Sequence record: PX246730.1
DNA length: 64,000 nucleotides
Strand: one strand, 5' to 3'
Source of the DNA: a phage
Part shown: one piece after another, positions 1-64,000 of the stretch
Layout: every line of letters starts with the position of its first letter
Numbering within the stretch: the stretch's first letter is position 1
Made by a program: the position numbers and the translations under genes
The notes under the pieces: model-generated
The model's database searches: none
Told to the model about the DNA's origin: nothing
The model's input: only the letters and a program-made list of their open reading frames with translations

Positions 1-78
1 CTATTTAAACAGATATCTTTCTGGATATCTATCTTTTATCTTAAAAGCCTTTTAAGAGGTCTTATAAGAGGCATACCA

Positions 79-450
79 ATGAAAAACAGAACAAACAAAG
101 GCCAGTTTAAAAAAGGCCAGTCTGGAAACCCATCTGGAAGACCAAAAGGCTCTCGTAACAAAAGCTCTCTCGTAAAAGCTCAACTGACCATTGATAATTC
201 TGCTGAGTTTGCTGCAAAGTTGTTTGAGGCGATTGTTACAAGGGACGCTGCTAAGCTTGCAGAGTTCGGTTTGACGACTGACGATGTAAACCTGAAGTCG
301 ATGATGGAAGCTGGTAAAACTATCATGACCCACTCAGCAGGTGAGATGAAAGCCATTGCAGCAGATACTAAGAAGACCCCTGATAACGGTGGTCAGTCTC
401 AGACAGATAACAAACCAACGTTCTCTGCTGTAGCGACTCTCAAAAAATAA
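79..450 (+). CDS. hypothetical protein (123 aa, basic Gly/Lys-rich N-terminus)
   Basis: ORF track; no recognisable catalytic motif. Confidence 0.45.
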   Translation: MKNRTNKGQFKKGQSGNPSGRPKGSRNKSSLVKAQLTIDNSAEFAAKLFEAIVTRDAAKLAEFGLTTDDVNLKSMMEAGKTIMTHSAGEMKAIAADTKKTPDNGGQSQTDNKPTFSAVATLKK

Positions 451-462
451 TTTTAAAAGGTG

Positions 463-492
463 TTGACAGACTCTACAAAGTTGCTCTAAAGT
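463..492 (+). promoter_or_regulatory. sigma70-like promoter candidate (TTGACA-N18-TAAAGT)
   Basis: TTGACA at 463-468, -10-like hexamer about 487-492, upstream of CDS at 532. Confidence 0.4.
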
Positions 493-531
493 CTGTCACA
501 TCAAACAACAAATGAGAGAAGAGAGTAAAAT

Positions 532-1947
532 ATGAGCGAGTTATTCAAACATGCGCACCTTCATGCAGGTCGAACTGAAAATGGTGCTGTAAACCATACT
601 TCATCAATGTCTGCTCTGGTAGACTTCTACAAAGCCGCTGGCTCAAGCCGTAGCAATGTAGAAATCTTACCAGACCTGTTCTACAAAGCTTTGCGTGAGG
701 ATGTTGATGTTGCAGTTCGTATTTTACTGCATATGCGAGATGTACGAGAAGGTATGGGTGAGCGTAAAGCCTTCAGAACTGTTTTGCTTCAAGCGATTGA
801 AGACAAAGTTTTAGAGCCTACACAGGTTCTTCGCATTATGGATAAGATTGCAGAGCTTGGTCGTTTTGATGACTTCAAAATCTTCGTAGGTACTCGTTTT
901 GAGACAGATGCCTTTAAGCATTTAGAAGCAGCATTACTAGACCCTGAGACAGCAGGTTTAGCAGCCAAGTGGTTACCACGAGTAAAACCACGACACAAAC
1001 AGTTTGTAAAACGTTTCTGTAAGTTTGCAAACTTAAGCGAGAAAGAGTATCGCACACTGTTATCTGCACTGTCTGATACGGTTGAGCAAAAAATCTCTGC
1101 TAATGAGTTTGGTAAGATTGATTACAGTAAGATTCCTTCTCTTGCTGCTGCACGTTACCAAAAACTCTTTAACCGTAAAGATGGAGAACGCTACAAAGCT
1201 TACATTGAGTCGCTATCAAAAGGTGAAGCTAAGATTAATGCTGGTGCTGTCTACCCATACGATGTGATTAAATCTATCAAGCATGGTAATGCAGATGTTG
1301 CTAATGAGCAGTGGAAAGCACTACCAAACTGGATGGCAGAAGGTGAGAACATCTTGTGTATGACTGATGTCTCAAGCTCAATGTCTTGGGTGAATCTTGG
1401 TTCAATCACGGCTCTTGATATTGGTGTATCTCTTGCCCTGTATGTAGCAGAACGCAATACTGGTTGCTTTAAGAATGAGTTAATGGTTTATTCAACAAAC
1501 CCTCATTTCATTGAACTGAGTGGTGATTTACGAAACCGTCATCGTCAGGTGATGCGACACGTTGAATATGGTTCAACTAACTTACAAGCAGCTTTTGACC
1601 GTATTCTTGAGACAGGTAAAAGAAACAACTTGACTCAGAAAGATATGCCAAGTAAGCTTATCATCTTCTCAGATATGGAATTCAATCAGGTTGATGGAGC
1701 TAATGGTCGTACAAACTTTGAAGCAATTCAGAGTAAGTACAAAAAAGCTGGATATGAGATGCCACAACTGGTATTCTGGTACTTAGCAAACCGTAATGGT
1801 ACTTGCGAAGTGTCTGTTAAGGATAACGGTGTAGCAATGGTATCTGGTTTCTCTCCAGCCACTTTAAAAGCTCTGCTTGGTGGTGAGAAGTTTGACCCAA
1901 CCAGCGTAATGCTCAAAGCAGTAATGATTGACCGTTACATCTGGTAA
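532..1947 (+). CDS. vWA-domain protein (471 aa), possibly TROVE/Ro60-like architecture
   Basis: C-terminal MIDAS-like motif D-V-S-S-S (CMTDVSSSMSW) typical of von Willebrand A domains; about 270 aa helical N-terminal region. Confidence 0.6.
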   Translation: MSELFKHAHLHAGRTENGAVNHTSSMSALVDFYKAAGSSRSNVEILPDLFYKALREDVDVAVRILLHMRDVREGMGERKAFRTVLLQAIEDKVLEPTQVLRIMDKIAELGRFDDFKIFVGTRFETDAFKHLEAALLDPETAGLAAKWLPRVKPRHKQFVKRFCKFANLSEKEYRTLLSALSDTVEQKISANEFGKIDYSKIPSLAAARYQKLFNRKDGERYKAYIESLSKGEAKINAGAVYPYDVIKSIKHGNADVANEQWKALPNWMAEGENILCMTDVSSSMSWVNLGSITALDIGVSLALYVAERNTGCFKNELMVYSTNPHFIELSGDLRNRHRQVMRHVEYGSTNLQAAFDRILETGKRNNLTQKDMPSKLIIFSDMEFNQVDGANGRTNFEAIQSKYKKAGYEMPQLVFWYLANRNGTCEVSVKDNGVAMVSGFSPATLKALLGGEKFDPTSVMLKAVMIDRYIW

Positions 1948-1965
1948 AAAGTTTTAAAAAGGGTA

Positions 1966-1994
1966 TTGACAATGTGTTTGATACCCTTTAATAT
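1966..1994 (+). promoter_or_regulatory. sigma70-like promoter (TTGACA-N17-TAATAT)
   Basis: -35 TTGACA 1966-1971, 17 bp spacer, -10 TAATAT 1989-1994. Confidence 0.55.
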
Positions 1995-2056
1995 GTCCTA
2001 CATAGAAACGAAATGAGAGCTTTTCTAAGATACTGAAAAATATTTTAAAAAAGTTC

Positions 2057-2086
2057 TTGACAACCACTAAAAAATAATGTTAAAGT
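2057..2086 (+). promoter_or_regulatory. sigma70-like promoter candidate preceding tRNA cluster
   Basis: TTGACA 2057-2062, -10-like TAAAGT about 2081-2086, immediately upstream of first tRNA. Confidence 0.4.
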
Positions 2087-2112
2087 GGTTACATAGAGTT
2101 TGAAAAGTTTAT

Positions 2113-2186
2113 CTCTGTTTAGCTCAGCTTGGTAGAGCGTTCCGTTTGGGGCGGTAAGGCCGGAGGTTCAAGTCCTCCAACAGAGA
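2113..2186 (+). tRNA. tRNA-Pro(TGG)
   Basis: 7 bp acceptor CTCTGTT/AACAGAG, D-stem GCTC/GAGC, anticodon loop ttTGGgg, T-arm GGAGG-TTCAAGT-CCTCC, CCA encoded. Confidence 0.7.
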
Positions 2187-2196
2187 CCAAATTAAT

Positions 2197-2271
2197 GTTC
2201 CAGTAGACAAAATGGTATAGTCACCACTCTTTCAAAGTGGATATTTGAGGGTTCAAATCCCTTCTGGAACG
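2197..2271 (+). tRNA. tRNA-Glu(TTC)
   Basis: acceptor GTTCCAG/CTGGAAC, anticodon stem CCACT/AGTGG with loop ctTTCaa, T-loop TTCAAAT, CCA encoded. Confidence 0.7.
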
Positions 2272-2285
2272 CCAGTTTTGACAGA

Positions 2286-2352
2286 AGACCAATTGCAGCA
2301 AACTTAATCTTATTCATCTGAAGGTAAATCGGACAAAGAAGAGATTTGGTCT
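2286..2352 (+). repeat. spacer hairpin element copy a (CAGAAGACCAA ... TTGGTCTGG)
   Basis: inverted repeat AGACCAA/TTGGTCT flanking about 55 nt; conserved internal motif cagcaaaCTTAA; first of four paralogous copies. Confidence 0.6.
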
Positions 2353-2365
2353 GGTCATTAAGAAT

Positions 2366-2439
2366 TGCGGGTATAGAGAAAGGGCGTCTCACATGTCTCA
2401 TTAGCATGGTATCGGCAGGTTCGACTCCTGCACCCGCCT
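2366..2439 (+). tRNA. tRNA with CAT anticodon (Met, fMet or Ile2)
   Basis: acceptor pairs with ACCCGCC with 1:72 mismatch, D-stem GAGA/TCTC, anticodon stem CATGT/GCATG with loop ctCATta, T-arm GCAGG-TTCGACT-CCTGC. Confidence 0.55.
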
Positions 2440-2452
2440 CCAAATTTACAGA

Positions 2453-2511
2453 AGACCGTTTACAGCAATACTTATTAAATTTTTAGCGGAAAAAATTGAA
2501 AGATACGGTCT
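2453..2511 (+). repeat. spacer hairpin element copy b (AGACCGT ... ACGGTCT)
   Basis: same conserved 5' motif tttacagaagaccgtttacagcaa and 3' ggtctggtaat as copies a, c, d. Confidence 0.6.
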
Positions 2512-2526
2512 GGTAATACTAAACAT

Positions 2527-2600
2527 GGTTAGGAAGCACATAAGGTATGTGCGGTCGCCTGTTAAGCGAATGGCACAGGGTTCGAATCCCTGACTAACCG
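2527..2600 (+). tRNA. tRNA-Asn(GTT)
   Basis: acceptor GGTTAGG/ACTAACC (6 of 7 bp), anticodon loop ctGTTaa, T-arm CAGGG-TTCGAAT-CCCTG. Confidence 0.6.
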
Positions 2601-2611
2601 CAAAATTTAAA

Positions 2612-2698
2612 TGTGTCGTTATCCCGTAGATGGTAGCGGTGGGGACTGTAAATCCCTTGTCATTGAGACTCGGTAGGTTCGACTCCTACACGGCACAC
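2612..2698 (+). tRNA. tRNA-Tyr(GTA)
   Basis: acceptor TGTGTCG/CGGCACA, anticodon stem GGGGA/TCCCT with loop ctGTAaa, long variable arm, T-loop TTCGACT, CCA encoded. Confidence 0.7.
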
Positions 2699-2764
2699 CA
2701 ATTTTGAGAGGGCTATTTAGCCCCTCCCTTAAAGAGTTCTTACGAGTATTCTTTAAAGGAGCAG

Positions 2765-2833
2765 AAGACCAAATACAGCAAGTTACTTAAAATTTCAAGC
2801 CAATTTAATTTTGAAAAATTTAAAACTTGGTCT
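2765..2833 (+). repeat. spacer hairpin element copy c (AGACCAA ... TTGGTCT)
   Basis: conserved gcagaagaccaaatacagcaagttacttaa and cttggtctgg. Confidence 0.6.
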
Positions 2834-2852
2834 GGCTCAACAAATTTACAGA

Positions 2853-2978
2853 AGACCGTTTACAGCAAAACTTAAACAATCTATTTCTCTGGTAAAGAAA
2901 AGGCGAAGGTTCGATTCCTTCACTCGGCAGATGTCGAGTTGGTGTAATGGTAGCACTTAAGATGATAAACAACGGTCT
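2853..2978 (+). repeat. spacer hairpin element copy d, enclosing tRNA-like pieces
   Basis: inverted repeat AGACCGT (2853-2859) / ACGGTCT (2972-2978) flanks the permuted tRNA-Thr-like segment. Confidence 0.6.
2884..2957 (+). tRNA. tRNA-Thr(GGT)-like, apparently circularly permuted (3' two-thirds upstream of 5' third)
   Basis: 2884-2929: anticodon arm TTTCT-ctGGTaa-AGAAA, T-arm GAAGG-TTCGATT-CCTTC, 3' acceptor ACTCGGC plus discriminator; 2933-2957: 5' acceptor GTCGAGT (pairs 7 of 7 with ACTCGGC incl. one GU) plus complete D-arm GTGT-aatggta-GCAC. Confidence 0.35.
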
Positions 2979-3129
2979 GGTAATTATCTTTGTAGATAAG
3001 TTATTAAGCTTACCTGTGAGTATGCGACCACAAAGGGTGAAAGGGTAAATTCTAGATTTAAACCCAACAAGGCACATCGCTACAGACCTTAAGCAAGTCT
3101 GGGTAGCTTATCTACAAAGATAATTTAAT

Positions 3130-3202
3130 GGAAGTGTAGCAGAATGGTGATGCGGCAGACTTTTAATCTGACAGGCGATGGGTTCGAATCCCTCCACTTC
3201 TA
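3130..3202 (+). tRNA. tRNA-Lys(TTT) (probable)
   Basis: acceptor GGAAGTG/CACTTCT, anticodon loop ctTTTaa, T-loop TTCGAAT, CCA encoded; T-stem imperfect. Confidence 0.55.
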
Positions 3203-3209
3203 CCAATAT

Positions 3210-3283
3210 GGTTCAGTCGCAGATAAGGTAATGCAGGGGTCTCATAAGCCCTATGAATGTGGGTTCGATTCCCATCTGAACCT
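3210..3283 (+). tRNA. tRNA with CAT anticodon (Met, fMet or Ile2)
   Basis: perfect acceptor GGTTCAG/CTGAACC, anticodon stem GGGGT/GCCCT with loop ctCATaa, T-arm GTGGG-TTCGATT-CCCAT, CCA encoded. Confidence 0.65.
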
Positions 3284-3288
3284 CCAAT

Positions 3289-3361
3289 GCTGTGAAAGCA
3301 CATATGGATGTGCATTCGGCTGATAACCGAAAGGAAGAAGGTTCGAATCCTTCTCACAGTA
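3289..3361 (+). tRNA. tRNA-Ile(GAT)
   Basis: acceptor GCTGTGA/TCACAGT, D-stem GCAC/GTGC, anticodon stem TTCGG/CCGAA with loop ctGATaa, T-arm GAAGG-TTCGAAT-CCTTC, CCA encoded. Confidence 0.75.
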
Positions 3362-3379
3362 CCAATTTCAATAAAGTTG

Positions 3380-3408
3380 TTGACACTGAGATGTGACTAC
3401 TTTATAGT
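3380..3408 (+). promoter_or_regulatory. sigma70-like promoter (TTGACA-N17-TATAGT) inside tRNA cluster
   Basis: -35 TTGACA 3380-3385, -10 TATAGT 3403-3408. Confidence 0.55.
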
Positions 3409-3613
3409 AACCTTAGTTTTCGTTGCGTAGCGTCTATTTTGCAAATTTAAAATAAATGCAAACGACAATGTTTTTCTGGCAGTAGCTTGATAGGCTAAAC
3501 ACCAGTGAGGTCTTCCAATCCCTCATCAAAGAATTTGGCGTACTAGCCCACGGTATGATTAATAAGGTGGGCATCTTTAAGGGCTTTCTAAGAGAGTCTT
3601 TAAAGATTAATTA

Positions 3614-3692
3614 CGGGGCGTATCTCATCTGTCTTCTAAACAGACGTTAACCGAGTAAGTGGAGTATGCGGGTTCGAGTCCTGCCGCCTCGA
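3614..3692 (+). tRNA. tRNA-like element with TCT (Arg-type) anticodon loop, atypical D region
   Basis: acceptor CGGGGCG/CGCCTCG, perfect anticodon arm TCTGT-ctTCTaa-ACAGA, T-loop TTCGAGT, CCA encoded; only 7 nt between acceptor and anticodon stem, 22 nt before T-arm. Confidence 0.4.
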
Positions 3693-3838
3693 CCAATTTA
3701 GTTAGCAGATTACTTAGACGACCTAAGCGGGTCTTCCTGTAGGGAGGTGGTCTGTATCTCATGTTTTCCAGAACATGTAAATAATCTGAGAAGGGGCTTT
3801 ACAGTGTTGAGATAATACGGTAAGCTTCGAATTATAGT

Positions 3839-3918
3839 ATGGGACGATGTTAAGACTCTAAGGCATGAGCAACGGCTTCCAACACCGTTTCAAAGGGGTT
3901 CGACTCCTCCGTCCCATG
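3839..3918 (+). tRNA. tRNA, anticodon unresolved (possibly Trp CCA)
   Basis: perfect acceptor ATGGGAC/GTCCCAT, T-loop TTCGACT, CCA encoded; anticodon region ACGG-cttCCAaca-CCGT has a 9-nt loop. Confidence 0.45.
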
Positions 3919-3934
3919 CCAAAGTCTTATTAGG

Positions 3935-4022
3935 GGTAGGTAGCGGCTAATGGTAGCCAAACTGTCTTGAAAACAGTTGCCACTGTAGAGATACGGTGAG
4001 GGTTCGACTTCTTTACTTACCG
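3935..4022 (+). tRNA. tRNA-Ser(TGA)
   Basis: acceptor GGTAGGT/ACTTACC, anticodon arm ACTGT-ctTGAaa-ACAGT, long variable arm, T-loop TTCGACT. Confidence 0.7.
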
Positions 4023-4178
4023 CCTAATAAGATTTTAAAGCCAAGCTTCATTCGGATGTTGCTTTGGTATCCCTCGTGTTGTCGAACACACTAATAAAGC
4101 ACCTAGTAGGTGTCACGGAGAAGAGATAATATCAAGCTCTCCAAAGGTTCTAGTCACCGGATTAAACAAGACTATGCA

Positions 4179-4200
4179 AAGACCTTTTTAGGTCTTTTTA
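4179..4200 (+). terminator. hairpin plus T-run (possible intrinsic terminator or processing site)
   Basis: AAGACC-ttttta-GGTCTT followed by TTTA. Confidence 0.4.
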
Positions 4201-4278
4201 GAGGGCTTCTAAGGTTATTACAGCTTGTTGTGGAACCTTGTTGCTTAGGTTCTTAGAAGTTCTCTAAAAAGATTTAAT

Positions 4279-4353
4279 GGGAGATTGACGGTAATTGGTA
4301 AACCTATCTCGCTTAGAACGAGATGTTTGAGGGTTCGAATCCCTTGTCTCCTA
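4279..4353 (+). tRNA. tRNA-Leu(TAG), short variable loop
   Basis: acceptor GGGAGAT/GTCTCCT, anticodon arm ATCTCG-ctTAGaa-CGAGAT, T-arm GAGGG-TTCGAAT-CCCTT, CCA encoded. Confidence 0.55.
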
Positions 4354-4363
4354 CCAAATTAAT

Positions 4364-4436
4364 GCAGGTGTAGCAAAATGGTTATGCGGCTGACTCTTAA
4401 TCAGTAAGACGATGGGTTCAATTCCCTCCACCTGTA
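4364..4436 (+). tRNA. tRNA-Lys(CTT) (probable)
   Basis: acceptor GCAGGTG/CACCTGT, D-stem GCA/TGC, anticodon arm GCTGA-ctCTTaa-TCAGT, T-loop TTCAATT, CCA encoded. Confidence 0.6.
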
Positions 4437-4445
4437 CCAGATATT

Positions 4446-4518
4446 GGGGATGTAGTTTACATGGTTAAAACATAAGTTTTGCAAAATTAAGTACAGGGTT
4501 CAATTCCCTGCTTCTCCA
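4446..4518 (+). tRNA. tRNA-Ala(TGC)
   Basis: acceptor with G3:T70 wobble pair (Ala identity element), D-stem GTTT/AAAC, anticodon loop ttTGCaa, T-arm CAGGG-TTCAATT-CCCTG, CCA encoded. Confidence 0.65.
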
Positions 4519-4527
4519 CCAATTAGT

Positions 4528-4599
4528 GCATCCATAGTTTAAACGGGAAAATTACAGTCTTCCAAACTGAGGTTGAGGGTTCGATTCCCTCTGGATGCT
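4528..4599 (+). tRNA. tRNA-Gly(TCC)
   Basis: perfect acceptor GCATCCA/TGGATGC, anticodon arm CAGT-ctTCCaa-ACTG, T-arm GAGGG-TTCGATT-CCCTC, CCA encoded. Confidence 0.7.
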
Positions 4600-4608
4600 C
4601 CAAATAAT

Positions 4609-4682
4609 GCTGCTTTCGTATAATTGGCTATTACACATCCCTTGTAAGGATGGAAATGCAGGTTCGAGTCCTGTGAGCAGCA
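4609..4682 (+). tRNA. tRNA-Thr(TGT)
   Basis: acceptor GCTGCTT/GAGCAGC, anticodon arm CATCC-ctTGTaa-GGATG, T-arm GCAGG-TTCGAGT-CCTGT, CCA encoded. Confidence 0.75.
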
Positions 4683-4780
4683 CCAATTCAGAGGTCAAGT
4701 GAAAGACCGCTGGTGTCAACTGAAGACCGTAACAAATTCCACGGAGTTGAGTTAGCGGCACAACTTCAGACCTCTTTCAC

Positions 4781-4852
4781 ACTCGCTTAGTTTATATGGT
4801 AAAACACCACCCTTACAAGATGAAGAAAAAGGTTCAAGTCCTTTAGTGAGTA
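4781..4852 (+). tRNA. tRNA-Val(TAC) (tentative; weak anticodon stem)
   Basis: acceptor ACTCGCT/AGTGAGT, D-stem GTTT/AAAC, loop ctTACaa, perfect T-arm AAAGG-TTCAAGT-CCTTT, CCA encoded. Confidence 0.45.
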
Positions 4853-4856
4853 CCAT

Positions 4857-4931
4857 GTTCCAGTATCCCAATTGGCAGAGGATGCAAGCTCAAACCTTGT
4901 ACTAGTGACGGTTCGAATCCGTCTTGGAACA
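4857..4931 (+). tRNA. tRNA-Leu(CAA), short variable loop
   Basis: acceptor GTTCCAG/TTGGAAC, D-stem TCC/GGA with 11-nt loop, anticodon arm GCAAG-ctCAAac-CTTGT, T-arm GACGG-TTCGAAT-CCGTC, CCA encoded. Confidence 0.55.
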
Positions 4932-4939
4932 CCAATTTT

Positions 4940-5012
4940 GCAGGATTAGTTCAAATGGATAGAGCAACAGTCTACGAAGCTGTTAATAGGGGTTCGAATC
5001 CCTTATCCTGCG
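4940..5012 (+). tRNA. tRNA-Arg(ACG)
   Basis: perfect acceptor GCAGGAT/ATCCTGC, anticodon arm ACAGT-ctACGaa-GCTGT, T-arm TAGGG-TTCGAAT-CCCTT, CCA encoded. Confidence 0.75.
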
Positions 5013-5034
5013 CCAATTTAAAGAGGCTATTTAG

Positions 5035-5592
5035 ATGAGATATTTGAAGTATGCTTCATGGATTTTCTTAGCTTTGTTAGAGCCATTTGCAGCAATCTTA
5101 GCAGTAATTTTAGCACCCTTTGTGGTTCCATTCTACAGTGAAAAGAAAGGACACTTACCTTTTGGATTCAGATGGATGGAGACTTATGATAACCCAATTG
5201 ATGGTGACAAAGGCCACGTTGAGAGATGGGCTAAGATTAGAAAGATTGGTAAGCTCGGTGTTTATATGCAGAGAGTTGGATGGCTCTGGAGAAACAAAGC
5301 TTATAACTTCTCTTACCATGTGCTAGGAAGAGATGTAAAAGATGTTACTAAGTGGAAAGGTAATATCAACGTAAGTTCTAACCCTGAAGATAATCAGACA
5401 GGTTATCTCCTAATGTGGAACAGTAATGCTTGGGGATTATTCGCTTTTACCCCATCAATTAAAATCTTTGGTAAACAATTCTACTGGAGAATTTATGTTG
5501 GATGGAAACTTAAAAGTGTTGTCCCAGAAGAAAGAGCATTCTCAAGGGAAAGAGTTATGTTGGCATTCTTTATTCATCCACTAAGAAAGTAA
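5035..5592 (+). CDS. hypothetical membrane protein (185 aa) embedded in tRNA cluster
   Basis: ORF track; hydrophobic N-terminal segment (IFLALLEPFAAILAVILAPFVVPF); Trp/aromatic-rich. Confidence 0.5.
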   Translation: MRYLKYASWIFLALLEPFAAILAVILAPFVVPFYSEKKGHLPFGFRWMETYDNPIDGDKGHVERWAKIRKIGKLGVYMQRVGWLWRNKAYNFSYHVLGRDVKDVTKWKGNINVSSNPEDNQTGYLLMWNSNAWGLFAFTPSIKIFGKQFYWRIYVGWKLKSVVPEERAFSRERVMLAFFIHPLRK

Positions 5593-5600
5593 AGATTTAA

Positions 5601-5673
5601 AGGGGATTAGTTTACAAGGTTAAAACCTCGGTCTTTGAAATCGAAGAAGTTGGTTCAATTCCAACATCCCCCA
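5601..5673 (+). tRNA. tRNA-Gln(TTG)
   Basis: acceptor AGGGGAT/ATCCCCC (1:72 mismatch), D-stem GTTT/AAAC, anticodon arm TCGGT-ctTTGaa-ATCGA, T-arm GTTGG-TTCAATT-CCAAC, CCA encoded. Confidence 0.6.
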
Positions 5674-5678
5674 CCAAT

Positions 5679-5754
5679 GCTCCATTACTCCAATTGGCAG
5701 AGAGGCCAGACTTAAAATCTGTGTTATGTATCGGTTCGAATCCGATATGGAGTA
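5679..5754 (+). tRNA. tRNA-Leu(TAA), short variable loop
   Basis: acceptor GCTCCAT/ATGGAGT, D-arm paralogous to the CAA tRNA (caattggcaga), loop ctTAAaa, T-arm ATCGG-TTCGAAT-CCGAT, CCA encoded. Confidence 0.55.
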
Positions 5755-5762
5755 CCAAATTT

Positions 5763-5835
5763 AGCGGTATAGCATAACTGGCAATGCAGCAGTCTCTGAA
5801 GCTGTCCTATTAAGGTTCAAATCCTTATGCCGCTG
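5763..5835 (+). tRNA. tRNA-Gln(CTG)
   Basis: acceptor AGCGGTA/TGCCGCT, anticodon arm GCAGT-ctCTGaa-GCTGT, T-arm TAAGG-TTCAAAT-CCTTA, CCA encoded. Confidence 0.6.
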
Positions 5836-5869
5836 CCACTTCTAAGGGTTCTTACGAGAGTCCTTAAAT

Positions 5870-5942
5870 GTGGCCTTATCATAAAAGGTAATGACCCATG
5901 CTGTGAACATGGTCTATACGGGTTCAAATCCCGTAGGTCACC
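5870..5942 (+). tRNA. tRNA-His(GTG)
   Basis: acceptor GTGGCCT/AGGTCAC, anticodon arm CCATG-ctGTGaa-CATGG, T-arm ACGGG-TTCAAAT-CCCGT, CCA encoded. Confidence 0.75.
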
Positions 5943-5950
5943 CCAATTTA

Positions 5951-6024
5951 TAGTCCAAGTAGCTTATATGGTAAAGCGCGTGTCTGAAAAACATGAGAAG
6001 AGGGTTCAAATCCCACTGGACTAC
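5951..6024 (+). tRNA. tRNA-Phe(GAA)
   Basis: acceptor TAGTCCA/TGGACTA, anticodon arm CGTGT-ctGAAaa-ACATG, T-loop TTCAAAT. Confidence 0.7.
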
Positions 6025-6042
6025 CAATTTCAAAGGTGCTTA

Positions 6043-6777
6043 ATGAAAGAGATGACAGAACAAGGTAAGGAGATTTTTAATCTCTTAAAAACCGGTAGAG
6101 GGTTTTCTAATCCCCTTATTACTGGTGCAGCAGTTCTCGGTGGAACCGTAGCTGCCTCTACATCACTTGTAAGCTCTATTAGCTCTGTAACAGACCCTAC
6201 AATAAAAGATAAGCTTGTTGCTGCTGGGCTTACAACAGTCCTCCTAAACAGCTTTACAACAAGCCTGACAAGCACTACAGCAACTACTAAGACCCTGACA
6301 GACTACGGTCAAAAGTCTATTGATGAGTTTTCATCACGTATGCAGGTAGCAAAGGGATACTCCAATGTTATGGGTGCAGCAGGAGAACAAGTTGGTTGTA
6401 CACCATTCAGTGGTATTATGGGTGTTGCTACAGAGTATGGTCAAAAAGCTATTGACATGATGAACAGTACACTAGATAGTGTTAATGGTGTGTTAAGTGA
6501 CTTACAAGATGCTATTGATAAGGGTCTTGATACTGTTTCTGATTTAGCTAACCAAGCTGTTAGTAAGATTAATGAAGGTATCTCGAAGATTACAGCTTAT
6601 GCAGATGAAGTTGTGCAGATGATTGAAGAAGAAGCTGCCCTTATTGCAGAGTACCTTAAAACGAATATCAATGGGTTCTTAGCAGGTATCTTACCAGACT
6701 GGTTTGATGATGCCTGTAAAACTGGTGTAATTGACACTATTGCAACACCAGAAATGAAGAGCGCATTACAGAAATAA
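6043..6777 (+). CDS. hypothetical Ser/Thr-rich protein (244 aa)
   Basis: ORF 5827-6777 trimmed to ATG at 6043 because upstream part overlaps tRNA-His/Phe; no motif recognised. Confidence 0.5.
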   Translation: MKEMTEQGKEIFNLLKTGRGFSNPLITGAAVLGGTVAASTSLVSSISSVTDPTIKDKLVAAGLTTVLLNSFTTSLTSTTATTKTLTDYGQKSIDEFSSRMQVAKGYSNVMGAAGEQVGCTPFSGIMGVATEYGQKAIDMMNSTLDSVNGVLSDLQDAIDKGLDTVSDLANQAVSKINEGISKITAYADEVVQMIEEEAALIAEYLKTNINGFLAGILPDWFDDACKTGVIDTIATPEMKSALQK

Positions 6778-6778
6778 T

Positions 6779-6868
6779 GGAAGATTAACCCTAAAAGGTA
6801 AGGGAGCAGTTTGCTAAACTGCCAGTAGCTGAGAAATCGGTGTACCAGTTCAAGTCTGGTATCTTCCT
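6779..6868 (+). tRNA. tRNA-Ser(GCT)
   Basis: perfect acceptor GGAAGAT/ATCTTCC, perfect anticodon arm GCAGT-ttGCTaa-ACTGC, long variable arm, T-arm ACCAG-TTCAAGT-CTGGT, CCA encoded. Confidence 0.8.
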
Positions 6869-6875
6869 CCAATTT

Positions 6876-6948
6876 GAATCCGTGACAGAAATGGATATGT
6901 GCCTGTCTGCAAAACAGGTTTATAAGGGTTCGAGTCCCTTCGGATTCT
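6876..6948 (+). tRNA. tRNA-Cys(GCA)
   Basis: perfect acceptor GAATCCG/CGGATTC, perfect anticodon arm CCTGT-ctGCAaa-ACAGG, T-arm AAGGG-TTCGAGT-CCCTT, CCA encoded. Confidence 0.8.
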
Positions 6949-6988
6949 CCAAGTTATTTTACTCTCTCTCAATTAAAATAATAATAAT

Positions 6989-7048
6989 GCCCTGCTATAA
7001 GTATTCTTCCTTTCGCTACCGAAGAGTATTTTTAGACAGGGCTTTTTT
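6989..7048 (+). terminator. long hairpin plus T6 run, likely terminator at end of tRNA operon
   Basis: GCCCTG ... CAGGGC stem followed by TTTTTT (7043-7048). Confidence 0.55.
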
Positions 7049-7113
7049 ACAGAGTTATACTTTATAGGAAGACTTATACAGTATGTCTCTGACGTACATT
7101 GTGGTTTCTCCTT

Positions 7114-7137
7114 GACGGTCTCTGTGCCGTCTTTTTT
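7114..7137 (+). terminator. intrinsic terminator-like hairpin
   Basis: GACGG-tctctgtg-CCGTC followed by TTTTTT. Confidence 0.5.
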
Positions 7138-7173
7138 AAGGAGAAACAAGATTAATTATTTGGAGAAAACATA

Positions 7174-7374
7174 ATGAGTGAGAACGTTTATAAAGAACTT
7201 TATGAAGCTAACAAGAAGTTAGAGTTTATGCAGAATACTATCATGGCAATTGCAGATAGATTATCTGTAGCAACAGGTATTGATATTAAAGAAGCATCTA
7301 TGGATGCACTTCTTGATGCTGTTGATGCAAAGTTCGAAGTTAAGAAAGAAGAGACTGCTACAGACTCTGAATAA
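7174..7374 (+). CDS. hypothetical protein (66 aa)
   Basis: ORF track, RBS-like GGAG upstream; immediately precedes terminase. Confidence 0.45.
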   Translation: MSENVYKELYEANKKLEFMQNTIMAIADRLSVATGIDIKEASMDALLDAVDAKFEVKKEETATDSE

Positions 7375-7395
7375 TTCTATTTGCGGAGGCGCTTA

Positions 7396-8997
7396 ATGGA
7401 CTTAAATGCTGTTAAGCAGAAGCGAGTGGAAGATGTTAGGAAAGTCCTAGCTGGAGAGTTGGGGCTTTCTGATGAAGTAAAAGAAATTATCAAATCATTC
7501 GGTAAAGACCCCTCTAAATTCCTTCCAACTCAAATTCTGACTTTATTAAGATATACACCAGACCAAGTTCGCCTCATCTTTAAATTGATGACTGATAAGA
7601 ACTATGTAGCCCCTCAACCGGGTTCTCAAGAGGTCTTTTTAAATACTAATGCTGACTTGGTTCTTTATGGTGGTGCTGCTGGTGCTGGTAAAACTGCTGC
7701 ATTGTTAATGGACTCTTTAAGGTTTATTGAAGACCCTAACTATAATGCTGTATATTTCCGTCGAAACACAACACAGTTACAAGGTGGTTTATGGCCTGCT
7801 GCAAAGAAACTATTTGGTAAGTTTGGTGGGGTTCCTCACGAGCAGAAAATGACTATCACATTCCCTTCTGGGGCGACTATCAAGTTTACCTACCTAGAAC
7901 TTGAAAAGCACGCTGAAGGTCATCAGGGTATTGAATACTCAGCTATTTACTTTGACGAAGGTACACACTTCTCTGCTTCACAGATTTCATACCTACAAAC
8001 CCGTCTACGTTCTGGTGCTGAAGGTGATTCATACATGAAGATTTCCATGAACCCAGACAGAGACCACTTTATTTATGATTGGGTAGAACCATTCCTAGAT
8101 GAAGAAGGTTATCCAGACCCTGAAAAGTGTGGTCGTATTCGTTGGTATGTAATGAACGATGGTGTGATGGTTTCTGATTGGGAGAGAGACAAGATTCTTG
8201 AAATGTTCCCTCTTGAGATTCCTCAAACATACACCTTCATTTCTGGTACGATTGATGATAACCCAATTCTTGACTTCTTAGAACCAAAGTATCGTGGTAA
8301 GCTTGAAAACAACACTCCTGTAAACGTTGCAAGACTTCGTTTCGGTAACTGGAAGGCTCGTGCAGAAGGTTCAAACTATTGGCAAAGACAATGGTGTGAA
8401 ATTGTTGATTCACTCCCAGAAGATGTATTTGATGTTAGAGCATGGGACTTAGCAGCAACTTTACCATCTGAGGTTAACCCTAATCCAGACTGGACAGCAG
8501 GTGTTAAGATGGGTAAATCTAAAAAAGACGGTTGCTATTATATCATTGATGTAGTAAGATTTAGAGATAGACCCTCTGGAGTCGAAACACAAATTAATTT
8601 GACTGCTGAAAGTGACGGTAAGCGAACTGGTATTTTTATCCCTCAAGACCCAGGCGCTGCTGGTAAATCCTACGCAACATCCCTCATCAGGAAACTTGCC
8701 GAGAAAGGTTATCGAGCAAGAGCTAAACCAACAAATAAAGATAAAGTTACCCGATTTGCGGGGTTTTCTGCTGCTTCTGAAGCTGGACTTGTAAAAGTCT
8801 TGAGAGGTAGCTGGAATGAAGCTTACTTCCAAGAGCTTGAAGGCTTTTGTGGTGATGGTAAAACTAAAGATGACCAAGTGGATGCTACCAGTGATGCTTT
8901 CAACAGTCTTAACGAAGTTAAATTATTCAAGCCACCATCAATGGGTGCTCACACAGACTTAGTGAGAGGAAACCCATATGAGGGGCTTAGACGTTGA
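7396..8997 (+). CDS. terminase large subunit
   Basis: Walker A-like VLYGGAAGAGKT near N-terminus; position ahead of portal; ATG at 7396 preceded by GGAGG (track ORF starts at TTG 7381). Confidence 0.85.
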   Translation: MDLNAVKQKRVEDVRKVLAGELGLSDEVKEIIKSFGKDPSKFLPTQILTLLRYTPDQVRLIFKLMTDKNYVAPQPGSQEVFLNTNADLVLYGGAAGAGKTAALLMDSLRFIEDPNYNAVYFRRNTTQLQGGLWPAAKKLFGKFGGVPHEQKMTITFPSGATIKFTYLELEKHAEGHQGIEYSAIYFDEGTHFSASQISYLQTRLRSGAEGDSYMKISMNPDRDHFIYDWVEPFLDEEGYPDPEKCGRIRWYVMNDGVMVSDWERDKILEMFPLEIPQTYTFISGTIDDNPILDFLEPKYRGKLENNTPVNVARLRFGNWKARAEGSNYWQRQWCEIVDSLPEDVFDVRAWDLAATLPSEVNPNPDWTAGVKMGKSKKDGCYYIIDVVRFRDRPSGVETQINLTAESDGKRTGIFIPQDPGAAGKSYATSLIRKLAEKGYRARAKPTNKDKVTRFAGFSAASEAGLVKVLRGSWNEAYFQELEGFCGDGKTKDDQVDATSDAFNSLNEVKLFKPPSMGAHTDLVRGNPYEGLRR

Positions 8998-9013
8998 TAG
9001 CTAGGTGAGAAGA

Positions 9014-10480
9014 ATGGCAGATATTACAGAAACACAAGAAAGCTTACCACCATTTAGAATGGGTGAAGTAGGTTCTTTGGGTCTGAAGGTTAAGAATGGA
9101 AGAATCTATGAAGAACCTCGTCAGGCACTAAGGTTCCCTGAAAGTATTAAAACTTTCCAATTAATGATGCGTGACCCTGCTGTAGCAGCATCTGTAAATA
9201 TTATTAAGATGTTTGTCAGAAAAGTCAACTGGAGATTCGTACCTCCAAAGGGAAAAGAGCAAGACCCTAAAATGCTTGAAAGAGCAGACTTCTTTAATTC
9301 TTTAATGGATGACATGGAGCATGATTGGGCAGATTTTATTAACTCTGTAATGTCATTCTGCACTTATGGGTTCTGTGTTAACGAAAAGGTTTATAAGAAA
9401 CGTCAGGGTAAAAAAGGAAAGTACCAGTCAAAATTTGATGATGGTCTAATTGGGTGGGCTAAATTACCAATCAGAAACCAATCAACACTTGATAAGTGGT
9501 ATTTTGACGAAGACTTTAGAAAAGTTACTGGTGTCAGACAGAATCTGAGAAATGTTTCACATATTGCTGGAGCAATTAATCTTGGAGAAAGACCACTAAC
9601 AAGAAAACTTCCACGAGCTAAATTCATGCTGTTTAAGTATGATGATGAGTATGGTAACCCAGAAGGTCGTTCACCATTGCTTAATGCTTATGTACCGTGG
9701 AAGTATAAAGTTCAGATTGAAGAGTACGAAGCTGTTGGTGTTTCAAGAGACTTGGTAGGTATGCCAAAGATTGGTTTACCACCAGATTATCTGGATGAAA
9801 ATGCAGAACCTGAAAAGAAAGCTTTCGTACAATACTGCAAAACTGTTGTTAATGATATGATTGCTAATGACAGAGCAGGTTTAATCTGGCCTAGATATAT
9901 TGACCCAGATACTAAAGAGGATATTTTTGAGTTCTCATTAGTTTCTAGACAGGGTGCTAAAGCATACGATACAGGTTCTATTATTGACAGATATTCCAAG
10001 CAGATTATGATGGCATTTATGTCAGATGTTCTTGCTATGGGTCAGTCAAAATATGGTTCATTCTCTCTTGCAGATTCTAAGACAAGCTTACTAGCAATGT
10101 CAGTAGATATTCTGCTGAAGCAAATTAAGAACGTAATTAACCGTGATTTAGTTGCACAGACTTATGCTCTTAATATGTGGGATGATGAAGAACATGTGCA
10201 AATCACATATGATGATATCGAAACCCCAGACCTTGAAGTAATTGGTTCTTATATCCAGAAGACTGTTGCAGTAGGTGCTTTGGAAGTTGACAAAGAGCTA
10301 TCTAACAAACTTAGAGAGCATATTGGTCTTCCTCCTGCTGATGAGTCTCAGCCAGTATCTGAAAAGCTTTCTCCAAATAGCCAAAGCCGTTCAGGAGATG
10401 GTTATAAGACCGCTGGGGAAGGTACTGCAAAGACACCTTCAGCGAAAGACCCAAGCACAGCAAATAAGGCAAATAAATAA
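9014..10480 (+). CDS. portal protein (probable)
   Basis: about 490 aa ORF directly after terminase, acidic/Gly-rich C-terminus; synteny. Confidence 0.65.
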   Translation: MADITETQESLPPFRMGEVGSLGLKVKNGRIYEEPRQALRFPESIKTFQLMMRDPAVAASVNIIKMFVRKVNWRFVPPKGKEQDPKMLERADFFNSLMDDMEHDWADFINSVMSFCTYGFCVNEKVYKKRQGKKGKYQSKFDDGLIGWAKLPIRNQSTLDKWYFDEDFRKVTGVRQNLRNVSHIAGAINLGERPLTRKLPRAKFMLFKYDDEYGNPEGRSPLLNAYVPWKYKVQIEEYEAVGVSRDLVGMPKIGLPPDYLDENAEPEKKAFVQYCKTVVNDMIANDRAGLIWPRYIDPDTKEDIFEFSLVSRQGAKAYDTGSIIDRYSKQIMMAFMSDVLAMGQSKYGSFSLADSKTSLLAMSVDILLKQIKNVINRDLVAQTYALNMWDDEEHVQITYDDIETPDLEVIGSYIQKTVAVGALEVDKELSNKLREHIGLPPADESQPVSEKLSPNSQSRSGDGYKTAGEGTAKTPSAKDPSTANKANK

Positions 10481-10980
10481 TGGCTGAAGTTATCTCTATT
10501 TCAAATGCTACACGAGTGCATTCGTATAGGGGTGTCCTTATCATTACTGATAAGTTATCTGTAGAGGCTGGCTCAAGGGTCAGCCTTTCAGGTTATGTTA
10601 GTGATGGTGGAACCTCTGACGTTTTCACTATTTGCAGGTTACTTGATGCTTCAATGAGTGGAAAACCGTTTATTTCAGGAAATTGTAGTGAAATTGTTAA
10701 AATTCCATTTGACAGTTCATGCCTTTTGGGTGTAAAGTTATATAACTGCGAGAATAAACGTATCAATGTTAATAGCATTGAAGCCGCTTTCATTACCCTC
10801 GACACTGCATTTCAATCTCCAATGACAGTTGATAAAGAAACAAACAGACTTGAATACATTTTTTCACAAAATGATTACAAAGTACTTGTCAAAGGTAAAG
10901 TATATGATATGATTGTAAATGTGGTAGATGAATCTGGTAACCATTCAACAGTCCTTAAACAAAAAGTAAGGTTTAATTAA
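10480..10980 (+). CDS. hypothetical head-module protein
   Basis: ORF track; ATGA start-stop overlap with portal. Confidence 0.5.
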   Translation: MAEVISISNATRVHSYRGVLIITDKLSVEAGSRVSLSGYVSDGGTSDVFTICRLLDASMSGKPFISGNCSEIVKIPFDSSCLLGVKLYNCENKRINVNSIEAAFITLDTAFQSPMTVDKETNRLEYIFSQNDYKVLVKGKVYDMIVNVVDESGNHSTVLKQKVRFN

Positions 10981-11312
10981 TGGGAACATTAACTATTGAT
11001 GGTAAGAATAAAATCCTCGCCACGCTAACCCCAACGACTATTATTTTACACAATGTAGACCCAACGGCAGACCCTACAGCAAATAAGGTTACTCAGCCAG
11101 TGGCTATTTATTTTTCTGAACCGGATAATGGCTTAATTGCCTCAGAAGACACAGTTAACATTACTGTTCCAGCTTCTGTAACGGTCTCACACTATAGCTT
11201 GTGGGATGCTAACGATAAATGCGTGGCAACTGGTGCTCTTAGCAAACCTCAATTCTTTGCTGAAGAAGGTATCTATGTTATCTCTTCAGTCTCTGTAGAT
11301 TTAAACAAATAG
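10980..11312 (+). CDS. hypothetical head-module protein
   Basis: ORF track; translationally coupled. Confidence 0.5.
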   Translation: MGTLTIDGKNKILATLTPTTIILHNVDPTADPTANKVTQPVAIYFSEPDNGLIASEDTVNITVPASVTVSHYSLWDANDKCVATGALSKPQFFAEEGIYVISSVSVDLNK

Positions 11313-11323
11313 GGTGAGTAAAA

Positions 11324-12670
11324 ATGAGTTCGAATATCTTCAGACTTGCTGATAGATTATTCAACCAACCTTTACTAGCCACTGAATCATTAGCTCACTC
11401 AGCAGCAACTTATGTGAATAACAGATTGCTGGGTGATGTCCAAGCAGCAGTAAACTTTGATAAACCCAAAGGTGAAGCAAGAAGTCTTTTAAAAGTAAAA
11501 GATGACATTGCTATTATCCCTATTATGGGTGGTTTAACCCATCGCATGACATTCATTGATGCAATGTGTACAGGTGGATTAAGCTCTTATGAGGGTTTAC
11601 GTAGAGGCTTTGACGAAGCTTTAGCAGATGAGTCAATTAAGACTATCGTTCTGCATATTGATTCAGGTGGTGGTGAAGCTTCAGGTTGCTTTGAATTAGC
11701 ACGTCACATTATGGCTTCAAGAGGCCAAAAGAAAATTATTGCTTATGTAGATGAGTTCGCTTGTTCCGCTGCATACGCTCTTGCATCTTCTGCTGAAGAA
11801 ATTATTGCATCACCAGATGCAGATGTTGGTTCTATTGGTGTAATTATGGTTCATCAGGAATTAACTAAGGCATTTGAAAAGAATGGCGTAACAATTAACG
11901 TCATCAAAGCTGGTGAGTTTAAAGGTATGGGTTCACCATTCCAAGCACTTTCAGAAGAAAGCAAAGAAAGACTTCAAAAGAGAATTAATGATACCTACGC
12001 AACCTTTACAGGTTTTGTAGCCGAATCCCGTAATCTCTCTGAAGAAGCTGTAAAGAATACTGAGGCGAATGTTTATTCTGCTCAGGAAGCTCTTGAACTT
12101 GGTTTAATTAACTCAATCATGTCTCAAGATGATTTCTTAAATTACTTACAAGGTTCTGAAGAGGCTCCTGTAAGTTTAAACGTTAACAATTCAGGTGAAG
12201 AAATGACTGAACAAGAAAAGCAAGAACTAGAAGCTTTGCGTCTTCAGGTTGCTCAAATGAAAGCTAAAGAACAGGAAGCTGCTTTGTCAGATTTGACTAA
12301 TAAGATTTCTGCTTCTGCTGAAGCTTTTGGATTTGATGCAAAAGAAGCTGCAACGACTATTTTAGGTGCTGGTCTTGATAACCCTCTGAGTGTTCTGTTT
12401 ATGAATGCTATGGAAGGTGCTAACCAGAAACTTAATGAAACTATCGCGTCCCATGCTTCTGCAATGGAAGAAAAAGAATCAGAAATTACCAAGCTGAAAG
12501 AAACTGCTGGTGCTGTTCTTGAACATTCCAACGCTATGGAAGAAGTGGGTAATGACGGTGAAGCTGATTTGGTTGAAGAAGAAAAAGAACCAGCTAAGAA
12601 TGCTTCCGAAGACACTGCTGAACAACGCAAACTGGCTCTCCAGAATGCTCTAAAATCTCTTATCAAATAA
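11324..12670 (+). CDS. prohead protease (S49/ClpP-fold) fused to scaffold-like coiled-coil C-terminus
   Basis: motifs resembling SppA/ClpP serine peptidases (IPIMGG, HIDSGGGEASG, DEFACSAAYALAS); Glu/Ala/Lys-rich helical C-terminal half. Confidence 0.6.
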   Translation: MSSNIFRLADRLFNQPLLATESLAHSAATYVNNRLLGDVQAAVNFDKPKGEARSLLKVKDDIAIIPIMGGLTHRMTFIDAMCTGGLSSYEGLRRGFDEALADESIKTIVLHIDSGGGEASGCFELARHIMASRGQKKIIAYVDEFACSAAYALASSAEEIIASPDADVGSIGVIMVHQELTKAFEKNGVTINVIKAGEFKGMGSPFQALSEESKERLQKRINDTYATFTGFVAESRNLSEEAVKNTEANVYSAQEALELGLINSIMSQDDFLNYLQGSEEAPVSLNVNNSGEEMTEQEKQELEALRLQVAQMKAKEQEAALSDLTNKISASAEAFGFDAKEAATTILGAGLDNPLSVLFMNAMEGANQKLNETIASHASAMEEKESEITKLKETAGAVLEHSNAMEEVGNDGEADLVEEEKEPAKNASEDTAEQRKLALQNALKSLIK

Positions 12671-12681
12671 GGAACACAATA

Positions 12682-13059
12682 ATGGCATATCAAGGTTTTA
12701 CTAAGTTAGGTAACAGAGAACCTCTGAATGATATCATTCTTTGGGAACAGATTACCCCAACAGGCCACTCTCGCAAAGAGTACACTCCGGTTGCTTCAAC
12801 AGAATACCGTGTAGGTGAAGTTCTGAAAGCAGATGGTACTAAGGTTACAGCAGGGCAAGAAGCTCAGGCTGACTCTGTATGTATCGTTAACTTCTACGCA
12901 GACTCACAACTGTCTTATCATGGTCAGTTGAAAGTGGTAGGTATCTACCGTGATGCAGAACTGAAAGACATGCTTACTCTTGAGGCAAGCGTTGACGCTG
13001 CCGCAGTCAAGAAAGCTCTAGCTGCTAAAGGTATTGATTTCGTACCAACTGGCCTGTAA
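12682..13059 (+). CDS. hypothetical head protein (decoration-like position)
   Basis: ORF between protease and capsid genes. Confidence 0.45.
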   Translation: MAYQGFTKLGNREPLNDIILWEQITPTGHSRKEYTPVASTEYRVGEVLKADGTKVTAGQEAQADSVCIVNFYADSQLSYHGQLKVVGIYRDAELKDMLTLEASVDAAAVKKALAAKGIDFVPTGL

Positions 13060-13092
13060 TAACAATAATAAGACATTCTGGAGAATTTTACA

Positions 13093-14205
13093 ATGTTGAC
13101 TAATTCTGAAAAAAGCAGATTTTTCCTTGCTGACCTGACTGGTGAAGTCCAGTCTATCCCAAATACTTATGGGTATATTTCCAACTTAGGTCTGTTCCGT
13201 TCAGCACCAATCACCCAAACTACTTTCCTGATGGACTTGACTGATTGGGATGTTAGCTTGCTTGATGCGGTAGACCGTGATAGCCGTAAAGCAGAGACTA
13301 GCGCACCTGAGCGTGTTCGTCAAATCAGCTTCCCAATGATGTACTTCAAAGAAGTTGAAAGCATTACTCCTGATGAGATTCAGGGTGTACGTCAGCCAGG
13401 CACTGCAAATGAACTGACTACTGAAGCTGTAGTACGTGCTAAGAAGCTGATGAAGATTCGTACCAAGTTCGATATTACTCGTGAGTTCCTGTTTATGCAA
13501 GCTCTGAAGGGTAAAGTTGTTGATGCTCGTGGTACTCTGTACGCTGACCTGTACAAGCAGTTCGACGTTGAGAAGAAGACTATTCACTTCGACCTTGACA
13601 ATCCTAATGCTGACATCGACGCTGCTATTGAAGAACTGCGTATGCACATGGAAGACGAAGCTAAGACTGGCACTGTAATCAACGGTGAAGAAATTCACGT
13701 AGTTGTTGACCGTGTATTCTTCAGCAAACTGGTTAAGCATCCTAAGATTCGTGACGCTTATCTTGCACAGCAGACTCCACTGGCTTGGCAACAGATTACT
13801 GGTTCTCTGAGAACTGGTGGTGCTGACGGCGTTCAGGCTCATATGAACACTTTCTACTACGGTGGTGTTAAGTTTGTCCAGTACAACGGTAAGTTCAAAG
13901 ACAAGCGTGGTAAGGTTCACACTCTGGTTAGCATTGATGGTGTTACTCAGGATGGAACTGTAGGTGTAGGACATGCTTTCCCTAACGTTTCTATGCTGGG
14001 TGAAGCAAACAACATCTTCGAAGTGGCATATGGCCCATGTCCTAAGATGGGTTATGCGAATACACTTGGTCAGGAACTGTACGTATTCGAATACGAAAAA
14101 GACCGTGACGAAGGTATCGACTTTGAAGCTCACTCTTACATGCTGCCATACTGTACTCGTCCTCAGTTGCTGGTAGATGTTCGTTCTGACGCTAAAGGCG
14201 AATAA
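13093..14205 (+). CDS. major capsid protein (probable)
   Basis: 370 aa ORF after protease/scaffold, high-expression codon usage; synteny. Confidence 0.6.
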   Translation: MLTNSEKSRFFLADLTGEVQSIPNTYGYISNLGLFRSAPITQTTFLMDLTDWDVSLLDAVDRDSRKAETSAPERVRQISFPMMYFKEVESITPDEIQGVRQPGTANELTTEAVVRAKKLMKIRTKFDITREFLFMQALKGKVVDARGTLYADLYKQFDVEKKTIHFDLDNPNADIDAAIEELRMHMEDEAKTGTVINGEEIHVVVDRVFFSKLVKHPKIRDAYLAQQTPLAWQQITGSLRTGGADGVQAHMNTFYYGGVKFVQYNGKFKDKRGKVHTLVSIDGVTQDGTVGVGHAFPNVSMLGEANNIFEVAYGPCPKMGYANTLGQELYVFEYEKDRDEGIDFEAHSYMLPYCTRPQLLVDVRSDAKGE

Positions 14206-14226
14206 TATTCTTAAGGAGGGTTATGA

Positions 14227-14676
14227 ATGTGTTATACAGGCGACCCAGCCAATAACCCTCTTGATAGAGTAAGAATCCTCTGCACAGACACTAATAATGA
14301 TGAAATTCTTATTGAACAGTCTGTGCTAGAGTGGTTCTATCTAGAATCTGGAAAGGATGAAAAGAAAGCAGCCATCAAAGCTCTTAAATATTTACTCTTT
14401 CAAGTAGCCAAGATGGGAGATGAGAAGGTTGGTGGTGTTTATTTACGTAACTCTTCCAGATTCAAGTCTCTGAAAGCTGTTTATGACGACCTTGTTAAAA
14501 GCTCTGTTTCAGGACTACCCTATGTAGGTGGTATTAATCAGTGTGATATTGACATGCGTCGTCATAATCCTTGCTCTGTCAAGAAATACACAGAATATGG
14601 TGATGCTGCCAGATACGAAGGCAGAGATTACTGCAACCGTGTTAATGGCGTATTTATTATCGAGCGAGATGAATAA
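14227..14676 (+). CDS. hypothetical protein (149 aa)
   Basis: ORF track. Confidence 0.5.
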   Translation: MCYTGDPANNPLDRVRILCTDTNNDEILIEQSVLEWFYLESGKDEKKAAIKALKYLLFQVAKMGDEKVGGVYLRNSSRFKSLKAVYDDLVKSSVSGLPYVGGINQCDIDMRRHNPCSVKKYTEYGDAARYEGRDYCNRVNGVFIIERDE

Positions 14677-15158
14677 TGGTTAAAAGGGTTATTCACCCCG
14701 CTAGAGCAAAATTAGTCGGGGCTATGAAGAACTTGCAAACGGCTAATGCTCAAGTTGGGTATTTTCAAGAACAAGGTCAACATAGCTCTGGTTTTTCTTA
14801 TCCTGCTTTAATGTATTTACAAGAAGTTATTGGGGTTCCTTCAGCTTCTGGTAAAGTATATCGTAGGTTGTTTGAAATCACTATGATGCTAAACAAACAG
14901 ACCTTGTTAGAGCAGACTAAGAAGAATCTATATAAGCAACTTAGTAGTCTTAACACAGACCCTTCAAATACCTTAGAAGCATTTGCAAAGAATGCTCAAA
15001 AGGCAATTAAAAGGGGCTTTGGTAATTCTGCTATCCTCCCTCCTAACGCACCTTCCACAGTCAAGAAAAAAGGCTTTAACGCACCTCTTGTTGAGACAGG
15101 TGACTTAAGAGATAATCTTGCTTATAAAATTTCTACTAAGAAGGGTATTAAGAAATGA
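14676..15158 (+). CDS. head-tail joining protein (putative)
   Basis: position between capsid and tail genes; ATGA overlap. Confidence 0.4.
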   Translation: MVKRVIHPARAKLVGAMKNLQTANAQVGYFQEQGQHSSGFSYPALMYLQEVIGVPSASGKVYRRLFEITMMLNKQTLLEQTKKNLYKQLSSLNTDPSNTLEAFAKNAQKAIKRGFGNSAILPPNAPSTVKKKGFNAPLVETGDLRDNLAYKISTKKGIKK

Positions 15159-15556
15159 GACTCTTAAACAGACACAGCTTTGTAGTAAAGCGTAAAGTCT
15201 CTGAAGACGGTTATTACAATGATGATGGTGATTGGGTAGCTTCACAAGATATTGTAGAGGTTAACTGCAAAGGTAATATCCAGCCATACATTAAAGGTTC
15301 TGTAAAGAACGGTACACAGATTGCTTTACCGGAAGGTATCAGGCTTACCGATACAAGAATCCTGTATACCACATATAAACTTAGAACTTCAGATGATGTA
15401 GAGTGGAATGAGTCTGATATTGTTATGATTGATGGTCATGAGTATGAAGTATTTATGACTATGGATTGGTCACAGCAATTAGCCCATACGTCCCATTATG
15501 AATATATCATTATTAGAAGGGATAAAATGAATGCAGTTAGAAACAGCAGAACTTGA
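15155..15556 (+). CDS. head-tail joining protein (putative)
   Basis: synteny; overlapping start. Confidence 0.4.
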   Translation: MRLLNRHSFVVKRKVSEDGYYNDDGDWVASQDIVEVNCKGNIQPYIKGSVKNGTQIALPEGIRLTDTRILYTTYKLRTSDDVEWNESDIVMIDGHEYEVFMTMDWSQQLAHTSHYEYIIIRRDKMNAVRNSRT

Positions 15557-16130
15557 AAAAGGTCTAGTTAGAACCTTAGTGGATGTTATTGGTCACAGAT
15601 TGGCTCGTGATAAGAATAATAGACCAAATGTAATTAGAGCTTACCCTTCTGATAACTCAAATGACAAAGGTTTAAAACCTGACCAGCCATTTATTACCGT
15701 ATACTGTCAAGATGCTGCAACACCTTATGGTTGGGTTCTTGATAAGTTTGTTGAGGATGATGTAGTTTGCTACAGAATTGCTTTTCAGATTCCAGTATTA
15801 ATTACGGTAAATGGCAAAGGTGCTCACAGTATTATGCTTGAGCTTAAACAAAGATTAGAGATGAGTTCAGTCAGAGATTTAATCCTTGAAGAAACAGGAG
15901 CTACAGTACTGGACACTGGAGCAATCCCAAATGATTACACTTATCTCAATACAGATTTCGAAAATTCTGCACCTCTTGTTGTAACTCTTGTAAAAAACTC
16001 AGTCCTGAAAGATGAACGTGGAAGTATTATTGAGCGTGTCATTGTTGATGGTGAGTTAGTTTATGAAGAAGGACAAGAGCCACCAGAATATACTATCCAT
16101 CTAGATGTAGACTCCAAAGGGGTAAAATAA
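15531..16130 (+). CDS. tail completion/neck protein (putative)
   Basis: synteny. Confidence 0.4.
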   Translation: MQLETAELEKGLVRTLVDVIGHRLARDKNNRPNVIRAYPSDNSNDKGLKPDQPFITVYCQDAATPYGWVLDKFVEDDVVCYRIAFQIPVLITVNGKGAHSIMLELKQRLEMSSVRDLILEETGATVLDTGAIPNDYTYLNTDFENSAPLVVTLVKNSVLKDERGSIIERVIVDGELVYEEGQEPPEYTIHLDVDSKGVK

Positions 16131-17483
16131 ATGTGGAATCCAATTGTTAATGTAGATATTACATTGAACACCGCAGGAACTACAAGAGAAGGTTTTGGTT
16201 TGCCACTATTCTTAGCTTCAACAGATAACTTTGAAGAAAGAGTACGTGGCTACACTTCCTTAACTGAAGTTGCTGAAGATTTCGATGAGAGGTCTGCTGC
16301 ATATAAGGCTGCTAAACAACTTTGGAGTCAGACTCCTAAAGTAACTCAGCTTTATATTGGTAGACGTGCTATGCAGTACACTGTATCAATTCCTGATGCC
16401 GTTGCTGAAAGTACAGACTATTCAATTACTGTAGCTGCTGGCGGTGGAATTTCTCAACCATATCAGTATACAGCACAAAGCTCAGATACTGCTGAGGTAG
16501 TTTTGCAACAGTTTAAAACACAGATTGAAGCTGACCCAACAATCAAAGATAAGGTTTCTGTGAACGTAACTGGTAGTGGTGCTTCTACCACAATGATTAT
16601 TACTAAAGCTGGTGATAATGACTTTGTGAAAGTAACAACCACAGCACAGACTGTATATATTGCAGGTACAACTGCTGATACAGCATCAACTGCTCTGGCA
16701 GCCATTGAGGCTTATTCTACCGACTGGTATTTCATTGCAGCAGAAGACAGAACTCAACAGTTTGTCTTAGCAATGGCTTCTGAGATTCAGGCTCGTAAGA
16801 AAATCTTCTTCACTGCTAACTCTGATGTAACAGCACTGCAAGGTACAGAATTAGCCAGTGCAAATGATGTTCCAGCACAGCTTGCTAAGAGTATGTATAC
16901 TCGCACAGTTTGCTTGTGGCATCACGCAGCGGCAGAAGACTATCCAGAAATGGCATACATTGCTTATGGTGCTCCATACGATGCAGGTTCAATTGCTTGG
17001 GGTAATGCTCAGTTAACTGGTGTAGCAGCTTCTCTACAACCATCTAATAAGAGACCTCTGACAAGTATTCAGAAGTCTGCTTTAGATGCACGTCACTGTA
17101 ACTTTATTGACCTTGATGGTGGTGTTCCAGTGGTTCGTAGAGGGATTACTTCTGGTGGGGAATGGATTGATATCATCCGTGGTGTTGACTGGTTAGAATC
17201 AGACCTGAAAACTTCTCTGAGAGACTTGCTAATTAACCAGAAGGGTGGTAAGATTACTTATGATGATACTGGTATTACCCGTATTCGTCAAGTCATTGAA
17301 ACCTCTCTGCAAAGAGCAGTCAACAGAAACTTCCTGTCATCTTACACAGTTAATGTTCCTAAAGCCTCTCAAGTTGCTTTGGCAGACAAGAAAGCGCGTA
17401 TCCTGAAAGACGTTACCTTCGCAGGTATCTTAGCAGGGGCTATCTTGGATGTTGACTTGAAAGGTACAGTGGCTTACGAATAA
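16131..17483 (+). CDS. tail sheath protein (putative)
   Basis: 450 aa ORF immediately upstream of tube, chaperone pair and tape measure; order typical of contractile tails. Confidence 0.5.
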   Translation: MWNPIVNVDITLNTAGTTREGFGLPLFLASTDNFEERVRGYTSLTEVAEDFDERSAAYKAAKQLWSQTPKVTQLYIGRRAMQYTVSIPDAVAESTDYSITVAAGGGISQPYQYTAQSSDTAEVVLQQFKTQIEADPTIKDKVSVNVTGSGASTTMIITKAGDNDFVKVTTTAQTVYIAGTTADTASTALAAIEAYSTDWYFIAAEDRTQQFVLAMASEIQARKKIFFTANSDVTALQGTELASANDVPAQLAKSMYTRTVCLWHHAAAEDYPEMAYIAYGAPYDAGSIAWGNAQLTGVAASLQPSNKRPLTSIQKSALDARHCNFIDLDGGVPVVRRGITSGGEWIDIIRGVDWLESDLKTSLRDLLINQKGGKITYDDTGITRIRQVIETSLQRAVNRNFLSSYTVNVPKASQVALADKKARILKDVTFAGILAGAILDVDLKGTVAYE

Positions 17484-17498
17484 TAGAGGTAAATTGGA

Positions 17499-17945
17499 AT
17501 GGCTATGTATCAGCAATATTCCCCTAAAGACGTTGTATGTAGCTGGAATGGTATTGCCATTGAAGGCTTTGCCCCAGACTCATTCTTACGTCTACAGAGA
17601 ACATCACCACTTATCACACCAGTTGTAGGTGCGGGTGGTCAGGTTGCTCTGACAAGAAATGCAGACAAGACAGGTACTATCGAGATTGAGCTAATGCAGA
17701 CTTCTCTCTCTAACCAGATGCTTTCTGCAATTCAAGCTAAACAAGACAATATGGAACTTGAAGAAGATATCTCTTCTAACTTCGTAATCTACGACCCATC
17801 AGGCTCTGTTCTGGCAACTGGTATTAATGCTTGGTTGCAGGAATTACCACAGATTGAACTTGGTCGTGACCAGAACTCTAAAACTTGGATTTTTGGTTGT
17901 GAGAAGCTAGACTACACTTCTACAATTCCAGCGTCAAGTGTTTAA
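17499..17945 (+). CDS. tail tube protein (putative)
   Basis: 148 aa ORF between sheath and chaperones; followed by strong terminator. Confidence 0.5.
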   Translation: MAMYQQYSPKDVVCSWNGIAIEGFAPDSFLRLQRTSPLITPVVGAGGQVALTRNADKTGTIEIELMQTSLSNQMLSAIQAKQDNMELEEDISSNFVIYDPSGSVLATGINAWLQELPQIELGRDQNSKTWIFGCEKLDYTSTIPASSV

Positions 17946-17956
17946 TAAATCCTATA

Positions 17957-17990
17957 AGGGGGAGACTTTAAAAGGTCTTCCCCTTTTTTT
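17957..17990 (+). terminator. intrinsic terminator
   Basis: GGGGGAGAC ... GTCTTCCCC hairpin followed by TTTTTTT. Confidence 0.7.
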
Positions 17991-18019
17991 GTTTCTTTTA
18001 AAAGTATTAAGGAATCACA

Positions 18020-18418
18020 ATGAAAACAGAATTTAGAGTAATTAATGGTAAGAAAGTAAATATCGTTCTGCTTGGGGCAAGAGATGGTATTAAGATGTCT
18101 ATGAAGTTGGGTAAAATTGTTGTTCCAACTTTTGCGCAGATGCTGTCAAGTCTGACTGACAAGGGTAAGAAAGAAGCTCCGACGGTTCCATTCAAAGAGC
18201 TTGTTGAAGCTTGTTTTGACAGAATTGAAGAAATTAACCTTGAAGAAATGGCTACCCTGTTATTTCAAGGGGCAACTGTTGATGACTTCCCACTTAATAT
18301 TGATACGTACTTCCAAGCAAACTACGGTGAATTTATTGATTACTTAGCATTTGCGCTGGAGGCAAACTTCGGAAGTTTTTTCGAAGCAAGCATTTTCAAA
18401 AGCCTAACTTCTCAGTAA
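18020..18418 (+). CDS. tail assembly chaperone (G-like)
   Basis: small acidic ORF upstream of tape measure; slippery heptamer near 3' end. Confidence 0.6.
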   Translation: MKTEFRVINGKKVNIVLLGARDGIKMSMKLGKIVVPTFAQMLSSLTDKGKKEAPTVPFKELVEACFDRIEEINLEEMATLLFQGATVDDFPLNIDTYFQANYGEFIDYLAFALEANFGSFFEASIFKSLTSQ

Positions 18419-18420
18419 AC

Positions 18421-18659
18421 ATGGGTAACACTCTACAGACACCACTGACTGATGCTGCTGTAGAGTCAACCTATGAAGAAGCAGACGAGATGAAATTTGT
18501 GCTTGCTATTTATGGTATGGAAGGGTGTAAAGAAACACTTGACCAACTCTTTGCTATGACATTCTCTGATTTATTATCATTGAGACAATTTCTTGAAATT
18601 CAGAGGTCGTATAAAGAGGAAATTGCTTACAACGAACTTAGAAGAGCAGGAAAAATGTA

Positions 18660-18660
<1 letters not shown>
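18421..18660 (+). CDS. tail assembly chaperone -1 frame extension (GT-like)
   Basis: ORF in -1 frame relative to 18020-18418, open from about 18373; T TTT TTC slippery site at 18376-18382. Confidence 0.5.
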
Positions 18661-26661
<8,001 letters not shown>

Positions 26662-26663
26662 TA

Positions 26664-27836
26664 ATGGCAGTAGGTGAAATTCAAATTAGTGCCTTGCCTC
26701 AAGCAGCCTTACCAATTGACCTTAGTGATATCTTCCATCTTAAGCAGGGTATTGAGGATAAGAGATGTACTCTTGAGCAATTACTTGCTCCACACTCAAG
26801 CCTAAGAAATAACCCTCATGGTGTTACTAAAACACAAATTGGTTTAGATAATGTTATTAATGCTCTTCAGTTAGTTGCTGCAAATAACTTATCAGATATT
26901 GTTGATGTATCTGAGGCAAGAGCAAATCTACAGATTATGTCTTCCGAAGAGGTCAATAGTCTTGTTCAACAGCATATTAATGATAAGAGTAACCCGCACA
27001 ATACAACTAAGGCACAGGTCGGGTTGAGTAATGTCCAGAACTGGACAACATCTAACCTTTATAATGAAGATGCAGATAAGTACGCTACAGCAAGAGCAGT
27101 AAATAACTTGTACAAGGCTGTTCAGGCTTCTTATCCAGTAGGTACTATCCATCTTTCTATGAACTCTGCAAACCCTTCTACATATTTAATTTGTGGAGGT
27201 ACTTGGGAGTTAGTTTCAAAAGGTAGGGCATTAGTTGGTTATGACTCTGATACAAGACCAGCAGGTTCTGTATTTGGTGCTTCAACTGTCACTTTGTCAG
27301 TTAATAATATGCCTCAACACTCTCACTCTGTATCTCTTAGTGGTGGTGGTCATACCCATAATGCAACTGTGTCAATTTCAGCTTTTGACTATGGGACTAA
27401 GACTACCAACTCTTTTGACTATGGAACAAAGGATACCAATACAACTGGTAACCATACACACAACGTATCAGGGAACACAAGTACAAATGGCACTCACAAC
27501 CATGATGTATACCCTAGAGAAAATGATGGTACTGGTAATGCTGTAGCTGACTCTGATGGTGGTGGTGCATGGAGAACATCAAGAACTTCTAGTGACGGTG
27601 CACACTCACATAGTTTTAGCGTTACATCTGGTACATCTGGTAACCACAGCCACTCTGTAGGTATTGGTGCTCACAGCCACACAGTCGGTATTGGTTCACA
27701 TACACACAGTGGTACTGTGACAGTTTCTTCTTCTGAGCATACACATAGTGGGAACACTAACAGTGTTGGTGGAGGTCAGGCAGTTAATATTGAACAGCCA
27801 TCCTTCGTACTATATGTGTGGCAGAGAACAGCTTAA
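26664..27836 (+). CDS. tail fibre protein with His-x-His repeat tip
   Basis: C-terminal repeats [55 protein letters not shown] resembling metal-binding HxH motifs of T-even fibre tips. Confidence 0.6.
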   Translation: MAVGEIQISALPQAALPIDLSDIFHLKQGIEDKRCTLEQLLAPHSSLRNNPHGVTKTQIGLDNVINALQLVAANNLSDIVDVSEARANLQIMSSEEVNSLVQQHINDKSNPHNTTKAQVGLSNVQNWTTSNLYNEDADKYATARAVNNLYKAVQASYPVGTIHLSMNSANPSTYLICGGTWELVSKGRALVGYDSDTRPAGSVFGASTVTLSVNNMPQHSHSVSLSGGGHTHNATVSISAFDYGTKTTNSFDYGTKDTNTTGNHTHNVSGNTSTNGTHNHDVYPRENDGTGNAVADSDGGGAWRTSRTSSDGAHSHSFSVTSGTSGNHSHSVGIGAHSHTVGIGSHTHSGTVTVSSSEHTHSGNTNSVGGGQAVNIEQPSFVLYVWQRTA

Positions 27837-27845
27837 TTTCTTTAC

Positions 27846-27868
27846 AGGGGCTTTATAGCCCCTTTTAA
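27846..27868 (+). terminator. intrinsic terminator
   Basis: GGGGCT-ttata-AGCCCC followed by TTTT. Confidence 0.6.
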
Positions 27869-27882
27869 GAGGAAAAATTATA

Positions 27883-30240
27883 ATGGCAGATTACAAGTTG
27901 AGTGAATTAAACTCAATTGATACAATTCGTTCAGATGACCTTCTTCATGTCAGGGTTAAAAAGAGACCTGAGATGTTGGGTGATGAAGACCGTCGAATGA
28001 CCTATCAAGACTTCTTAGCATCTTTTAAACTTGAAAGATTTGTTCAGATTGCTGGTAGTACTATGACGGGTGACTTAGGGATTGTTAAGTTACTTTATGG
28101 TGGTAAGGCAGTATTTGACCCTACAGGTTCTTCTGAAATTACTATTGGGGATGTTTTAAAGACTTTTAAACTTAACGCAAGTGGTCTTAAACTAACTATT
28201 GCAGATGCTTCAAGGTCAGCAACTGTTTATCATACTCTGAATAAGCCAAGTCCTAATGAGCTTGGTATGAGAACTAATGAAGAGAATGACGCAAGATATG
28301 CAAGACTTGCTGTAAATAATACCTTCAGGGGCACTCAAACTATTTTATCTGATAATGAAGCACTTATTGTTAAGAATAACACACAGGGTATGCCACTAGG
28401 TATTCGTGGTCGAGATGCAGATGGAGCTAATAGATGGTATTTTGGCAATGATAATAGAGACTCAAATACTCTTGTATTATCGAATGTAAAGACTGGTGTT
28501 TCAATTGGTATTCTTGAAAATTTGGTGTCAGTCAACAGAACTCTTCAAATTGCTGGTCAAGTTCAGCCTTCAAGTTTTGCTAACTTAGATGCTAGATACT
28601 TTACTCAGACGGCAGCTAATCAGAGATTTGCACAGTTAGCTGCTGATAATACTTTCAGAGGCGCGAACACATTTACCCGACTAAGTGTTTTCAAAAAAGA
28701 TGGTGAGGCGATTAGGCTACAGAATAACAATGCTACACAGCCATTGTACATTATGGCGATGGATAGCGAAGGTGCCAAAAGATGGTACGTTGGTAATACT
28801 GATAGTAGTGGTAACGTAGTTCTAGAAAACTACAAAACTGGTGGAAAAATTACTGTAGGGACAAGTGTTAATATCAATAAAACACTAACTGTAACTGGTC
28901 AGGTTCAGCCTTCTGACTGGGCTAACATTGACTCTAGATACATTCCAGCAGCTACTTTGAGTAATCTTGCTAAACTCAGTGACATGAATACCTTTAGGTC
29001 TGCACAAATTATTACACAAAATGGTTCATTGTTGCGACTAAAAAACACTGTTCAGGATAATGAACTGTACTTGTCTGGTCATAATGCTGATAATGTGAGA
29101 AGGTGGTACATCGGGACTGCTGATAGAACACACCCATCTAGATTCATTATCCACAATGATAAAACTGTGACCACTATTTTTATGGAAGATGACTTTTTGC
29201 TAAATAAAACTGTAAGGATTACTGGTCAAGTTCAGCCTTCAGATTGGGCTAACATTGATGCAAGATACTACGGTAAATCAGAAACTGATTCGAAGTATTT
29301 CTGGTCAGCATCCAGAGGTCTGGTAGAAGAGACTGAAGGTGGTGTAGCTTGGAATCAACCTTCAGGAATCTATCTTGAGACAACTGAGACTGGTTGGTCA
29401 AACCGCTTAGTCTTGCACCTGTTTGCTAATACGACAGCATCGACACCATCTGCACAATTAAGGTTTGATTACAGAAATGGTGGAATGTGGTATAGAACAG
29501 CCAGAGATGCAAATGGTTTTGAGATTGAATGGTCTAGGGTTTACACTAGCGCCGACAAACCAACCCCTGCTGAGATTGGTGCATACACTAAAGCAGAAAC
29601 TGACCAGAAGATTGCACAGGCAATTAGTGACTCCACAGACCTTAATAAAATCTATCCAGTAGGTATTGTAACATGGTTTAATAGTAATGTTGACCCTAAT
29701 ACAGCACTACCTGGGTTAACTTGGACGTACCTTAACAATGGTGTTGGTAGGACTATCAGGATTGCAGCAGCAAATGGTTCAGATGTTGCTACAACTGGTG
29801 GTTCAGATTCTGTGACGTTAGCTGTTGGTAACTTACCATCACACACCCATAGTTTCTCTGCAACTACTTCATCTTTTGATTATGGTACGAAGGGAACTAA
29901 CACTACGGGTGGACACACTCACTCTGGTAGTGGTTCTACTAGCACAAATGGTGAGCACACCCACTACATTGAGGCGTGGAACGGTACTGGTAGAGGTGGT
30001 GATAAGATGTCATCATATGCCGTATCATACAGGACGGGTGGGAGTTATACTAATGCAGCAGGGAACCACAGTCATACTTTCTCTTTTGGTACTAGTGGTG
30101 CTGGTGACCATTCCCACTCTGTAGGCATTGGTGCTCACAGCCACACAGTTAGTGGTAACACTGGTGGTACAGGTTCTGGTTCAGCATTTAGTGTTACTAA
30201 CCAGTTCTACAAGTTAATGGCTTGGGTAAGAACTGCTTAA
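27883..30240 (+). CDS. long tail fibre protein with internal repeats and HxH tip
   Basis: 785 aa; three repeats of (I/V)(A/T)GQVQPS(D/S)(W/F)AN(I/L)D(A/S)RY; C-terminal HxH block and terminal WVRTA matching 26664 protein (WQRTA). Confidence 0.6.
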
Positions 30241-30247
30241 TCCCTTG

Positions 30248-30276
30248 TTGACTGATTGTTAAGATGGTGTTAATAT
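30248..30276 (+). promoter_or_regulatory. sigma70-like promoter (TTGACT-N17-TAATAT)
   Basis: -35 30248-30253, -10 30271-30276. Confidence 0.5.
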
Positions 30277-30319
30277 TCTTTATAGGTATTCTCACCATCT
30301 TGGCTGATGAGGTGATTAA

Positions 30320-30514
30320 ATGCCTACAATCCTAGCAATTCTTCTAAAAAATCTAGGTAGCTTCTTCTGGAAACTCATTTTATCCCTTCTAAGTGAATAC
30401 ATGATTGAGAAAGTGTTCTTTAAGCTTGCAAGATACCTTGCGAGTAAAACAGACACACCTATTGATGATGAGTTCGTAGATAACTTAGAAAAAGCTTTTA
30501 AGGGGGAGAAATAA
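30320..30514 (+). CDS. small hydrophobic protein (64 aa; holin-like?)
   Basis: N-terminal hydrophobic segment; position after fibres. Confidence 0.35.
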   Translation: MPTILAILLKNLGSFFWKLILSLLSEYMIEKVFFKLARYLASKTDTPIDDEFVDNLEKAFKGEK

Positions 30515-30886
30515 ATGAAGTGGCTAGAGGAAGCTTTTAAAAATAATATTGGTGCAATTGTAGTTGGTATTTTTAGTGTTATTGGGATGTATACCACGAT
30601 GCAAGTCTCAAGTGGTAAGCAAGAAGTATCTGTCACAACAAAGTTACAGCAGCTAGATAATTATTCCAAAAGTAACTATTCAGCTATTCGTGATTTGCAG
30701 TCTGACATGAGACTGATTCAGCTAGGGATGGAGAACCAGAAAGTTCAGTTAGAGAATGTTAAGGGTGAAAACGCAAAACTTACCAAAACTCTTGATAAAT
30801 TCTCTGACAGTGTGAATAATCTGGCTCAATCAGTATCAGCCCTCCAAGCTATTACTGAGAAGAACACAAAGAATACTGAAAAGTAA
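30515..30886 (+). CDS. membrane-anchored coiled-coil protein (123 aa; spanin-like?)
   Basis: TM segment IGAIVVGIFSVIGMY followed by heptad-rich region. Confidence 0.35.
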   Translation: MKWLEEAFKNNIGAIVVGIFSVIGMYTTMQVSSGKQEVSVTTKLQQLDNYSKSNYSAIRDLQSDMRLIQLGMENQKVQLENVKGENAKLTKTLDKFSDSVNNLAQSVSALQAITEKNTKNTEK

Positions 30887-30893
30887 AGTTTAA

Positions 30894-30925
30894 GGCTCCT
30901 TTTGATGGGAGCCTTTTTTGTTTTT
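30894..30925. terminator. bidirectional intrinsic terminator between convergent gene blocks
   Basis: GGCTCC-ttttgat-GGGAGCC flanked by A/T runs on both strands. Confidence 0.65.
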
Positions 30926-31823
30926 ACTTACCTACTGACAAAGGCGCTTCAATCTTTCCTGCATGTTGGTAGTTGTTAATTCCACCGATAAAATCACTTG
31001 CAGTAAGGTGTTTTAAATCACTTAGAGTGTTAAGCTGCACACCAATCTCAAAAGTAGGTGCATGGAACTCTTCATTATTCATCAGTTCATAAACCTGTTT
31101 CATATGGTTCTGATAAATCTGAGTATCTCCAAAGACACCTATCAAGTACCGTGGAGTGTATCCAGTCATCTTGCAAAGAACTTCCAGAATAAAACCATAA
31201 GATGCAATGTTAAACGGAAGTCCTAAAAAGGTGTCTACAGAACGTTGATACCATTGTAAGTCAACTTCACCTTCGTTAGTGATATAAATCTGAAACAGAA
31301 CATGACAAGGTGCTAAAGCCATTGAGTTAGCTGCAATATCTGCTGCATTCCAAGCATTAACAAGCATGTAACGGTCTGTGATATCACCTTTCATCTTCGT
31401 TACTAAGGTCTCTAACTGGTCTACAACACAACCATTATGACCTTCAAAGTTTCTCCACTGAACCCCGTAGATTCTCCCACCTGCATCCTCTAACCAGTCT
31501 TGTTCAGAAGAATAGTTAGAGCTTAACCAGCGTTTAAAATCATCTGACCAGATAGTCCAGCGTTCCCCATCATTTTCACCCCAAGTGCGATAACGGAGTT
31601 CACCAAGTTTATTCTCGCCATTCATGAACCATAAAGCTTCCCCAATAACTTGCCGTGTAAACACCTGTTTAGATGTTAAGAGTGGGAAACCAGTTCGCAT
31701 ATCAAAACGAAACTGTGGTGGAGCAAATGCAGAGATAACATCTCCAGTTCGTGTAGTACGCAGTTCACCAACGGATAAAACATGGTTCAGGATATTTTTG
31801 TAACTCAAATCAGCTTGTGACAT
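30924..31823 (-). CDS. thyA: thymidylate synthase
   Basis: motifs LAPCH, QRSVD, GLPFNIASY. Confidence 0.85.
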   Translation of the reverse strand: MSQADLSYKNILNHVLSVGELRTTRTGDVISAFAPPQFRFDMRTGFPLLTSKQVFTRQVIGEALWFMNGENKLGELRYRTWGENDGERWTIWSDDFKRWLSSNYSSEQDWLEDAGGRIYGVQWRNFEGHNGCVVDQLETLVTKMKGDITDRYMLVNAWNAADIAANSMALAPCHVLFQIYITNEGEVDLQWYQRSVDTFLGLPFNIASYGFILEVLCKMTGYTPRYLIGVFGDTQIYQNHMKQVYELMNNEEFHAPTFEIGVQLNTLSDLKHLTASDFIGGINNYQHAGKIEAPLSVGK

Positions 31824-31824
31824 A

Positions 31825-32370
31825 TCAAAAGTGTCCTTTTACTTGTGGAACATAAATTTCAAAGGTTGCTTTACCATCATCCGATGGCCTTGACTGTACC
31901 TTTGCAAATACACGGCTATCATACAGCTTCTCAAAGAAGTTTTCAAAAGGTAAATACACAGTGGCCTCTTCAGTAACTTTATGGAAAACTGTATGGAAAA
32001 CTACACCAGCATACGGTAAAGCACTGACAAGAACACCTGCACCACCAATTACAAAGACATCTTCATCAATAGAGCTATCAAGATACTTCAAAAATGCTCC
32101 AAATGACTCTTTGCTGGCCTTAGCATACATTACATCATCTTTGTCAAAGTCTATACCCAAATATGGAACAGAGTTCGTTAAGACGAGGTTTGTGCGTTCT
32201 GGTAAAGGTTTACTACCCAGAGTCTTAAAAGTTTCATTACCCATGACTACTAAGTTGTCTTTAGTGAGTCTCTTAAACTCTTGCATATCCTGTTTATGTC
32301 GAGGCCACGGCATACCAGTTGGAGTACCAAACTCCCCATTTTCACCACTTGCAAAGATTAATTTAATCAT
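31825..32370 (-). CDS. folA: dihydrofolate reductase
   Basis: N-terminal IFA..NG.FG...MPW motif, about 180 aa, adjacent to thyA. Confidence 0.8.
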   Translation of the reverse strand: MIKLIFASGENGEFGTPTGMPWPRHKQDMQEFKRLTKDNLVVMGNETFKTLGSKPLPERTNLVLTNSVPYLGIDFDKDDVMYAKASKESFGAFLKYLDSSIDEDVFVIGGAGVLVSALPYAGVVFHTVFHKVTEEATVYLPFENFFEKLYDSRVFAKVQSRPSDDGKATFEIYVPQVKGHF

Positions 32371-32627
32371 TTTGTAAACCCTTTCTTAATGAACCAGTTG
32401 ATAACATTCTTCACAGCTTTATTGCTATGGTAGATTAAGTGCGGTGTAGGTTGGTATAAACCATAAGCCCAGAAAGCAATGATTTCATTACATCCTGTAC
32501 ACCTTGTACTCTCTTCAGCAATATGACCGTTGACTATTTCACTTACCTCGCCTTGTAAGTCTGTACACCCACAATGTGGGCATCGGATAGGTGTTCCATC
32601 AGACTCATAGCAGTGTTCAATTTTCAT
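32367..32627 (-). CDS. zinc-ribbon protein (86 aa)
   Basis: CPHCGC ... CTGC cysteine pairs. Confidence 0.45.
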   Translation of the reverse strand: MKIEHCYESDGTPIRCPHCGCTDLQGEVSEIVNGHIAEESTRCTGCNEIIAFWAYGLYQPTPHLIYHSNKAVKNVINWFIKKGFTK

Positions 32628-33143
32628 CTATTTAACCTCAAAAACTGGCTCAAGAACCAATATAAAGTCTACACAGTCATCTTCTTCATCCAGAATACCA
32701 TCAAAGTTCTTAGGAACGAAGTCGAAGAGGCTCATCACAAAGCAGTCAGAAGTGACCTTGATAGTTCCTCCCATGTTCTCTACAGTTAACACTGTACGAC
32801 TTTCTTTTACCTCCCTCAGAAGATTACCCACAAAGTCATCTAAGAAGTACTTCATTAGTGACTTAAAACCTTTAGGATAATCTGTACCAGAGTATGTTTC
32901 AATCTGAGGCACAAGCTTAACATTTATACTAGTCTTTGTTAAGAACGTGTTAGAGAACATACTATCAGGTAACTTACAAACACTCTTTCCAGTACCTTCA
33001 TGTTCAATCTCAACAAAACCAGCTTCGTCGCCACATGTAACTATTTTAAAAGATGCTTCATTCTCATACTGTGAAGCCATAAACTTTTTAAGCATCTCTT
33101 TAAGGAAATCTGCATGAGCATCTTGTAAGTAGATATCAATCAT
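32628..33143 (-). CDS. hypothetical protein (171 aa)
   Basis: ORF track. Confidence 0.45.
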   Translation of the reverse strand: MIDIYLQDAHADFLKEMLKKFMASQYENEASFKIVTCGDEAGFVEIEHEGTGKSVCKLPDSMFSNTFLTKTSINVKLVPQIETYSGTDYPKGFKSLMKYFLDDFVGNLLREVKESRTVLTVENMGGTIKVTSDCFVMSLFDFVPKNFDGILDEEDDCVDFILVLEPVFEVK

Positions 33144-33156
33144 AGTTAATCACCTA

Positions 33157-33516
33157 TTATGGGAACAAACACTTAATGTCATCGTTTTTGAAAACGAAAC
33201 TTGTGTAGTTATGACCATCAACATCCAACCAAACAGCCTGAACATCTACACCATCAAGATTCTGGTAAAGCTCTTTGATGAAGTGGTCTTTCACAATCTG
33301 GCTACTAGTGGTTTCCAGCTTGATGTTTGAGATTGCTGAACCTACAGCCATATAGCCCATGACACGTTTCTTCTCAGTGTGCTTAATCTTACCATCTTTG
33401 TAAGCCATAATGAGATTGGAGAGAACCTTCACACCATAATACTTTTCAAGGTGAGTTGGTACGCCATAAAAGCCTAATGCGAAGTTTTCAGAGTGGATAA
33501 TGTTTTCACGTTTCAT
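33157..33516 (-). CDS. hypothetical protein (119 aa)
   Basis: ORF track. Confidence 0.45.
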   Translation of the reverse strand: MKRENIIHSENFALGFYGVPTHLEKYYGVKVLSNLIMAYKDGKIKHTEKKRVMGYMAVGSAISNIKLETTSSQIVKDHFIKELYQNLDGVDVQAVWLDVDGHNYTSFVFKNDDIKCLFP

Positions 33517-33517
33517 A

Positions 33518-33817
33518 TTAATCTGCCAACCTTAAATTGAAATTAACACCAAATTTTTCACACACTTCCAACATATACTCAAGAGAGACATTACCAGTGA
33601 GGTGGATTATGTTGGATACACGAGCCTGAGAGATACCACAAATTTTAGCAACTTGCTCTTGAGAAAGACCTCTGGATTTAATCTCTCTCTTAAAACGATG
33701 TGCAACGAAATCTCTCATTTCGTCTACATCCATTGGACAAATATAACTCTCCATTTCAGCCTCTCTGTCAGCCCCCCAATCATCTTGTGGAGCATAAGGG
33801 TCAAAAACCTCATTCAT
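33518..33817 (-). CDS. HTH (XRE/Cro-type) DNA-binding protein
   Basis: helix-turn-helix signature GLSQEQVAKICGISQARVSNI; start trimmed to internal Met. Confidence 0.55.
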   Translation of the reverse strand: MNEVFDPYAPQDDWGADREAEMESYICPMDVDEMRDFVAHRFKREIKSRGLSQEQVAKICGISQARVSNIIHLTGNVSLEYMLEVCEKFGVNFNLRLAD

Positions 33818-34022
33818 CTTTCTTCTTCCGTTTTCGTGAAGTGTCAATCAATGAATCTATGTTTGTAGCCCTAACCTTTTCACGTTCATCATTAAGATAA
33901 TCATCAAGAGTCTTTTCAATCTGTGAATCATCTTGACAGATAACGGTAAAGACTGTAAAGCCATCTGTATCGTCAATTATCTTACCATAACCGCTTCTGG
34001 GATGTAACTTTTTAAGAGCCAT
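33810..34022 (-). CDS. hypothetical protein (70 aa)
   Basis: ORF track. Confidence 0.35.
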   Translation of the reverse strand: MALKKLHPRSGYGKIIDDTDGFTVFTVICQDDSQIEKTLDDYLNDEREKVRATNIDSLIDTSRKRKKKDE

Positions 34023-34023
34023 A

Positions 34024-34407
34024 TTAGATACCTGTACAGCTTCTGTTTTCTAAGAAATACTCAACACCATACATAGCTTTTTGCATCAAATCTTCTTTAA
34101 ACTGAATACGATGATTGAGCATAGTTTGTACATCAATATCGTCATGGTGTTTCTCTTTAATATTTGCAGATTGTAGGAAATACTCTGCAAGAACACGATA
34201 CTGATAGTCAGTTACCTTATCAGTCATCTCTGTCAAAGACTCTTCAGAGATTGGTTTAAGTAACTCACCATTAGATAGAGCAACACCTTTTACAATCTGG
34301 CAAGTGTCTTCTGGGACACCTGATAAGTCCACATTTGGGAGTTCTGTTGCATTGACTGGTAAATTCATTGCCATAACCATTGCAGCAGCTAATAAAATCT
34401 TTTTCAT
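34024..34407 (-). CDS. secreted/periplasmic protein (127 aa)
   Basis: signal peptide-like N-terminus MKKILLAAAMVMAMNLPVNA. Confidence 0.5.
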   Translation of the reverse strand: MKKILLAAAMVMAMNLPVNATELPNVDLSGVPEDTCQIVKGVALSNGELLKPISEESLTEMTDKVTDYQYRVLAEYFLQSANIKEKHHDDIDVQTMLNHRIQFKEDLMQKAMYGVEYFLENRSCTGI

Positions 34408-34499
34408 AATGACCTCAAAGTTATATTAAATTTTGTATTACATTGAGTATAAAATAAGCTATAACACCTGACTTGTCAACAGATTTTATAGCTTATTTA

Positions 34500-34930
34500 G
34501 CAGATTTTTTATAAGGCTACTGCCATCCTTCCATACATTACCTTACCACACCCTACCATACCTAACCAAACTACACCATACCATACCTAACCAAACTACA
34601 CCATACAATACCTTTTTAAAAGACCTTGTTTAAAGGCCTTTTAAAAAGGTAAGTCTCATTTTAATGTAGCTGAGACTAACTACCCATACATTACCTTACC
34701 ATACCAGACCTCACCCTACCTTAACTTACCTTACTCTATCCTACCAAACACCACTTAAAAACCCTCTTAGAAGACTCTTAAGTGATGTAATCGGATTTTT
34801 ATGTAGCTCCGATTAACTACCCATACCAAGCCTAACCTGACCGCACCAAACCTTACAACACCACACCATACCAAACCTCATTAAAAGACCCTCTTAAAGA
34901 CCTTTTAAAAAGGAGCCTCCGAAGAGGCTA
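34500..34930. repeat. long intergenic repeat region, copy 1 (G-free A/C-rich tracts plus hairpins)
   Basis: blocks 34500-34542, 34617-34705, 34752-34787 near-identical to 36049-36091, 36151-36239, 36316-36351. Confidence 0.8.
34901..34930 (-). terminator. intrinsic terminator (minus strand)
   Basis: on minus strand AGCCTC-ttcg-GAGGCT followed by CCTTTTT. Confidence 0.55.
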
Positions 34931-34940
34931 CCTAGTCAAC

Positions 34941-35381
34941 TTAGAAAGGTTTTCTACGTTGCTTGTTAATGTTAGCTTTCATAGCAGCTAAATGGTTTTG
35001 CTGTTCAATCAGTCGTGAACGTTCTTGATGACTAAGTGCCATAGTGTTCACATTCTCAATCGCTTGAGTGGCTTGCTTTAAAGCGCGACCAATCTTACCA
35101 GACATTTTACGTTTTGCAATAGTTGCTTGATGCTTAGGTTCAACCACACGATAACCAACACCCATTGAAGCAACCAGATAAATCTTCTCTTCTTTAAGAA
35201 GCTTCTCAATAAACTTCTCAAGTCGGTTTAGACGTGTAAGCGCATAAGCCTTCATTTCATCTTCGTACTTAACAATGTCGCCTTGATAAGTTGGCTTCAC
35301 AATACCTAAGAAGGTATCCATCTCAGAGTGTGATACAGTGTCACCGTAACTAAACTTTGCTGCTAATGCTTTTGTATTCAT
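34941..35381 (-). CDS. hypothetical protein (146 aa)
   Basis: ORF track; flanked by long direct repeats. Confidence 0.5.
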   Translation of the reverse strand: MNTKALAAKFSYGDTVSHSEMDTFLGIVKPTYQGDIVKYEDEMKAYALTRLNRLEKFIEKLLKEEKIYLVASMGVGYRVVEPKHQATIAKRKMSGKIGRALKQATQAIENVNTMALSHQERSRLIEQQNHLAAMKANINKQRRKPF

Positions 35382-35383
35382 AA

Positions 35384-35989
<606 letters not shown>

Positions 35990-36048
35990 TTAGTTGATTG
36001 TTAAGTTGTTTGTAAAGAACCCTCAACAGAAGACTCTTTAGAAACTTG

Positions 36049-36351
36049 GCAGATTTTTTATAAGGCTACTGCCATCCTTCCATACATTACCAAACAGTAC
36101 CGTGCCACAACACACCATACCCAACCCCACCTAACTCTACCACACCTCATTAAAAGACCTTGTTTAAAGACCTTTTAAAAAGGTAAGTCTCATTTTAATG
36201 TAGCTGAGACTAACTACCCATACATTACCTTACCATACCGTACTTTACCTTACCGTACCGTACTTTACCCTACCGTACCGGACAATACTTAACCCGACCT
36301 CGCCCTACCGGACATCACTTAAAAACCCTTTTAAAAGACTCTTAAGTGATG
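36049..36351. repeat. long intergenic repeat region, copy 2
   Basis: near-identical blocks shared with 34500-34787; contains G-free tract ccgtactttacc repeats. Confidence 0.8.
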
Positions 36352-36416
36352 CTGGTGAGTACCCGTTGGTTTATGCTGCTCAGTATACTCACCAAATTTT
36401 CTATGTCAACAACTTT

Positions 36417-37520
36417 TTATTCGTAGTCTCGAATAACTAACCCAACAGGGAACTGTAAAGAACCTTTACGAGTCATCTTCTGGAACTGAACCGTTAAAGG
36501 CTTCCCGATAAACTCTTCAGGATGTTCAGCAAGATACTGTTTCTTCTCATGAGTAGTCTTCCATGAGACATCTACAAAGACGTTAGGAAGAGTCTCTACA
36601 ACAAACTTGCCATGACCACGCTTATCAGTCTTTACACCAGTCACTTTAAACTCTTCAGTGTGCATCTTCTTGTGCTTAATCAAGAAGTATGAACGGTGAC
36701 AACACTCATAGAAGGAGTCTTCAGAGATTGAACGGTACATTGCACCTTCAAACTTAGCTTCAACCCACTTATCATGAGCTTCATCGAACTCTTCCCAAGA
36801 ATTTACACGACGAGACTTAACAGGGACAACTTTACAACCATCTCTCAAATCATTCAATGGTGAAGTCTCAATAATATCTCTACGCTCAGGCCACGTTTTA
36901 GTACTGTCACAGATATCATACCAGTAGAACTTAAGTAAGTGTCTGTCAGGATTGTCTTCATTTTTAATCATGGAGACAATATCTTCTAAGTCCCAACCAT
37001 GAGCATAAATCTCTCCATCAAATTCATCAACATCTTTGTGGAGCCTTAACATTGCCATAATGTCGGGTATTAGTTCAGTAGGGATTTTATAAACAGTATT
37101 TTCACGAGAGTATGCTGTGAATACACTACCAATGCTTAAGTGTCTTGAAATTCTACAACGGACACCATCAAGTTTTGGTTGAGCATCAGCAGGGAACTTC
37201 AGATACTTTGCATGACTAACCTTTGCAGCATCATGAGCAAGCTGTACACCTACCTTCTCAGTATTCTGTGCAGACTCTTTTGTGTAAGCGTAACCTTTGC
37301 GGTCAACTTGCTTTTTATACTTAGCAGCAACTTCAAAGAGAGCTTGCTGTTCAGCGTTACGCTCATTCTTTTTACCGATGTTTTTAGGTTCTGCTGTATA
37401 CTCTTCAAACATCATCTTGCCATTTTCTTTACCATAGGTTGTAATAACTTTGTCACCTACAGCAACACACGACCAGACGTTGAAGGAACCATCTTTATTT
37501 TGTTTGTACAGAATTGTCAT
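36417..37520 (-). CDS. ATP-dependent DNA ligase
   Basis: ligase motif I KxDGxR (PKLDGVRC); about 367 aa. Confidence 0.75.
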   Translation of the reverse strand: MTILYKQNKDGSFNVWSCVAVGDKVITTYGKENGKMMFEEYTAEPKNIGKKNERNAEQQALFEVAAKYKKQVDRKGYAYTKESAQNTEKVGVQLAHDAAKVSHAKYLKFPADAQPKLDGVRCRISRHLSIGSVFTAYSRENTVYKIPTELIPDIMAMLRLHKDVDEFDGEIYAHGWDLEDIVSMIKNEDNPDRHLLKFYWYDICDSTKTWPERRDIIETSPLNDLRDGCKVVPVKSRRVNSWEEFDEAHDKWVEAKFEGAMYRSISEDSFYECCHRSYFLIKHKKMHTEEFKVTGVKTDKRGHGKFVVETLPNVFVDVSWKTTHEKKQYLAEHPEEFIGKPLTVQFQKMTRKGSLQFPVGLVIRDYE

Positions 37521-37723
37521 TTTCTCTTACCACCAATTTCTACGTCAATAACTTGAACATCGCCAGCAACATCAAACTTATGAATGATGCTTTCCACAGT
37601 GTAAGTCCAATCCTCAATGCGAACCAACTCACCTTCTCGTGGGACGATTGGATTACGTTGAGCTACCGTTGTAGTGGAGTGAACAACATCATAACGGTAG
37701 ATATAGTTTACTAGGACTTCCAT
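37517..37723 (-). CDS. hypothetical protein (68 aa)
   Basis: ORF track. Confidence 0.4.
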   Translation of the reverse strand: MEVLVNYIYRYDVVHSTTTVAQRNPIVPREGELVRIEDWTYTVESIIHKFDVAGDVQVIDVEIGGKRK

Positions 37724-37732
37724 AGTTTTTCC

Positions 37733-37966
37733 TTAAAAGGGTAAGTCGATATCAATACGTTCACCCTTAAGGACTCCAGTACGGTCTTTTGCAATCTTCC
37801 CTTCAACAATAAGAATGTGTGCAGACCTTAAAGTGTCACTGTTAAAGGCTTTTACGAACTTACTAGGCATCACTACAATGGACATCTCCTGAATCAACTC
37901 TGGAGTATAGCAATTGTCGTGAAGTTGCTGAATAACGTCTGCAAGTGTCATTTTTGATGTCTCCAA
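37733..37966 (-). CDS. hypothetical protein (77 aa)
   Basis: ORF track. Confidence 0.4.
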   Translation of the reverse strand: METSKMTLADVIQQLHDNCYTPELIQEMSIVVMPSKFVKAFNSDTLRSAHILIVEGKIAKDRTGVLKGERIDIDLPF

Positions 37967-38157
37967 TACTCAATGTCAATAAGTTCTTGTGCAATGCTTT
38001 TCAGATTACCTTTCAAGAAAACCTTCTCAGAACCTGAAAGAGATGAATTGTCAATTAACCTGTTCATTCTCTCAAACAACTTCTGTTTACGATTCTTGAT
38101 AGTTTCCTTTGAAGCATCTTTCATCATCGCTGCATGGGTTCTTCCACGGTGGCTCAT
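37948..38157 (-). CDS. hypothetical protein (69 aa)
   Basis: ORF track. Confidence 0.4.
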   Translation of the reverse strand: MSHRGRTHAAMMKDASKETIKNRKQKLFERMNRLIDNSSLSGSEKVFLKGNLKSIAQELIDIEYWRHQK

Positions 38158-38208
38158 AAGCCCTCCTATACAAGATGTAGTATAAGGTACTCTTCCCTGA
38201 GCACCTTG

Positions 38209-38724
38209 TCAACTTAGTTTTGCAAACTCTCCGTGAAGTTTAATAGCAGCTTCACAGTAAGCTTTATGGGCTTCTTCTTCTGTTGTGTATGTCCCTATAT
38301 GTATAGTCTTGCCATTATGGTTAATCTGGGCTTTCCACTTACCAGACTTACTTCTACTTGTACCTTTTAAGTTTTTTGATGTTCTAGGTTGTCTCCTATT
38401 AGACATATTCTGTTCTTTTGTGGCCTCTCTTAGATTGTCCCAAGCGTTATTCAAACCATCTCCATCTTTGTGGTCAATTTGCTTATCAGGCCACTTGCCT
38501 GTCATCCAGAACCAAGCAATTCGGTGATTGCCTGTCCTGTATCCTAAAATCTGTGTGTGCATATACACACCAGACCTTGTGCGCTTAATTGCTCCGGCTT
38601 GGCTTCCAATAACCACCCTACTACTGTGTGGAGGTCTGCCAATCCATGTTAAGACCCCTGTTTCGGGGTCATAATCTAACCAAGATTTTAACTGTTCATG
38701 TGTGAATCCACAATCTCTCATCAA
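38209..38724 (-). CDS. HNH endonuclease with AP2 DNA-binding domain (free-standing homing endonuclease-like)
   Basis: HNH signature IDHKDGDGLNNAWDNLREATKEQN; AP2-like SKSGKWKAQINHNGKTIHIGTYTTEEEAHKAYCEAAIKLHGEFA; 4-nt overlap with polymerase exon 2. Confidence 0.7.
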   Translation of the reverse strand: MMRDCGFTHEQLKSWLDYDPETGVLTWIGRPPHSSRVVIGSQAGAIKRTRSGVYMHTQILGYRTGNHRIAWFWMTGKWPDKQIDHKDGDGLNNAWDNLREATKEQNMSNRRQPRTSKNLKGTSRSKSGKWKAQINHNGKTIHIGTYTTEEEAHKAYCEAAIKLHGEFAKLS

Positions 38725-39285
38725 TGTACCTCATACCACGATTTACCAACCTTTGCTGTACCAGTTACAAGTGTTTCTTTCCTCAAACCTAAGTTTTTTG
38801 AAGCTTGTCCATACATCCAGTCAGCAATTGCTTTCATATCCTGTGTCATACCCTCTGGACATTCCCAACTATTTTCATCGTGATATGCCAGAAGTAACCT
38901 TGCTCCGATAGCTGGTTTTCGAGCATTCAGTTTTGTCAGGCCATCTTCACAGGCTTTTCTTGCTGCTAGGTTGATGGCCTCATTCTGAATCTGGGCTTCC
39001 GAACTCATCAAGAGGTAGTTCAGTAGTTTATGTGGAGATTTGCACCATATCCATGCTCCAGCGACCCTGATATAACCACCTTTAGCAATTGAAGAATTCT
39101 TCCCAAAAACCTCTTCCAGAGCCTTTTTAGACGCCTTAAAATCGGCTTCTAAGCTATCAAGTAACTTCTTAATCTTTGGCAGACGCATATAGTAAGTTTG
39201 TTTAGTCAATGCACCTTCTTCCGTAGATGATGCTTTGATAGTTTTTGCAAACTTCTCATCACCTGCACCAAACAATACATCTGGT
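38721..39285 (-). CDS. DNA polymerase (family A) exon 2
   Basis: FGAGDEK (motif B continuation) and YHDE motif C; frame open upstream only to 39284. Confidence 0.75.
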
Positions 39286-39553
39286 CAATACACTCGCAAG
39301 GTGTACCAGTTCTCTTATGAACTTCTCCGCATTTCTACGGAGTGTCGGACTATATCACGTAGTAGTAATACTACCGTTGCACTTGGGAATGGTCATTAGC
39401 TTACCACCCTACTCTACTCAGTTCATACATTAAGTATGCTTTTCGATAGTCTCTGAACGTTCCTCTTAAGAGGCTTCGCTGCTGATTACCATATCTTTAC
39501 AGACTTAGGCTTCCAGCAATTCACAACGTTTTACATGCGCCACTGACGCATAA
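39286..39553 (-). mobile_element. group I intron in DNA polymerase gene (no internal ORF)
   Basis: on minus strand, in order: P-like AATTGCTGGAAG (about 39510-39521), Q-like AATCAGCAGC (39478-39487), R GTTCAGAGACTA (39447-39459), S GATATAGTCC (39346-39356); 5' exon ends in U, intron ends in G. Confidence 0.7.
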
Positions 39554-41718
39554 ATGCCATTTTTGGCTTTCTTACGACCTTTTGTAATCTCGTGGAGAAG
39601 TTCCTCATCCTGTGTCTCCCTACAACGAACAATGTCTTCTTCCTTGTTCAGACCAAAGTAAATACTGTTCAGTGTATGCGCATCAGTCCCTGTGTAGACT
39701 TCATAGAGGTCGTTCTCAGCATCATAACGAAGATACTTGTCAGTTTCTGGATTAAGATACTTATCGAGATGCTTGCAATAGTATCTACCGTCATCTTGCT
39801 TAGTGAACTCTACTGACTCTTTACCCTCAGTTACTGCTTTGGTGAACTCTTTATCACCCATAAAGTTACAAAGGAGAACTAGCTGTGCAGAGTTCTGGTC
39901 AACTGAAACGATATTAGTCCCTTCCTCGCAAATCCACACCTCCCTCATAGGCGCTCCATAGACAGCAGCACCAGACGGTACGTTTACAATACCATATTGT
40001 GTCATACGTCCAGTTGAAGTACCAAACACCATTGCACCAGCACTAAGGCGACCATCAGGACGAATCTGGTTCAACCAACCTTTTTCATCATCCTTTGAGT
40101 TCTCAATAGTTCTACGTCGGTGCATCAAAGTATAGTACTTAGCAATCTTCTGTCCAAGCTCACCTTCAATCGTGTCATAAGATGACTCAGTAAGCTTTGG
40201 TGAAGTACGGATTAAACAAGGCTCAAGCAAATCTGTGTATTTTTTCACAGACCAGTTATGCTCAATGTACTGTACACCTTCATGCTCAACATAGCTCAAA
40301 CCACACCGCTCAACCATTTCCTGCCACTTAGGATGTTTTGTAATCATCTTTTTATTGTCTTTGAAACGACAAACCTTAACAGGGCGACCGTCTGAGTCTT
40401 TCTTGTAGTTCCAGTCATCTGGAATCCAACCAACTGATTTCAAGTAGTCTTTAACAACTGCTACCTGAGTCATACGAGAAACTTCAAACTCAATTGGTGT
40501 ATATGGTGCATCAATCAAACCTGTGTAGCGACTTGACTCAAGTTCAAAGTGGTTAACAACATGACTGTTATAGTACTTCACGGTTTTGACTGTTTTTACT
40601 GGCTTCCAGTCTTTGCATTTCTTACCAATCTTTGCGTTCAAATCATTGCAAATTGCACGAGCATCCTTCATTGCTACAAAGCCTTCCTTGTACTCTTCAC
40701 CAGTTACAGAGTTGGTTGGTGTATAGCAATTTCTCTTTTCAATGTTAAAAATCTTTGTAGTTGGCTTACCAAATGGTTTGATTTCGTATGTCTGCATCTC
40801 ACCGTTACGTACCTGTTGACGATACTTTGTCTTAGGATACTTGGTAATTCTTTTCAGTCCATCTGCATGACCAAACGTTTCAACATACTCATTCCAAGCT
40901 TTTGCAAACTCTTCTCCAGTCACTTTACCTTTGGTCTTAATAGTTGGAGGAAGGTGTGGTTCAACCTCTGAAGCAAGCTCATTAGTCAACTTGTCAAGTT
41001 CCTTTACATGGAACTCCATAAGCTCCTTATCAGCTTTCCAACCATTGATAGCCTGTTGACTCATCCAGAAAGATGTTTCTTTAGCTCGCATGTAGGTTTC
41101 ATAAGTGTCTATGCCACACTTCTTAAGCTTGAGATACTCGTTATCAAGTGCCCGTTTAGTTTTGGCGTTAATACGGATATCTTCTACAACACGAGTGAAG
41201 ATTTCTGCATTCCACACACCCCAATGTTCAATCTCTGGTTTACGAACACCAACACGAGCACCCCATGCAGCCAAACCATGAGCACCTTTATAGCCCTTTG
41301 GAGTTGGTCTATCCATCCACTGAACACGAGACTGAATAAGAGAATCCTGAAAGAAATTACTCCACGGCTTACACTTTGGATTATCAAAGTTCCATAAATC
41401 AGGTGCAATGTGATTGAAAACCCACCAGTCATAACCGAGACCATTATGGATGCAAAGGCGTTTTGCCTTTAACGCAAATTCAACACCTTCACGTAAGCCG
41501 CCCTTGATGTACTTGGTATACTTGTGACCGAGGATAGGCTCATCTGTAAAGACCCATACAGGTGGCTCTTCATCGTCAGATTTATAGTCTGCGAAAGCCA
41601 TTACGTGAACTTTAGTGAACTCAAGGAGTAAACCATCAGTTTCTGTATCACCAACCAAATGTAAGTTTTTAAAATCTACGTTTTCCATTTTCACTCCCTC
41701 TAAAATCATTAACCACAT
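39554..41718 (-). CDS. DNA polymerase (family A) exon 1, with 3'-5' exonuclease domain
   Basis: Exo I motif GDTETDGL; polymerase motif A region VDQNSAQLVLL; motif B start RKKAKNGI; ORF continues into intron to stop at 39505. Confidence 0.75.
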
Positions 41719-41944
41719 ACATTACTGCAAAAAATTATAAAAAGCAAGTTGACAATGTACTTGACAAGGTGTTAATCTTTGCGAAGTGGGTTTTTACTTA
41801 AAAGGTTACTTAACAGTTTAACTATACAGATACTTTAAAACTCTTAAAAGATTATTTAATAGCTTTTAAAAGCTTTAAAGTATAACGTATAGAATACGTT
41901 AAGATAAAAGATTAAAACTTAATAGTTACTTAAAAGAGGCTTAC

Positions 41945-42367
41945 ATGCAGAAAATGTTTGTTCACCCAGACATAGCTGACTTTGTTAGAGCTTTGCAGAA
42001 GTTGGAAGAACTTGACATTGCTGCTCAACGGGAATATGCTCACCATCACAGGAGGATGGTTGATATACAACATGAGATAGAGTTGTCTGAAAACTATGAA
42101 GATGACTTAAAATGCTCTGTATTTGAGCATATGAAAGATGTTGCTACAGCGAGACGTAAAGCTAAAGACACAGTTGCTTTACTAGATTCTCTTAAAAAGA
42201 GGTTGCAAAGTGGTACAGACCTGTGTAATCTAGCGTCACTGATTAACGATGTTGAAACTTCTTGGGATAGGCACTATTATCCACGTTCTGAAAAGACACT
42301 TGACTTTTCTTCATCTGAAAACTTAAAATGTTCTAGAAAGAAACTTAACCAACTGAGAGAGAAATAA
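41945..42367 (+). CDS. hypothetical protein (140 aa)
   Basis: ORF track. Confidence 0.45.
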   Translation: MQKMFVHPDIADFVRALQKLEELDIAAQREYAHHHRRMVDIQHEIELSENYEDDLKCSVFEHMKDVATARRKAKDTVALLDSLKKRLQSGTDLCNLASLINDVETSWDRHYYPRSEKTLDFSSSENLKCSRKKLNQLREK

Positions 42368-42368
42368 T

Positions 42369-43169
42369 ATGAATATTGATGTAGAAAAGATGCTTGAAGA
42401 GAAAGGTGTTGATGAAGCATTCTTAATCAATGCCGTAGAAAGCATGGCTATGATTCTTCGTGGTAATAACTACACAGAACAGTTTATGCCTGCAAGCTAT
42501 AACTTGCCTGAAGACAAGTCTGATAACGGTGCTTTTGCAGAACAGGTTAATATGATGCTATGCGACAAAACACTTGCTTTAGCATCTATCGTTGTAGGTG
42601 TTGATGCTCTTGCAGAGTTCATTTTTTATGAAATGCAGAAAAATGACTATATTGCCATGACCGCTGAAGAAAAAGACTTGCTACTACTCGCAGGTAATGA
42701 TGAACTAATCGACCTGTTAATTTCATCAACGAGTGCTGTTATGGCTGTTCTTGAGAAGCGCATGGAAGAGAAACTTTCACGATATGAAAAACTTGATTGG
42801 GGTGTAGAAGAATTAAACCCACGAATCAAAGAGATTATCCAGCAAACTAAAAAGTCTTTGGAAGAAGCTGTTGAAAATGACTCTGTAGCTGACATTGAAC
42901 CACTTCAGGTGAAAGTTGCACTGATGATTCCAGCTATCTCTACGATGATGAATATCGTTGCACTAATCCAACTTTCACAGATGATGGGTGTGAGTATTGA
43001 GTTCATTGAGGAAATGACTGGTGGCGTTAGTATGCAAGCAATCAATGATGTTTTGGTGAATATTGGTGCTTCAATCATTGAAGAGAAGCTACGCATTAAC
43101 TTCGGTGATGATTTTGTGAAGCAAATCTCAGCTATGGCTGAAAAAGAGTATGCTGACCAACTGCACTAA
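42369..43169 (+). CDS. hypothetical protein (266 aa)
   Basis: ORF track. Confidence 0.45.
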   Translation: MNIDVEKMLEEKGVDEAFLINAVESMAMILRGNNYTEQFMPASYNLPEDKSDNGAFAEQVNMMLCDKTLALASIVVGVDALAEFIFYEMQKNDYIAMTAEEKDLLLLAGNDELIDLLISSTSAVMAVLEKRMEEKLSRYEKLDWGVEELNPRIKEIIQQTKKSLEEAVENDSVADIEPLQVKVALMIPAISTMMNIVALIQLSQMMGVSIEFIEEMTGGVSMQAINDVLVNIGASIIEEKLRINFGDDFVKQISAMAEKEYADQLH

Positions 43170-43187
43170 GTCTTTATAAATCTTACA

Positions 43188-43212
43188 AGCCTCCTTAGTT
43201 GGGGGCTTTTTA
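43188..43212 (+). terminator. intrinsic terminator
   Basis: AGCCTCC-ttagtt-GGGGGCT followed by TTTTT. Confidence 0.6.
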
Positions 43213-43230
43213 GTAATTAAGGGAGATAAA

Positions 43231-43974
43231 ATGAGTAATATTATTGCATTTACTGGAAAGGCACGTTCTGGAAAAGACACCTCGTGTTCTATTGTGAAGA
43301 ACATCTTAGAAGATGAATACGGCTATAATGTTGCCATAATGGCTTATGCAGACAACCTTAAGCTATCTGCATCAAAGATATTTGACCTGACTTGGAATGA
43401 CCTGTATGGTGAAACTAAAGAGACTCCACAGGTTTTTGACTTATCATATCATGAACTGATGTTCAAAGTTACAGAAGCTATGGAGTTCACCTTCAAAGGT
43501 GAGCGTTACCATATGGATTTTAAGCTTATGTCAGAGTTAACAGGACGATTGATTATGGAGCTTAAGAAAGTCTCTAAACCAACTCTATTGACACGTCTGG
43601 GATTTAGCAAGAAGTATAAATTCTCATCAAGACAAATTCAACAGATTTGGGGCACTGAAGTTATCCGTAAAGTTATGGGTGACAAGTTCTGGGCTAAAGA
43701 CCTTGAAAAACGAATGGCTCGCTTCTTTGAATCTTGTTCACTTATGAATCAAGAGGGTGTTGTTTTAATCAGTGACTTAAGGTTTGACTCTGAAGCTGAG
43801 TGGTTGAGTAGATTTGCACACCAGATTATTGAAGTAAAAAGAGACAATGTGGACAAGGTTTCATCACATGTTTCAGAAAATGGAATTTCTACCAAATATG
43901 CGCGTGACATTATCCATAATAATGGTACTCTTGCAGACCTTGAAAGTAAGCTAAGAGCTATCCTGAAGATTTAA
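43231..43974 (+). CDS. P-loop kinase, putative deoxynucleoside monophosphate kinase
   Basis: N-terminal P-loop FTGKARSGKDT. Confidence 0.5.
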   Translation: MSNIIAFTGKARSGKDTSCSIVKNILEDEYGYNVAIMAYADNLKLSASKIFDLTWNDLYGETKETPQVFDLSYHELMFKVTEAMEFTFKGERYHMDFKLMSELTGRLIMELKKVSKPTLLTRLGFSKKYKFSSRQIQQIWGTEVIRKVMGDKFWAKDLEKRMARFFESCSLMNQEGVVLISDLRFDSEAEWLSRFAHQIIEVKRDNVDKVSSHVSENGISTKYARDIIHNNGTLADLESKLRAILKI

Positions 43975-43982
43975 AAGAGAGA

Positions 43983-44183
43983 ATGAAGATGAGAGTAAAA
44001 GACAATTTTAAAGTTATTGACCACCGTTTAGTGGAACTCTCATCTCTTTCCAATGAGGTAATGATTGAACGTCTTAAGAGAGTTGAATCACGAAGGAAAG
44101 AGATTGCAGATGAAATTCATGAACTGGACAAGATTGAAAATGGATTGAAGGCAGAACTACAACGAAGAGGTGCTAATGTCTAA
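43983..44183 (+). CDS. hypothetical protein (66 aa)
   Basis: ORF track. Confidence 0.4.
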   Translation: MKMRVKDNFKVIDHRLVELSSLSNEVMIERLKRVESRRKEIADEIHELDKIENGLKAELQRRGANV

Positions 44184-46161
44184 AGGTCGTAAATTGAAAG
44201 AGGCTGGTCAGTTTATTGGTCATTGTGCATGTCCACGTTGTGGTTCATCAGATGCTGGTTCAATCTATCATCATGACGATGATTCTTATTCGATGACTTG
44301 CTTTAGCTGTAACAAAGGTTTCCCAGAGTGGGATTTTGATAAAGGACAAATCGTGAGCACTTATTCTACTGGTTCAGACAATAAAAACCGTACTTTCCGT
44401 GGAATGGATTTAGACGATGTAAAAGAAAACCTAGAAGCAATGGACTTGAAAGACAGGAAGATTCCTGCAAAAGTCCTTGAACGTTTGGGTATCAAGGTTG
44501 ACATTGATAGTGACGGTGAAATTGATGCACATTTCTACCCAACTTACAAACGTAATGAAGATGGCAAGCTAGAGCATGTTGGCTACCGTGTTCGTCACCG
44601 TTACCCAGAAGACCATCCAAAAGAACACCTACGTGGTAAGCTAAAAGACTTTTCAGGTGGTGTTGGAGACATTAAAGGTGAACTGGCAATGTTCGGTTCA
44701 TGGATTGCTCCAGAAGGTGGCAACCGTTTATTCATCTGGGAAGGTGAGATGGAATGCGCTACAGCAATCTACATGACTTCTCTGGCAATTAAAGATAAGT
44801 CTCGTCGTAAGAATTACTGTCACGTATCTGTTCCATCAGGTGCAAACATTAAGTCTATCAAAGACAACTATCAGTACATCACATCATTTGATGAAATTTA
44901 CTTGTGCTTTGATAACGATGAAGCAGGTGCTAAAGCCACTAAAGAGGCTGCTGGCATTCTCCCTATCGAGAAGGTTCGTTTATTCCAGTATCCAGAGGGT
45001 GTAAAAGACCTTAACGAGTGGTGGACAAAGTTCTATAAAGAAAAAGATACAGTTCTGGAAGGATTTAAGCAGCGTATCTACAATGCACCTCGTTACTGTC
45101 CTGCTGGTATCAAGAACTTCGCAGATGGTTTTGAGGCAATGAAGAATCGTGGTCAAATTCCATTGATTCCTTTCCCAGAGTCTTTCGGAGATTTGAACAG
45201 GCTGACTTATGGTGGTTATGGATTAGGTGAGATTACAACTCTGGCAGCACCATCTTCAGTGGGTAAATCAGCTTACACTCGTGAGATGATTTATTCAGCT
45301 TGGAAAGAAACTGATTACAATATCGGTGTAATTCCTGTAGAAGATACTTACGAAGAACTTATGGAAATGCTCTGTGCAATCCACCTGAGCAAGCAGATTT
45401 CTGAGATTCCTTATGACGAACGTGATTGGGATGAACTAAAAGGGGCACACGCAGAACTGTCTAAAGGTCGTCGTATCCACATCGTTGACCATCAAGGGGC
45501 AATTGACCAAGATAACTTGCTGGAATTTGTCGACTATCTTGTTAACAGTTTAGACTGTAAGATTATTATTCTTGACCCTATTACGTTGGCTCTGTCACGT
45601 TCCGATACGGATGAAGAGGAAGTTTTGTCTGAGCTATTGCGTCGTTGCAAACGCTACCAGTATGCACAGGTGAACGTCTGTCACGTCCGTAAGAGTGCAG
45701 GTGGTCAGAAAGCCAACTCTGAAGGTGGAGATATCTCTGAAGAGGATATCAAAGGCTCTGGTGCGTATTTCCAGATTTCTATGAACAACATTCTGTTAAT
45801 GCGTAACAAGGTTGACCCAGACCCTGTTAAGAAAAACTTGACAAAAATCAAGCTAACTAAATGTCGTCGTCACGGTAAGTCAACGGGTATTGCTGGTCAT
45901 ACTTGGTACAATCCAGATACAGGACGCCTCATCAAAGCATCTGGTTGTGGGGTTGACATTGATGGTGCAGCAGAAAATATTCGCCAACAGTTTGGTATTG
46001 GTGAAGCTGAAGACCATTACGATGACTCTTTACCGCATTATGAGGATGAAGTGTTTGACCGTGAGACTGGTGAAGTCTATACTGAAGAGCAGCGTCAAAG
46101 CTCAACGATTCCACCTGTATTAAGTGAGGATGCAGATGACTGCCCATTCGAAACTGAGTGA
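44170..46161 (+). CDS. DNA primase-helicase (putative)
   Basis: N-terminal zinc-binding CxxC...CxxC (CACPRCGSSD ... CFSCNKGF); central P-loop-like AAPSSVGKSAYTRE. Confidence 0.6.
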   Translation: MLMSKGRKLKEAGQFIGHCACPRCGSSDAGSIYHHDDDSYSMTCFSCNKGFPEWDFDKGQIVSTYSTGSDNKNRTFRGMDLDDVKENLEAMDLKDRKIPAKVLERLGIKVDIDSDGEIDAHFYPTYKRNEDGKLEHVGYRVRHRYPEDHPKEHLRGKLKDFSGGVGDIKGELAMFGSWIAPEGGNRLFIWEGEMECATAIYMTSLAIKDKSRRKNYCHVSVPSGANIKSIKDNYQYITSFDEIYLCFDNDEAGAKATKEAAGILPIEKVRLFQYPEGVKDLNEWWTKFYKEKDTVLEGFKQRIYNAPRYCPAGIKNFADGFEAMKNRGQIPLIPFPESFGDLNRLTYGGYGLGEITTLAAPSSVGKSAYTREMIYSAWKETDYNIGVIPVEDTYEELMEMLCAIHLSKQISEIPYDERDWDELKGAHAELSKGRRIHIVDHQGAIDQDNLLEFVDYLVNSLDCKIIILDPITLALSRSDTDEEEVLSELLRRCKRYQYAQVNVCHVRKSAGGQKANSEGGDISEEDIKGSGAYFQISMNNILLMRNKVDPDPVKKNLTKIKLTKCRRHGKSTGIAGHTWYNPDTGRLIKASGCGVDIDGAAENIRQQFGIGEAEDHYDDSLPHYEDEVFDRETGEVYTEEQRQSSTIPPVLSEDADDCPFETE

Positions 46162-46417
46162 TAGCTATAAAAGAGAGGGGTTCACACCCTTCTTTGAAGA
46201 AAAAAGTTTAAATAAATTTCGGGAAGAGTGTTTGACAAAGATTGATAGGTTCTATAGAATGCTCTACATGAAATGTGATGGAGGTGTTGAGGTAGAAGAA
46301 AAGTTCCATCACAGTATTATCACAGCCACTATTACTATACCTGAACGTAATATTGGTTGGCTGTTTATAATGAAAGAAAATGTGTTTGAATATCAAGTAT
46401 ATCGGAGAATATCATGA
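46124..46417 (+). CDS. hypothetical ORF overlapping primase 3' end (doubtful)
   Basis: ORF track only; contains a promoter-like sequence. Confidence 0.25.
   Translation: MRMQMTAHSKLSDSYKREGFTPFFEEKSLNKFREECLTKIDRFYRMLYMKCDGGVEVEEKFHHSIITATITIPERNIGWLFIMKENVFEYQVYRRIS
46232..46260 (+). promoter_or_regulatory. sigma70-like promoter candidate (TTGACA-N17-TAGAAT)
   Basis: -35 46232-46237, -10 46255-46260. Confidence 0.4.
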
Positions 46418-46563
46418 AACACTCTAAAGCATTTGAAAAAGTTTTTGGGGATTCCTTAAAAGCCACTGCTGGAAAACCAGCAAAATACTATGAAGAAAAA
46501 CGTGTAAGAACTGGAAAAACTGCACGTAAAGCAGCTTCTAAAGATAAGCACAACTTCCAGTAA
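46414..46563 (+). CDS. small basic protein (49 aa), not in ORF track
   Basis: ATG at 46414 with GGAG 7-10 nt upstream; Lys/Arg-rich. Confidence 0.3.
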   Translation: MKHSKAFEKVFGDSLKATAGKPAKYYEEKRVRTGKTARKAASKDKHNFQ

Positions 46564-46570
46564 TTAATGT

Positions 46571-46599
46571 TTGACAATAGAGTATCAACAAATTAGAAT
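46571..46599 (+). promoter_or_regulatory. sigma70-like promoter (TTGACA-N17-TAGAAT)
   Basis: -35 46571-46576, -10 46594-46599, upstream of CDS at 46636. Confidence 0.55.
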
Positions 46600-46635
46600 T
46601 GGTACTCTTCATAAATTGAGATAGAGGTTTAAATA

Positions 46636-47493
46636 ATGTCTAAAGTTGTTAAAATGAAAGCTCCGGTAGAGAAGTACAATGGTACTGAACGTCAAACTCT
46701 GCGTTACCTTCTGAAAGATGTTTGGTTTTATTACCTGAACACTTCACCACGTCCGGGAAAAGGCAAATCCATTGATAAGAAATTCCCAGGCAAAGATTGT
46801 AACTACAGCGTATCAATTCTGGCAGAAGACGGTAACAAACTGTTTAAAGAGTTTACTAAGTCTAAGAAGAACCCAGAAGGCTGGGATAAAGTCACTACTG
46901 AAGCAGTTGATGCAGACGACTTCGAAGAGAAGTTTGGTTGTAAACCACCTTTTGAAGCAGACACTTACTACATCTTGAAAGTAAGTCGTGCAGCAGCTTA
47001 TAAAGATGGTGCTGTATGGACAGCTAAACAGTCATTCCCTGTTATGCTTATTGAAGAAGTAAATGGTAAGCGTGTAGCTGTTAAACAGCCGATGAAGAAA
47101 ATCAAAGCTCAAGCATCTGACAAACATGAAGATGACAAGAACTATGATGTAATTCATCCAGATATTGCAGTCGGTAACGGTTCTTTTGGTAGTGTGATTC
47201 TTTCTACTCACTTCTACACTTTTGAGAACAATGTTCTGACAAAACCTATTCAGGAACAGTTTATCATTGATACTCTTGTACCTTACACTGGTGGTAACGG
47301 TGCTAATGGCGAACCTGAACTGGATGAAGACGAACTGGCTATGCTTGGTCTTGATGGTGTTGAAGATAACGGTGAAATCACTGAAGAAGACGCAAAAGAC
47401 CACAAACCTTCGAATGATTCTGATGATGGTGACGATGAAGACTTGCCAGACCCAGATGACGAAGAGGATGAAGACTTCGATACAGAAGACTAA
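46636..47493 (+). CDS. ssDNA-binding protein-like (acidic C-terminal tail)
   Basis: highly acidic C-terminus DDGDDEDLPDPDDEEDEDFDTED; position within replication module. Confidence 0.4.
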   Translation: MSKVVKMKAPVEKYNGTERQTLRYLLKDVWFYYLNTSPRPGKGKSIDKKFPGKDCNYSVSILAEDGNKLFKEFTKSKKNPEGWDKVTTEAVDADDFEEKFGCKPPFEADTYYILKVSRAAAYKDGAVWTAKQSFPVMLIEEVNGKRVAVKQPMKKIKAQASDKHEDDKNYDVIHPDIAVGNGSFGSVILSTHFYTFENNVLTKPIQEQFIIDTLVPYTGGNGANGEPELDEDELAMLGLDGVEDNGEITEEDAKDHKPSNDSDDGDDEDLPDPDDEEDEDFDTED

Positions 47494-47510
47494 TCTATAA
47501 AAGTTACTTT

Positions 47511-47541
47511 AAAGCCCTGTACTTAGTATGGGGCTTTTTCA
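47511..47541 (+). terminator. intrinsic terminator
   Basis: AGCCC ... GGGGCT hairpin followed by TTTTT. Confidence 0.55.
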
Positions 47542-47555
47542 TATGGAGAGCCATA

Positions 47556-48596
47556 ATGGAGAAGTACACATTAACAAAGCTTCCCGATTCAGTTACACAT
47601 GTCTTTATTGACTCTGACAGTATTGCCTATAAAGGTGCTTGTGTAGTTGAGAAAGCAAAATATAAATATGTCAATAAACTCACAGCAGAAGAATCTGAGC
47701 CATTTGATAATGCGAAAGATGCTGCAAGATGGTTAGCAGACCAGAGAATCCTTGTGGAAGAGCTTGGCCTGACATTTGATGAAGATGAATGGGAAAGACA
47801 GACTTGGAAAGAAGCTAAGAGTGAAAAAGAAGCTATCATGGCTACTCAACAGGTGCTTCAGGAATGGCTTAAGATTGTTGGTAAAGAGAGAACTTGGGTA
47901 GGCTATTTAACAGAGAAAGGTGTGCATAAACATAAAGACATTAAAGGTCTTGAGCACCAATATCAAGGTAACCGTAAAGATGCTGTCACACCAACACACT
48001 TAGTTGCTTGTCGTGAGTATCTTCTGTCAAGACCAGAGTTCAAGCTCTTAAAGGGTGGCTTCGAAGCCGATTCAATCGTAATTGCTAAAGCTGAAAAGAT
48101 GGGTAAGAAAGCTGCTCTTATGAGTATTGACAAAGACCTTCGACAAGCTGAAGGGACTTATTGTATTGATATGACTTATGAAAAATCACCATTAATTTTT
48201 ATTGCTGACAACAATGTTGGTGATATCTGGGATTGTCCTATCAAATCAAAACCAAAAGCTGCAAAAACAGTTGGTGTAGGTTTTAAATTCTTGTGTTATC
48301 AGGCTGTTGCTGGAGATAATGCAGACAACTACTTCGGCCTAAAAGGGGCTGGTAAAGTAGCTGTGATGAATGCTTTAGATGGTAAAGAGACCTACAAAGA
48401 GTGTCTTGATGCTATCTATGAACTCTATGCTAAAAAAGACTCTTATACCTATGTGTCATGGGATGGACAAACTGTTACAAAGACACCGTTAGAGTTAATG
48501 GAACAGCATTTCTGGATAGCATATCAAGAGAGAAATCCAAAAGACAATTTCTCTTTCAAGAAATATAATTGGGAGCCGTGTATGAATGAAGATTAA
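47556..48596 (+). CDS. 5'-3' exonuclease / flap endonuclease (RNase H-like)
   Basis: N-terminal VFIDSDSIAY and helix-3-turn-helix GDNADNYFGLKGAGKVA matching FEN-family GDxSDNxPGxxGxGxKTA. Confidence 0.6.
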   Translation: MEKYTLTKLPDSVTHVFIDSDSIAYKGACVVEKAKYKYVNKLTAEESEPFDNAKDAARWLADQRILVEELGLTFDEDEWERQTWKEAKSEKEAIMATQQVLQEWLKIVGKERTWVGYLTEKGVHKHKDIKGLEHQYQGNRKDAVTPTHLVACREYLLSRPEFKLLKGGFEADSIVIAKAEKMGKKAALMSIDKDLRQAEGTYCIDMTYEKSPLIFIADNNVGDIWDCPIKSKPKAAKTVGVGFKFLCYQAVAGDNADNYFGLKGAGKVAVMNALDGKETYKECLDAIYELYAKKDSYTYVSWDGQTVTKTPLELMEQHFWIAYQERNPKDNFSFKKYNWEPCMNED

Positions 48597-49083
48597 AGGA
48601 TTTGGCAATTGCCCTACCTACGGTCATTGGGTATCTTTATGTGGGGAAGTTGACCCCACTAAACATTTTGGCTTTGTCTATTTAGTACACTGTAAGAAGA
48701 CTGGACAATATTATATAGGAAAGAAACAGCTTAACAGTGTGAACAAAAGAAAAGTTGCTGGGAAGACTCGGAAGAAGGTAGTCACTAAGGAAAGTGATTG
48801 GATGACTTACGAAACCTCTTCTGAGTATATTAAAAAAGATATTGAGAGCTTTGGAAAAGAATTTTTTGACTTTTACATTATCCAAACCTACTACACGAAA
48901 GGTGGTCTAGTTTATGGTGAAGCAAACCTCCAACATAAATTCGATGTAATGACAAAAAGGATTGACTCTAAGCTCAGACTCTTCTACAATGCCAATATTG
49001 CAGCAATTAAGTTTATTACTAAAGAAACTTATGAAGATGCTGAAAAAAGAATCCATAAGGTAATGAAAGCAAACTGTACTTGA
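48586..49083 (+). CDS. GIY-YIG-like endonuclease domain protein (putative)
   Basis: FVYLVHCKKTGQYYIGKK resembles GIY-(10-11)-YIG motif. Confidence 0.4.
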   Translation: MKIKGFGNCPTYGHWVSLCGEVDPTKHFGFVYLVHCKKTGQYYIGKKQLNSVNKRKVAGKTRKKVVTKESDWMTYETSSEYIKKDIESFGKEFFDFYIIQTYYTKGGLVYGEANLQHKFDVMTKRIDSKLRLFYNANIAAIKFITKETYEDAEKRIHKVMKANCT

Positions 49084-49089
49084 TAACTA

Positions 49090-49335
49090 TTGAGAGAGAA
49101 TAAAATGTTTAACAAAAGTAAAGCTGTGAGTCATGTAGCAAAGGTTGACAGCAAGATTGAAGAACTTGAGCGCATTCTTGCAAATGCCAGAGAGTCAATA
49201 ATTAAAGAAGTTGAAGCTGTTGAGTCTCAAATGCAGCACCTAATGCTTAAACGTCAAGAGCTACGTGAGCATCTGGAATATATTGAAACACGAGAGCTAA
49301 AGGTTAACAGATTTTTAAGGAGTCCAAATGTTTAA
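49090..49335 (+). CDS. hypothetical coiled-coil protein (81 aa)
   Basis: ORF track. Confidence 0.4.
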   Translation: MRENKMFNKSKAVSHVAKVDSKIEELERILANARESIIKEVEAVESQMQHLMLKRQELREHLEYIETRELKVNRFLRSPNV

Positions 49336-50083
49336 CTCAAGAGAAGCAGTAAAAAACTGGAATCTTCGTTGTGGAAACACTCAAAAGCAACCTTACAGTG
49401 ATGAGTATTGGGAATCTTTAAAATCCCAGTCTCTGTGTATGCTTGAAGAAGCAAAAGAGCTTGTAAAAGCAATTGAAGAAAAAGACCCCATTGAGACACT
49501 GGATGCTCAGGCAGATTTGCAATATGTTCTTGATGGTCTGATTTATCTGTCACAACATGACCATAACGGTGCTATGAAAGCTGTTTGCCATAATAATGAC
49601 CTGAAGTACACAGATGACTATGAAGAAGCTTTAAAACGTCTTGCAGATATTGAGAAGCGTACTGGTCAAGAGTGTATCATCAGAATGTCAGTGGTTGATG
49701 GTAAAGAGTGGTATGCGATTGTCCGTGCAGCCGATGGGAAGATTATGAAGCAATCAAATCTCCCTAAAGTACAGCTTGGTGAATACATTGTAGAGCTTGA
49801 AAGCCAAGAACTTTTTGTGGTAGTATCTGATACATGCGTTATCTGCAAAGGTATTGTATGTAGCTTAAAGGATTTGGGTGTAGATGGTTTTGTAGAAGTT
49901 AATCCAATTACCTCTAAAGCAGATAAAGATTTCTGTAAAGAGAATGGACTATGGATTGCAGATATTGTCTACTACGATGGTGAGCAGTTCCATGTAACCT
50001 CATACCCGAAACTGAATTATGATGCTAATAACCTGAAGTGCTGGTTAAAAGGGGTTGGTTATAATGGATTCACAGAACATTAA
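49328..50083 (+). CDS. hypothetical protein (251 aa)
   Basis: ORF track. Confidence 0.45.
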   Translation: MFNSREAVKNWNLRCGNTQKQPYSDEYWESLKSQSLCMLEEAKELVKAIEEKDPIETLDAQADLQYVLDGLIYLSQHDHNGAMKAVCHNNDLKYTDDYEEALKRLADIEKRTGQECIIRMSVVDGKEWYAIVRAADGKIMKQSNLPKVQLGEYIVELESQELFVVVSDTCVICKGIVCSLKDLGVDGFVEVNPITSKADKDFCKENGLWIADIVYYDGEQFHVTSYPKLNYDANNLKCWLKGVGYNGFTEH

Positions 50084-50387
50084 TAAAGAAGGTGTGGCTC
50101 AGAAGAGCCACTTCTCAAACTACAATATCTCTATGACGGTGTTTATGAATGACCCGTTACTTGAGAAGTATGGTGAGACTCCAGATACACTTCTGGATAA
50201 TGAACAAGTTTTAAAAGCAGTCCTGTACAAATACGGGATTGATATTGAGAAAGAGTATTCCTTTGAAATCTGCCAACACAGAAATACTTTTGGTAAAGTT
50301 GTGATGGCTCCACTTTTTATGGGTGTAGAAAGGACTGACTACGGTTGGTTATATCTAAAAAGAAACTTGGAGAAATACCGTGTCTAA
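50064..50387 (+). CDS. hypothetical protein
   Basis: ORF track, start trimmed to internal ATG. Confidence 0.4.
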   Translation: MDSQNINKEGVAQKSHFSNYNISMTVFMNDPLLEKYGETPDTLLDNEQVLKAVLYKYGIDIEKEYSFEICQHRNTFGKVVMAPLFMGVERTDYGWLYLKRNLEKYRV

Positions 50388-50718
50388 AGCAAAAAAGCTA
50401 TCTTATGATGACATTATCTCAGGTGCTAAGCTAGGTGTTGACAGTATCGGACAAGACGTTAAGCACGGAGACACAGTTATGTACTGTGATGACCGAAGAG
50501 GTAGAAGTGCAATCTTGTTTGGAAGAATTGTTTGCAAGATGCGAGGTAATTATGTTGTTGCAGACATGGATGTGAACGTTACACAAAAACTTGAAACACT
50601 TATGGATGATAATACATCATCATGGTTCTCCCTGAATTGTATGCACACTTCTTCAGTCACAAAAGTAAGTGATAAGTTTTACGATATGTGGCAGAATGAG
50701 CAAATTTTCAAGATTTAA
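50380..50718 (+). CDS. hypothetical protein (112 aa)
   Basis: ORF track. Confidence 0.4.
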   Translation: MSKAKKLSYDDIISGAKLGVDSIGQDVKHGDTVMYCDDRRGRSAILFGRIVCKMRGNYVVADMDVNVTQKLETLMDDNTSSWFSLNCMHTSSVTKVSDKFYDMWQNEQIFKI

Positions 50719-50723
50719 ACTAG

Positions 50724-50747
50724 GGAGCCTCTTCGGAGGCTCTTTTC
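50724..50747 (+). terminator. intrinsic terminator
   Basis: GAGCCTC-ttcg-GAGGCTC followed by TTTTC. Confidence 0.65.
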
Positions 50748-50764
50748 ATCTGTAGGATTCAAAA

Positions 50765-52999
50765 ATGATTAAGACAATTAAAAAATCAAATGGTACAGTA
50801 GTAAACTTTGACCCAGAAAGATTGAATAAGTGGGCATCATGGGCAGATAAGCGTGGAATTATCTGGTCAGAAGTCACTATGGAAGCCATGAAACGTGTCT
50901 ATGAAGGTTGCACTACAAAAGAGATGCACCAAGCCATGATTGATGTTTGTGTTGATAAACAAACTCAAGAGTACTCAGATATGGCTGGACGGCTACTTCT
51001 AGGAATTATCTACAAAGAAGCCTTTGGAGGTTTTACTAAGGTTCCTACGCTGATTACCTTCGTTAAAAATATGGAGAGAGCAGGACTTTGGGAGAAGATG
51101 GATTATTCACAGGAAGAGCTTGAATACCTGCAAGGTTACATCGTGCACTCAAAAGATATCTCTTACGGCTATGCAGTATTGAAACAGTTCAGAGACAAGT
51201 ATGGTATCCGTGATATTAAAACTGGAAGACTTTTTGAGTCACCGCAATTTATGTTTATGGGTATGGCTATGAAAGCCTTTGAGAAGCAACCAAAGCACCG
51301 TAGACTGCAAGATGTTATCAAGCTGTACACTTACCTATCTGACCTGAAGATTAACGCTCCTACGCCTTATCTGAATGGTTTAAGAGCCACTAAATCAGGT
51401 TATGCGTCATGCTGTTTGATTAAGGCGAATGATACCGCTGAATCACTTGGTATTGCTGCAAAGGTTGCTTATGATATGACTACAAAGCAAGCTGGTATTG
51501 GGATGCTGATGGAAACTCGCACCATTGGCGATGGTATCCGTCAAAATACTATTGAGCATATGGGTAAACTGCCTTATTACAAGCTTGTACGTTCATCTGT
51601 AGAGGCAAACAAACAGAAGAGCCGTGGTGGTTCAGCTAACAACTTCTACACTGCTCTAGACCCACAGATTGAAGATTTACTGCGTTTGAAGCACCCTACA
51701 ACGGTTCCTTCTAAACGTATTAATGAGATGGACTACTCATTCGGCACAAACGATTATTTCTGGCAGTGTGTTCAGTATGATACAGACTGGTTGCTATTCT
51801 CTTACAAAGATGCACCAAAACTCTATGACATGTTCTACACAGCATCTGCTGATGAGTTTGCTATGGCAGTTGGTCACGCAGTGCATTCAGGAGTTAAGCA
51901 CAGACGAGTCAAGGCTCGTGAAATTGCTAAGCTGTTTATTCAACAGCGTTATGCAACAGGCCGTGTGTACCCATTCTTCACAAATAATGCAAACACACAT
52001 ACACCATTTAAAGAACCATTGAAGATGTCAAATCTTTGTATGGAAATTGTGTTGCCAGTGTATGGTTTTGAGAAAGAGACAGACCTTTACAGAGATGATG
52101 CTGTGAAAGAGGATGGTGAGGTAGCTCTTTGCTTCCTAGCTAGTTTGGTTGCAGGGAGAATTTCAGAAGATGAATACGCTGACGTTGCTTATTATGCTCT
52201 TGCAATGGTTGACTCCGTTATTGACCTTATGGATTATCCGTATCCGTCGATGCGTAACCATGTTCAGAAGCGTCGTTCTGTTGGGATTGGCCTTACAAAT
52301 GTGGCTCATTACCTTGCGAAGAACTACGTGAACTACTCTTCACGAGCAGGTAAAACGAAACTTCATGAACTTGCAGAGATGCACTCTTACTATCTGCATG
52401 AAGCTTCTCTGAGACTTGCTAAAGAGCGTGGCGTTCCAGAGTACATGAAGTTCACTAAGTATCCTGAAGGCTGGGTTCCTCCAAAGACAGCTAACAAGAG
52501 GATTGATGAAAAGCATGATGCAAAACTACGATATGATTGGGATGACTTAGCACAACGTATCAAAGAAAATGGTGGAATCCGAAACTCTGTATTAGAAGCT
52601 TACATGCCTAATGAGAGTTCTTCACTAGCAACTAATACGACAAATGGCTTGTACCCAATTCGTGACTTTATTTTAACTAAAAAGTCTGCAACTGGTAACG
52701 TACTGTTTATTGTTCCAGATTATGAAGAGTTGAAGTATGTCTATGAAATTGCTTGGGATATCGACACCTTTGACATGATTGACTGTTATGCAATTGTTCA
52801 AAAGTTCACTGGTCAAGCTATCTCTTCAGATTTCTATGTTGACTACGCAAAGTCTAAGAAGGTATCATTGGCTCAAGCTTTGAAGTACATGATTTATGCC
52901 AACTCGGTAGGTATGAAAACCATGTACTACCTTAACAGTCGCATTGGTGTAGGTAAATCTGCACTGCAAGATGCTTATTGCGAGGGTTGTGGTGTTTAG
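50765..52999 (+). CDS. nrdA: ribonucleotide reductase class Ia large subunit
   Basis: 744 aa, N-terminal ATP-cone-like region, followed by nrdB and glutaredoxin. Confidence 0.75.
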   Translation: MIKTIKKSNGTVVNFDPERLNKWASWADKRGIIWSEVTMEAMKRVYEGCTTKEMHQAMIDVCVDKQTQEYSDMAGRLLLGIIYKEAFGGFTKVPTLITFVKNMERAGLWEKMDYSQEELEYLQGYIVHSKDISYGYAVLKQFRDKYGIRDIKTGRLFESPQFMFMGMAMKAFEKQPKHRRLQDVIKLYTYLSDLKINAPTPYLNGLRATKSGYASCCLIKANDTAESLGIAAKVAYDMTTKQAGIGMLMETRTIGDGIRQNTIEHMGKLPYYKLVRSSVEANKQKSRGGSANNFYTALDPQIEDLLRLKHPTTVPSKRINEMDYSFGTNDYFWQCVQYDTDWLLFSYKDAPKLYDMFYTASADEFAMAVGHAVHSGVKHRRVKAREIAKLFIQQRYATGRVYPFFTNNANTHTPFKEPLKMSNLCMEIVLPVYGFEKETDLYRDDAVKEDGEVALCFLASLVAGRISEDEYADVAYYALAMVDSVIDLMDYPYPSMRNHVQKRRSVGIGLTNVAHYLAKNYVNYSSRAGKTKLHELAEMHSYYLHEASLRLAKERGVPEYMKFTKYPEGWVPPKTANKRIDEKHDAKLRYDWDDLAQRIKENGGIRNSVLEAYMPNESSSLATNTTNGLYPIRDFILTKKSATGNVLFIVPDYEELKYVYEIAWDIDTFDMIDCYAIVQKFTGQAISSDFYVDYAKSKKVSLAQALKYMIYANSVGMKTMYYLNSRIGVGKSALQDAYCEGCGV

Positions 53000-53054
53000 T
53001 TTTAACAACTATGAGGGTCGTAAAAGACCCTCTAAAAATAACTTTGGAGAGACC

Positions 53055-53312
53055 ATGAAAGATTTAATAGAAAAACATGAGCGACCTATATACTTGCTAC
53101 ACAAGCCTCGGAAAACGATGTACTATGTGAGTAGCACAGATATGATGATAAAACAAAAGGATGACTCATGGGTTGCTGGTATCTCTTACATCTCTACAGC
53201 AGATGGTAAAATCTACGCAAGACCTTATGAGATGTTTAACAAAGAGAATTGGGAAGTTTTAGACAGGAAACAAGCCTCAGAAATGATAAAGAAAGGAGAA
53301 ATCACGCTATGA
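53055..53312 (+). CDS. hypothetical small protein between nrdA and nrdB
   Basis: ORF track 52971-53312 trimmed to internal Met. Confidence 0.3.
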   Translation: MKDLIEKHERPIYLLHKPRKTMYYVSSTDMMIKQKDDSWVAGISYISTADGKIYARPYEMFNKENWEVLDRKQASEMIKKGEITL

Positions 53313-54382
53313 TTAACCAGCACCCAATCTTTTTAGGTGGTGAGAGAAAAACTTTTGACTCACTTAATAAACACTACCCAAAAATCTTTGAGCTTTATAA
53401 ACAACAAAAAGCACAAGATTGGTCAGAAGATGAGTTCCCTTTTGAACAATCCCGTCTTGATTTTGAGAGTGTCCCAGCATCAATGTCAGGTGTAATGCTT
53501 GAGATTCTTAAGTGGCAGTGGGAAGCAGATACTCAAGTTGCTAAAAGTTTAGCGTTTGCCTTTGCACCATTCATCTCTGATGACATCTATGCGACTGCAA
53601 TTATGAAGCAGTCTGAGATTGAAAACCTACATGCTCTTACTTACTCAGAGATTGTAAGGCAATGTATTAAAAACCCTGAAACAATCTTAGATGAGATTAA
53701 CCAGAATGTTGCTGTACAAGACCGATTAAAAACTGTGAATCGTGTTCTTGAAGAATTACTGGATGAAGGTATAAACTATCGTCTGAGTTATGTGCGTGAC
53801 TCACTTCTGGACAAAGACCCTTTACACTTCCATAAAGTGATTCTAAAAGGTCTCTTTGCAGTGACTGCACTGGAAGGTATATCTTTCATGGCATCCTTTG
53901 CATGTACCTTTGCACTTGATGCTCAAGATAAATTTCAGGGTATTGCTCAAGCTGTCCAGAAAATTATGCTTGACGAAATCCTTCACACTAAAATTGATAT
54001 TGAAGTTTTAAAAGAAACTTTAAGAGATGATGAGTGGCAGAAAGCTTTTCAACAAATTCTTCCAGAGATTAAAGTAATCTTAGATGAAGTAGTTGAAAGT
54101 GAAGAGAAATGGTCGTATTATATCTTCTCCGAAGGACGTGCTGTAGTTGGCTTAAATACAAAGCTTCTTCATGAGTGGGTTTACTATAATGCTGCCCCAC
54201 TGTATGATATGTTTGGCATTCCCAGAGATTTTGTAGCTCCTAAAGAACCACCTTTGAAGTACATGATTAAGAAGATGGAAATTGATAAAGAGCAGAATGC
54301 TAATCAGGAGCAACAGAACGGTGCGTACCTATTGAATACTGTTGTAGATGATTTGAATAGTGGATTTTTAGAGGTTCCTTAA
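53309..54382 (+). CDS. nrdB: ribonucleotide reductase class Ia small subunit
   Basis: about 357 aa from ATG at 53309 with AAAGGAG RBS; position after nrdA. Confidence 0.7.
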   Translation: MINQHPIFLGGERKTFDSLNKHYPKIFELYKQQKAQDWSEDEFPFEQSRLDFESVPASMSGVMLEILKWQWEADTQVAKSLAFAFAPFISDDIYATAIMKQSEIENLHALTYSEIVRQCIKNPETILDEINQNVAVQDRLKTVNRVLEELLDEGINYRLSYVRDSLLDKDPLHFHKVILKGLFAVTALEGISFMASFACTFALDAQDKFQGIAQAVQKIMLDEILHTKIDIEVLKETLRDDEWQKAFQQILPEIKVILDEVVESEEKWSYYIFSEGRAVVGLNTKLLHEWVYYNAAPLYDMFGIPRDFVAPKEPPLKYMIKKMEIDKEQNANQEQQNGAYLLNTVVDDLNSGFLEVP

Positions 54383-54624
54383 TGACTTATGTAATTTACT
54401 CCAAAACTGGATGCCCTCAGTGTGAGACTGCAAAGAATTTTGCAAAAGCTCGTGGTATTGACCATGTTGTGAGAATGTTAGGGCAGGATTATGAGCTATC
54501 AGAACTAATGGATATTGCACAGATGCCAGTTCGTCAGATGCCATTCATTATGAAAACTGATGGACAAAACCTAAAACCTGTTGGGACGCTACAGAATTTT
54601 ATGGCAGAGGTGAATAATGCTTAA
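54382..54624 (+). CDS. glutaredoxin/NrdH-like redoxin
   Basis: 80 aa with CPQC active-site motif near N-terminus. Confidence 0.6.
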   Translation: MTYVIYSKTGCPQCETAKNFAKARGIDHVVRMLGQDYELSELMDIAQMPVRQMPFIMKTDGQNLKPVGTLQNFMAEVNNA

Positions 54625-54823
54625 ACGCCTTTGGGAAGGTTTGGTTATTGATGCACCAGTTATTGTAATTGGTATGCTTATTGCTAACCTATTTACTGAC
54701 TTTAAACAAGGTTTGTTGTTTGGAGTCATGTTACTATGGGTTATATTTGAAATATTAGAGATACAGTTAGGTATCACTGAAAAACTAAGAGAACTCTTTG
54801 CGAAGTTTTCTAAAAAGATTTAA
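54617..54823 (+). CDS. small membrane protein (68 aa)
   Basis: hydrophobic ORF. Confidence 0.35.
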   Translation: MLKRLWEGLVIDAPVIVIGMLIANLFTDFKQGLLFGVMLLWVIFEILEIQLGITEKLRELFAKFSKKI

Positions 54824-54829
54824 AATGAA

Positions 54830-54853
54830 AGGGTCTCTTCGGAGACCTTTTTA
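54830..54853 (+). terminator. intrinsic terminator
   Basis: GGTCTC-ttcg-GAGACC followed by TTTTT. Confidence 0.65.
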
Positions 54854-54871
54854 ACATGTAAAGGGGCAATA

Positions 54872-56068
54872 ATGAACAAAGTACAGATTATTAAAAAGAA
54901 TGGCTCACTCGAAGAACCTGATATCAAAAAAGTTTTAGTAGCAGTCACAAAGTCAGCTAACAGAGTTGGTTATAAAGAGCTTCCACCAGATGTTACTCAA
55001 GCTCTTGAGTCAGCATTTATGAGGATTCTGGTAAAGTCCACTAAGCAGAATAATTTGCTAATTTCTGTAAATGATATTCACAGTATTGTTGAAGGTGCTT
55101 TGGCAGAAGTCAATCACGAGATTTATGAGTCTTACTCAACATACAGAAATTATCGTAAAGAGGTTGCTCAAAATTGGGATGAGCTTTACCAAAAGACTAA
55201 AGACACACTCTTCTTAGGTGACCGTGAAAACGCTAACTTTGACAGTAGTTTAATTTCTACAAAAGGCTCAATTATTCGTGGTTACCTGACTAAAGAAATC
55301 TTTAAACAGTACCATTTAACACCAGAGGAACTCGAATCCATTGAAAAAGGGTTTATCTACATCCATGACTTAAGAGACCTAATTTTTGGTGGGATTAACT
55401 GTTGCCTGTTTGACATTGGTAAAGTACTGAAAGGTGGCTTTGAAATGTCTGGCATCGAATACTGTGAACCAAAATCTGTACTGTCAGCCTTACAAGTTAT
55501 TGGTGATGTAGTTCTTTCAGCAACTGCACAGCAATTTGGTGGCTTTACTTTAGCAGAGATTGATAAGGTACTTGTACCGTATGCTAAGAAGTCTCTACGC
55601 TATCATGCTGAGAAAGCAGCATCTTATGGTATTCCTAAAGAACATTACCACAATTATGTCATGGAGCAGCTACAGATTGAACTGACTCAAGGTTTCCAGT
55701 CACTTGAAATGAAACTAAACACTGTGCCTTGTAGTCGTGGGGATTTTGCATTCACAACTTTGACATTCGGGTTGCTTGACTCAGATATGTCCAATGAAGA
55801 TAACCGACTGCAATATATGATTGCAAGTACTCTCCTAGATGTTCGTATGAATGGACAAGGTAAGAGCAAGAAGCCTGTTGTATTCCCTAAACTGGTTTAT
55901 ATTTATGACCAGAAGAGACACGATGAGAATATCTGTCAAGGCCACCTGTACAGTAAAGCTATTGAGTGTTGCTCTAAAGCTATGTATCCAGATTTCTTAA
56001 GTGTATCTGGTCATGGTGCTGTAGCAGAGGCTTTTGAGCGTTCTGGTAAGGTTATTTCACCGATGGGT
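54872..56068 (+). CDS. nrdD: anaerobic ribonucleotide reductase exon 1
   Basis: N-terminal ATP-cone-like region; ORF ends SPMG then in-frame stop inside intron. Confidence 0.75.
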
Positions 56069-56384
56069 TAACAAGCTCTATAGCTCATCTAAAACGTGCC
56101 TAAACAGGGAAACTCTACAGATGTAGACAATCCTGTGCTAAATGATGTATGATGTAAGAAACTATACAACATAGGAGTCTTACATGCCAAATAACTTCGA
56201 ATACGAGTTTGAATACATCTAAATGCCGAACGACTAACCGTGATGAATGTAGCGGTGTAGGGTCAAGCGACTCGAAATGGTACGCTACTTAGAAATAAGT
56301 AGAAGATATAGTCTGGACTTACTGGCGACAGTAAGCAGCTTGAATAAAGCGGGGTAAGCTTAGCGAACTTACCTGAACAACAAG
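56069..56384 (+). mobile_element. group I intron in nrdD (316 nt, no internal ORF)
   Basis: P-like CAGGGAAA (56105-56112), Q-like AATCCTGTGC (56129-56138), R-like CGAACGACTAAC (56227-56238), S AAGATATAGTC (56303-56313); 5' exon ends in T, intron ends in G; splicing gives in-frame SPMG|CRAFLSP. Confidence 0.7.
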
Positions 56385-57332
56385 TGTAGAGCATTTTTAT
56401 CACCATACCATAACGAATATGGTGAAGAGTTTTATGTAGGTCGTGCTAACATTGGTGCTGTATCTTTGAACTTGCCAATGATTTACCAGTATTCTAAAGA
56501 TAATGGTTTAGATTTCTGGAAAGAGCTTGATAAGTACCTAGAGATGATTCGCAGCTTCCATAAGAAACGCTACGAAATGATTGCTAATATGCCAGCAAGT
56601 TCTAACCCTCTTGCATTCACACAAGGTGGTCTGTACAAAGGGAATAAGAAACCTACTGACAAGGTTGGTTGGGATATCGTGAAGTCCTTCACAGCTTCTT
56701 TTGGGGTTACTGCGCTTGATGAGTTGTCTGTTCTTGCTGAAGGTAAACGACTTCATGAAGCTGGAAGCTGTAGTTTTGCATACGATGTTCTGGAATACAT
56801 CAACATGAAAACTGAAGAGTTTAAAAACGAAGACGGCTTCTTATATGCAGTCTATGGCACTCCAGCAGAATCACTTTGTGGAACTCAGCTAAAACAGTTC
56901 AGAGATATGTTTGGCGTTATCAAAGGTGTTTCTGACAAGGAATATTTTACAAACAGTTTCCATATGAATGTTGCAGCAAACATCTCACCATTTGAGAAGC
57001 AGGACTTAGAAGAACCATTCTTCCATATCTGTAGAGGTGGCAGAATCCAGTATGTAAGGGTAGCTAACCCAGAAAACTTAACAGCACTTAAAAGTTGTAT
57101 TACAAGAGGGATGTTGAAAGGTTTTTATCAGGGACTTAACTTTGACTTAGCAATCTGTGAACATTGTGGTAACAGACCAAAGGCTGATGTTGAAGAATGT
57201 GAGGTTTGTCATTCACATGATATCTCTGTGATTAACAGGGTGTGTGGGTACTTGTCATTCACAAAAATTAAAGGTCAGTCTCGAATGAATGACGCTAAGA
57301 TGGCAGAAATTAAGGATAGGATTTCTATGTAA
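56385..57332 (+). CDS. nrdD: anaerobic ribonucleotide reductase exon 2
   Basis: C-terminal Zn site CEHCGN...CEVCHSHD and glycyl-radical motif RVCGYL; combined length 714 aa. Confidence 0.75.
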   Translation, partial: CRAFLSPYHNEYGEEFYVGRANIGAVSLNLPMIYQYSKDNGLDFWKELDKYLEMIRSFHKKRYEMIANMPASSNPLAFTQGGLYKGNKKPTDKVGWDIVKSFTASFGVTALDELSVLAEGKRLHEAGSCSFAYDVLEYINMKTEEFKNEDGFLYAVYGTPAESLCGTQLKQFRDMFGVIKGVSDKEYFTNSFHMNVAANISPFEKQDLEEPFFHICRGGRIQYVRVANPENLTALKSCITRGMLKGFYQGLNFDLAICEHCGNRPKADVEECEVCHSHDISVINRVCGYLSFTKIKGQSRMNDAKMAEIKDRISM

Positions 57333-57343
57333 AACTTGACAAG

Positions 57344-57730
57344 GTGGTGTGGGTCTTGATAGGCTTACATCACCTTTTTATTTGGAGTTACATTATGGAC
57401 TTGTGGCTTTATGTAGCAGTTTGTGGGGTTGTATGTCTGATAATCTTATTTATTCTTGGAGTAATGCGATTTAGAGACATCATACAGTCAGATTTTTTAC
57501 CTGAGTTTGCCATGATAGTTGGGGTTATTACCCTTTGTGTCTTGGCGGTGTTCTATTCATACAAAGCTGTGATATGGATGGAGGCAAACAATTGTGTAAA
57601 AACTCATCAGCATCGTGAGGTTACTTATTATGTGAGTGTACTTAGTGGTAGCACCACTATACTTGTCCCACAAACTTCTGTAGAGTATCTTTACACATGC
57701 GATAATGGTAAAACTATATGGTGGAATTAA
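57344..57730 (+). CDS. hypothetical membrane protein
   Basis: multiple hydrophobic segments. Confidence 0.4.
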   Translation: MVWVLIGLHHLFIWSYIMDLWLYVAVCGVVCLIILFILGVMRFRDIIQSDFLPEFAMIVGVITLCVLAVFYSYKAVIWMEANNCVKTHQHREVTYYVSVLSGSTTILVPQTSVEYLYTCDNGKTIWWN

Positions 57731-57933
57731 CAATGACAACACTCTTAAAAGTATTGATACCCATACTGCATATAGCAGTCTTCTTCTTTGGGGTTAGTGT
57801 TATGGTATGGGGTTTTTCAGACCCACAATGGGGTTTCTCATATCATGGTCAGATGGATTTATGGTCATGCTTCAAACCATTTTTAGGGTTAGCTATAGCA
57901 TTCAGTGCATTACCAACTAAGGTGAAATTATGA
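57718..57933 (+). CDS. hypothetical membrane protein (71 aa)
   Basis: hydrophobic ORF. Confidence 0.35.
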   Translation: MVELTMTTLLKVLIPILHIAVFFFGVSVMVWGFSDPQWGFSYHGQMDLWSCFKPFLGLAIAFSALPTKVKL

Positions 57934-58325
57934 TTAAGTTAAACCAAAAACAGTTAGAGTGGCTTAAAGATTACGCCTCAGAGTGTGGCTCTTGCGAAAA
58001 GAATCACGTCAGGTACTCAACATTCCATACGACCTTTACATTGTATATCAGCGACAACGTTCTAATCGATTCCGTAGAAGATGGTGTAGCATTGCCTAAT
58101 GAATTACTTGATAAATTAGCTGTAGTCACTGGAACGTGGAGTGAAGAAGATGGTCATGAACTATCTAACGATATTGTCTTCTACAGTCTTGAAAACATTA
58201 TGAATCCAGAGTACATTATGCTAATGACTTGTGCACAAGACTGTGTACCATTACAAAACTTCATTAAAGAGCACTGTGAAGAATTTATTACTAAACAGGT
58301 TCCTTGTCAGGTGGTGTTTGAATGA
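57930..58325 (+). CDS. hypothetical protein (131 aa)
   Basis: ORF track. Confidence 0.4.
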   Translation: MIKLNQKQLEWLKDYASECGSCEKNHVRYSTFHTTFTLYISDNVLIDSVEDGVALPNELLDKLAVVTGTWSEEDGHELSNDIVFYSLENIMNPEYIMLMTCAQDCVPLQNFIKEHCEEFITKQVPCQVVFE

Positions 58326-58621
58326 GTAAAACAATTCGAAGAAAAGGTTTAAAGAACGTTCATGGACTTTATGAGTGGAGAAATGAGGTACGTAACAGAG
58401 AAAATGCTTCAGAGGTCTACTATCACTCTGATATGATGTCCAGAAAAGGTGGCTCTTATGACTTCACAAGTCAGCCTTGTAGAGAGATTAAGAAGGCTAC
58501 TAAACGTCTTACAAGAACACAAATAAGGCAGCTTTCTAAGACATCCTTCTTAGATGAAGATTTTGACATTGATAGTAAGTCTCCAAAGAAAGCTGCTCAG
58601 AGCACTTATATGTATTGGTGA
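58322..58621 (+). CDS. hypothetical protein (99 aa)
   Basis: ORF track. Confidence 0.4.
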   Translation: MSKTIRRKGLKNVHGLYEWRNEVRNRENASEVYYHSDMMSRKGGSYDFTSQPCREIKKATKRLTRTQIRQLSKTSFLDEDFDIDSKSPKKAAQSTYMYW

Positions 58622-58630
58622 GGTAACTAG

Positions 58631-59116
58631 ATGAATTACATGGAGATTAGACAATTTGACACAGCTAATGGTGAAGGGGTTCGTGTAAGCCTCTTCGTAG
58701 CTGGTTGTAAGCATCACTGTGAAGGCTGCTTTAACAGGGAGTCTTGGAAGTTTAATGCTGGTAAAGAGTTTACTTATGCAAATCTCTACGGAATCATCCA
58801 GTTAATGGGTGACAATGCTGTCAGTGGGCTGTCAATACTTGGTGGAGAACCTCTGGATGATAGAAATATTCAAGAGGTTACCAATATATGTAAACGTATT
58901 AAAACTGTTTATCCAGAGAAGACTATATGGCTCTGGACAGGTTTTCAGTTACACGAAAAAATTCACCTAGATGTAATGAAATATGTTGACGTGGTGATTG
59001 ATGGTAAGTATGATTCATCTAAACCAACAGTTAAACCATATCGTGGTTCTGATAACCAAAACCTCTGGAGAAAAGAGTATGGATGGCAAGGCGACTGTCA
59101 ATGGCGAGCCGAATGA
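58631..59116 (+). CDS. nrdG: anaerobic ribonucleotide reductase activating protein (radical SAM)
   Basis: CKHHCEGC cysteine motif, about 160 aa, downstream of nrdD. Confidence 0.75.
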   Translation: MNYMEIRQFDTANGEGVRVSLFVAGCKHHCEGCFNRESWKFNAGKEFTYANLYGIIQLMGDNAVSGLSILGGEPLDDRNIQEVTNICKRIKTVYPEKTIWLWTGFQLHEKIHLDVMKYVDVVIDGKYDSSKPTVKPYRGSDNQNLWRKEYGWQGDCQWRAE

Positions 59117-59354
59117 TTATTCTGGCAAGTGGACTTACGACATCAACAAGTTAGATGCTTGGATGATTTACACAAGAGAAAAATTTGGTGCACATTCATT
59201 ATGTGCTCTTGCAACGATTGTAAAGAATGTCACCTTTATCATTCATGAATCTGATAAGTTTGGAGACCTCTACATAATTCAAAACATCAGAGAAGGTATA
59301 ACTCCAATCGGTATCACTGAAGAAGAGCTTCATAAGTTCTGTATCAAACTTTAA
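59079..59354 (+). CDS. hypothetical protein
   Basis: ORF track 58998-59354 trimmed to ATG at 59079 with GGAG upstream. Confidence 0.35.
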   Translation: MDGKATVNGEPNDYSGKWTYDINKLDAWMIYTREKFGAHSLCALATIVKNVTFIIHESDKFGDLYIIQNIREGITPIGITEEELHKFCIKL

Positions 59355-59357
59355 TGA

Positions 59358-59636
59358 GTGAGACTAAAAATGGGAATTTTAGGTAATATGAAAGCTGGCT
59401 TCTTGAAGGCACTGGCAAAAGCAGCAGCAATCATTTCTATGACTGGAAAGCAGGTTGGTGTGGATGCTTCAGCAATTGCACAGGTTCTTGCAAGCCAAAT
59501 TGAACAGCAGCCTTACATCCACGTTGGACGTGGTAAAGGTGGTAAAAAACAAGCACATCGACCAACTGGTGCAGCAGCTATTAAACGAGCAGCTAAGAAA
59601 GCTCGTAACCGTAAACGCAATAAGAAGGCTAAATAA
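59358..59636 (+). CDS. small basic protein (Lys/Arg-rich C-terminus)
   Basis: ORF track. Confidence 0.4.
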   Translation: MRLKMGILGNMKAGFLKALAKAAAIISMTGKQVGVDASAIAQVLASQIEQQPYIHVGRGKGGKKQAHRPTGAAAIKRAAKKARNRKRNKKAK

Positions 59637-59638
59637 TC

Positions 59639-59959
59639 ATGAGCAAAGTTTATAACACTCGCAAATTACAGATTTTCGTACTGTGCCAGTTTATGGCTAA
59701 AGAATACAACTTCTACTATTGTGGCACAGGTTTTATTAGCGACGATGACGGTTCATACCTACCATTCAAAGAAGCTGTAAAGCTCTTTAATGAAGAGAAA
59801 AGCTCTAAGAAAGATATTGAAAAGGTTAAACTAACCTACAGCAAGAAAGATAAGAAGATTATCTGCCTAGATAACTTTGTAAAAGTTACTGGAGAAGCAA
59901 AAGAGTTTATGGATGAGAGTGAGATTTCATTCACAAGCATCTTGAAAGTAGCTCAGTAA
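59639..59959 (+). CDS. hypothetical protein (106 aa)
   Basis: ORF track. Confidence 0.4.
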   Translation: MSKVYNTRKLQIFVLCQFMAKEYNFYYCGTGFISDDDGSYLPFKEAVKLFNEEKSSKKDIEKVKLTYSKKDKKIICLDNFVKVTGEAKEFMDESEISFTSILKVAQ

Positions 59960-60010
59960 ACAGATACTATAAGGGGACTGTAAAGGTTCCCTTTTTATTT
60001 TGGAGATAAA

Positions 60011-60526
60011 ATGTATCTGTCAAACCTGAAACGTTCTGCTGCAATGTCTGTCCTAAGACTGAGCTTTGAGGAACGTCAAGAGTTCATTGACTCCCACCAA
60101 TATGACCCTTCTAACTCTAATCACATGATTCTCTGGAATCGTGACAGCACTCGTGAAAGAGCACTATTCCGCTATTACCCACATTACACCATAGATAATC
60201 TGTATGAATGTTTTGTTGTGAAGAACACTATTGCAGTGCTCAATAAGCTTTGTAGATACACAGGTAACCAGTCCTTCACATTAGGTCACCACAAGCCTGT
60301 TACAAAAGGTGGTGAACATCACTGTGCAAACTGGTTTATTCAGACTAAACTTGATAACCAGAAGCAAGGAGATAGTCTTCTAAGCACACCGAAGATGACC
60401 TATGAAGAGCAAGAGAAATATATCAAAAATAATATGCCAGATGTGCTTGACAACAACTATACAGATTTGGCAATATCTCTCCTGTTGAAGTTCGAGGCAG
60501 TTTATAGGGCAACTTACAATGGCTAA
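60011..60526 (+). CDS. HNH-like nuclease domain protein (putative)
   Basis: CRYTGNQSFTLGHHKPVTKGGEHHCANWFIQTKLDNQKQGD resembles HNH pattern (C..G...HH.P...GG....N......N). Confidence 0.4.
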   Translation: MYLSNLKRSAAMSVLRLSFEERQEFIDSHQYDPSNSNHMILWNRDSTRERALFRYYPHYTIDNLYECFVVKNTIAVLNKLCRYTGNQSFTLGHHKPVTKGGEHHCANWFIQTKLDNQKQGDSLLSTPKMTYEEQEKYIKNNMPDVLDNNYTDLAISLLLKFEAVYRATYNG

Positions 60527-60641
60527 AACCTGTACCAGACAGCACAGGTAACTGTAGTGTACTTTATCACGTTGTAGACCCTACAAAATGCAAATCTGCA
60601 ATGGCAGTGACAAACGTAACTTTTGATTGAGAGAGAAAACT

Positions 60642-61523
60642 ATGAAAACATCTATCCGTGTTACAGTTCATTCACCAACTAAAGGGACTCATGAAGAAGA
60701 GTTTAACATCGTACAATTTCCTTCTGGTGAGATTGGTGGGCACTTTTCGCCAGAGTTTGTCGATTTTACTACTTATGCAGCATCATCCATCAACAATGTG
60801 ATTATGATTGTAAAAGGTTATGATAAGGACACATTGTTTGCTGTGGCGCTTGCTAAAGAAGCAATTGATGATTTAGTTCCTCATGATTATGCTCTGAAGA
60901 CTGTCATTTTTTACTACTTGCCGAATGCACGATATGACCGTCACATGTTTAAAGGCGACGCAGCAGCTTTAAAGGTTTTTGCTAAACAAATTAATGCAAT
61001 GGGGTTTGGCGCAGTCTGTGCAGTTGACCCTCATAGTTACGTTCCAGATAACCTGTTTAACTGCTTCCAGAGTATCCCTCAAAAGGAAATTGCAGTCCAC
61101 TATGCAAATGACCCACTGGTTGATTACTTAGTCGCCCCAGATGCAGGTGCTTCTAAGAAGATTGCAGAGACTGCTAAAGAGGTGGATAAACCATATATCA
61201 CAATGTCTAAAGTACGCAACCTTAAGACTGGTGAAATTACTGGTATGCGAATCCTTGATGATGTTGATTTGACAGATAAAACTGTTATGATTCTTGATGA
61301 TATCTGTGATGGTGGTCGAACCTTCATAGAAGCAGCTAAACATCTTCGTGAAGCAGGTGCAAAACGTGTGGAACTCTATGTAACACATGGCATCTTCTCT
61401 AAAGGTGTTGAAAATTTACTTGACAATGGTATTGACCATATCTACACTACAAACTCTTTAGGCGAAGCTAAAGACCGTGGCTTAACACATTATAGCCAAG
61501 TTACTGTAGCAAACCTTGATTGA
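60642..61523 (+). CDS. ribose-phosphate pyrophosphokinase (Prs) family protein
   Basis: Prs-like motifs VDPHSYVPDN, LVAPDAGASKK, MILDDICDGGRT; ATG at 60642 after GAGAGAGAAAA. Confidence 0.75.
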   Translation: MKTSIRVTVHSPTKGTHEEEFNIVQFPSGEIGGHFSPEFVDFTTYAASSINNVIMIVKGYDKDTLFAVALAKEAIDDLVPHDYALKTVIFYYLPNARYDRHMFKGDAAALKVFAKQINAMGFGAVCAVDPHSYVPDNLFNCFQSIPQKEIAVHYANDPLVDYLVAPDAGASKKIAETAKEVDKPYITMSKVRNLKTGEITGMRILDDVDLTDKTVMILDDICDGGRTFIEAAKHLREAGAKRVELYVTHGIFSKGVENLLDNGIDHIYTTNSLGEAKDRGLTHYSQVTVANLD

Positions 61524-61531
61524 AAGTTTAT

Positions 61532-61554
61532 AGGGGCTTAAAAGCCCCATTTTG
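61532..61554 (+). terminator. intrinsic terminator-like hairpin
   Basis: GGGGCTT-aaa-AGCCCC followed by ATTTTG. Confidence 0.45.
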
Positions 61555-61568
61555 AGAGAGATTAAAAG

Positions 61569-63350
61569 ATGACTAAATCACTTTATGCAGTACCAGTAGG
61601 TTTAAACGCAGATGCTTACAAATCTGGTCATGTTTACCAGTATCCTAGTGCAACAGAGTACTTGATGTTCAACCTGACACCACGCAGTGATAAATGGTTT
61701 AACAGTCCTTTAGCAATTGACGGTGTAGTGGCTTTTGGTATTCAACGTTTCGTTAAAGATTACTTGATAGACCACTGGAACGCCACTTTCTTTGAACGTG
61801 ATAAAAAAGAAGCAATTGATGAAATCTTAGAAGTCATGAATGGTGTTCTGGGTAAAGATGCTATCGGTCGAGAGCACTGGGAAGCACTTCACGACTTAGG
61901 TTATCTGCCAGTCGAAGTATACGCTGTAGAAGAAGGCACAGTTGTTCCGATGCGTGTCCCAATGATTGTCTTCCAGAACACTGTTTCAGGTTTCCATTGG
62001 GTAGCGGGGTATCTGGAAGATGCTTTCTCTGCTGAGATTTGGAAGGCTTGTACCATTGCAACTATTGCATTGCATTATAAACGCATCTGTAAGAAGTGGG
62101 CTGACCTTACTTGCGACAACGACTTACATTTACCTTATCAGTGCCATGACTTTGCTATGCGTGGTATGTCCGGCTTTACTGATGACGCATTTAACGCTGT
62201 AGGCCACTTAACCAGCTTTAAAGGAACTGATAGCTTCCCTGCTGTATACACGGCTAAACGCATCTATGGGCAGTCTTACCCAATCTCTGATATTGGTAGT
62301 TCTGTACCAGCCACTGAACACTCTGTAATGTGTGCAAACATTGCTTGGGAAGGTGGTAATGAGTTGATTGAAGAAGAAAGACGCTTTAAAGGTGAGTTAC
62401 AAACCTTCCGTCGATTCTTAACAGAAACTTACCCAACTGGTATTGCAAGTGTTGTTTCAGATACTTATAACTTCTGGAGAACTGTATCAGAAATCTTACC
62501 ATCGCTTCGTAAAGAGATTATGGAACGTGATGGCAAACTGGTCATTCGTCCTGACTCTGGAGACCCTGTACATATTGTCACAGGTTATAAAGCAATCCAC
62601 TTAGAATGTGCTAAGAAGGCTTATTACGAGCACCTAAGCAAGCTTGAAGCCAGCGACACAATGTTGAACGCTGTTCTGAACATGAAGCTTGAAAACATCA
62701 ATTATGGTATTGCTGGATGGCTACTGTCAGAAGGCTACGAAATGGTTGTTGACAGAGAAGACTTTGAAGTTGCTGATACAGTGTTGTTGAAAAACGCTTA
62801 TATGGTTGGTTCTGCAAATGTTGTAACACGTCCTGTAGCAGAGATTGATGGGGCTATTAAGACCCTGTATAACATCTTTGGAGGGACTATCAACTCTAAA
62901 GGCTTTAAGGTACTGGATGAGCACATTGGCCTTATCTATGGTGACTCTATCACGTTGGAACGTGCAAACGAAATCCTGAAGCGTTTGTATGAAATGGGTT
63001 TTGCAAGCTCTAACGTAGTGTTTGGTGTAGGTTCTTACACTTACCAGTACATGACTCGTGACACCTTTGCATTTGCTGTCAAAGCAACTCTTGCAAGCAT
63101 TGGTGGTAAAGAGATTATGCTTGCAAAAGACCCTAAAACAGATAGCGGTGTTAAGAAGTCTGCTTTTGGTGGTGTAGCGCCCATGTGGGATGGGGATAAG
63201 CTGAAAGCTGTAGATGGCTATGGATTCCAGAGCTTTGCAGATGTGCTTGAACATCCAGCTTGTGCTTTACGTTTAGTCTTTAGTGACTCTGAGCAGTTCG
63301 GTTACACAACTCTTGGTGATATTCGAAATAATATTGACAAGCAGCTTTAA
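61569..63350 (+). CDS. nicotinamide phosphoribosyltransferase (Nampt/NadV) family protein
   Basis: 593 aa; N-terminal YxxxxY..GH region and overall resemblance to Nampt-family enzymes; immediately downstream of Prs-like gene. Confidence 0.7.
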   Translation: MTKSLYAVPVGLNADAYKSGHVYQYPSATEYLMFNLTPRSDKWFNSPLAIDGVVAFGIQRFVKDYLIDHWNATFFERDKKEAIDEILEVMNGVLGKDAIGREHWEALHDLGYLPVEVYAVEEGTVVPMRVPMIVFQNTVSGFHWVAGYLEDAFSAEIWKACTIATIALHYKRICKKWADLTCDNDLHLPYQCHDFAMRGMSGFTDDAFNAVGHLTSFKGTDSFPAVYTAKRIYGQSYPISDIGSSVPATEHSVMCANIAWEGGNELIEEERRFKGELQTFRRFLTETYPTGIASVVSDTYNFWRTVSEILPSLRKEIMERDGKLVIRPDSGDPVHIVTGYKAIHLECAKKAYYEHLSKLEASDTMLNAVLNMKLENINYGIAGWLLSEGYEMVVDREDFEVADTVLLKNAYMVGSANVVTRPVAEIDGAIKTLYNIFGGTINSKGFKVLDEHIGLIYGDSITLERANEILKRLYEMGFASSNVVFGVGSYTYQYMTRDTFAFAVKATLASIGGKEIMLAKDPKTDSGVKKSAFGGVAPMWDGDKLKAVDGYGFQSFADVLEHPACALRLVFSDSEQFGYTTLGDIRNNIDKQL

Positions 63351-63364
63351 AAGTATATGATAAG

Positions 63365-63390
63365 AGGCTCCTACGGGAGCCTTTTTAATT
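63365..63390 (+). terminator. intrinsic terminator
   Basis: GGCTCC-tacg-GGAGCC followed by TTTTTAATTT. Confidence 0.65.
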
Positions 63391-63403
63391 TCTGGAGAAG
63401 ATT

Positions 63404-63739
63404 ATGAAAATCAAAGAAATGAACATCAACATTGTCTTAGAAGAACGCTGGGAGAACATTAAGAAGCCTGAAAATGGTCATAAGTTCCTTAACAAAATTT
63501 TAGTAGCAGCTAAAGAAGAACTGACTGGTAAGATTGCAGCAGCAATCACAATAAAGGTCTGTGTAAAAGGTCTTCCAGACAATCACCAATTTGCACTTGA
63601 CGAGTTTAAAGAAAGCTTCTACAATCCAAACAAACAGATGCTTGAAAGTAACTTTGCAGTATCTACAAGTATCGTTCATGACAGAAGCTTTATCCTTTAC
63701 AAGAATATGAGAGGTGAGTCATGCAAGCATATTGGATAG
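63404..63739 (+). CDS. hypothetical protein (111 aa)
   Basis: ORF track. Confidence 0.45.
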   Translation: MKIKEMNINIVLEERWENIKKPENGHKFLNKILVAAKEELTGKIAAAITIKVCVKGLPDNHQFALDEFKESFYNPNKQMLESNFAVSTSIVHDRSFILYKNMRGESCKHIG

Positions 63740-63897
63740 AAATTTTACTGTCACTTGGTAGTGTAGCAGTATTTGTTTACCTTCTTTGCAAGTACTATGC
63801 AGAACACAAAAAATGTGACTTCTGTAATGGAGAAGGTTATACAAGAGCAGGTTGTTGCCCTGTGTGTGGCGGTTCTGGTAAAATGTTTAATAAGTAA
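63721..63897 (+). CDS. small membrane/zinc-ribbon protein (58 aa), not in ORF track
   Basis: hydrophobic N-terminus then CDFCNGEG...CCPVCGGSG. Confidence 0.3.
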   Translation: MQAYWIEILLSLGSVAVFVYLLCKYYAEHKKCDFCNGEGYTRAGCCPVCGGSGKMFNK

Positions 63898-63926
63898 TTC
63901 AACAGTAAATTAAGAGGAAAGTATTA

Positions 63927-64000
63927 TGCGCATGGTAAACGACCACGCAGAAGTGATTAAGAGTTCAACTTCTTTGGAGACATCTCAAGCACAGATTACA
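63927..64000 (+). CDS. partial CDS (5' end only; continues beyond window)
   Basis: ATG at 63927 preceded by AGGAAAG; open to window end. Confidence 0.3.

Follow-up and report, generated by a model that had tools for sequence, protein, structure and literature searches.

What is encoded in the stretches of a phage tRNA cluster that contain no tRNA? The window analyzed here, 64,000 nucleotides of a Felix O1-like phage (PX246730.1), contains a tRNA cluster with four such spacers, 3409-3613, 3696-3838, 4023-4278 and 4686-4780. A sequence-only reading had proposed that these spacers, because they contain several perfect hairpins within a promoter-driven tRNA operon, could plausibly encode phage small RNAs. 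We first asked whether the underlying observation holds, and it does: all four spacers and all of the hairpins are present in the sequence. CTTAG-acgac-CTAAG is at 3713-3727, CATGTT-ttccag-AACATG is at 3760-3777, AAGACC-ttttta-GGTCTT is at 4179-4196 and is followed by a T run, and the two arms of a long-range pairing, GTGAAAGA and TCTTTCAC, are at 4699-4706 and 4773-4780. Each spacer folds better than dinucleotide shuffles, with z = -3.75 for 3365-3613, z = -2.46 for 3696-3838, z = -3.46 for 4025-4278 and z = -2.96 for 4686-4780. The segments taken as tRNAs between the spacers are real tRNA-like genes that ARAGORN misses. One correction is needed: the short ORFs in the spacers (48 aa or less) lie on both strands, and not only on the strand opposite the tRNAs as had been claimed.

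The features that we identified in and around the spacers, all on the plus strand, are as follows.

3380-3408 (+), predicted sigma70-type promoter, with -35 TTGACA at 3380-3385, a 17-nt spacing and -10 TATAGT at 3403-3408
3415-3572 (+), predicted tmRNA-like RNA lacking a tRNA-like domain
3416-3422 (+), 5' motif GUUUUCG, at the position of the tmRNA D-loop analogue (GAUUCGAC)
3458-3493 (+), tag reading frame GCA AAC GAC AAT GTT TTT CTG GCA GTA GCT TGA TAG (ANDNVFLAVA followed by two stops), preceded by AUAAAU
3476-3505 (+), stop-codon hairpin (helix 5 analogue), outer CTGG 3476-3479 with CCAG 3502-3505, inner TAGC/GCTA, with the stop codons in the loop
3506-3538 (+), pseudoknot a, stem TGAGG 3506-3510 with CCTCA 3521-3525 and loop CCAA 3515-3518 with TTGG 3535-3538
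3539-3572 (+), pseudoknot b, CGTACT 3539-3544 with GGTATG 3552-3557 and hairpin GCCCAC 3546-3551 with GTGGGC 3567-3572
3573-3607 (+), 16-bp perfect hairpin between the tmRNA-like RNA and the next tRNA(-like) gene, a likely processing element
3614-3695 (+), tRNA-Arg(UCU)-like gene without a D arm, with a conserved 20-nt insert and encoded CCA
3742-3791 (+), conserved core of spacer 2, GGGAGGUGGUC and then the hairpin CATGTT 3760-3765 / AACATG 3772-3777
3807-3837 (+), promoter-like site ahead of the Trp-like tRNA
3839-3921 (+), unusual tRNA-Trp(CCA)-like gene with an 8-bp acceptor stem and an enlarged D region
4096-4199 (+), conserved core of spacer 3 with hairpins CACCU/AGGUG and GGAGA.../...UCUCC, ending in the terminator-like hairpin AAAGACC 4178-4184 / GGTCTTT 4191-4197 plus a U run
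4195-4277 (+), long hairpin immediately before tRNA-Leu(UAG)
4686-4780 (+), structured element of spacer 4, outer helix AGAGGTC 4690-4696 / GACCTCT 4769-4775, containing GAAGACCGTAACA at 4722-4734

We next wanted to determine the identity of spacer 1, which the sequence-only reading had not recognized as a tmRNA-like RNA with a tag reading frame. The Rfam tmRNA model aligns AAAAUAAAU-GCAAACGACAA to its resume region with high posterior probability, and the permuted-tmRNA model matches the same stretch, with weak full-length hits. Both scores are far below the threshold of 47 bits that applies to each model (15.6 bits for RF00023 and 24.7 bits for RF04321), and ARAGORN makes no tmRNA call in the window. 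In the related phages Moogle and HP1, however, ARAGORN reads the same tag, ANDNVFLAVA followed by two stops, as a tmRNA tag. Homologues with 70-100% identity are found in 651 of 50,697 phage records, spanning Ounavirinae, Kuttervirus, Schitoviridae, several siphovirus genera and phage-plasmids, as well as at more than 110 IMG/VR loci. Homologues are also present in 339 of 5,426 E. coli genomes, mostly on plasmids of about 100 kb. Almost all of these are unannotated and score below Rfam thresholds. In the literature we found no paper describing this RNA beyond a one-line remark in the Moogle genome announcement, which reports an ssrA gene on the basis of an ARAGORN call (PMC4319497).

The predicted structure is strongly supported by covariation. 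In an alignment of 37 representative sequences, 89.1% of cells pair, compared to 39-52% when the partners are slid, and 97 cells show changes on both sides, compared to a shuffle mean of 30 (0 of 500 shuffles reach this value). In the stop-codon hairpin, the outer pair at alignment columns 94-118 is GC in 20 sequences and AU in 16. All four pairs of the pseudoknot stem of pseudoknot a change on both sides (for example GC 14, AU 13, CG 6), and in pseudoknot b the pair at columns 166-189 is CG in 23 sequences, GC in 11 and UA in 3, with none broken. The hairpin stem of pseudoknot b has different sequences in different lineages (GCCC/GGGC, GACGGGAG/CUCCCGUC, GGCUUCCA/UUGGAAGC). Without guidance, RNAalifold recovers stem 1 of pseudoknot a and also pseudoknot b.

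The tag frame varies as a coding sequence would. In 47 distinct versions, variation has a 3-nt periodicity and falls on third codon positions and on conservative replacements: GAT/GAC/GAA at codon 3, GCC/GCT/GCG at codon 10, and F/Y/V at codon 6 in all but two versions (one I, one A). Every version ends in a stop, although some positions were fixed by the search pattern used to collect them; the five homologues found by BLAST, independently of that pattern, all keep the frame. These observations argue against spacer 1 being a decaying, non-functional fragment of host ssrA picked up by recombination. It is clearly related to ssrA and incomplete, but it has its own promoter, its helices are maintained by compensatory changes, its frame is intact in dozens of diverged versions, and it is present in virulent phages of several families, making decay a remote possibility.

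The promoter matches 11 of 12 consensus positions and sits just before spacer 1. Promoter-like hexamers lie at the same distance upstream of GUUUUCG in swi2, Erwinia phage Tian and phage-plasmid homologues, while in siphoviruses the RNA sits between tRNA-like cassettes. Downstream, the 16-bp hairpin is predicted in the minimum-energy fold, and in Felix O1, LF82P9 and HP1 a different long hairpin takes its place (AACAUUCUAAAGGGUA...UACCCUUUAAAAUGUU).

Does the RNA possess a tRNA-like domain? A systematic search in tmRNA topology around 81 distinct loci found none. Every acceptor 3' strand found downstream has a perfect or near-perfect local 5' partner (7 or 6 of 7 pairs); only two loci had an equally good match just upstream of GUUUUCG, and both also had a local partner. 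In the window, the promoter lies directly upstream of the 5' motif, and there is no acceptor stem belonging to the RNA and thus no G3:U70 alanine identity pair of its own. We considered the adjacent tRNA-Arg(UCU)-like gene as the alanine-accepting domain, as in the window it has G3:U70, A73 and CCA. This was rejected because G3:U70 is missing in 2 of 5 homologues, the anticodon loop CUUCUAA is invariant, and a canonical tRNA-Arg(UCU) occupies the same site in LF82P9, SPJ41, ESh19 and HP1. The gene scores 33.4 bits with the Rfam tRNA model (threshold 29), with acceptor stem, anticodon arm, T arm and CCA present but the D arm reduced to 4 nt, and ARAGORN does not call it. Its homologues in Vequintavirinae, T5-like, jumbo and Kuravirus phages have a covarying anticodon stem. 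The predicted interaction of the tmRNA-like RNA with this gene was no better than with shuffles. In Kuttervirus, an upstream arm ending in ...GAGCACCA pairs in cis with the leader and at first suggested a permuted tmRNA gene, but the ACCA is not conserved in a second Kuttervirus (L120), so the arm is just a long cis hairpin, probably a processing site.

A related alternative is a genuine two-piece, circularly permuted tmRNA, of the type found in alpha- and beta-proteobacteria and cyanobacteria (RF04321, RF01849), in which spacer 1 would be the coding piece and a permuted tRNA-like element upstream (2843-2990: T arm, closed acceptor hairpin, D arm) the acceptor piece, the two together rescuing ribosomes and adding the phage tag. 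ARAGORN makes exactly this call in Moogle and HP1, where the acceptor hairpin loop encodes G-CCA, and the translated-looking tag would fit. We nevertheless regard this as very unlikely. The call spans 749 nt, the two parts lie about 540 nt apart with three tRNA genes (Lys, Met, Ile) and a promoter between them, and the coding RNA does not begin with the 5' acceptor strand that defines a coding piece. The acceptor stems have C3-G70 (window) or A3-U70 (Moogle) rather than G3:U70, and CCA is absent from the loop in the window, Felix O1 and ESh19, where ARAGORN makes no call. Most lineages with the RNA (siphoviruses, Kuttervirus, phage-plasmids, Schitoviridae) showed no such element next to it, and the element is better explained as a YrlA-like Y RNA, as described below.

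The 5' end of the RNA (UAGUUUUCGU) is complementary to tag codons 3-6 of host ssrA. Across the 37 representatives, six of the seven bases of GUUUUCG are invariant and the seventh is at least 90% conserved. With its flanks, the motif has 8-11 nt of perfect complementarity to E. coli ssrA nt 96-107 in 32 of 37 representatives, extended on either side depending on lineage. The target is identical in the ssrA of Salmonella arizonae, Klebsiella, Citrobacter, Erwinia and Pectobacterium, a comparison that did not include S. enterica proper. Salmonella ssrA encodes ANDETYALAA, but S. arizonae was found to have ANDENYALAA. The window's 25-nt leader gives -22.6 kcal/mol against ssrA, compared to -17.9 +/- 2.1 for shuffles (p = 0.02), whereas duplex predictions with whole RNAs gave only meaningless full-length duplexes. 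The motif could instead be conserved simply as the homologue of the tmRNA D-loop analogue, or as an RNase E or transcription-start context, in which case the complementarity is chance; for an 8-mer landing inside the 30-nt tag frame we estimate a probability of about 4e-4. In Kuttervirus the motif is also the part paired in cis with the upstream arm. Looking for a seed adapted to a different host tag, we found that Aeromonas phage pIS4-A is of the E. coli type and that phiA050 has GUUUUCU and the tag ANDSEMRVAA, which is uninformative without the host sequence.

Compared to enterobacterial ssrA (RF00023), the RNA keeps the order of elements: a D-loop-analogue-like 5' motif, a possible PK1-like hairpin (weakly supported and absent from the window's short form), an A-rich upstream region with U at -5 and A at -4, the resume codon GCA, a 10-codon tag beginning A-N-D/E and ending in small hydrophobic residues, stop codons held in a hairpin, and H-type pseudoknots after the frame. 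It differs in lacking both acceptor strands, the T arm and CCA, in having two pseudoknots after the tag instead of three, and in a tag that ends LAVA, LMAA or LAAA instead of ALAA. We favor a model, with a probability of roughly 0.6, wherein spacer 1 is a gene for a small RNA of about 160-195 nt derived from the host tmRNA gene, transcribed from its own sigma70 promoter, with a 3' end probably made by processing at the long hairpin and by RNase P cleavage at the downstream tRNA-like gene. Without an acceptor stem, such an RNA could not be charged with alanine and so could not rescue ribosomes alone. We propose that it acts on host trans-translation, its single-stranded 5' end pairing with the tag-coding region of host tmRNA and either blocking normal tagging or presenting the phage tag frame in its place. 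That this is a structured RNA gene derived from tmRNA is very likely, that it acts on trans-translation in some way is only slightly more likely than not, and that it does so by pairing with host tmRNA is doubtful. The homology to tmRNA, the structure, the spread among phages and the coding-like conservation of the tag are established by our comparisons, whereas the expression, ends and stability of the RNA, and any effect on trans-translation, are inferences from sequence. There is also a tension within the model, as a conserved tag frame implies translation by trans-translation, which needs a linked alanyl tRNA-like domain, and none was found.

One way to reconcile a translated-looking tag with the absence of this domain, which the evidence leaves possible but which we consider unlikely, is tag swapping. 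Here the phage RNA would dock by its 5' end onto the tag-coding region of host tmRNA (nt 81/96-106), masking the host resume codon, and because the pairing is antiparallel, the phage's own A-rich upstream region and GCA resume codon would emerge next to host pseudoknot 1. Ribosomes rescued by host alanyl-tmRNA/SmpB would then resume on the phage frame and add AN(D/E)xx(Y/F)LAVA instead of ANDENYALAA, changing the fate of tagged proteins during infection. This would be the first case of a virus reprogramming tmRNA with a trans-acting template. Alternatively, the RNA could be a pure decoy, neither translated nor paired with host tmRNA, that soaks up factors binding the mRNA-like and pseudoknot part of tmRNA (ribosomal protein S1, RNase R, secondary SmpB sites). 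The retention of tmRNA-like structure without a tRNA-like domain fits this idea, and the TLD-only mini-tmRNA of mycobacteriophage DS6A (PMC4131195, PMC11915505) offers a precedent, being a partial phage tmRNA suggestive of interference with host trans-translation rather than autonomous rescue. DS6A keeps the complementary half, only the tRNA-like domain, and belongs to a different phage family with a different host. We find a decoy unlikely, as it does not explain the codon-periodic, conservative variation of the tag frame and its stop codons, or the conservation of the 5' motif.

tmRNA is regarded as a single molecule, or a paired two-piece molecule, whose tRNA and mRNA functions are inseparable, and the phage tmRNAs cataloged so far are complete genes in mycobacteriophages and Bacillus phage G, plus the one TLD-only fragment. 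Here, a relative of the mRNA part only is conserved, with compensatory changes and an intact tag frame, and occurs in more than 1% of sequenced phage genomes, across virulent myoviruses, podoviruses, siphoviruses and phage-plasmids of Enterobacterales, including model and therapy phages such as Felix O1 and the Kutterviruses. If it acts on ribosome rescue, it identifies trans-translation as a common target of phage takeover, with a testable handle of one small RNA, one 10-nt seed and one predicted peptide tag. It also argues for a new covariance model for phage annotation and explains the odd permuted-tmRNA calls in Felix O1-like genomes.

We then asked whether the remaining spacers also carry RNA genes. 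Overall, the proposal that the spacers encode small RNAs is partly supported: on comparative evidence they carry RNA genes rather than filler, but two of the four hairpins offered in its favor are not conserved, and parts of the spacers are more simply read as promoters, a terminator and long pre-tRNA hairpins. The CTTAG hairpin is broken without compensation in LF82P9 and the Mooglevirus relatives, and the outer bases of the GTGAAAGA/TCTTTCAC pairing change without compensation in Mooglevirus. The CATGTT hairpin is kept in Felixounavirus and Mooglevirus, where the core of spacer 2 is identical while its flanks diverge; in Erwinia phage Tian the motif AAGGAGGUGGUCUGUAUCUC is kept and a different hairpin follows it. 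The AAGACC hairpin and its U run are kept, with changes that preserve pairing, though a consensus scan did not list this site. The core of spacer 3, a stretch of about 90 nt followed by this hairpin, is nearly invariant across Felixounavirus and Mooglevirus, whereas the 5' part (4040-4070) is replaced by three different hairpins. The long hairpin before tRNA-Leu(UAG), predicted in the minimum-energy fold, is kept in Mooglevirus through G-U changes, one change on both sides and a replaced apical part. Spacer 4 is present in 260 phage records, and its outer helix becomes AGAUGUC/GACAUCU, a compensatory change, in the Vequintavirinae phage TH18. The promoter-like site ahead of the Trp-like gene matches 9 of 12 consensus positions, with TTGAGA and TATAGT kept in relatives. 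The Trp-like gene itself gives a weak Rfam hit, but its anticodon stem AACGG/CCGUU becomes GUAAG/CUUAC in ESh19, and ARAGORN calls a tRNA-Trp in the corresponding part of the cluster in relative L141.

It remains possible, though short of an even chance, that spacers 2-4 and the hairpins at the 3' ends of spacers 1 and 3 are only punctuation for the tRNA operon, that is, promoters, a terminator and RNase III/E/P processing stems that yield no stable RNA with a function of its own. The promoter-like and terminator-like sites, the long perfect hairpins that sit directly before tRNA genes as interchangeable alleles, and the two unconserved pairings favor this view, and variation in the cores of spacers 3 and 4 is too low to test covariation. 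Against it, spacer 4 and the spacer 3 core are more conserved across genera than the adjacent tRNA genes, spacer 4 shows the compensatory change in TH18, the spacer 2 core is conserved as far as Erwinia phages, and a motif that recurs in the tRNA region (described below) points to a bound factor.

That the spacers encode small proteins is very unlikely. Some annotators call CDSs here, such as the 48-codon GTG ORF at 4110-4256 annotated in phage NBEco005, whose first 24 codons are nearly unchanged in Mooglevirus, and a 7-codon ORF follows GGGAGGUGGUC, a very strong Shine-Dalgarno-like sequence at 3742-3752 that is complementary to the 3' end of 16S rRNA. However, the GTG at 4110 has no spacing from any Shine-Dalgarno sequence, and by hand translation the C-terminal half of that ORF changes frame and length between relatives; of four codon differences counted by eye, only one is a third-position change. 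Erwinia phage Tian keeps the Shine-Dalgarno-like motif but has no start codon after it, and different annotators call different, mutually inconsistent ORFs.

Small structured RNAs that are co-transcribed and co-processed with phage tRNAs have a parallel in the species 1 and 2 RNAs of T4, although no sequence or structural relationship to them is known. The neighborhood of the cluster suggests another context. Upstream lies a gene (532-1947) for a 471-aa protein that matches DUF2828 and DUF7788 but not TROVE in Pfam, and for which sequence searches against PDB found nothing; in a Foldseek comparison, by contrast, its top 11 hits are all Ro60/TROVE structures (E 2.5e-7 to 6e-6). Next to it, the element at 2843-2990 has V, T arm, closed acceptor stem-loop and D arm in the order of YrlA Y RNAs (PMC4201824), and its acceptor hairpin covaries, with three different sequences that all pair, although the Rfam YrlA model (RF02553) gives no hit at E up to 10. 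Any binding between the two is inferred by analogy. This Ro60-like gene and YrlA-like RNA suggest that the tRNA cluster is a broader RNA-manipulation locus, and some of the structured elements in spacers 2-4 may belong with them. The motif GAAGACCRWWWACA recurs four times on the plus strand, all in the tRNA region, compared to 0.41 matches expected in the whole window, which points to a bound factor, possibly the Ro60-like protein.

The region is the tRNA cluster of a Felix O1-like myovirus (Felixounavirus) and is 96-98% identical over 2000-7200 to Felix O1 and many relatives. ARAGORN finds 24 tRNA genes on the + strand between 2113 and 6951. At the junction after tRNA-Tyr (2701), the window lacks the tRNA-Asp gene that follows tRNA-Tyr in Felix O1 (1266-1342 of L001, our Felix O1 locus), and the HNH homing endonuclease genes that Felix O1 carries between its tRNA genes are also absent from the 3365-4780 stretch. 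The spacers under study are separated by two tRNA-like genes that ARAGORN misses and by tRNA-Ser. They and their neighbors are arranged as follows:

3380-3408, near-consensus sigma70 promoter (TTGACA-17-TATAGT) between tRNA-Ile and spacer 1
3409-3613, spacer 1
3614-3695 (+), tRNA-Arg(UCU)-like gene without a D arm and with a conserved 20-nt insert, 33.4 bits on the Rfam tRNA model
3696-3838, spacer 2
3839-3921 (+), tRNA-Trp(CCA)-like gene with an 8-bp acceptor stem, an enlarged D region and a C-A pair closing the anticodon loop
4023-4278, spacer 3
4686-4780, spacer 4

The anticodon stem of the Trp-like gene covaries in phage ESh19, and ARAGORN calls a tRNA-Trp in the corresponding part of the cluster in a relative (L141).

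The sequence-only reading had noted that these spacers hold several perfect hairpins and could encode phage small RNAs. The observation itself was borne out: all four hairpins it named are present where it placed them, and each spacer folds more stably than dinucleotide shuffles, with z = -3.75, -2.46, -3.46 and -2.96 for spacers 1 to 4. It had also described the ORFs called there as short and on the strand opposite to the tRNAs, but short ORFs lie on both strands, the longest being 48 codons on the + strand. Comparison with relatives sorts the hairpins into two groups. The CTTAG hairpin and the outer part of the GTGAAAGA/TCTTTCAC pairing change without compensation and are not conserved. In contrast, the CATGTT hairpin is kept, with a different hairpin taking its place in an Erwinia phage, and the AAGACC hairpin is kept along with its U run. 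The proposal that the spacers encode small RNAs is partly supported by our analysis, but the important content is different from, and more specific than, what had been proposed.

A sensitive BLAST search with 3365-4290 gave an unexpected result. Positions 3449-3573 match phages unrelated to Felix O1 at 71-87% identity, with nothing annotated there. These phages include Kuttervirus (157 kb), Schitoviridae, 46-48 kb siphoviruses of E. coli and Klebsiella, Erwinia Ounavirinae and a phage-plasmid. The shared stretch reads AAAAUAAAU GCA AAC GAC AAU GUU UUU CUG GCA GUA GCU UGA UAG, encoding ANDNVFLAVA followed by two stops, and closely resembles the enterobacterial tmRNA tag region AAAAAAUAGUC GCA AAC GAC GAA AAC UAC GCU UUA GCA GCU UAA (ANDENYALAA). 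The Rfam tmRNA model aligns the resume region with high posterior probability, though the total scores stay far below threshold (15.6 bits for RF00023 and 24.7 bits for the permuted model, against 47 for each). The five homologs found by BLAST carry the tags ANEEMYLAVA, ANDNTFLAVA, ANDDVVLMSA, ANDAQFLAVA and ANEEVYLAVA.

We next wanted to assess the size of this family. A pattern scan of IMG/VR returned at least 120 loci, more than 110 of which are true homologs, giving 61 distinct sequences. BLAST with 3413-3572 finds 651 of 50,697 phage records: Salmonella (259), Escherichia (178), Klebsiella (90), then Shigella, Erwinia, Citrobacter, Enterobacter and two Aeromonas phages. Almost all have no feature under the match. 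In complete E. coli genomes the sequence occurs in 339 of 5,426, with 247 of 344 places on plasmids, and the plasmid hits listed are about 95-230 kb, mostly near 100-115 kb. In siphoviruses (loci L035, L038, L039, L055 and other 46-48 kb contigs), the tmRNA-like RNA sits within arrays of cassettes closed by the stem CACAAC-AGGUAAGAGCA / UGCUCUUUCC-GUUGUGG, some of which contain a T-arm-like hairpin. One cassette interior (CCCUUAUGGGGCUUGGCUUAAAUGCA) is also found inside the long hairpin that replaces 3573-3607 in Felix O1 (L001, ~2790-2850), LF82P9 and HP1.

To examine structure, we aligned 37 representatives. Without guidance, RNAalifold found the first stem of a pseudoknot after the tag and a second helix further on. 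We then counted pairs on a hand-drawn structure that includes the pseudoknots. In total, 89.1% of cells form standard pairs, against 39-52% when partners are slid by 1-3 columns, and 97 cells show changes on both sides, against a shuffle mean of 30 (0 of 500 shuffles reach this). The outer pair of the stop-codon hairpin is GC in 20 sequences and AU in 16, all four pairs of the pseudoknot-forming helix (CCAA/UUGG in the window) covary, and one pair of the second pseudoknot is CG in 23, GC in 11 and UA in 3, with none broken. The hairpin inside the second pseudoknot has quite different sequences in different lineages. The RNA therefore keeps the tmRNA layout from the resume region through a stop-codon hairpin into H-type pseudoknots. 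Most lineages also have a hairpin upstream of the A-rich region, at the place of tmRNA pseudoknot 1, though its covariation is weak.

The tag frame looks translated. In 47 distinct versions, variation concentrates at third codon positions, with entropy of 1.3-1.5 bits at positions 9, 12, 24, 27 and 30, against 0-0.96 at the first and second positions of those codons. Replacements are conservative: codon 3 is GAT, GAC or GAA; codon 6 encodes F, Y or V, apart from one I and one A; codons 8-9 encode A, M, V or I, apart from one S; and codon 10 is GCC, GCT or GCG. Some positions were fixed by our search pattern, so the stop codon in that set is not independent evidence. The homologs derived from BLAST are independent, and all keep the frame.

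No tRNA-like domain was found. The promoter lies immediately upstream of the conserved 5’ motif, leaving no room for a 5’ acceptor strand, and other lineages have their own promoter-like hexamers, or a tRNA-like cassette, at the same place. We scanned 81 distinct loci for T-arm-plus-acceptor signatures downstream, and only 27 had any. In every case the 3’ acceptor strand had a local 5’ partner (7 or 6 of 7 pairs), so these are ordinary tRNAs or tRNA-like genes. Only two also had a perfect match just upstream of the 5’ motif. The adjacent element at 3614-3695 was an attractive candidate for the alanine-accepting domain, as in the window it has G3:U70, A73 and CCA. We rejected it for three reasons. 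Its homologs in Vequintavirinae, T5-like, jumbo and Kuravirus phages, which share it at 85-88% identity, keep an invariant loop CUUCUAA with a covarying stem; two of the five homologs lack G3:U70; and in LF82P9, SPJ41, ESh19 and HP1 the same site holds a canonical tRNA-Arg(UCU). It is best read as an unusual D-armless tRNA-Arg allele, not as the missing half of a tmRNA. One could speculate that it is a nuclease-resistant or decoy variant.

The 5’ motif GUUUUCG (3416-3422) is essentially invariant, with six of seven bases identical in all 37 representatives and the seventh at least 90% conserved. By position and flanking similarity (UUCG...GA(C/U)UUUGCG), it corresponds to the tmRNA D-loop analogue and the start of helix 2, an inference from an alignment made by eye. 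With its flanks, the motif is perfectly complementary over 8-11 nt to ssrA nt 96-107, which are tag codons 3-6 (GAC GAA AAC UAC). This holds in 32 of 37 representatives, and different lineages extend the match on different sides (UAGUUUUCGU or AGUUUUCGUC). The 25-nt leader in the window is predicted to pair with ssrA 81-106 at -22.6 kcal/mol, against -17.9 +/- 2.1 for shuffles. The target is identical in the ssrA genes of E. coli, Salmonella arizonae, Klebsiella, Citrobacter, Erwinia and Pectobacterium, while none of the 47 phage tag versions contains the complementary GAAAAC. For an 8-mer, we estimate a chance match inside the 30-nt tag frame at about 4e-4. This is suggestive only. In Kuttervirus the motif is paired in cis with an upstream arm, and an RNase E site or a transcription-start constraint could also explain its conservation.

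Taken on sequence evidence, the analysis establishes that spacer 1 encodes a conserved, promoter-equipped, structured RNA derived from tmRNA, without a tRNA-like domain and with a coding-like tag. This widespread relative of tmRNA is essentially undescribed, and it sits in a locus that also carries a Ro60-like gene, a Y-RNA-like element and unusual tRNA variants. That the RNA acts on host trans-translation is our inference. The likeliest route is pairing with or competing with host tmRNA. In the boldest version of this model, which we consider unlikely, the RNA would substitute its own tag frame on host tmRNA. A pure decoy is a serious rival but leaves the coding signature unexplained, and a decayed remnant is very unlikely.

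Previously, the tmRNA Website papers listed phage tmRNAs only in mycobacteriophages, in Bacillus phage G, and as the TLD-only molecule of DS6A. We also reproduced an earlier tmRNA call in phage Moogle: ARAGORN reports a permuted tmRNA of 749 nt with tag ANDNVFLAVA and two stops in Moogle and HP1. It does so by joining a permuted tRNA-like element, about 540 nt upstream, to the tag across tRNA-Lys, tRNA-Met and tRNA-Ile. The acceptor hairpin of that element encodes G-CCA in its loop in Moogle and HP1, whereas the loop lacks CCA in the window, Felix O1 and ESh19, where ARAGORN makes no such call. We do not think that this is a real two-piece tmRNA.

The upstream part of the locus holds three further features:

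532-1947 (+), gene for a 471-aa protein with a predicted Ro60/TROVE + vWA fold
2843-2990 (+), permuted tRNA-like element with the layout of YrlA (bacterial Y RNA)
2284, 2451, 2764 and 2851 (+), repeated unit between tRNA genes, with a near copy of its stem motif at 4722-4734 in spacer 4

The 471-aa protein is annotated only as ‘RNA-binding protein’ (PHROG 850) and matches Pfam DUF2828 and DUF7788. An AlphaFold model (pLDDT 85) has Ro60/TROVE structures as its 11 best PDB matches, including the Ro60 of Thermus phage phiLo (E 2.5e-7 to 6e-6, TM 0.4-0.6). The protein belongs to a large phage family, with 2,904 hits at E <= 1e-5. The element at 2843-2990 has the element order of bacterial YrlA Y RNAs, with a V hairpin, T arm (GAAGG-UUCGAUU-CCUUC), closed acceptor hairpin (ACUCGGC-AGAU-GUCGAGU) and D arm inside the long stem AGAAGACCGUU/AACGGUCU. 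Its acceptor hairpin covaries across relatives, with three different sequences that all pair: ACUCGGC/GUCGAGU, ACACG/CGUGU and ACCCUUC/GAAGGGU. The Rfam YrlA model gives no hit. The repeated unit reads CAGAAGACC(G/A)..UACAGCAA ... (A)C(G/U)GGUCUGGU, and the stem motif GAAGACCRWWWACA occurs four times on the + strand, all in the tRNA region, against 0.41 matches expected in the whole window. The stems differ between copies in a compensatory way (ACCGU/ACGGU versus ACCAA/UUGGU), and the units may be sites for a bound protein or for processing.

Spacers 2-4 hold other conserved elements. Spacer 2 has a 50-nt core that is identical in Mooglevirus while its flanks diverge. The core begins at 3742-3752 (+) with GGGAGGUGGUC (UAAGGAGGUGGUC in relatives), which could pair with the 3’ end of 16S rRNA over up to about 13 nt. 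This motif is kept in an Erwinia phage, where a different hairpin follows it, but no conserved ORF follows it. A promoter-like site lies after the core. Spacer 3 starts with a hairpin that is replaced by three different sequences in relatives, followed by a core of about 90 nt that is nearly invariant across genera, a conserved terminator-like hairpin, and a long hairpin just before tRNA-Leu. The annotated ORFs here are inconsistent and show no coding signature. Spacer 4 is at least 95% identical in Mooglevirus, although the neighboring tRNA-Val differs much more, and it occurs in 260 records. Its outer helix has a compensatory change in a Vequintavirinae phage. Variation in spacers 3 and 4 is too low for a real covariation test. 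Further along the tRNA cluster, a 185-aa ORF at 5035-5592 (+) matches Pfam DUF7338 over its full length (E 5e-62).

What the first reader, a model, noticed from the sequence alone, without database searches (positions are those of the whole stretch)
3614..3692. tRNA-like gene with canonical Arg(TCT) anticodon arm but no normal D-arm
The acceptor stem, perfect anticodon arm (ctTCTaa) and T-arm with encoded CCA are present, but only 7 nt separate the acceptor from the anticodon stem and 22 unstructured nt precede the T-arm. It could be a D-arm-lacking tRNA, a tRNA-derived regulatory RNA or a decaying gene.
Basis: seen in the sequence. Interest (0 to 1): 0.45.

Follow-up and report, generated by a model that had tools for sequence, protein, structure and literature searches.

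The report
Rewired D-arm arginine tRNA of phages
The element is a real, strongly conserved phage gene for an arginine tRNA (anticodon UCU) whose D-arm is not missing but rewired, so it is not a cloverleaf; I found no description of such a tRNA for bacteria or their viruses in the literature I could search.

Summary
Window 3614-3692 (+CCA to 3695) has a 7-bp acceptor stem, a perfect Arg(UCU) anticodon arm and a normal T-arm. Only 7 nt lie before the anticodon stem and 23 nt (not 22) after it.

It is not decaying and the linkers are not unstructured. The window is a Felix O1-like phage. About 58 distinct copies with the same 82-nt, indel-free layout occur in unrelated phage groups. All stems covary. 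A further 3-4 bp helix ("helix X", 3624-3627 with 3652-3655) pairs the 5' linker with the middle of the 3' linker. This nests the anticodon arm inside a D-stem-like helix. A D-loop-like UAAnUGGAGUAU sits just before the T-arm.

An anticodon-blind probe recovered only UCU or CCU. A second, larger subfamily carries ACG, also Arg. With position 35 not C, only two plausible copies exist in all of IMG/VR.

The element lies co-oriented inside tRNA arrays and usually fills the empty Arg-UCU slot. In sister phages a canonical tRNA-Arg(UCU) replaces it precisely. AGA is 38% of this phage's Arg codons.

Best reading: a working AGA decoder. Charging is inferred, not shown. No description was found in the literature searched.

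The parts
3380..3408 (+). Promoter-like site TTGACA-17 nt-TATAGT. It probably starts the transcript that carries the tag-like leader and the tRNA.
   Evidence: Best sigma-70-type match in 2000-7200 (11 of 12). A 'promoter' feature is annotated at the homologous place in phage AYO145A. Function is inferred.
3614..3620 (+). Acceptor stem, 5' strand (CGGGGCG). It pairs with 3685-3691 and includes a G3616.U3689 wobble (the G3.U70 position).
   Evidence: All 7 pairs show double compensatory changes in the family; 99.1% of cells are paired.
3621..3623 (+). Invariant UAU linker, in the U8-A9 position.
   Evidence: TAT in 58 of 58 distinct UCU/CCU-family copies and in the ACG subfamily. These columns were not fixed by the search pattern.
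3624..3627 (+). Helix X, 5' strand (CUCA).
   Evidence: Pairs with 3652-3655. Column pairs 12-41 (UA 34, GC 7, AU 6, none unpaired) and 13-40 (CG 41, GC 4, UA 2). Mutual information 1.30 and 0.80 bits.
3628..3644 (+). Anticodon arm UCUGU-CUUCUAA-ACAGA; anticodon UCU at 3635-3637, U33 and A37 present.
   Evidence: All 5 stem pairs covary. Loops in the family: CUUCUAA 50, CUUCUAC 3, UUUCUAC 3, UUUCUAA 1, UUCCUAA 1.
3645..3651 (+). Conserved 7-nt bulge CGUUAAC between the anticodon stem and the helix X 3' strand.
   Evidence: Consensus C-R-U-Y-A-A-N in all copies. It is shortened to 3-5 nt in the ACG subfamily.
3652..3655 (+). Helix X, 3' strand (CGAG).
   Evidence: See helix X 5' strand. Eight different Watson-Crick combinations of the three core pairs were seen.
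3656..3667 (+). D-loop-like joiner UAAGUGGAGUAU. G3661-G3662 are candidates for G18-G19 and A3663 for A20, the main ArgRS determinant.
   Evidence: UAA(n)YGGAGUAU in all UCU-family copies. This was partly imposed by the pattern but also recovered with the independent 5' pattern. UAAYUGGA is kept in the ACG subfamily. It resembles the AAYUGGA D-loop of the canonical phage tRNA-Arg. The assignment of positions 18-20 is inference.
3668..3684 (+). T-arm GCGGG-UUCGAGU-CCUGC.
   Evidence: Canonical UUCRANY loop; 98.3% of stem cells paired, with covariation.
3685..3695 (+). Acceptor 3' strand CGCCUCG, discriminator A3692, encoded CCA 3693-3695.
   Evidence: Discriminator is G in 31, A in 24, U in 2 and C in 1 of 58 copies. 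CCA is encoded in 39 of 58. Neighbouring tRNAs mostly also encode CCA where this one does.

Best explanation
The element is a phage gene for an arginine tRNA that reads AGA (and probably AGG). It belongs to a structural class that is not a cloverleaf. [quoted passage not shown] In place of a D hairpin, the 5' linker (UAU-CUCA) pairs with the middle of the long 3' linker (CGAG) to form a short helix X that encloses the anticodon arm and stacks on it, with a conserved 7-nt bulge (CGUUAAC) on one strand. The D-loop sequence (UAAnUGGAG, holding the G18-G19-like and A20-like bases) is relocated to the 12-nt joiner between helix X and the T-arm. From there it could still touch the T-loop and present A20 to arginyl-tRNA synthetase. 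The core is therefore a three-way junction (acceptor, helix X, T-arm) with re-routed strands.

Shown here: the conservation, the helices, the restriction to Arg anticodons, the genomic context and the allelic exchange with a canonical tRNA-Arg(UCU).

Inferred: transcription from the promoter-like site at 3380, RNase P processing, the L-shape, charging with arginine and use on the ribosome to serve the phage's many AGA codons.

Why phages keep this fold is open. Escape from host nucleases or enzymes that recognise the normal D-arm or core of tRNA-Arg is a plausible but untested reason.
For: (1) Family and fold. IMG/VR and GenBank phages hold about 58 distinct copies with an identical, indel-free layout. 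On 47 of them, 94.5% of cells are paired, the covariation score is 0.733 against 0.184 in shuffles (0 of 500 reach it), and all slid controls collapse to 0.15 or less. Unbiased mutual information ranks the helix X pairs among the true stems. The family model separates members (82-102 bits) from ordinary tRNAs (34 bits or less).

(2) Arg specificity. The anticodon-blind probe gave only UCU (57) or CCU (1). A second subfamily with the same signature (UAU-C...G-UAAYUGGA) carries ACG and hit the 120-locus limit. The same probe with position 35 not C returned only 2 plausible copies in IMG/VR. Discriminators are mostly A or G, with U73 common in the ACG subfamily. C35, U/G36 and an A after GG match the bacterial Arg identity set (A20, C35, U/G36, A/G/U73; PMC9976931).

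(3) Context. In 86 loci, all 752 neighbouring tRNA genes are co-oriented with it. Large arrays hold Arg-ACG plus this element and no canonical Arg-UCU. Only L041 and L070 also hold a separate canonical Arg-UCU; the Arg-tct call in L053 is a divergent second copy of the rewired kind.

(4) Allelic exchange. Felixounavirus JK55 and about 87 other records carry a canonical tRNA-Arg(UCU) at exactly this place. Flanks are identical up to the tRNA ends. About 130 records carry the rewired allele.

(5) Demand. AGA is 38% of Arg codons (16.5 per 1000) in the window's long ORFs. The Felix O1 genome paper noted that a tRNA for the over-used AGA was expected but not found (PMC3185647).

(6) Feasibility. 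E. coli HisRS, EF-Tu and the ribosome accept a D-arm-less tRNA (PMC11551756).

(7) Not host DNA. No match in 5,426 E. coli genomes. Only 4 true copies in 185,579 species genomes, all on MAG contigs that also carry co-located tRNA genes (1 to 14 in the 6-8 kb read).
Against: There is no expression, processing or aminoacylation evidence for this or any family member. The assignment of G18, G19 and A20 to the joiner is by analogy only, and no 3D model was made. Columns 42-64 of alignment A2 were fixed by the search pattern, so their invariance there is partly circular. This is mitigated by the independent 5'-pattern scan and by BLAST hits. The single-sequence fold is not more stable than shuffles (z = -0.23), and helix X is only 3 Watson-Crick pairs plus an A.C. 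The window's copy has G3.U70 with A73, the alanine identity mark, so mischarging with Ala is conceivable. Some copies lack CCA inside arrays whose other genes encode it. D-arm-less tRNAs are prone to PNPase degradation in E. coli (PMC11551756).
Confidence: 0.7

Rival explanations
1. It is a non-decoding tRNA mimic. It is made and perhaps even charged, but its job is to act as a decoy, inhibitor or sensor for a host factor that binds tRNA-Arg (a tRNA-targeting defence nuclease, ArgRS, or a modification enzyme), not to deliver arginine to the ribosome.
For: The core differs from the canonical one while the anticodon loop is strictly kept. Phage tRNAs are known to neutralise tRNA-cleaving defence systems, and some defence nucleases are reported to cut D-loops or variable loops (PMC11464382 and PMC11555353, listed; PMC12916289). 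Two loci (L041, L070) carry both a canonical Arg-UCU and the rewired one.
Against: A decoy would not be expected to replace the only phage tRNA-Arg(UCU) in AGA-rich phages. It would also not need a standard acceptor/T-arm with CCA and A/G73. The same fold is used with three different Arg anticodons (UCU, CCU, ACG), which fits decoding of different codons.
Confidence: 0.17
2. It is the tRNA-like domain of a phage tmRNA-like system. Together with the tag-encoding element just upstream (3449-3573), it would be charged with alanine through G3.U70 and rescue stalled ribosomes or tag proteins.
For: Rfam's tmRNA model aligns 3365-3695 (22.5 bits, E 3.7e-7 within that stretch), using the upstream tag region and the T-arm/acceptor of this element. 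The window's copy has G3616.U3689 and A73. The upstream ORF ANDNVFLAVA* resembles the E. coli SsrA tag.
Against: The score is far below the tmRNA gathering score of 47. Only 14 of 86 family loci (all Felixounavirus) have the tag element upstream. G3.U70 occurs in only 8 of 47 copies. The same tag element is followed by a canonical tRNA-Arg in JK55 and by tRNA-Leu in phiEa21-4. tmRNA has no anticodon, whereas here the Arg anticodon loop is the most conserved part. RNase P would be expected to separate the two RNAs.
Confidence: 0.05
3. It is a degenerating tRNA-Arg pseudogene, or a normal cloverleaf that was misread.
For: ARAGORN fails to call it. The Rfam tRNA score is the lowest in the array. 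Annotators label it tRNA-OTHER or leave it unannotated.
Against: Seven nucleotides cannot form a D hairpin. RNAalifold finds no pairs inside the 23-nt segment. The layout is indel-free, the linkers are invariant and every stem shows compensatory changes across phage families, which is incompatible with decay.
Confidence: 0.02

Closest known systems
Canonical bacterial/phage tRNA-Arg(UCU) (e.g. E. coli argU, T4 tRNA-Arg, the JK55 allele at this locus)
   Same: 7-bp acceptor, 5-bp anticodon stem with CUUCUAA loop, 5-bp T-stem with UUCGANU loop, A/G73, encoded CCA, AAYUGGA-type D-loop sequence, location in a phage tRNA array, same locus in sister phages.
   Different: No D hairpin. The D-stem-like helix is made from strands on either side of the anticodon arm. 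The D-loop motif lies 3' of the anticodon arm. There is a 7-nt conserved bulge. The core is a three-way rather than a four-way junction.
D-arm-lacking mitochondrial tRNA-Ser(AGY/AGN), including nematode mt-tRNA-Ser(UCU)
   Same: No D hairpin and short connectors, and the anticodon can be UCU (PMC7609411). From my own knowledge, not checked here: connector pairs are thought to extend the anticodon stem.
   Different: Those are organellar, shortened and flexible, often with a reduced T-arm, charged with serine and served by adapted factors. This one is longer than a normal tRNA (79 nt + CCA), keeps a full T-arm and a GGA D-loop motif, and must work with ordinary bacterial factors.
Engineered D-arm-less 'mini HisT' used by E. 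coli (Edelmann et al. 2024, PMC11551756)
   Same: Shows that the bacterial synthetase, EF-Tu and ribosome tolerate a tRNA without a D-arm.
   Different: It is artificial, lacks the D region altogether, and needed a pnp mutation for stability. The phage family is natural and keeps a rebuilt D-stem and D-loop motif.
tmRNA tRNA-like domain, including the TLD-only gene of mycobacteriophage DS6A (PMC4131195)
   Same: Phage-encoded, acceptor plus T-arm with a reduced D region. The window's copy has G3.U70.
   Different: tmRNA TLDs have no anticodon arm and need G3.U70. Here the anticodon loop is conserved and G3.U70 is not (8 of 47). Rfam tmRNA score is 22.5 against 47.
Non-canonical 8/4 and 9/3 tRNAs of bacteria and phages (Mukai et al., PMC5389517); circularly permuted tRNA genes of Cyanidioschyzon (my own knowledge)
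   Same: Precedents for irregular tRNAs in phage tRNA clusters and for rearranged tRNA gene order.
   Different: The 8/4 and 9/3 tRNAs keep a D-arm and a cloverleaf. Permuted genes are processed back into a normal cloverleaf. Here the re-routing is internal and would persist in the mature RNA.

Membership tests
tRNA (Rfam RF00005) | Score at or above the curated gathering score | tested here: met
   33.4 bits against 29, at 3614-3692.
Canonical cloverleaf tRNA | 7-bp acceptor stem, 5-bp anticodon stem with 7-nt loop (U33, purine 37), 5-bp T-stem with UUCRANY loop, discriminator and CCA | tested here: met
   Read from the sequence. All stems covary.
Canonical cloverleaf tRNA | D-arm hairpin between positions 9 and 26 | tested here: not met
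   Only 7 nt lie between the acceptor and anticodon stems. Rfam deletes 15 D-arm positions. ARAGORN makes no call.
Bacterial tRNA-Arg identity set (A20, C35, U/G36, A/G/U73; PMC9976931) | C35 and U36 or G36 in the anticodon | tested here: met
   UCU in the window. The family has UCU, CCU and ACG only. Two plausible exceptions in IMG/VR.
Bacterial tRNA-Arg identity set (A20, C35, U/G36, A/G/U73; PMC9976931) | Discriminator A73 or G73 | tested here: met
   A3692 in the window. G in 31 and A in 24 of 58 copies.
Bacterial tRNA-Arg identity set (A20, C35, U/G36, A/G/U73; PMC9976931) | A20 in the D-loop, the main determinant | tested here: inconclusive
   An invariant A follows the invariant GG (UGGA, A3663), as in AAYUGGA D-loops. 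It lies in a joiner, not in a D-loop, so the equivalence is inference.
Bacterial tRNA-Arg identity set (A20, C35, U/G36, A/G/U73; PMC9976931) | Charging by ArgRS | not testable with these tools
   Needs an aminoacylation assay.
tmRNA / tmRNA tRNA-like domain (RF00023) | Score at or above gathering; no anticodon; conserved G3.U70 | tested here: not met
   22.5 bits against 47. ARAGORN makes no tmRNA call. The anticodon loop is conserved. G3.U70 occurs in 8 of 47 copies.
D-arm-lacking mitochondrial tRNA-Ser | Organellar origin, shortened molecule, serine identity | tested here: not met
   The window is 97% identical to Felixounavirus genomes. The element is 79 nt + CCA. The anticodon set is Arg in the bacterial code.
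Type II tRNA (long variable arm) | Self-paired hairpin in the long variable region | tested here: not met
   RNAalifold predicts no pairs within columns 32-54. Mutual information instead pairs columns 39-42 with 11-14.

The most novel reading that the evidence does not exclude
Phages carry a widespread, horizontally spreading class of functional arginine tRNAs (UCU, CCU and ACG) whose core is a topological isomer of the cloverleaf: the D-stem strands are re-routed around the anticodon arm and the D-loop is moved next to the T-arm. This class works with the unmodified bacterial translation apparatus. It would be the first natural non-cloverleaf elongator tRNA outside organelles. It may be kept because it escapes host factors that recognise the normal tRNA-Arg core.
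Probability: 0.55. Interest if true: 0.85.

Novelty: new variant of a known kind. Interest (0 to 1): 0.78.

Why it matters
[quoted passage not shown] D-arm-less tRNAs are known from animal mitochondria, where the partner proteins have co-evolved. A natural family of re-wired tRNAs used in E. coli, Salmonella, Klebsiella, Erwinia and Streptomyces phages would show that the L-shape can be built from a different strand topology. It would give structural biologists a new solution to study with ArgRS, RNase P, EF-Tu and the ribosome, and it would offer a natural scaffold for orthogonal tRNA design.

It also closes a practical gap. The type genome paper of Felix O1 noted the missing AGA tRNA (PMC3185647). 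Standard finders miss these genes (3 of 86 called by ARAGORN), so phage tRNA repertoires and codon-adaptation analyses are systematically incomplete for arginine. If the fold protects against tRNA-directed defence nucleases, it adds a new move to the phage-host contest over tRNAs.

Tried and rejected
(1) Normal cloverleaf by refolding. The MFE and RNAalifold folds give no D-arm and no hairpin in the 23-nt segment.

(2) The CCG/UGG mini-hairpin in the single-sequence MFE fold. It is not supported: UGG is invariant while its partner columns vary and pair elsewhere.

(3) Link to the upstream tmRNA-like tag element. Rejected as a general property: 14 of 86 loci, one genus only. JK55 has the same tag element followed by a canonical tRNA-Arg.

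(4) Host origin. No match in E. coli genomes. Of 10 genome-contig hits, 6 were chance matches, including the only isolate genome, a Pedobacter.

(5) The 5'-half pattern scan was mostly noise in AT-rich DNA. It added only 8 true copies and one 5' fragment (L113).

(6) Other amino acids with this fold. Only two candidates, both with Ile anticodons.

(7) Literature. Searches, and reading of PMC5389517, PMC7609411 and PMC8300805, found no description of this tRNA. The library is incomplete, so prior description elsewhere cannot be excluded.

(8) A tmRNA database supplement search for enterobacterial phage entries found nothing usable.

Full report
WHAT IS THERE. The window is a Felix O1-like phage (Felixounavirus). 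Bases 2000-7000 are 97% identical to many such genomes. They carry an array of 24 ARAGORN-called tRNA genes, all on the + strand.

The finding lies in a 570-nt gap between tRNA-Ile (3289-3364) and tRNA-Ser (3935-4024).
- acceptor CGGGGCG / CGCCUCG (3614-3620 with 3685-3691)
- 7 nt, UAUCUCA
- anticodon arm UCUGU-CUUCUAA-ACAGA (anticodon UCU at 3635-3637)
- 23 nt (not 22), CGUUAACCGAGUAAGUGGAGUAU
- T-arm GCGGG-UUCGAGU-CCUGC
- discriminator A3692 and CCA

Rfam's tRNA model matches exactly these coordinates at 33.4 bits (gathering score 29). It deletes the D-arm and inserts 20 nt in the variable region. ARAGORN does not call it.

IT IS A CONSERVED FAMILY, NOT A RELIC. BLAST of the 106 nt around the element finds it, at 84-88% identity, in phages unrelated to Felix O1:
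- Justusliebigvirus
- Mydovirus
- the roughly 350-kb Asteriusvirus jumbo phages
- 109-kb Klebsiella phages such as Roth37
- Kolesnikvirus of Erwinia
- Streptomyces phages

Annotators either ignore it or call it tRNA-OTHER or tRNA-Arg.

A pattern scan of IMG/VR used only the 3' joiner plus the start of the T-arm, so it was blind to the anticodon. It returned 64 loci. Every distinct sequence fits one indel-free layout: 7 + UAU + 4 + 5/7/5 + 7 + 4 + 12 + 5/7/5 + 7 + 1.

On 47 distinct sequences the proposed structure has 94.5% of cells paired. Its covariation score is 0.733, against 0.184 in shuffles (0 of 500 reach it). It collapses when the partners are slid by 1-3 columns.

A covariance model built from them scores members at 82-102 bits and ordinary tRNAs at 34 bits or less.

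Caveat: columns 42-64 of that alignment were fixed by the search pattern. Columns 1-41 were free, and an independent scan with a 5' pattern recovered the same 3' joiner.

THE LINKERS ARE STRUCTURED. The 5' linker and the middle of the 3' linker pair: C3624-G3655, U3625-A3654, C3626-G3653, and usually an A.C at 3627/3652.
- Across the family the three core pairs appear as CUC/GAG, CGC/GCG, CAC/GUG, CAG/CUG, CAU/AUG, CGG/CCG, CUU/AAG and CCC/GGG, and are never broken.
- An unbiased mutual-information scan ranks these pairs among the classical stems.
- RNAalifold alone does not predict this short helix, and finds nothing else in the 23-nt segment.

I call this helix X. It encloses the anticodon arm, so the molecule has a three-way junction (acceptor, helix X, T-arm). 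The anticodon stem continues helix X across a conserved 7-nt bulge (C-R-U-Y-A-A-N).

The 12 nt after helix X (UAAnUGGAGUAU) resemble the D-loop of ordinary tRNA-Arg. Compare AACUGGACA in JK55 and AGUUGGAUA in L041.

In a normal tRNA the D-stem stacks on the anticodon stem, and G18-G19 of the D-loop touch the T-loop (established tRNA structure). Helix X and the UGG of the joiner could play these roles with re-routed strands. That step is inference; no 3D test was possible.

IT BEHAVES LIKE AN ARGININE tRNA GENE.

(a) Anticodons. All 58 distinct copies found with anticodon-blind criteria carry UCU (57) or CCU (1).
- The model also picked up a relative with anticodon ACG in L074.
- A scan for that variant hit the 120-locus limit and gave 56 well-formed distinct sequences. 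They share the signature UAU-C...G-UAAYUGGA, have a shorter bulge, and show a covarying second pair in helix X.
- The same architectural probe with position 35 not C returned seven hits in all of IMG/VR. Only two look real, and both have Ile anticodons.
- C35, U/G36, A/G/U73 and A20 are the bacterial arginine identity set, and A20 in the D-loop is the main determinant for E. coli ArgRS (PMC9976931). The family keeps an invariant A right after the GG.

(b) Context. In 86 loci all 752 neighbouring tRNA genes have the same orientation as the element.
- ARAGORN recognises the element in only 3 loci.
- Large arrays hold Arg-ACG plus this element and no canonical Arg-UCU.
- Only L041 and L070 also hold a separate canonical Arg-UCU. 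The third locus flagged by ARAGORN, L053, carries a divergent second copy of the rewired kind.

(c) Allelic exchange. Felixounavirus JK55 has a normal cloverleaf tRNA-Arg(UCU) at exactly this place. The flanks are identical up to the ends of the tRNA. In GenBank about 130 Felix-like records carry the rewired allele and about 87 the canonical one.

(d) Demand. AGA is the most used Arg codon in the window's long ORFs (38%; 16.5 per 1000). The Felix O1 genome paper listed AGA as over-used and remarked that a matching tRNA would have been expected; it found none between tRNA-Ile and tRNA-Leu (PMC3185647).

(e) Feasibility. E. coli HisRS, EF-Tu and the ribosome accept an engineered D-arm-less tRNA, with degradation by PNPase as the limiting factor (PMC11551756).

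(f) The element is not host DNA. There is no match in 5,426 complete E. coli genomes. Only four true copies occur among 185,579 species genomes, all on MAG contigs that also carry tRNA genes (1 to 14 within the 6-8 kb read).

WHAT IT IS NOT.

A decaying gene is excluded by the covariation and the absence of indels.

A tmRNA part was considered seriously, for three reasons. Rfam's tmRNA model aligns 3365-3695 (22.5 bits against a gathering score of 47). An SsrA-like tag ORF lies 125 nt upstream. The window's copy has G3.U70 with A73. Against this:
- only the 14 Felixounavirus loci of 86 have the tag element upstream
- only 8 of 47 copies have G3.U70
- the same tag element precedes a canonical tRNA-Arg in JK55 and a tRNA-Leu in phiEa21-4
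- a tmRNA has no anticodon

I keep it as a low-probability rival. Ala mischarging of the enterobacterial copies remains worth testing.

A non-decoding mimic (decoy) cannot be excluded without charging data. It is less economical given points (a) to (d).

HOW IT PROBABLY WORKS. A strong promoter-like site (TTGACA-17-TATAGT, 3380-3408) would give a transcript that contains the tag-like leader, this tRNA and downstream genes. RNase P and 3' trimming would release a 79-nt body with its encoded CCA (inferred from the standard acceptor/T-arm).

The acceptor/T-arm half is ordinary and should serve EF-Tu and the ribosome. Helix X plus the anticodon stem give a 9-layer arm, comparable to D-stem + 26.44 + anticodon stem. 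The UGG of the joiner would lock the elbow, and the following A would serve ArgRS. The RNA would then read AGA (and AGG by wobble) for the AGA-rich phage genes.

The reason for keeping this fold alongside the canonical one is unknown. Defence nucleases are reported to cut tRNA D-loops, variable loops, anticodon loops or acceptor stems, and phage tRNAs are reported to counter them (PMC12916289; PMC11464382, PMC11555353 and PMC13096335, listed). Escape from a factor that reads the normal tRNA-Arg core is therefore a reasonable hypothesis, but nothing here tests it. HNH endonuclease genes next to the element in several phages may explain its spread between unrelated phages.

NOVELTY. Six literature searches and several papers read gave no description of this tRNA class. 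Reviews of non-canonical tRNAs list D-arm-less tRNAs only for mitochondria (PMC7609411). A 2024 paper states that all known bacterial tRNAs are cloverleaves (PMC11551756).

The library is incomplete, and some annotations already label the gene tRNA-Arg, so the gene has been seen. I did not find the structure and the family described. I rate it a new variant of a known kind (a tRNA with a new core topology), of high interest to tRNA specialists.

Noticed in passing
window 3449-3573 (tag ORF 3458-3487, stop TGA 3488-3490): A tmRNA-like mRNA-like element lies just upstream of the tRNA: AAUAAAU-GCA AAC GAC AAU GUU UUU CUG GCA GUA GCU UGA = ANDNVFLAVA*, followed by conserved hairpins. The same element occurs in unrelated phages (Kuttervirus, a Gamaleyavirus of the Schitoviridae, 46-kb Klebsiella phages, Kolesnikvirus) and in at least 120 IMG/VR loci. 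It always has a 10-codon ORF AN[D/E]xxx[L/R]x[A/V]A plus a stop (20 peptide variants, with synonymous changes). ARAGORN calls a tmRNA in 1 of 128 loci, and Rfam recognises no tRNA-like domain. Enterobacterial phages are not in the 2014 list of phage tmRNAs (PMC4131195). Its function, and the tRNA-like partner if any, are unknown.
   Followed up: partly
window 3839-3921: A second irregular tRNA-like gene that ARAGORN does not call. It has an 8-bp acceptor AUGGGACG/CGUCCCAU, G73 and CCA, a 4-bp T-stem (an 8/4 layout), anticodon CCA (Trp) at 3879-3881 with a C.A closing the loop, a D-stem CUC/GAG with loop UAAGGCAU, and an extra GUUAAG 5' of the D-stem (compare CGUUAAC in the Arg tRNA). The anticodon stem and D-stem covary in Mooglevirus and Pectobacterium phage Arno18. 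It is present in 236 Ounavirinae records and is not annotated as a tRNA in any of the 30 records listed. The window has no other tRNA-Trp.
   Followed up: partly
window 3616 and 3689 (with A3692): The window's copy has a G3.U70 wobble, G2-C71, G4-C69 and A73. This is close to the alanine identity set of E. coli tRNA-Ala. Only the enterobacterial-phage clade of the family has it (8 of 47 copies). Ala mischarging at AGA codons is conceivable.
   Followed up: partly
L074 2689-2766, plus IMG/VR loci from L294 upward (reached with the pattern): A larger sister subfamily of the rewired fold with anticodon ACG (loop CUACGAA), a 3-5 nt bulge, and a D-loop-like joiner of variable length (13-17 nt), some with an inserted hairpin.
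   Followed up: partly
L415 and L419 (IMG/VR contigs): Two copies of the rewired fold carry Ile-type anticodons (GAU and UAU) instead of Arg. These are possible anticodon-switched derivatives.
   Followed up: no
L053 13348-13429: A divergent relative (55.8 bits) with anticodon UCU, a helix X of about 2 bp, and a joiner UAAUUGGAUAGAACAU that looks even more like a canonical Arg D-loop. It lies in the same array as a CCU copy of the main family.
   Followed up: no
L113 6108-6183: A copy that keeps only the 5' half of the rewired tRNA (through the helix X 3' strand and UAA) and then diverges. It is an apparent truncated remnant.
   Followed up: no
window 39325-39608 (-) and 56011-56335 (+): Two group I intron matches above Rfam's gathering score (64.2 and 53.7 bits). 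The original Felix O1 paper reported that introns were absent (PMC3185647).
   Followed up: no
L003 1598-2107 (Roth37); several records: HNH homing-endonuclease genes lie directly beside or overlapping the rewired tRNA locus in several phages (Roth37, bumzen, SME50, K18PH07C1). In Felix O1 an HNH gene splits the region. This is a possible vehicle for the cassette-like exchange.
   Followed up: no
L180 1003-1070 and 475-546 (St11Ph5); L177 about 975-1045 (PhiSH19): By eye, acceptor/T-arm-containing tRNA-like pieces without a clear anticodon arm lie about 250-300 nt downstream of the tag-like element in these phages. St11Ph5 also has an odd 'tRNA-Ala(cgc)' upstream, with a tRNA-Sec-like 6-bp D-stem. 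Whether they partner the tag element is unknown.
   Followed up: no

Follow-up and report, generated by a model that had tools for sequence, protein, structure and literature searches.

The leucine tRNA genes and their cluster

The window, i.e., the whole 64,000-nucleotide stretch analyzed here (PX246730.1), comes from a Felix O1-like virulent phage with 39.5% G+C and harbors a tRNA cluster. Three genes of this cluster, all on the plus strand and already annotated as tRNA-Leu in GenBank, are type I leucine tRNAs in that each has a leucine anticodon, the body of a tRNA-Leu, and a short variable loop that includes nucleotide 48 and is no shorter than 5 nt. tRNA-Leu(UAG) lies at 4279..4356, tRNA-Leu(CAA) at 4857..4934, and tRNA-Leu(UAA) at 5679..5757, with lengths of 78, 78, and 79 nt, respectively, including the encoded CCA. 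The calls rest on three methods: ARAGORN, the Rfam tRNA model (RF00005), and a purpose-built covariance model, R1, which was trained on 13 arm-less tRNA-Leu of other phages and includes no window sequence. The Rfam scores of the UAG, CAA, and UAA genes (44.5, 43.6, and 47.5 bits) all exceed the gathering score of 29, identifying them as cloverleaf tRNAs, and the corresponding R1 scores are 69.7, 68.4, and 70.3 bits. The minimum-energy fold of the UAG gene is likewise a cloverleaf.

The anticodons occupy 4314-4316 (UAG), 4891-4893 (CAA), and 5713-5715 (UAA). They are followed by variable loops of 5 nt (TGTTT, 4324-4328), 6 nt (ACTAGT, 4901-4906), and 7 nt (GTTATGT, 5723-5729), the bounds of which in the ARAGORN drawing move by one with the choice of closing pair. 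In class II tRNAs, the variable region exceeds 10 nt and folds into a stem-loop; because of their short loops, the three genes are not assigned to that class. The initial annotation had described short-loop cloverleaves with the anticodons TAG, CAA, and TAA, and ARAGORN, Rfam, and R1 all agree with it. Its ends at 4353, 4931, and 5754 are the discriminator bases and equal the R1 ends of all three genes and the Rfam ends of the CAA and UAA genes; the Rfam match for the UAG gene spans 4280-4352. It had also named a long arm or a different anticodon as grounds for abandoning this description, and none of the software run returned either for the three genes.

All three genes have intact acceptor stems. 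The D-arms of the CAA and UAA tRNAs consist of a three-base-pair stem with a C13/A22 mismatch and the D-loop AAUUGGCAG, and the anticodon stem of the UAA tRNA contains a mismatch or bulge. In the UAG tRNA, the D-arm is irregular: an additional nucleotide separates the D-stem from the acceptor stem, and C10 and U25 are mismatched. This tRNA also carries A37 where the host tRNA has G37.

Three other tRNAs of the cluster have folds with a long variable arm: tRNA-Tyr (2613-2700, 88 nt), tRNA-Ser(tga) (3935-4024, 90 nt), and tRNA-Ser(gct) (6779-6871, 93 nt). Degenerate tRNA-like remnants are present at 3614-3692 and 3841-3916, and ARAGORN with relaxed settings detected no further tRNA between the genes of the cluster. 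The proteins encoded beside or within the cluster, considered as possible charging helpers, match only domains of unknown function and the PHROG family “RNA-binding protein”.

The tRNA region of the Felix O1 group matches 315 phage records, and for some of these E. coli K-12 MG1655 is given as the isolation host. Of the 264 phage records that match the UAA gene, 216 do so at 99% identity or more, and the arm-less tRNA-Leu genes are conserved throughout the group. With the CAA gene as query, blastn found no match in 5,426 complete E. coli genomes. Of the two comparisons proposed initially, that with Felix O1-type phages thus finds the same genes, whereas phage T5 proper encodes a long-armed, 85-nt tRNA-Leu(UAG), and short forms occur only in the T5-like phage VEc33.

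Leucine identity elements

In E. coli tRNA-Leu, A73, the A15-U48 pair, G18G19, and A20a are essential, while neither the sequence of the long arm nor its folding correlates with leucylation, and arm-deleted variants are still active (review, PMC9976931). Further papers give identical determinants for the E. coli leucyl-tRNA synthetase (LeuRS). The discriminator A73 is present in all three phage genes (4353, 4931, and 5754), as are U8, A14, and U48, which are also invariant in an alignment of phage and bacterial tRNA-Leu (A1, described below), in which A15 reaches at least 90%. The U8-A14 and A15-U48 pairs were judged by sequence, and for the UAG gene the register is that of ARAGORN, with the extra nucleotide placed before the D-stem. 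G18G19 at the leucine-specific site and A20a are found in the D-loops AAUUGGCAG (CAA and UAA) and AAUUGGUAA (UAG), which are 9-10 nt long and share the register of the E. coli loop, AAUUGGUAG. The T-loop UUCGAAU, common to all three, fits the G18-U55, G19-C56, and U54-A58 contacts, as far as the sequence can tell. Within the window, this D-arm architecture is confined to the three leucine tRNAs; in the remaining class I tRNAs, the D-stem has four base pairs and the loop is different. The missing arm aside, the three genes keep every determinant that the literature lists for E. coli LeuRS, as read from their sequences.

Covariance models point in the same direction. The initial annotation had proposed a check with isotype models, and tRNAscan-SE places Leu first for all three orthologues in the Moogle-like phage Sf14, with scores of 67.4 (UAG), 49.1, and 60.2. 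Under R1, the best non-leucine tRNA of the window, tRNA-Glu, scores 57.3 bits, which leaves a lead of at least 11 bits for the three leucine genes. Because the published determinants are present, Leu is the top isotype in Sf14, and the R1 lead is this large, leucine identity is well supported and needs no new recognition mode. The earlier alternative that either these tRNAs are not leucine tRNAs or LeuRS recognition works differently was therefore too stark, since the long arm is reportedly not among the determinants.

A reading in which the three are not leucine acceptors would make them class I tRNAs with drifted anticodons, or substrates of another synthetase, such that UUA, UUG, and CUA are recoded. 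The short, class I-like variable loop invites this idea, and so do the 5′ acceptor strand of the CAA gene, which equals that of the phage tRNA-Glu, and the runner-up isotypes of the Sf14 UAG orthologue (Ile2, 65.7; Lys, 63.4), which come close to Leu. In overall sequence, the three genes are only 45-57% identical to E. coli tRNA-Leu, compared with 59-67% to other tRNAs of the window. As an isotype test, however, overall identity proved uninformative, and the D-arm signature and covariance models were therefore used instead. The tRNA-Leu-specific D-arm, U48, and A73 all speak for leucine, as does Leu being the top isotype for each Sf14 orthologue. Moreover, among the matches listed, tRNAs with the family D-loop and class I spacing carry leucine anticodons in 107 of 118 cases in IMG/VR and in 104 of 110 cases in bacterial genomes, which chance drift would not yield, and recoding about half of the phage leucine codons would be lethal. 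A non-leucine identity is accordingly regarded as very improbable.

Relations among the three tRNAs

The CAA and UAA genes were initially described as paralogues on the grounds of a shared D-arm sequence. The D-loop core CCAATTGGCAGAG is indeed common to both, but their D-stems differ (TCC/GGA and CTC/GAG, respectively). Paralogy is not deducible from the shared D-loop because this loop is the consensus of the whole arm-less family. It is nevertheless plausible from overall identity, as the two genes are 71-73% identical and are each other's closest tRNA within the window. tRNA-Leu(UAG) belongs to another sub-lineage, with its nearest relatives, at 73-74% identity, being the UAG genes of a T5-like phage and PVP-SE1. 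The D-arms of the two sub-lineages read CC-AAUUGGCAG-AG and GG-AAYUGGCAU-AC.

A family of arm-less leucine tRNAs

A long variable arm is the textbook hallmark of bacterial tRNA-Leu. The initial annotation took it as the norm, which holds for the host, since E. coli leuW, leuX, leuZ, and leuQPV are long-armed tRNAs of 85-87 nt, but not as a universal rule, since many bacterial chromosomes carry arm-less tRNA-Leu. Alignment A1 comprises 16 arm-less phage tRNA-Leu and eight long-armed ones (from E. coli, T4, Vibrio phage Gary, and PVP-SE1). The two sets are separated by a single clean gap of about 6-12 nt at the variable arm (9-10 nt in the three genes of the window), and U8, A14, G19, A21, U33, A35, U48, G53, U54, C56, A58, C61, and A73 are invariant columns.

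Among the matches listed, 114 distinct viral members show that the fold is under constraint: 98.6% of stem cells pair, compensatory changes occur in 20 of 20 pairs, and the covariation score is 1.04, compared with at most 0.17 in slid controls. U8 is found in all 114 of these members, and U48 and A73 in 113 each.

Arm-less tRNA-Leu were also seen in several further phage groups, and IMG/VR contains at least 120 contigs with them. Their share of viral tRNA-Leu in IMG/VR is ~45% among the matches listed, a figure that counts only genes with the D-loop AATTGGCAKA and the T-arm GGTTCGA; “bystander” tRNA-Leu in the same loci divide into 29 short and 37 long (among the matches listed). In the viral sample, again among the matches listed, loci with arm-less genes have a median of 8.5 tRNAs, versus 2.5 for loci with long-armed ones. 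PVP-SE1 carries both types. A phage-only trait was considered and rejected, as the pattern recurs in at least 120 matches on bacterial chromosomes, mostly as solitary tRNA-Leu(UAA) genes and, among the matches listed, mainly in Actinomycetota. The three genes thus belong to a large family of arm-less tRNA-Leu that is under structural constraint and extends over many phages and some bacteria. No publication on phage type I tRNA-Leu was found in the literature searched.

The same data bear on whether these genes act in translation at all, or are decaying pseudogenes, tRNA-like decoys, or processing elements. The tRNA-Leu(TAG) of the T5-like phage VEc33 is flagged as a pseudogene in RefSeq, the cluster holds degenerate tRNA-like remnants, and the mismatches noted above in the UAG D-stem and the UAA anticodon stem could be taken as signs of decay. 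Yet the strong compensatory covariation of the family, near-identity of the genes across hundreds of Felix O1-like genomes, intact acceptor stems with encoded CCA, and three anticodons that fit codons over-used by the phage all argue for maintained function, and a non-translational role is highly unlikely.

Charging and codon use

The three phage genes probably encode functional type I leucine tRNAs. In the most likely scheme, the host LeuRS would charge them with leucine, since the E. coli enzyme reportedly reads A73 and the tertiary core rather than the long arm or the anticodon. Once charged, they would supply decoding of UUA, UUG, and CUA, each of which the host serves with one single-copy minor tRNA. 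Across 63 ORFs of the window, TTA accounts for 26.6% of leucine codons, CTA for 10.5%, TTG for 13.3%, and CTG for 15.7%, such that TTA, TTG, and CTA together make up about half. UUA and CUA are about two to three times commoner in the phage than in E. coli. In the Sf14 paper, all three anticodons were rated as consistent with phage codon preference. As the inspected host tRNA-Leu are long-armed and related phages were isolated on E. coli K-12 MG1655, it is implied that both types of tRNA-Leu would be present side by side in the infected cell.

SerRS and bacterial TyrRS depend on the long arm. Of the three long-armed families (Leu, Ser, and Tyr), only Leu could then lose it, which would account for the long arms retained by the Tyr and Ser tRNAs of these clusters.

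Arm-less tRNA-Leu of bacteria have, to our knowledge, been studied biochemically only once, with the conclusion that such molecules are not charged by E. coli LeuRS. In that study, type I tRNA-Leu(CAA) of Streptomyces coelicolor was leucylated by a bacterial LeuRS but not by E. coli LeuRS in vitro, and the latter is described as charging type II tRNA-Leu only (Fan et al. 2019, PMC6614811). Earlier work, as cited by these authors, holds that the leucine-specific domain of the E. coli enzyme favors a large variable loop (PMC6614811). The Streptomyces tRNA has C48 (PMC6614811), and this difference from the U48 of the phage tRNAs may lie behind its failure with E. coli LeuRS, judging from the sequences. 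The literature searched yielded no aminoacylation data for phage type I tRNA-Leu. Classical leucine-tRNA charging data from T5 were considered as indirect proof and rejected: the T5 tRNA-Leu(UAG) is long-armed, and those experiments are therefore silent on the arm-less type.

Possible reasons for the loss of the arm

A separate proposal, compatible with functional leucine tRNAs, addresses the cause of the arm loss. As a counter-defense, arm-less leucine acceptors could escape host toxins or defense enzymes keyed to the class II long arm, so that the infected cell keeps a usable tRNA-Leu pool once host tRNA-Leu is inactivated. The preferred modification by a toxin of the AbiE/MenT type is abolished by loop deletion and conferred on tRNA-Met by a loop graft, and according to a published proposal, phage tRNAs dodge tRNA-targeting defenses via anticodon-loop changes. 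The ~45% share of arm-less forms among the signature-matched viral tRNA-Leu listed, and their occurrence in tRNA-rich clusters, would also fit. However, no known toxin targets enterobacterial tRNA-Leu via the arm; MenT3 prefers tRNA-Ser, and AbiEii left the tested M. tuberculosis tRNA-Leu unmodified. The solitary chromosomal genes in many bacteria and the coexistence of both types in phages such as PVP-SE1 also count against this explanation, which is considered unlikely. Equally doubtful is its broader form, in which arm-less tRNA-Leu would be a widespread phage adaptation that provides a private leucine pool unseen by arm-keyed factors of hosts or competitors (AbiE/MenT-type nucleotidyltransferases or other effectors). 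If true, it would require E. coli LeuRS to accept the U48-type phage tRNAs as substrates, against the published type II-only statement.

Phages able to grow on E. coli K-12 and Salmonella thus contain conserved arm-less tRNA-Leu with the full set of E. coli determinants. These genes could serve to probe the real needs of E. coli LeuRS, with U48 versus C48 as a specific candidate, and they lead one to ask why the arm-less form is so frequent in phages. For annotation, they caution against taking short tRNA-Leu calls in phages for pseudogenes. They are also natural compact scaffolds for tRNA engineering.

Comparison with known leucine tRNAs

The arm-less tRNA-Leu is uncommon but not unique; the kind is already known from mitochondria and Streptomyces, and the phage genes are new members. 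The class II tRNA-Leu of E. coli (leuW, leuX, leuZ, and leuV), T4, and T5 (UAG) share with the window genes the anticodons, A73, U8-A14, A15/U48, and the T-loop, as well as the D-loop AAUUGGYAR with G18G19 and A20a in register and a three-base-pair D-stem. They differ in having 85-87 nt and a variable stem-loop where the window genes have a gap of 9-10 nt, and in having G13/A22 where the window CAA and UAA tRNAs have the C13/A22 mismatch.

Minimalist E. coli tRNA-Leu constructs (Larkin et al. 2002), as summarized in a later review (PMC9976931), lack the arm, keep A73 and the D/T-loop core, and are reportedly leucylated. Unlike the phage genes, they are engineered, and according to the same summary some also lack the anticodon arm. 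Human mitochondrial tRNA-Leu(UUR) is also type I, and its identity resides in A73 and A14 without a long arm (PMC9976931). However, it is organellar and floppy, is served by its own mitochondrial LeuRS, and has no specific sequence kinship with the phage genes.

The type I tRNA-Leu(CAA) of S. coelicolor likewise has a short loop (5 nt, compared with 6 and 7 nt in the window CAA and UAA tRNAs), acts in a bacterial cytoplasm beside long-armed tRNA-Leu, and is charged by one single bacterial LeuRS; U8-A14 matters for its charging, which also needs a loop of 5 nt or more that includes nucleotide 48 (PMC6614811). It differs in being chromosomal, actinobacterial, and C48-bearing, whereas the window genes are phage-borne and carry U48. 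In addition, the S. coelicolor LeuRS has an adapted leucine-specific domain, whereas the phage tRNAs, if functional, must work in E. coli or Salmonella.

Three tRNA-Leu Genes with Short Variable Loops

ARAGORN calls tRNA-Leu(UAG) at 4279–4356, tRNA-Leu(CAA) at 4857–4934, and tRNA-Leu(UAA) at 5679–5757 of the window, and the Rfam tRNA model (threshold of 29 bits) scores them at 44.5, 43.6, and 47.5 bits, respectively. All three are drawn as ordinary cloverleaves with short variable loops of 5 nt (TGTTT), 6 nt (ACTAGT), and 7 nt (GTTATGT); in the same cluster, the 88-nt tRNA-Tyr and both tRNA-Ser (90 and 93 nt) clearly have long variable arms. The coordinates, anticodons, and loop lengths of the initial annotation are confirmed by ARAGORN, Rfam, and the sequence itself, and neither a long arm nor a different anticodon was assigned to any of the three by software.

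The genes as such are not new because the Felix O1 reference annotation already lists all three as tRNA-Leu of 78, 78, and 79 nt. Positions 2000–7000 match Felix O1-like phages (Felixounavirus, Ounavirinae) over their full length at ~97%, and 315 phage records from Escherichia, Salmonella, Shigella, Citrobacter, Erwinia, and other hosts are matched in total. Matches to the tRNA region of this group also include phages whose records name E. coli K-12 MG1655 as the isolation host.

The cluster harbors 24 ARAGORN-called tRNA genes (2113–6951). Directly upstream lies a 471-aa ORF (532–1947, + strand), equivalent in position to Felix O1 ORF42, that matches Pfam DUF2828 and DUF7788 as well as PHROG 850 (named “RNA-binding protein”). 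A 185-aa DUF7338 ORF (5035–5592, + strand) is located within the cluster, and part of it (~5098–5328) has ~66–73% DNA matches in T4-like Klebsiella, Enterobacter, and Escherichia phages. The tRNA-Asp that directly follows tRNA-Tyr in Felix O1 is absent from the window (2701–3129 compared with 966–1042 of the Felix O1 reference, L001), while a tRNA-Met (3210–3286) occupies the place of the Felix O1 HNH endonuclease gene; tRNA content is therefore variable within the genus.

Probable Leucine Identity

The essential determinants of E. coli tRNA-Leu are A73, A15-U48, G18G19, and A20a; identity does not hinge on the anticodon or the long arm, and arm-less variants are still active (PMC9976931); the same determinant set is listed by two primary papers. 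All published determinants of E. coli tRNA-Leu identity are found in the three window genes. These were aligned with 13 other short phage tRNA-Leu and eight long-armed tRNA-Leu (E. coli leuW, leuX, leuZ, and leuV, phage T4, Vibrio phage Gary, and PVP-SE1). The sole systematic difference between short and long-armed sequences is one gap of ~6–12 nt at the variable arm (9–10 nt in the window genes), and U8, A14, G19, A21, U33, A35, U48, G53, U54, C56, A58, C61, and A73 (standard positions) are invariant. Among window tRNAs, the tRNA-Leu D-arm, with a three-base-pair stem and the loop AAUUGGYAR, is confined to these three genes, those for CAA and UAA having a 13/22 mismatch in the D-stem. In all remaining short-loop tRNAs, the D-stem has four base pairs and the loop differs.

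A covariance model, R1, was trained on the 13 arm-less sequences from other phages, making the isotype test independent of the window. With filters off, the three genes rank first at 70.3, 69.7, and 68.4 bits, followed by tRNA-Glu (57.3) and tRNA-Cys (55.8). The tRNA-Glu (2197–2274) is the best non-Leu match in part because its 5′ acceptor strand, GTTCCAG, is identical to that of tRNA-Leu(CAA). Published tRNAscan-SE results for the related Moogle-like phage Sf14 likewise give Leu as the top isotype (67.4 for Leu_TAG, 49.1 for Leu_CAA, and 60.2 for Leu_TAA).

Judged from sequence, the amino acid identity of the three tRNAs is thus very probably Leu. The initial annotation had proposed that either their identity is not Leu or recognition by leucyl-tRNA synthetase (LeuRS) is different. 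Its short loops stand, but a non-Leu identity is made improbable by the determinants, the D-arm, the R1 ranking, and the isotype calls. The published determinants would require no special recognition mode, and charging by LeuRS is predicted.

Two tRNA-like sequences on the + strand, at 3614–3692 and 3841–3916, received no ARAGORN call, even with relaxed settings. The former (33.4 bits, Rfam tRNA) has an acceptor stem, a T-arm, and the stem-loop CTGTC-TTCTAAA-CAGAC (TCT anticodon) without a D-arm; the latter scores 18.6 bits with R1. Both may be degenerate or unusual tRNAs.

Arm-less tRNA-Leu in Other Phages

Short tRNA-Leu genes (74–79 nt) are also found in six other phages: Kolesnikvirus phi63_307 (CAA, AAG, and UAA), T5-like phage VEc33 (UAA and UAG), Aeromonas phage AhP_Mru1 (UAG, CAA, and UAA), Salmonella phage PVP-SE1 (UAG, beside a long-armed UAA), Lactobacillus phage LpeD (three genes), and Acinetobacter phage Rocket (UAG). 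Their Ser tRNAs are long, as are their Tyr tRNAs where ARAGORN calls one. The tRNA-Leu of T4, T5 itself, and Vibrio phage Gary are long-armed.

PVP-SE1 carries both types, an 86-nt tRNA-Leu(UAA) (L010, 7538–7623) and a 77-nt arm-less tRNA-Leu(UAG) (10266–10342). The anticodon AAG, unusual for bacterial-type tRNA-Leu, belongs to an arm-less gene of phi63_307 (L004, 7534–7611). T5 has a single tRNA-Leu(UAG) (L321, 7625–7709), and its close relative VEc33 has two arm-less genes (L002, 3983–4059 and 9003–9079), one of which RefSeq marks as a pseudogene. The AhP_Mru1 cluster includes CTA and TCA suppressor-type tRNAs (L003, 1900–1974 and 2796–2869).

The pattern AATTGGCAKA-N29-34-GGTTCGA, in which a Leu-type D-loop and the T-arm are set apart by class I spacing, matches at least 120 contigs in IMG/VR. 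Among the matches listed, 107 of 118 ARAGORN-called tRNAs have Leu anticodons and measure 74–79 nt. Two viral tRNAs with this D-loop and spacing have a CTA (amber-reading) anticodon (L015–L134, matches listed). When the spacing is left open (N29–48), the first 120 viral contigs listed divide into 54 short and 66 long, fractions that are valid solely for signature-bearing tRNA-Leu genes and are no census. Other tRNA-Leu genes in those loci are short in 29 cases and long in 37, and the median number of tRNAs per locus is 8.5 for the short type versus 2.5 for the long (matches listed). Arm-less tRNA-Leu seem surprisingly common in phages, and no published description of a phage type I tRNA-Leu was found in the literature searched.

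Among the loci listed, R1 recovers 124 family members, 114 of them distinct, from 94 viral loci. Across the 114, standard pairs occupy 98.6% of stem cells, both-side changes occur at 20/20 pairs, and the covariation score is 1.04 versus 0.09–0.17 with partners slid one to three columns, in an alignment that is fitted to R1 and hence somewhat biased toward the structure. Outside the constraints of the fetching pattern, U8 (114/114), U48 (113/114), and A73 (113/114) are nearly invariant, and 102/114 members have a 5-nt variable loop. Among 118 dereplicated ARAGORN calls, the discriminator is A in 117 and all seven acceptor pairs form in 111. On this conservation, the viral arm-less tRNA-Leu are judged to be working tRNAs and not decaying copies.

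Probable Codon Supply and Loss of the Arm

Across 63 window ORFs (39.5% G+C), Leu codons are CTT (27.6%), TTA (26.6%), CTG (15.7%), TTG (13.3%), CTA (10.5%), and CTC (6.3%). In E. coli, CUG accounts for about half of Leu codons, UUA for ~13%, and CUA for ~4%. The host tRNAs for the codons of the three anticodons are the single-copy, minor leuZ, leuX, and leuW. The three tRNA-Leu fit the usual codon-supply role, and all three anticodons were rated consistent with phage codon preference in the Sf14 study.

Bacterial tyrosyl-tRNA synthetase reads the long arm. The tRNA identity literature describes the same for seryl-tRNA synthetase. The plainest reading is that, among long-armed tRNA families, loss of the arm is tolerated for Leu alone. 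Arm loss could also have been selected as an escape from arm-gripping factors, as the toxin MenT3 depends on its length and orientation and the abortive-infection toxin AbiEii appears to favor long-armed tRNAs; however, this is improbable because enterobacterial tRNA-Leu has no known factor of this sort and the arm-less trait is present in bacterial chromosomes too.

The CAA and UAA genes (71–73% identity) share the D-arm CC-AAUUGGCAG-AG with Kolesnikvirus, LpeD, and Actinomycetota, while the UAG gene, with an extra nucleotide before the D-stem, groups with the GG-AAYUGGCAU-AC tRNAs of T5-like phages, PVP-SE1, and Rocket (69–74% identity). Given these two D-arm sub-lineages, the arm-less state may have had more than one origin or acquisition.

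Comparison with Bacterial Type I tRNA-Leu

The arm-less trait extends beyond phages. Of 110 tRNAs that match the class I-spacing pattern in the genome collection for bacteria and archaea, 104 have Leu anticodons (matches listed). Most are solitary UAA genes of 75–77 nt in Actinomycetota (L201–L320, matches listed), including Nocardia, Mycobacterium, Gordonia, Rhodococcus, and Arthrobacter, and a few sit in arrays of 10–35 tRNAs. Planctomycetota, Acidobacteria, Chloroflexota, and Cyanobacteria also harbor them. Only some tRNA-Leu of M. tuberculosis have long arms, according to the literature. In S. coelicolor, a single LeuRS charges both a type I tRNA-Leu(CAA) and the type II tRNA-Leu (Fan et al. 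2019, PMC6614811). The kind is therefore known, and the three window genes are phage members of it.

Fan et al. (2019) report no leucylation of the Streptomyces type I tRNA-Leu by E. coli LeuRS, an enzyme they describe as charging type II only. The phage arm-less tRNA-Leu bear on this claim, as E. coli LeuRS must charge them if they are functional. The CAA gene has no blastn match in 5,426 complete E. coli genomes. Classical T5 charging work was set aside as uninformative because T5’s own tRNA-Leu is long-armed. The Streptomyces variable loop is A44-C45-A46-G47-C48, giving C48, whereas the phage members have U48, which pairs with A15 among the E. coli determinants. This difference may be a reason not to extend that negative finding to the phage tRNAs.

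What the first reader, a model, noticed from the sequence alone, without database searches (positions are those of the whole stretch)
18376..18382. Programmed -1 ribosomal frameshift site in the tail assembly chaperone
The heptamer T TTT TTC lies in frame 24 nt before the stop of ORF 18020-18418, and the -1 frame is open from here to 18660, ending at the tape measure start. This is the conserved chaperone frameshift arrangement of tailed phages and predicts a fusion protein of about 213 aa.
Basis: partly seen in the sequence, partly recalled or inferred. Interest (0 to 1): 0.5.

Follow-up and report, generated by a model that had tools for sequence, protein, structure and literature searches.

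The report
Known tail-chaperone frameshift, Felix O1-like phage
The slippery T TTT TTC is real and is almost certainly the programmed -1 frameshift that makes the long form of the tail assembly chaperone in this Felix O1-like phage, but the same site is already annotated and published for close relatives, so it is an ordinary, correct call.

Summary
The window is a Felixounavirus (Felix O1-like myovirus, 96.6% identical to Escherichia phage skuden). T_TTT_TTC at 18376-18382 is in the 0-frame register (AGT TTT TTC) of the chaperone gene 18020-18418. The -1 frame is open from 18340 to the TAA at 18658-18660, which overlaps the tape measure ATG. The predicted fusion is 213 aa.

It is the only one of 64 in-register heptamers in the window that extends an ORF. 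The same site, T_TTT_TTN or rarely G_GGT_TTT, is present at the homologous Phe-Phe position in all 11 GenBank relatives and all 80 IMG/VR loci examined, down to about 24% protein identity. Some of these lineages have no usable start codon for the downstream ORF. ATG 18421 has no Shine-Dalgarno sequence, and nucleotide diversity is lowest at the slip site and the dual-coded stretch.

There is no proximal 3' RNA structure. A strong SD-like GGAGG lies 13 nt upstream and may stimulate the shift.

GenBank records for phages Mushroom and Moogle already annotate this frameshift, and a 2025 paper reports the conserved motif across Andersonviridae. Verdict: observation confirmed, interpretation supported, already known, no direct experimental proof found.

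The parts
17499..17945 (+). Tail tube gene (context). It is the presumed partner of the -1-frame domain by analogy with lambda.
   Evidence: Pfam KPP10_Orf10 at E=3.6e-07 and phrog_280 at E=9e-48. It lies directly after the sheath gene 16131-17483 (DUF3383, phrog_205 tail sheath). The partner role is inference.
18020..18418 (+). Short tail assembly chaperone (G-like, 132 aa), the 0-frame product.
   Evidence: Pfam PF21822 Phage_TAC_15 at E=2.5e-19; phrog_1613 tail assembly chaperone at E=3.8e-47. It has its own SD, with anti-SD duplex energy -6.1 kcal/mol.
18358..18362 (+). SD-like GGAGG inside the chaperone gene, with 13 nt between it and the heptamer. Candidate 5' stimulator; inferred, not shown.
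   Evidence: It is the strongest anti-SD pairing site in the whole G ORF (-9.3 kcal/mol), stronger than any of the 13 gene-start SDs tested. The spacing falls in the 9-14 nt range reported for -1 frameshift stimulation (PMC5009743). An SD-like core at a 9-14 nt gap is present in 28 of 37 representative lineages against 1.9 expected. The Glu codon that forms it is GAG in 20 of 25 lineages against 10.4 expected.
18376..18382 (+). Slippery heptamer T_TTT_TTC (0-frame codons AGT TTT TTC).
   Evidence: It encodes the two Phe residues that are invariant in the chaperone alignment, F120 and F121. It is conserved in all 91 related loci examined. U_UU.U_UU.C is among the efficient -1 motifs in E. coli (PMC4066793).
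18383..18415 (+). Dual-coded stretch: the C-terminus of G (EASIFKSLTSQ) in frame 0 and the start of the extension (RSKHFQKPNFSV) in frame -1.
   Evidence: Among 35 distinct Ounavirinae sequences, G third-position diversity is 0.034 here and 0.252 in the single-coding part. The diversity minimum of the whole G-T region is at 18365-18410. The -1 peptide R-x-K-H-F-Q-K-P is kept in diverged lineages through synonymous changes.
18382..18660 (+). -1-frame extension (T-like domain, 92 codons plus stop). Together with 18020-18382 it gives the 213-aa long chaperone.
   Evidence: The part from ATG 18421 is annotated in most records as a separate 79-aa gene and matches phrog_4963 tail assembly chaperone at E=6.4e-55. 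ATG 18421 has no SD: +0.7 kcal/mol against -5.1 to -8.8 for the 12 neighbouring genes.
18660..20873 (+). Tape measure protein gene (context). Its ATG overlaps the stop of the -1 frame.
   Evidence: Pfam TMP_3 at E=7.3e-16; phrog_4036 at E=0. The TAATG overlap is visible in the sequence.

Best explanation
This is a programmed -1 ribosomal frameshift in the tail assembly chaperone gene of a Felix O1-like myovirus.

Most ribosomes translate 18020-18418 to the stop and make the 132-aa short chaperone. A minority slip back one base with tRNA-Phe on the P-site codon TTT and the A-site codon TTC of T_TTT_TTC (18376-18382). Both tRNAs re-pair with TTT TTT, and translation continues in the -1 frame to 18660. 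The product is a 213-aa long chaperone that carries an extra C-terminal domain of about 90 aa.

By analogy with lambda G/GT, the shared N-terminal part coats the tape measure protein, and the extra domain recruits the tail tube protein. The fixed slip rate sets the ratio of the two forms.

Shown here: the site, its register, the open frame, the protein families, deep conservation, the lack of an independent initiation signal, and suppressed synonymous variation. Inferred: that the fusion is actually made, how efficiently, the roles of the two domains, and that the upstream GGAGG (13 nt 5') stimulates the shift by pairing with 16S rRNA.
For: 1. Gene order is sheath, tube, chaperone, -1 ORF, tape measure, with family matches for each.
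2. The heptamer is in register, the -1 frame is open from 18340 to 18660, and the fusion is 213 aa.
3. It is the only one of 64 in-register heptamers in the window that extends an ORF.
4. The heptamer is present at the homologous position in Felixounavirus, Mooglevirus, Suspvirus, Kolesnikvirus, LPML1, rV5, CR8 and H101, and in 80 of 80 IMG/VR loci down to about 24% identity: 78 T_TTT_TTN and 2 G_GGT_TTT. The two Phe codons are invariant columns in the protein alignment.
5. In Kolesnikvirus the -1 frame has no ATG, GTG or TTG until after the conserved CKET motif, so the domain can only be made as a fusion. Start codons elsewhere are not conserved in position.
6. ATG 18421 has no SD (+0.7 kcal/mol against -5.1 to -8.8 for the 12 neighbouring genes).
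7. The diversity minimum lies at the slip site and the dual-coded stretch. The -1-frame domain is homologous across lineages.
8. U_UU.U_UU.C is an efficient -1 motif in E. coli and is used by IS elements.
9. A joined CDS for the same site is annotated in phages Mushroom and Moogle and stated in the Moogle and Mijalis papers. The conserved GTTTTT motif has been reported for 231 Andersonviridae phages.
Against: I found no experimental detection of the fusion protein for any Felix O1-like or rV5-like phage in the searchable literature.

The window has no stimulatory RNA structure just 3' of the site (-2.3 kcal/mol, z = +1.26), so efficiency may be low.

In this genus an ATG sits 2 nt after the G stop, so some independent or re-initiated translation of a 79-aa product cannot be excluded. 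Most GenBank records annotate two separate genes.

The IMG/VR loci were retrieved with a peptide pattern that required the first Phe, though not its codon. That is a mild ascertainment bias. The 11 tblastn-selected GenBank loci do not have this bias.
Confidence: 0.88

Rival explanations
1. There is no frameshift, and the two ORFs are separate genes as most GenBank records annotate them. The 79-aa protein would be made from ATG 18421, for example by termination-reinitiation after the TAA two bases upstream. The heptamer would simply be the codons of a conserved Phe-Phe.
For: ATG 18421 lies 2 nt after the G stop. The two-gene annotation is used in skuden, Alf5, VpaE1_ev78, Silverhawkium and ESh19. 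The 79-aa ORF matches a PHROG family over its full length.
Against: There is no SD before ATG 18421: +0.7 kcal/mol, worse than about 92% of positions in 15000-24000. Kolesnikvirus has no start codon before the conserved core of the domain, and LPML1, rV5, CR8 and H101 have starts at non-homologous places. A Phe-Phe dipeptide does not require a preceding wobble T plus a TTT first codon, yet 78 of 80 IMG/VR loci and all 11 GenBank loci have T_TTT_TTN. The -1 frame is open and conserved upstream of any such start.
Confidence: 0.05
2. The fusion is made by transcriptional slippage, not ribosomal frameshifting. RNA polymerase would add one extra U in the T6 run, and normal translation of that mRNA gives the identical S-F-F-R-S-K... 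protein.
For: The site is a homopolymer (T6 in the window; T7 in H101 and several IMG/VR lineages). The protein product would be indistinguishable from the frameshift product.
Against: Efficient bacterial slippage is described for runs of about 9 A or T (PMC5009743), and the run here is 6. In most of the lineages examined the last base is C, which limits the run to 6 but gives the better ribosomal A-site motif (U_UU.C > U_UU.U). Two lineages use G_GGT_TTT, a classical tandem-slip heptamer with only 4 T. The SD-like element at the 9-14 nt spacing fits a ribosomal mechanism.
Confidence: 0.04
3. It is a chance heptamer beside a chance open frame, with no biological meaning.
For: About 0.09 in-register heptamers are expected in a 25-codon overlap from the window's own rate.
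Against: The site is conserved in 91 of 91 related loci across several subfamilies. Diversity is lowest at the site. The -1 ORF encodes a conserved protein family.
Confidence: 0.01

Closest known systems
Annotated tape measure chaperone frameshift of Salmonella phage Mushroom (KP143762, CPT_Mushroom69/70) and Citrobacter phage Moogle (NC_027293, CPT_Moogle67/68)
   Same: Same genes, same heptamer TTTTTTC at the homologous position, and the same -1 extension ending at the tape measure start. Fusions are 213 aa (Mushroom) and 212 aa (Moogle). A two-piece joined CDS is annotated, and the frameshift is mentioned in the genome announcements.
   Different: Nothing material. In Mushroom the overlap stretch shown (the last 75 nt of G and its stop) is base-for-base identical to the window. 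Those annotations are also predictions by homology to Xu et al. 2004, not experiments.
Conserved -1 frameshift (TAC-N / TAC-NC, 'GTTTTT' motif) described for Vandenendeviridae and 231 Andersonviridae phages (Pseudomonas phage Adele paper, PMC12846349)
   Same: [quoted passage not shown] Andersonviridae contains Ounavirinae, the subfamily this phage belongs to.
   Different: That paper does not mention an upstream SD-like element, downstream structures or experimental detection. The present analysis adds the register, the start-codon and SD tests, and the synonymous-site signal.
Phage lambda G/GT tail assembly chaperone frameshift
   Same: The position between the major tail/tube gene and the tape measure gene. 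[quoted passage not shown] A long form that carries an extra domain. Neither product is expected in virions. For lambda the G:GT ratio is about 30:1 and is needed for assembly (PMC5009743).
   Different: The protein family differs (Phage_TAC_15). The tail here is contractile. The slip sequence is T_TTT_TTC rather than lambda's G_GGA_AAG (the latter from my own knowledge). The roles of the two domains are untested here.
E. coli dnaX -1 frameshift cassette
   Same: A tandem-slip heptamer preceded by an internal SD-like sequence at the spacing reported to stimulate -1 shifts, 9-14 nt.
   Different: dnaX also uses a 3' stem-loop and reaches about 50% efficiency. The window has no proximal 3' structure. 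Whether the SD-like element has any effect here is untested.
T4-like phage tail assembly chaperones
   Same: The same functional need for a short and a long chaperone form.
   Different: T4-like phages are reported to encode the two forms as separate genes rather than by frameshifting (as summarised in PMC10885494). The window uses overlapping frames.

Membership tests
G/GT-type tail assembly chaperone programmed frameshift (Xu, Hendrix & Duda 2004) | The two ORFs lie between the major tail/tube gene and the tape measure gene. | tested here: met
   Tube 17499-17945, G 18020-18418, -1 ORF to 18660, tape measure 18660-20873, each with Pfam or PHROG support.
G/GT-type tail assembly chaperone programmed frameshift (Xu, Hendrix & Duda 2004) | The downstream ORF overlaps the 3' end of the upstream ORF in the -1 frame, and the overlap contains a slippery sequence in the correct register. 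| tested here: met
   The overlap is 18340-18415 (76 nt). It contains a single X_XXY_YYZ heptamer, T_TTT_TTC, at 18376-18382.
G/GT-type tail assembly chaperone programmed frameshift (Xu, Hendrix & Duda 2004) | The upstream protein is a tail assembly chaperone. | tested here: met
   PF21822 Phage_TAC_15 at E=2.5e-19 (cut-off 22 bits, score 70.5); phrog_1613 at E=3.8e-47. No solved structure of a sequence relative was found.
G/GT-type tail assembly chaperone programmed frameshift (Xu, Hendrix & Duda 2004) | The downstream ORF lacks its own translation initiation signals. | tested here: met
   There is no SD before ATG 18421 (+0.7 kcal/mol against -5.1 to -8.8 for the neighbours). There is no start codon at all before the conserved core in Kolesnikvirus. 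Caveat: an ATG does exist in this genus.
G/GT-type tail assembly chaperone programmed frameshift (Xu, Hendrix & Duda 2004) | The arrangement is conserved in relatives despite sequence divergence. | tested here: met
   11 of 11 GenBank loci and 80 of 80 IMG/VR loci; suppressed synonymous variation at the site.
G/GT-type tail assembly chaperone programmed frameshift (Xu, Hendrix & Duda 2004) | Both the short and the fused protein are produced, and the fusion is needed for tail assembly. | not testable with these tools
   I found no proteomic or genetic data for this phage group.
dnaX-type stimulated -1 frameshift | An internal SD-like sequence lies 9-14 nt 5' of the slip site. | tested here: met
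   GGAGG at 18358-18362 with a 13-nt gap and -9.3 kcal/mol pairing to the anti-SD. The spacing rule is from PMC5009743. Its occurrence is enriched across lineages. The function is not tested.
dnaX-type stimulated -1 frameshift | A stable stem-loop lies a few nucleotides 3' of the slip site. | tested here: not met
   Folding 18383-18425 gives -2.3 kcal/mol, z = +1.26. There is no conserved proximal structure in Ounavirinae. Some GC-rich relatives do have one (L084: -24.5 kcal/mol, z = -4.7).
Transcriptional slippage site | A homopolymer run long enough for RNA polymerase slippage (about 9 A or T in bacteria). | tested here: not met
   The run is 6 T in the window and 6-7 T in the T_TTT_TTN relatives. 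Two lineages use GGGTTTT. The threshold is as stated in PMC5009743.

The most novel reading that the evidence does not exclude
The slip site of this chaperone family (Phage_TAC_15) is one ancient, homologous site fixed inside an invariant Phe-Phe, and its stimulators are interchangeable. Enterobacterial and many other lineages, this window included, would use a dnaX-like internal Shine-Dalgarno sequence 9-14 nt upstream and no 3' structure. GC-rich lineages would instead carry a strong hairpin about 7 nt downstream. I did not find the SD-like element described in the papers read.
Probability: 0.4. Interest if true: 0.3.

Novelty: already known. Interest (0 to 1): 0.15.

Why it matters
The practical value is annotation. 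Most deposited Felix O1-like genomes list two separate small genes here, and one record names them wrongly altogether. The correct product is almost certainly a short chaperone plus a 213-aa frameshift fusion, which matters for engineering or essentiality screens of these therapeutic-candidate phages. Biologically it is another instance of a rule established in 2004. The only mildly new angle is the candidate upstream SD-like stimulator and the apparent swapping of stimulators between lineages.

Tried and rejected
1. Proximal 3' stimulatory structure. Folding 18383-18425 gives -2.3 kcal/mol, no better than shuffles, and RNAalifold on six Ounavirinae sequences gives only -3.98 kcal/mol with no convincing helix. 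Rejected for this window.

2. A small hairpin at 18356-18372, flagged by the terminator scan just 5' of the T-run. It folds at -6.5 kcal/mol with z = -0.5 and is absent in rV5 and Kolesnikvirus. Rejected as a feature; it overlaps the SD-like GGAGG.

3. The distal hairpin at 18430-18466 as a stimulator. It starts about 48 nt after the heptamer, too far for a canonical role. It is kept only as a side observation.

4. A solved structure of a sequence relative of the chaperone: none at E<=1.

5. Experimental evidence for the fusion. Literature searches on Felix O1, rV5, Felixounavirus and frameshift found only annotation-level statements. The PhageMaP Bas63 text says nothing about the chaperone genes.

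6. An exact efficiency figure for U_UU.U_UU.C from PMC4066793. The text gives only its class (efficient; above 0.10% without stimulators), not a number.

7. Structure prediction and the large protein-database searches were not run. Family assignment was already unambiguous, and the result would not change the verdict.

Full report
**What the window is.** Megablast of 16000-21000 finds 298 phage records. The best is Escherichia phage skuden at 96.6% identity, and nearly all top hits are Felixounavirus (Ounavirinae) phages of Escherichia, Salmonella and Shigella. The local gene order on the + strand is:
- sheath, 16131-17483 (DUF3383, phrog_205);
- tube, 17499-17945 (KPP10_Orf10, phrog_280);
- a 132-aa ORF, 18020-18418 (Pfam Phage_TAC_15, E=2.5e-19; phrog_1613 tail assembly chaperone);
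- a 79-aa ORF, 18421-18660 (phrog_4963 tail assembly chaperone);
- tape measure, 18660-20873 (TMP_3, phrog_4036);
- baseplate genes after that.

**Checking the observation.** Bases 18376-18382 are TTTTTTC. The 0-frame codons are GGA AGT TTT TTC GAA, so the heptamer is in the X_XXY_YYZ register. The -1 frame is open from 18340 to the TAA at 18658-18660, which shares its last base with the tape measure ATG. A shift at the heptamer gives a 213-aa protein. Everything else is as stated.

**Chance.** In the window's ORFs of at least 120 aa, in-register heptamers occur at 0.35% of codon positions (64 in 18,119). About 0.09 would therefore be expected in the 25-codon overlap. The one at 18376 is the only one of the 64 whose -1 frame continues beyond the host ORF's stop, by 80 codons.

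**Comparative evidence.** A tblastn search with the 132-aa protein finds 445 phage records from 99% down to about 28% identity. I fetched eleven loci spread over that range: Mushroom, Moogle, Silverhawkium, EP1, ESh19, LPML1, the Kolesnikvirus phages SPARTY and Roscha1, Certrevirus CR8, rV5 and Pseudoalteromonas phage H101.
- All eleven have TTTTTTC (TTTTTTT in H101) in the same register at the homologous position.
- All have an open -1 frame that ends at or shortly before the tape measure start. Fusions are 212-248 aa.
- In the protein alignment, the two Phe residues encoded by the heptamer are among only nine invariant columns.

A scan of IMG/VR with that alignment returned 80 loci. All 80 have an in-register heptamer in the overlap: 78 T_TTT_TTN and 2 G_GGT_TTT. 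Their -1 extensions run 37-91 codons past the stop wherever the contig allowed it to be seen. The scan pattern required the first Phe but not its codon, so it biases the result only mildly. The GenBank loci were chosen without that pattern.

**Evidence that the -1 frame is entered at the heptamer rather than at a downstream start.**
- In Kolesnikvirus the -1 frame contains no ATG, GTG or TTG until after the conserved CKET core of the downstream domain. In LPML1, rV5, CR8 and H101 the first start codons lie at non-homologous places.
- In the window, ATG 18421 has no Shine-Dalgarno sequence. Its anti-SD duplex energy is +0.7 kcal/mol, against -5.1 to -8.8 for the 12 neighbouring gene starts.
- Among 35 distinct Felixounavirus, Suspvirus and Mooglevirus sequences, nucleotide diversity over the whole G-T region is lowest at 18365-18410. 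Third-position diversity of the G frame falls from 0.252 in the single-coding part to 0.034 in the dual-coded stretch 18383-18415.
- The -1 peptide just after the slip (R-x-K-H-F-Q-K-P) is retained in diverged lineages, with synonymous changes in the -1 frame (for example L044). The remaining -1 domain aligns across all lineages.

**Mechanistic details.** U_UU.U_UU.C belongs to the class of efficient -1 motifs in E. coli (H_HH.U_UU.Y). It shifts above 0.10% even without stimulators, is under-represented in E. coli genes, and is used by IS elements (PMC4066793).

The window has no stable structure immediately 3' of the site (-2.3 kcal/mol, z = +1.26), and none is conserved in Ounavirinae. Some GC-rich distant relatives do have a strong hairpin starting 7 nt downstream (L084: -24.5 kcal/mol, z = -4.7).

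Upstream, GGAGG at 18358-18362 is the strongest anti-SD pairing site in the whole chaperone ORF (-9.3 kcal/mol). It has 13 nt between it and the heptamer, inside the 9-14 nt range reported to stimulate -1 frameshifting (PMC5009743). An SD-like core at that spacing occurs in 28 of 37 representative lineages against 1.9 expected. The Glu codon that forms it is GAG in 20 of 25 lineages against 10.4 expected from local codon usage (z about 4.2). The lineages are not independent and the amino acids are conserved, so I treat this as suggestive. Kolesnikvirus, LPML1 and CR8 lack the element.

**Rivals.**
- Separate translation of the 79-aa ORF is contradicted by the missing SD, by the missing or non-homologous start codons in relatives, and by the conservation of the wobble T and the TTT codon.
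- Transcriptional slippage would give the same protein, but the run is only 6 T where about 9 are described as needed. Most lineages end the run with C, and two lineages use GGGTTTT.
- Chance is excluded by the conservation.

**Comparison with what is known.** GenBank records of Salmonella phage Mushroom (a Felixounavirus whose overlap region is identical to the window's) and Citrobacter phage Moogle already carry a two-piece joined CDS for the long chaperone. The Moogle and Mijalis genome announcements state the frameshift. A December 2025 paper on Pseudomonas phage Adele reports a conserved GTTTTT slip motif and an uninterrupted -1 frame in Vandenendeviridae and in 231 Andersonviridae phages, the family that contains Ounavirinae. 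That paper mentions no stimulators or experiments.

Most other records, including skuden and Alf5, still list two separate genes. VpaE1_ev78 also lists two, with evidently misplaced product names. The arrangement works like lambda G/GT and meets every sequence-level criterion of that class. Production of the two proteins could not be tested, and I found no experimental report.

**Verdict.** It is already known at the annotation and literature level, so interest is low. The candidate SD-like stimulator and the lineage-specific swap to a 3' hairpin are the only parts that might be new, and both need a reporter assay.

Noticed in passing
window 18430-18466 (+): A hairpin inside the -1 ORF (CTCTACAG...CTGTAGAG, -14 kcal/mol; the region 18383-18480 has z = -2.8). 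It is conserved in Felixounavirus, Mooglevirus and Suspvirus. The inner stem shows a compensatory G:C to A:T change at synonymous sites (Pro CCG/CCA against Asp GAC/GAT) between Moogle and the Suspvirus lineage. It starts about 48 nt after the heptamer, too far for a canonical stimulator. In Moogle and Suspvirus the annotated ATG of the downstream ORF lies in its 5' arm. It is not seen in LPML1 or Kolesnikvirus.
   Followed up: partly
window 17956-17985 (+), T-run to 17992: A strong intrinsic-terminator-like hairpin (13 pairs, -19.7 kcal/mol, 0 of 200 shuffles as stable) followed by TTTTTTTG. It lies between the tube gene and the chaperone gene. It would lower transcription of the chaperone and tape measure genes relative to the sheath and tube genes.
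   Followed up: partly
L084:1876-1918, also L075 and L082 (IMG/VR relatives): GC-rich distant relatives carry a hairpin a few nucleotides 3' of the same heptamer. It is strong in L084 (-24.5 kcal/mol, z = -4.7, starting 7 nt after the heptamer) but not better than shuffled sequence in L075 or L082. The enterobacterial lineages have no such hairpin, which suggests that stimulators differ between lineages.
   Followed up: partly
L002 (LR597663.1, Escherichia phage VpaE1_ev78): The product names in this record do not fit the genes. The sheath is called 'Ad1 adapter', the tube 'Ne1 neck', the chaperone 'Hc1 head closure', the -1 ORF 'Tc1 tail completion' and the tape measure 'Tail sheath protein'. 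The labels look shifted along the gene order (compare).
   Followed up: no
search hits H29 (GU169904 'Staphylococcus phage SA1'), H65 (OK283618 'Listeria phage LPML1'), H79 (MG065658 'Campylobacter phage C7'): Records labelled with Gram-positive or Campylobacter hosts carry Felix O1-like tail modules (SA1 is 94.7% identical in DNA to the window; LPML1 is classified in Ounavirinae) or an rV5-type chaperone match (C7). The host labels are probably wrong, or the records contain contaminating sequence.
   Followed up: no
window 18394-18397 (+): A second, weaker potential slip motif, the tetramer T_TTC (codons ATT TTC), lies in the perfectly conserved stretch after the heptamer. A shift there would give a slightly different junction (...EASIF-QKPNF...). 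Such tetramers are reported to be barely shifty without a stimulator, so it is probably irrelevant.
   Followed up: no
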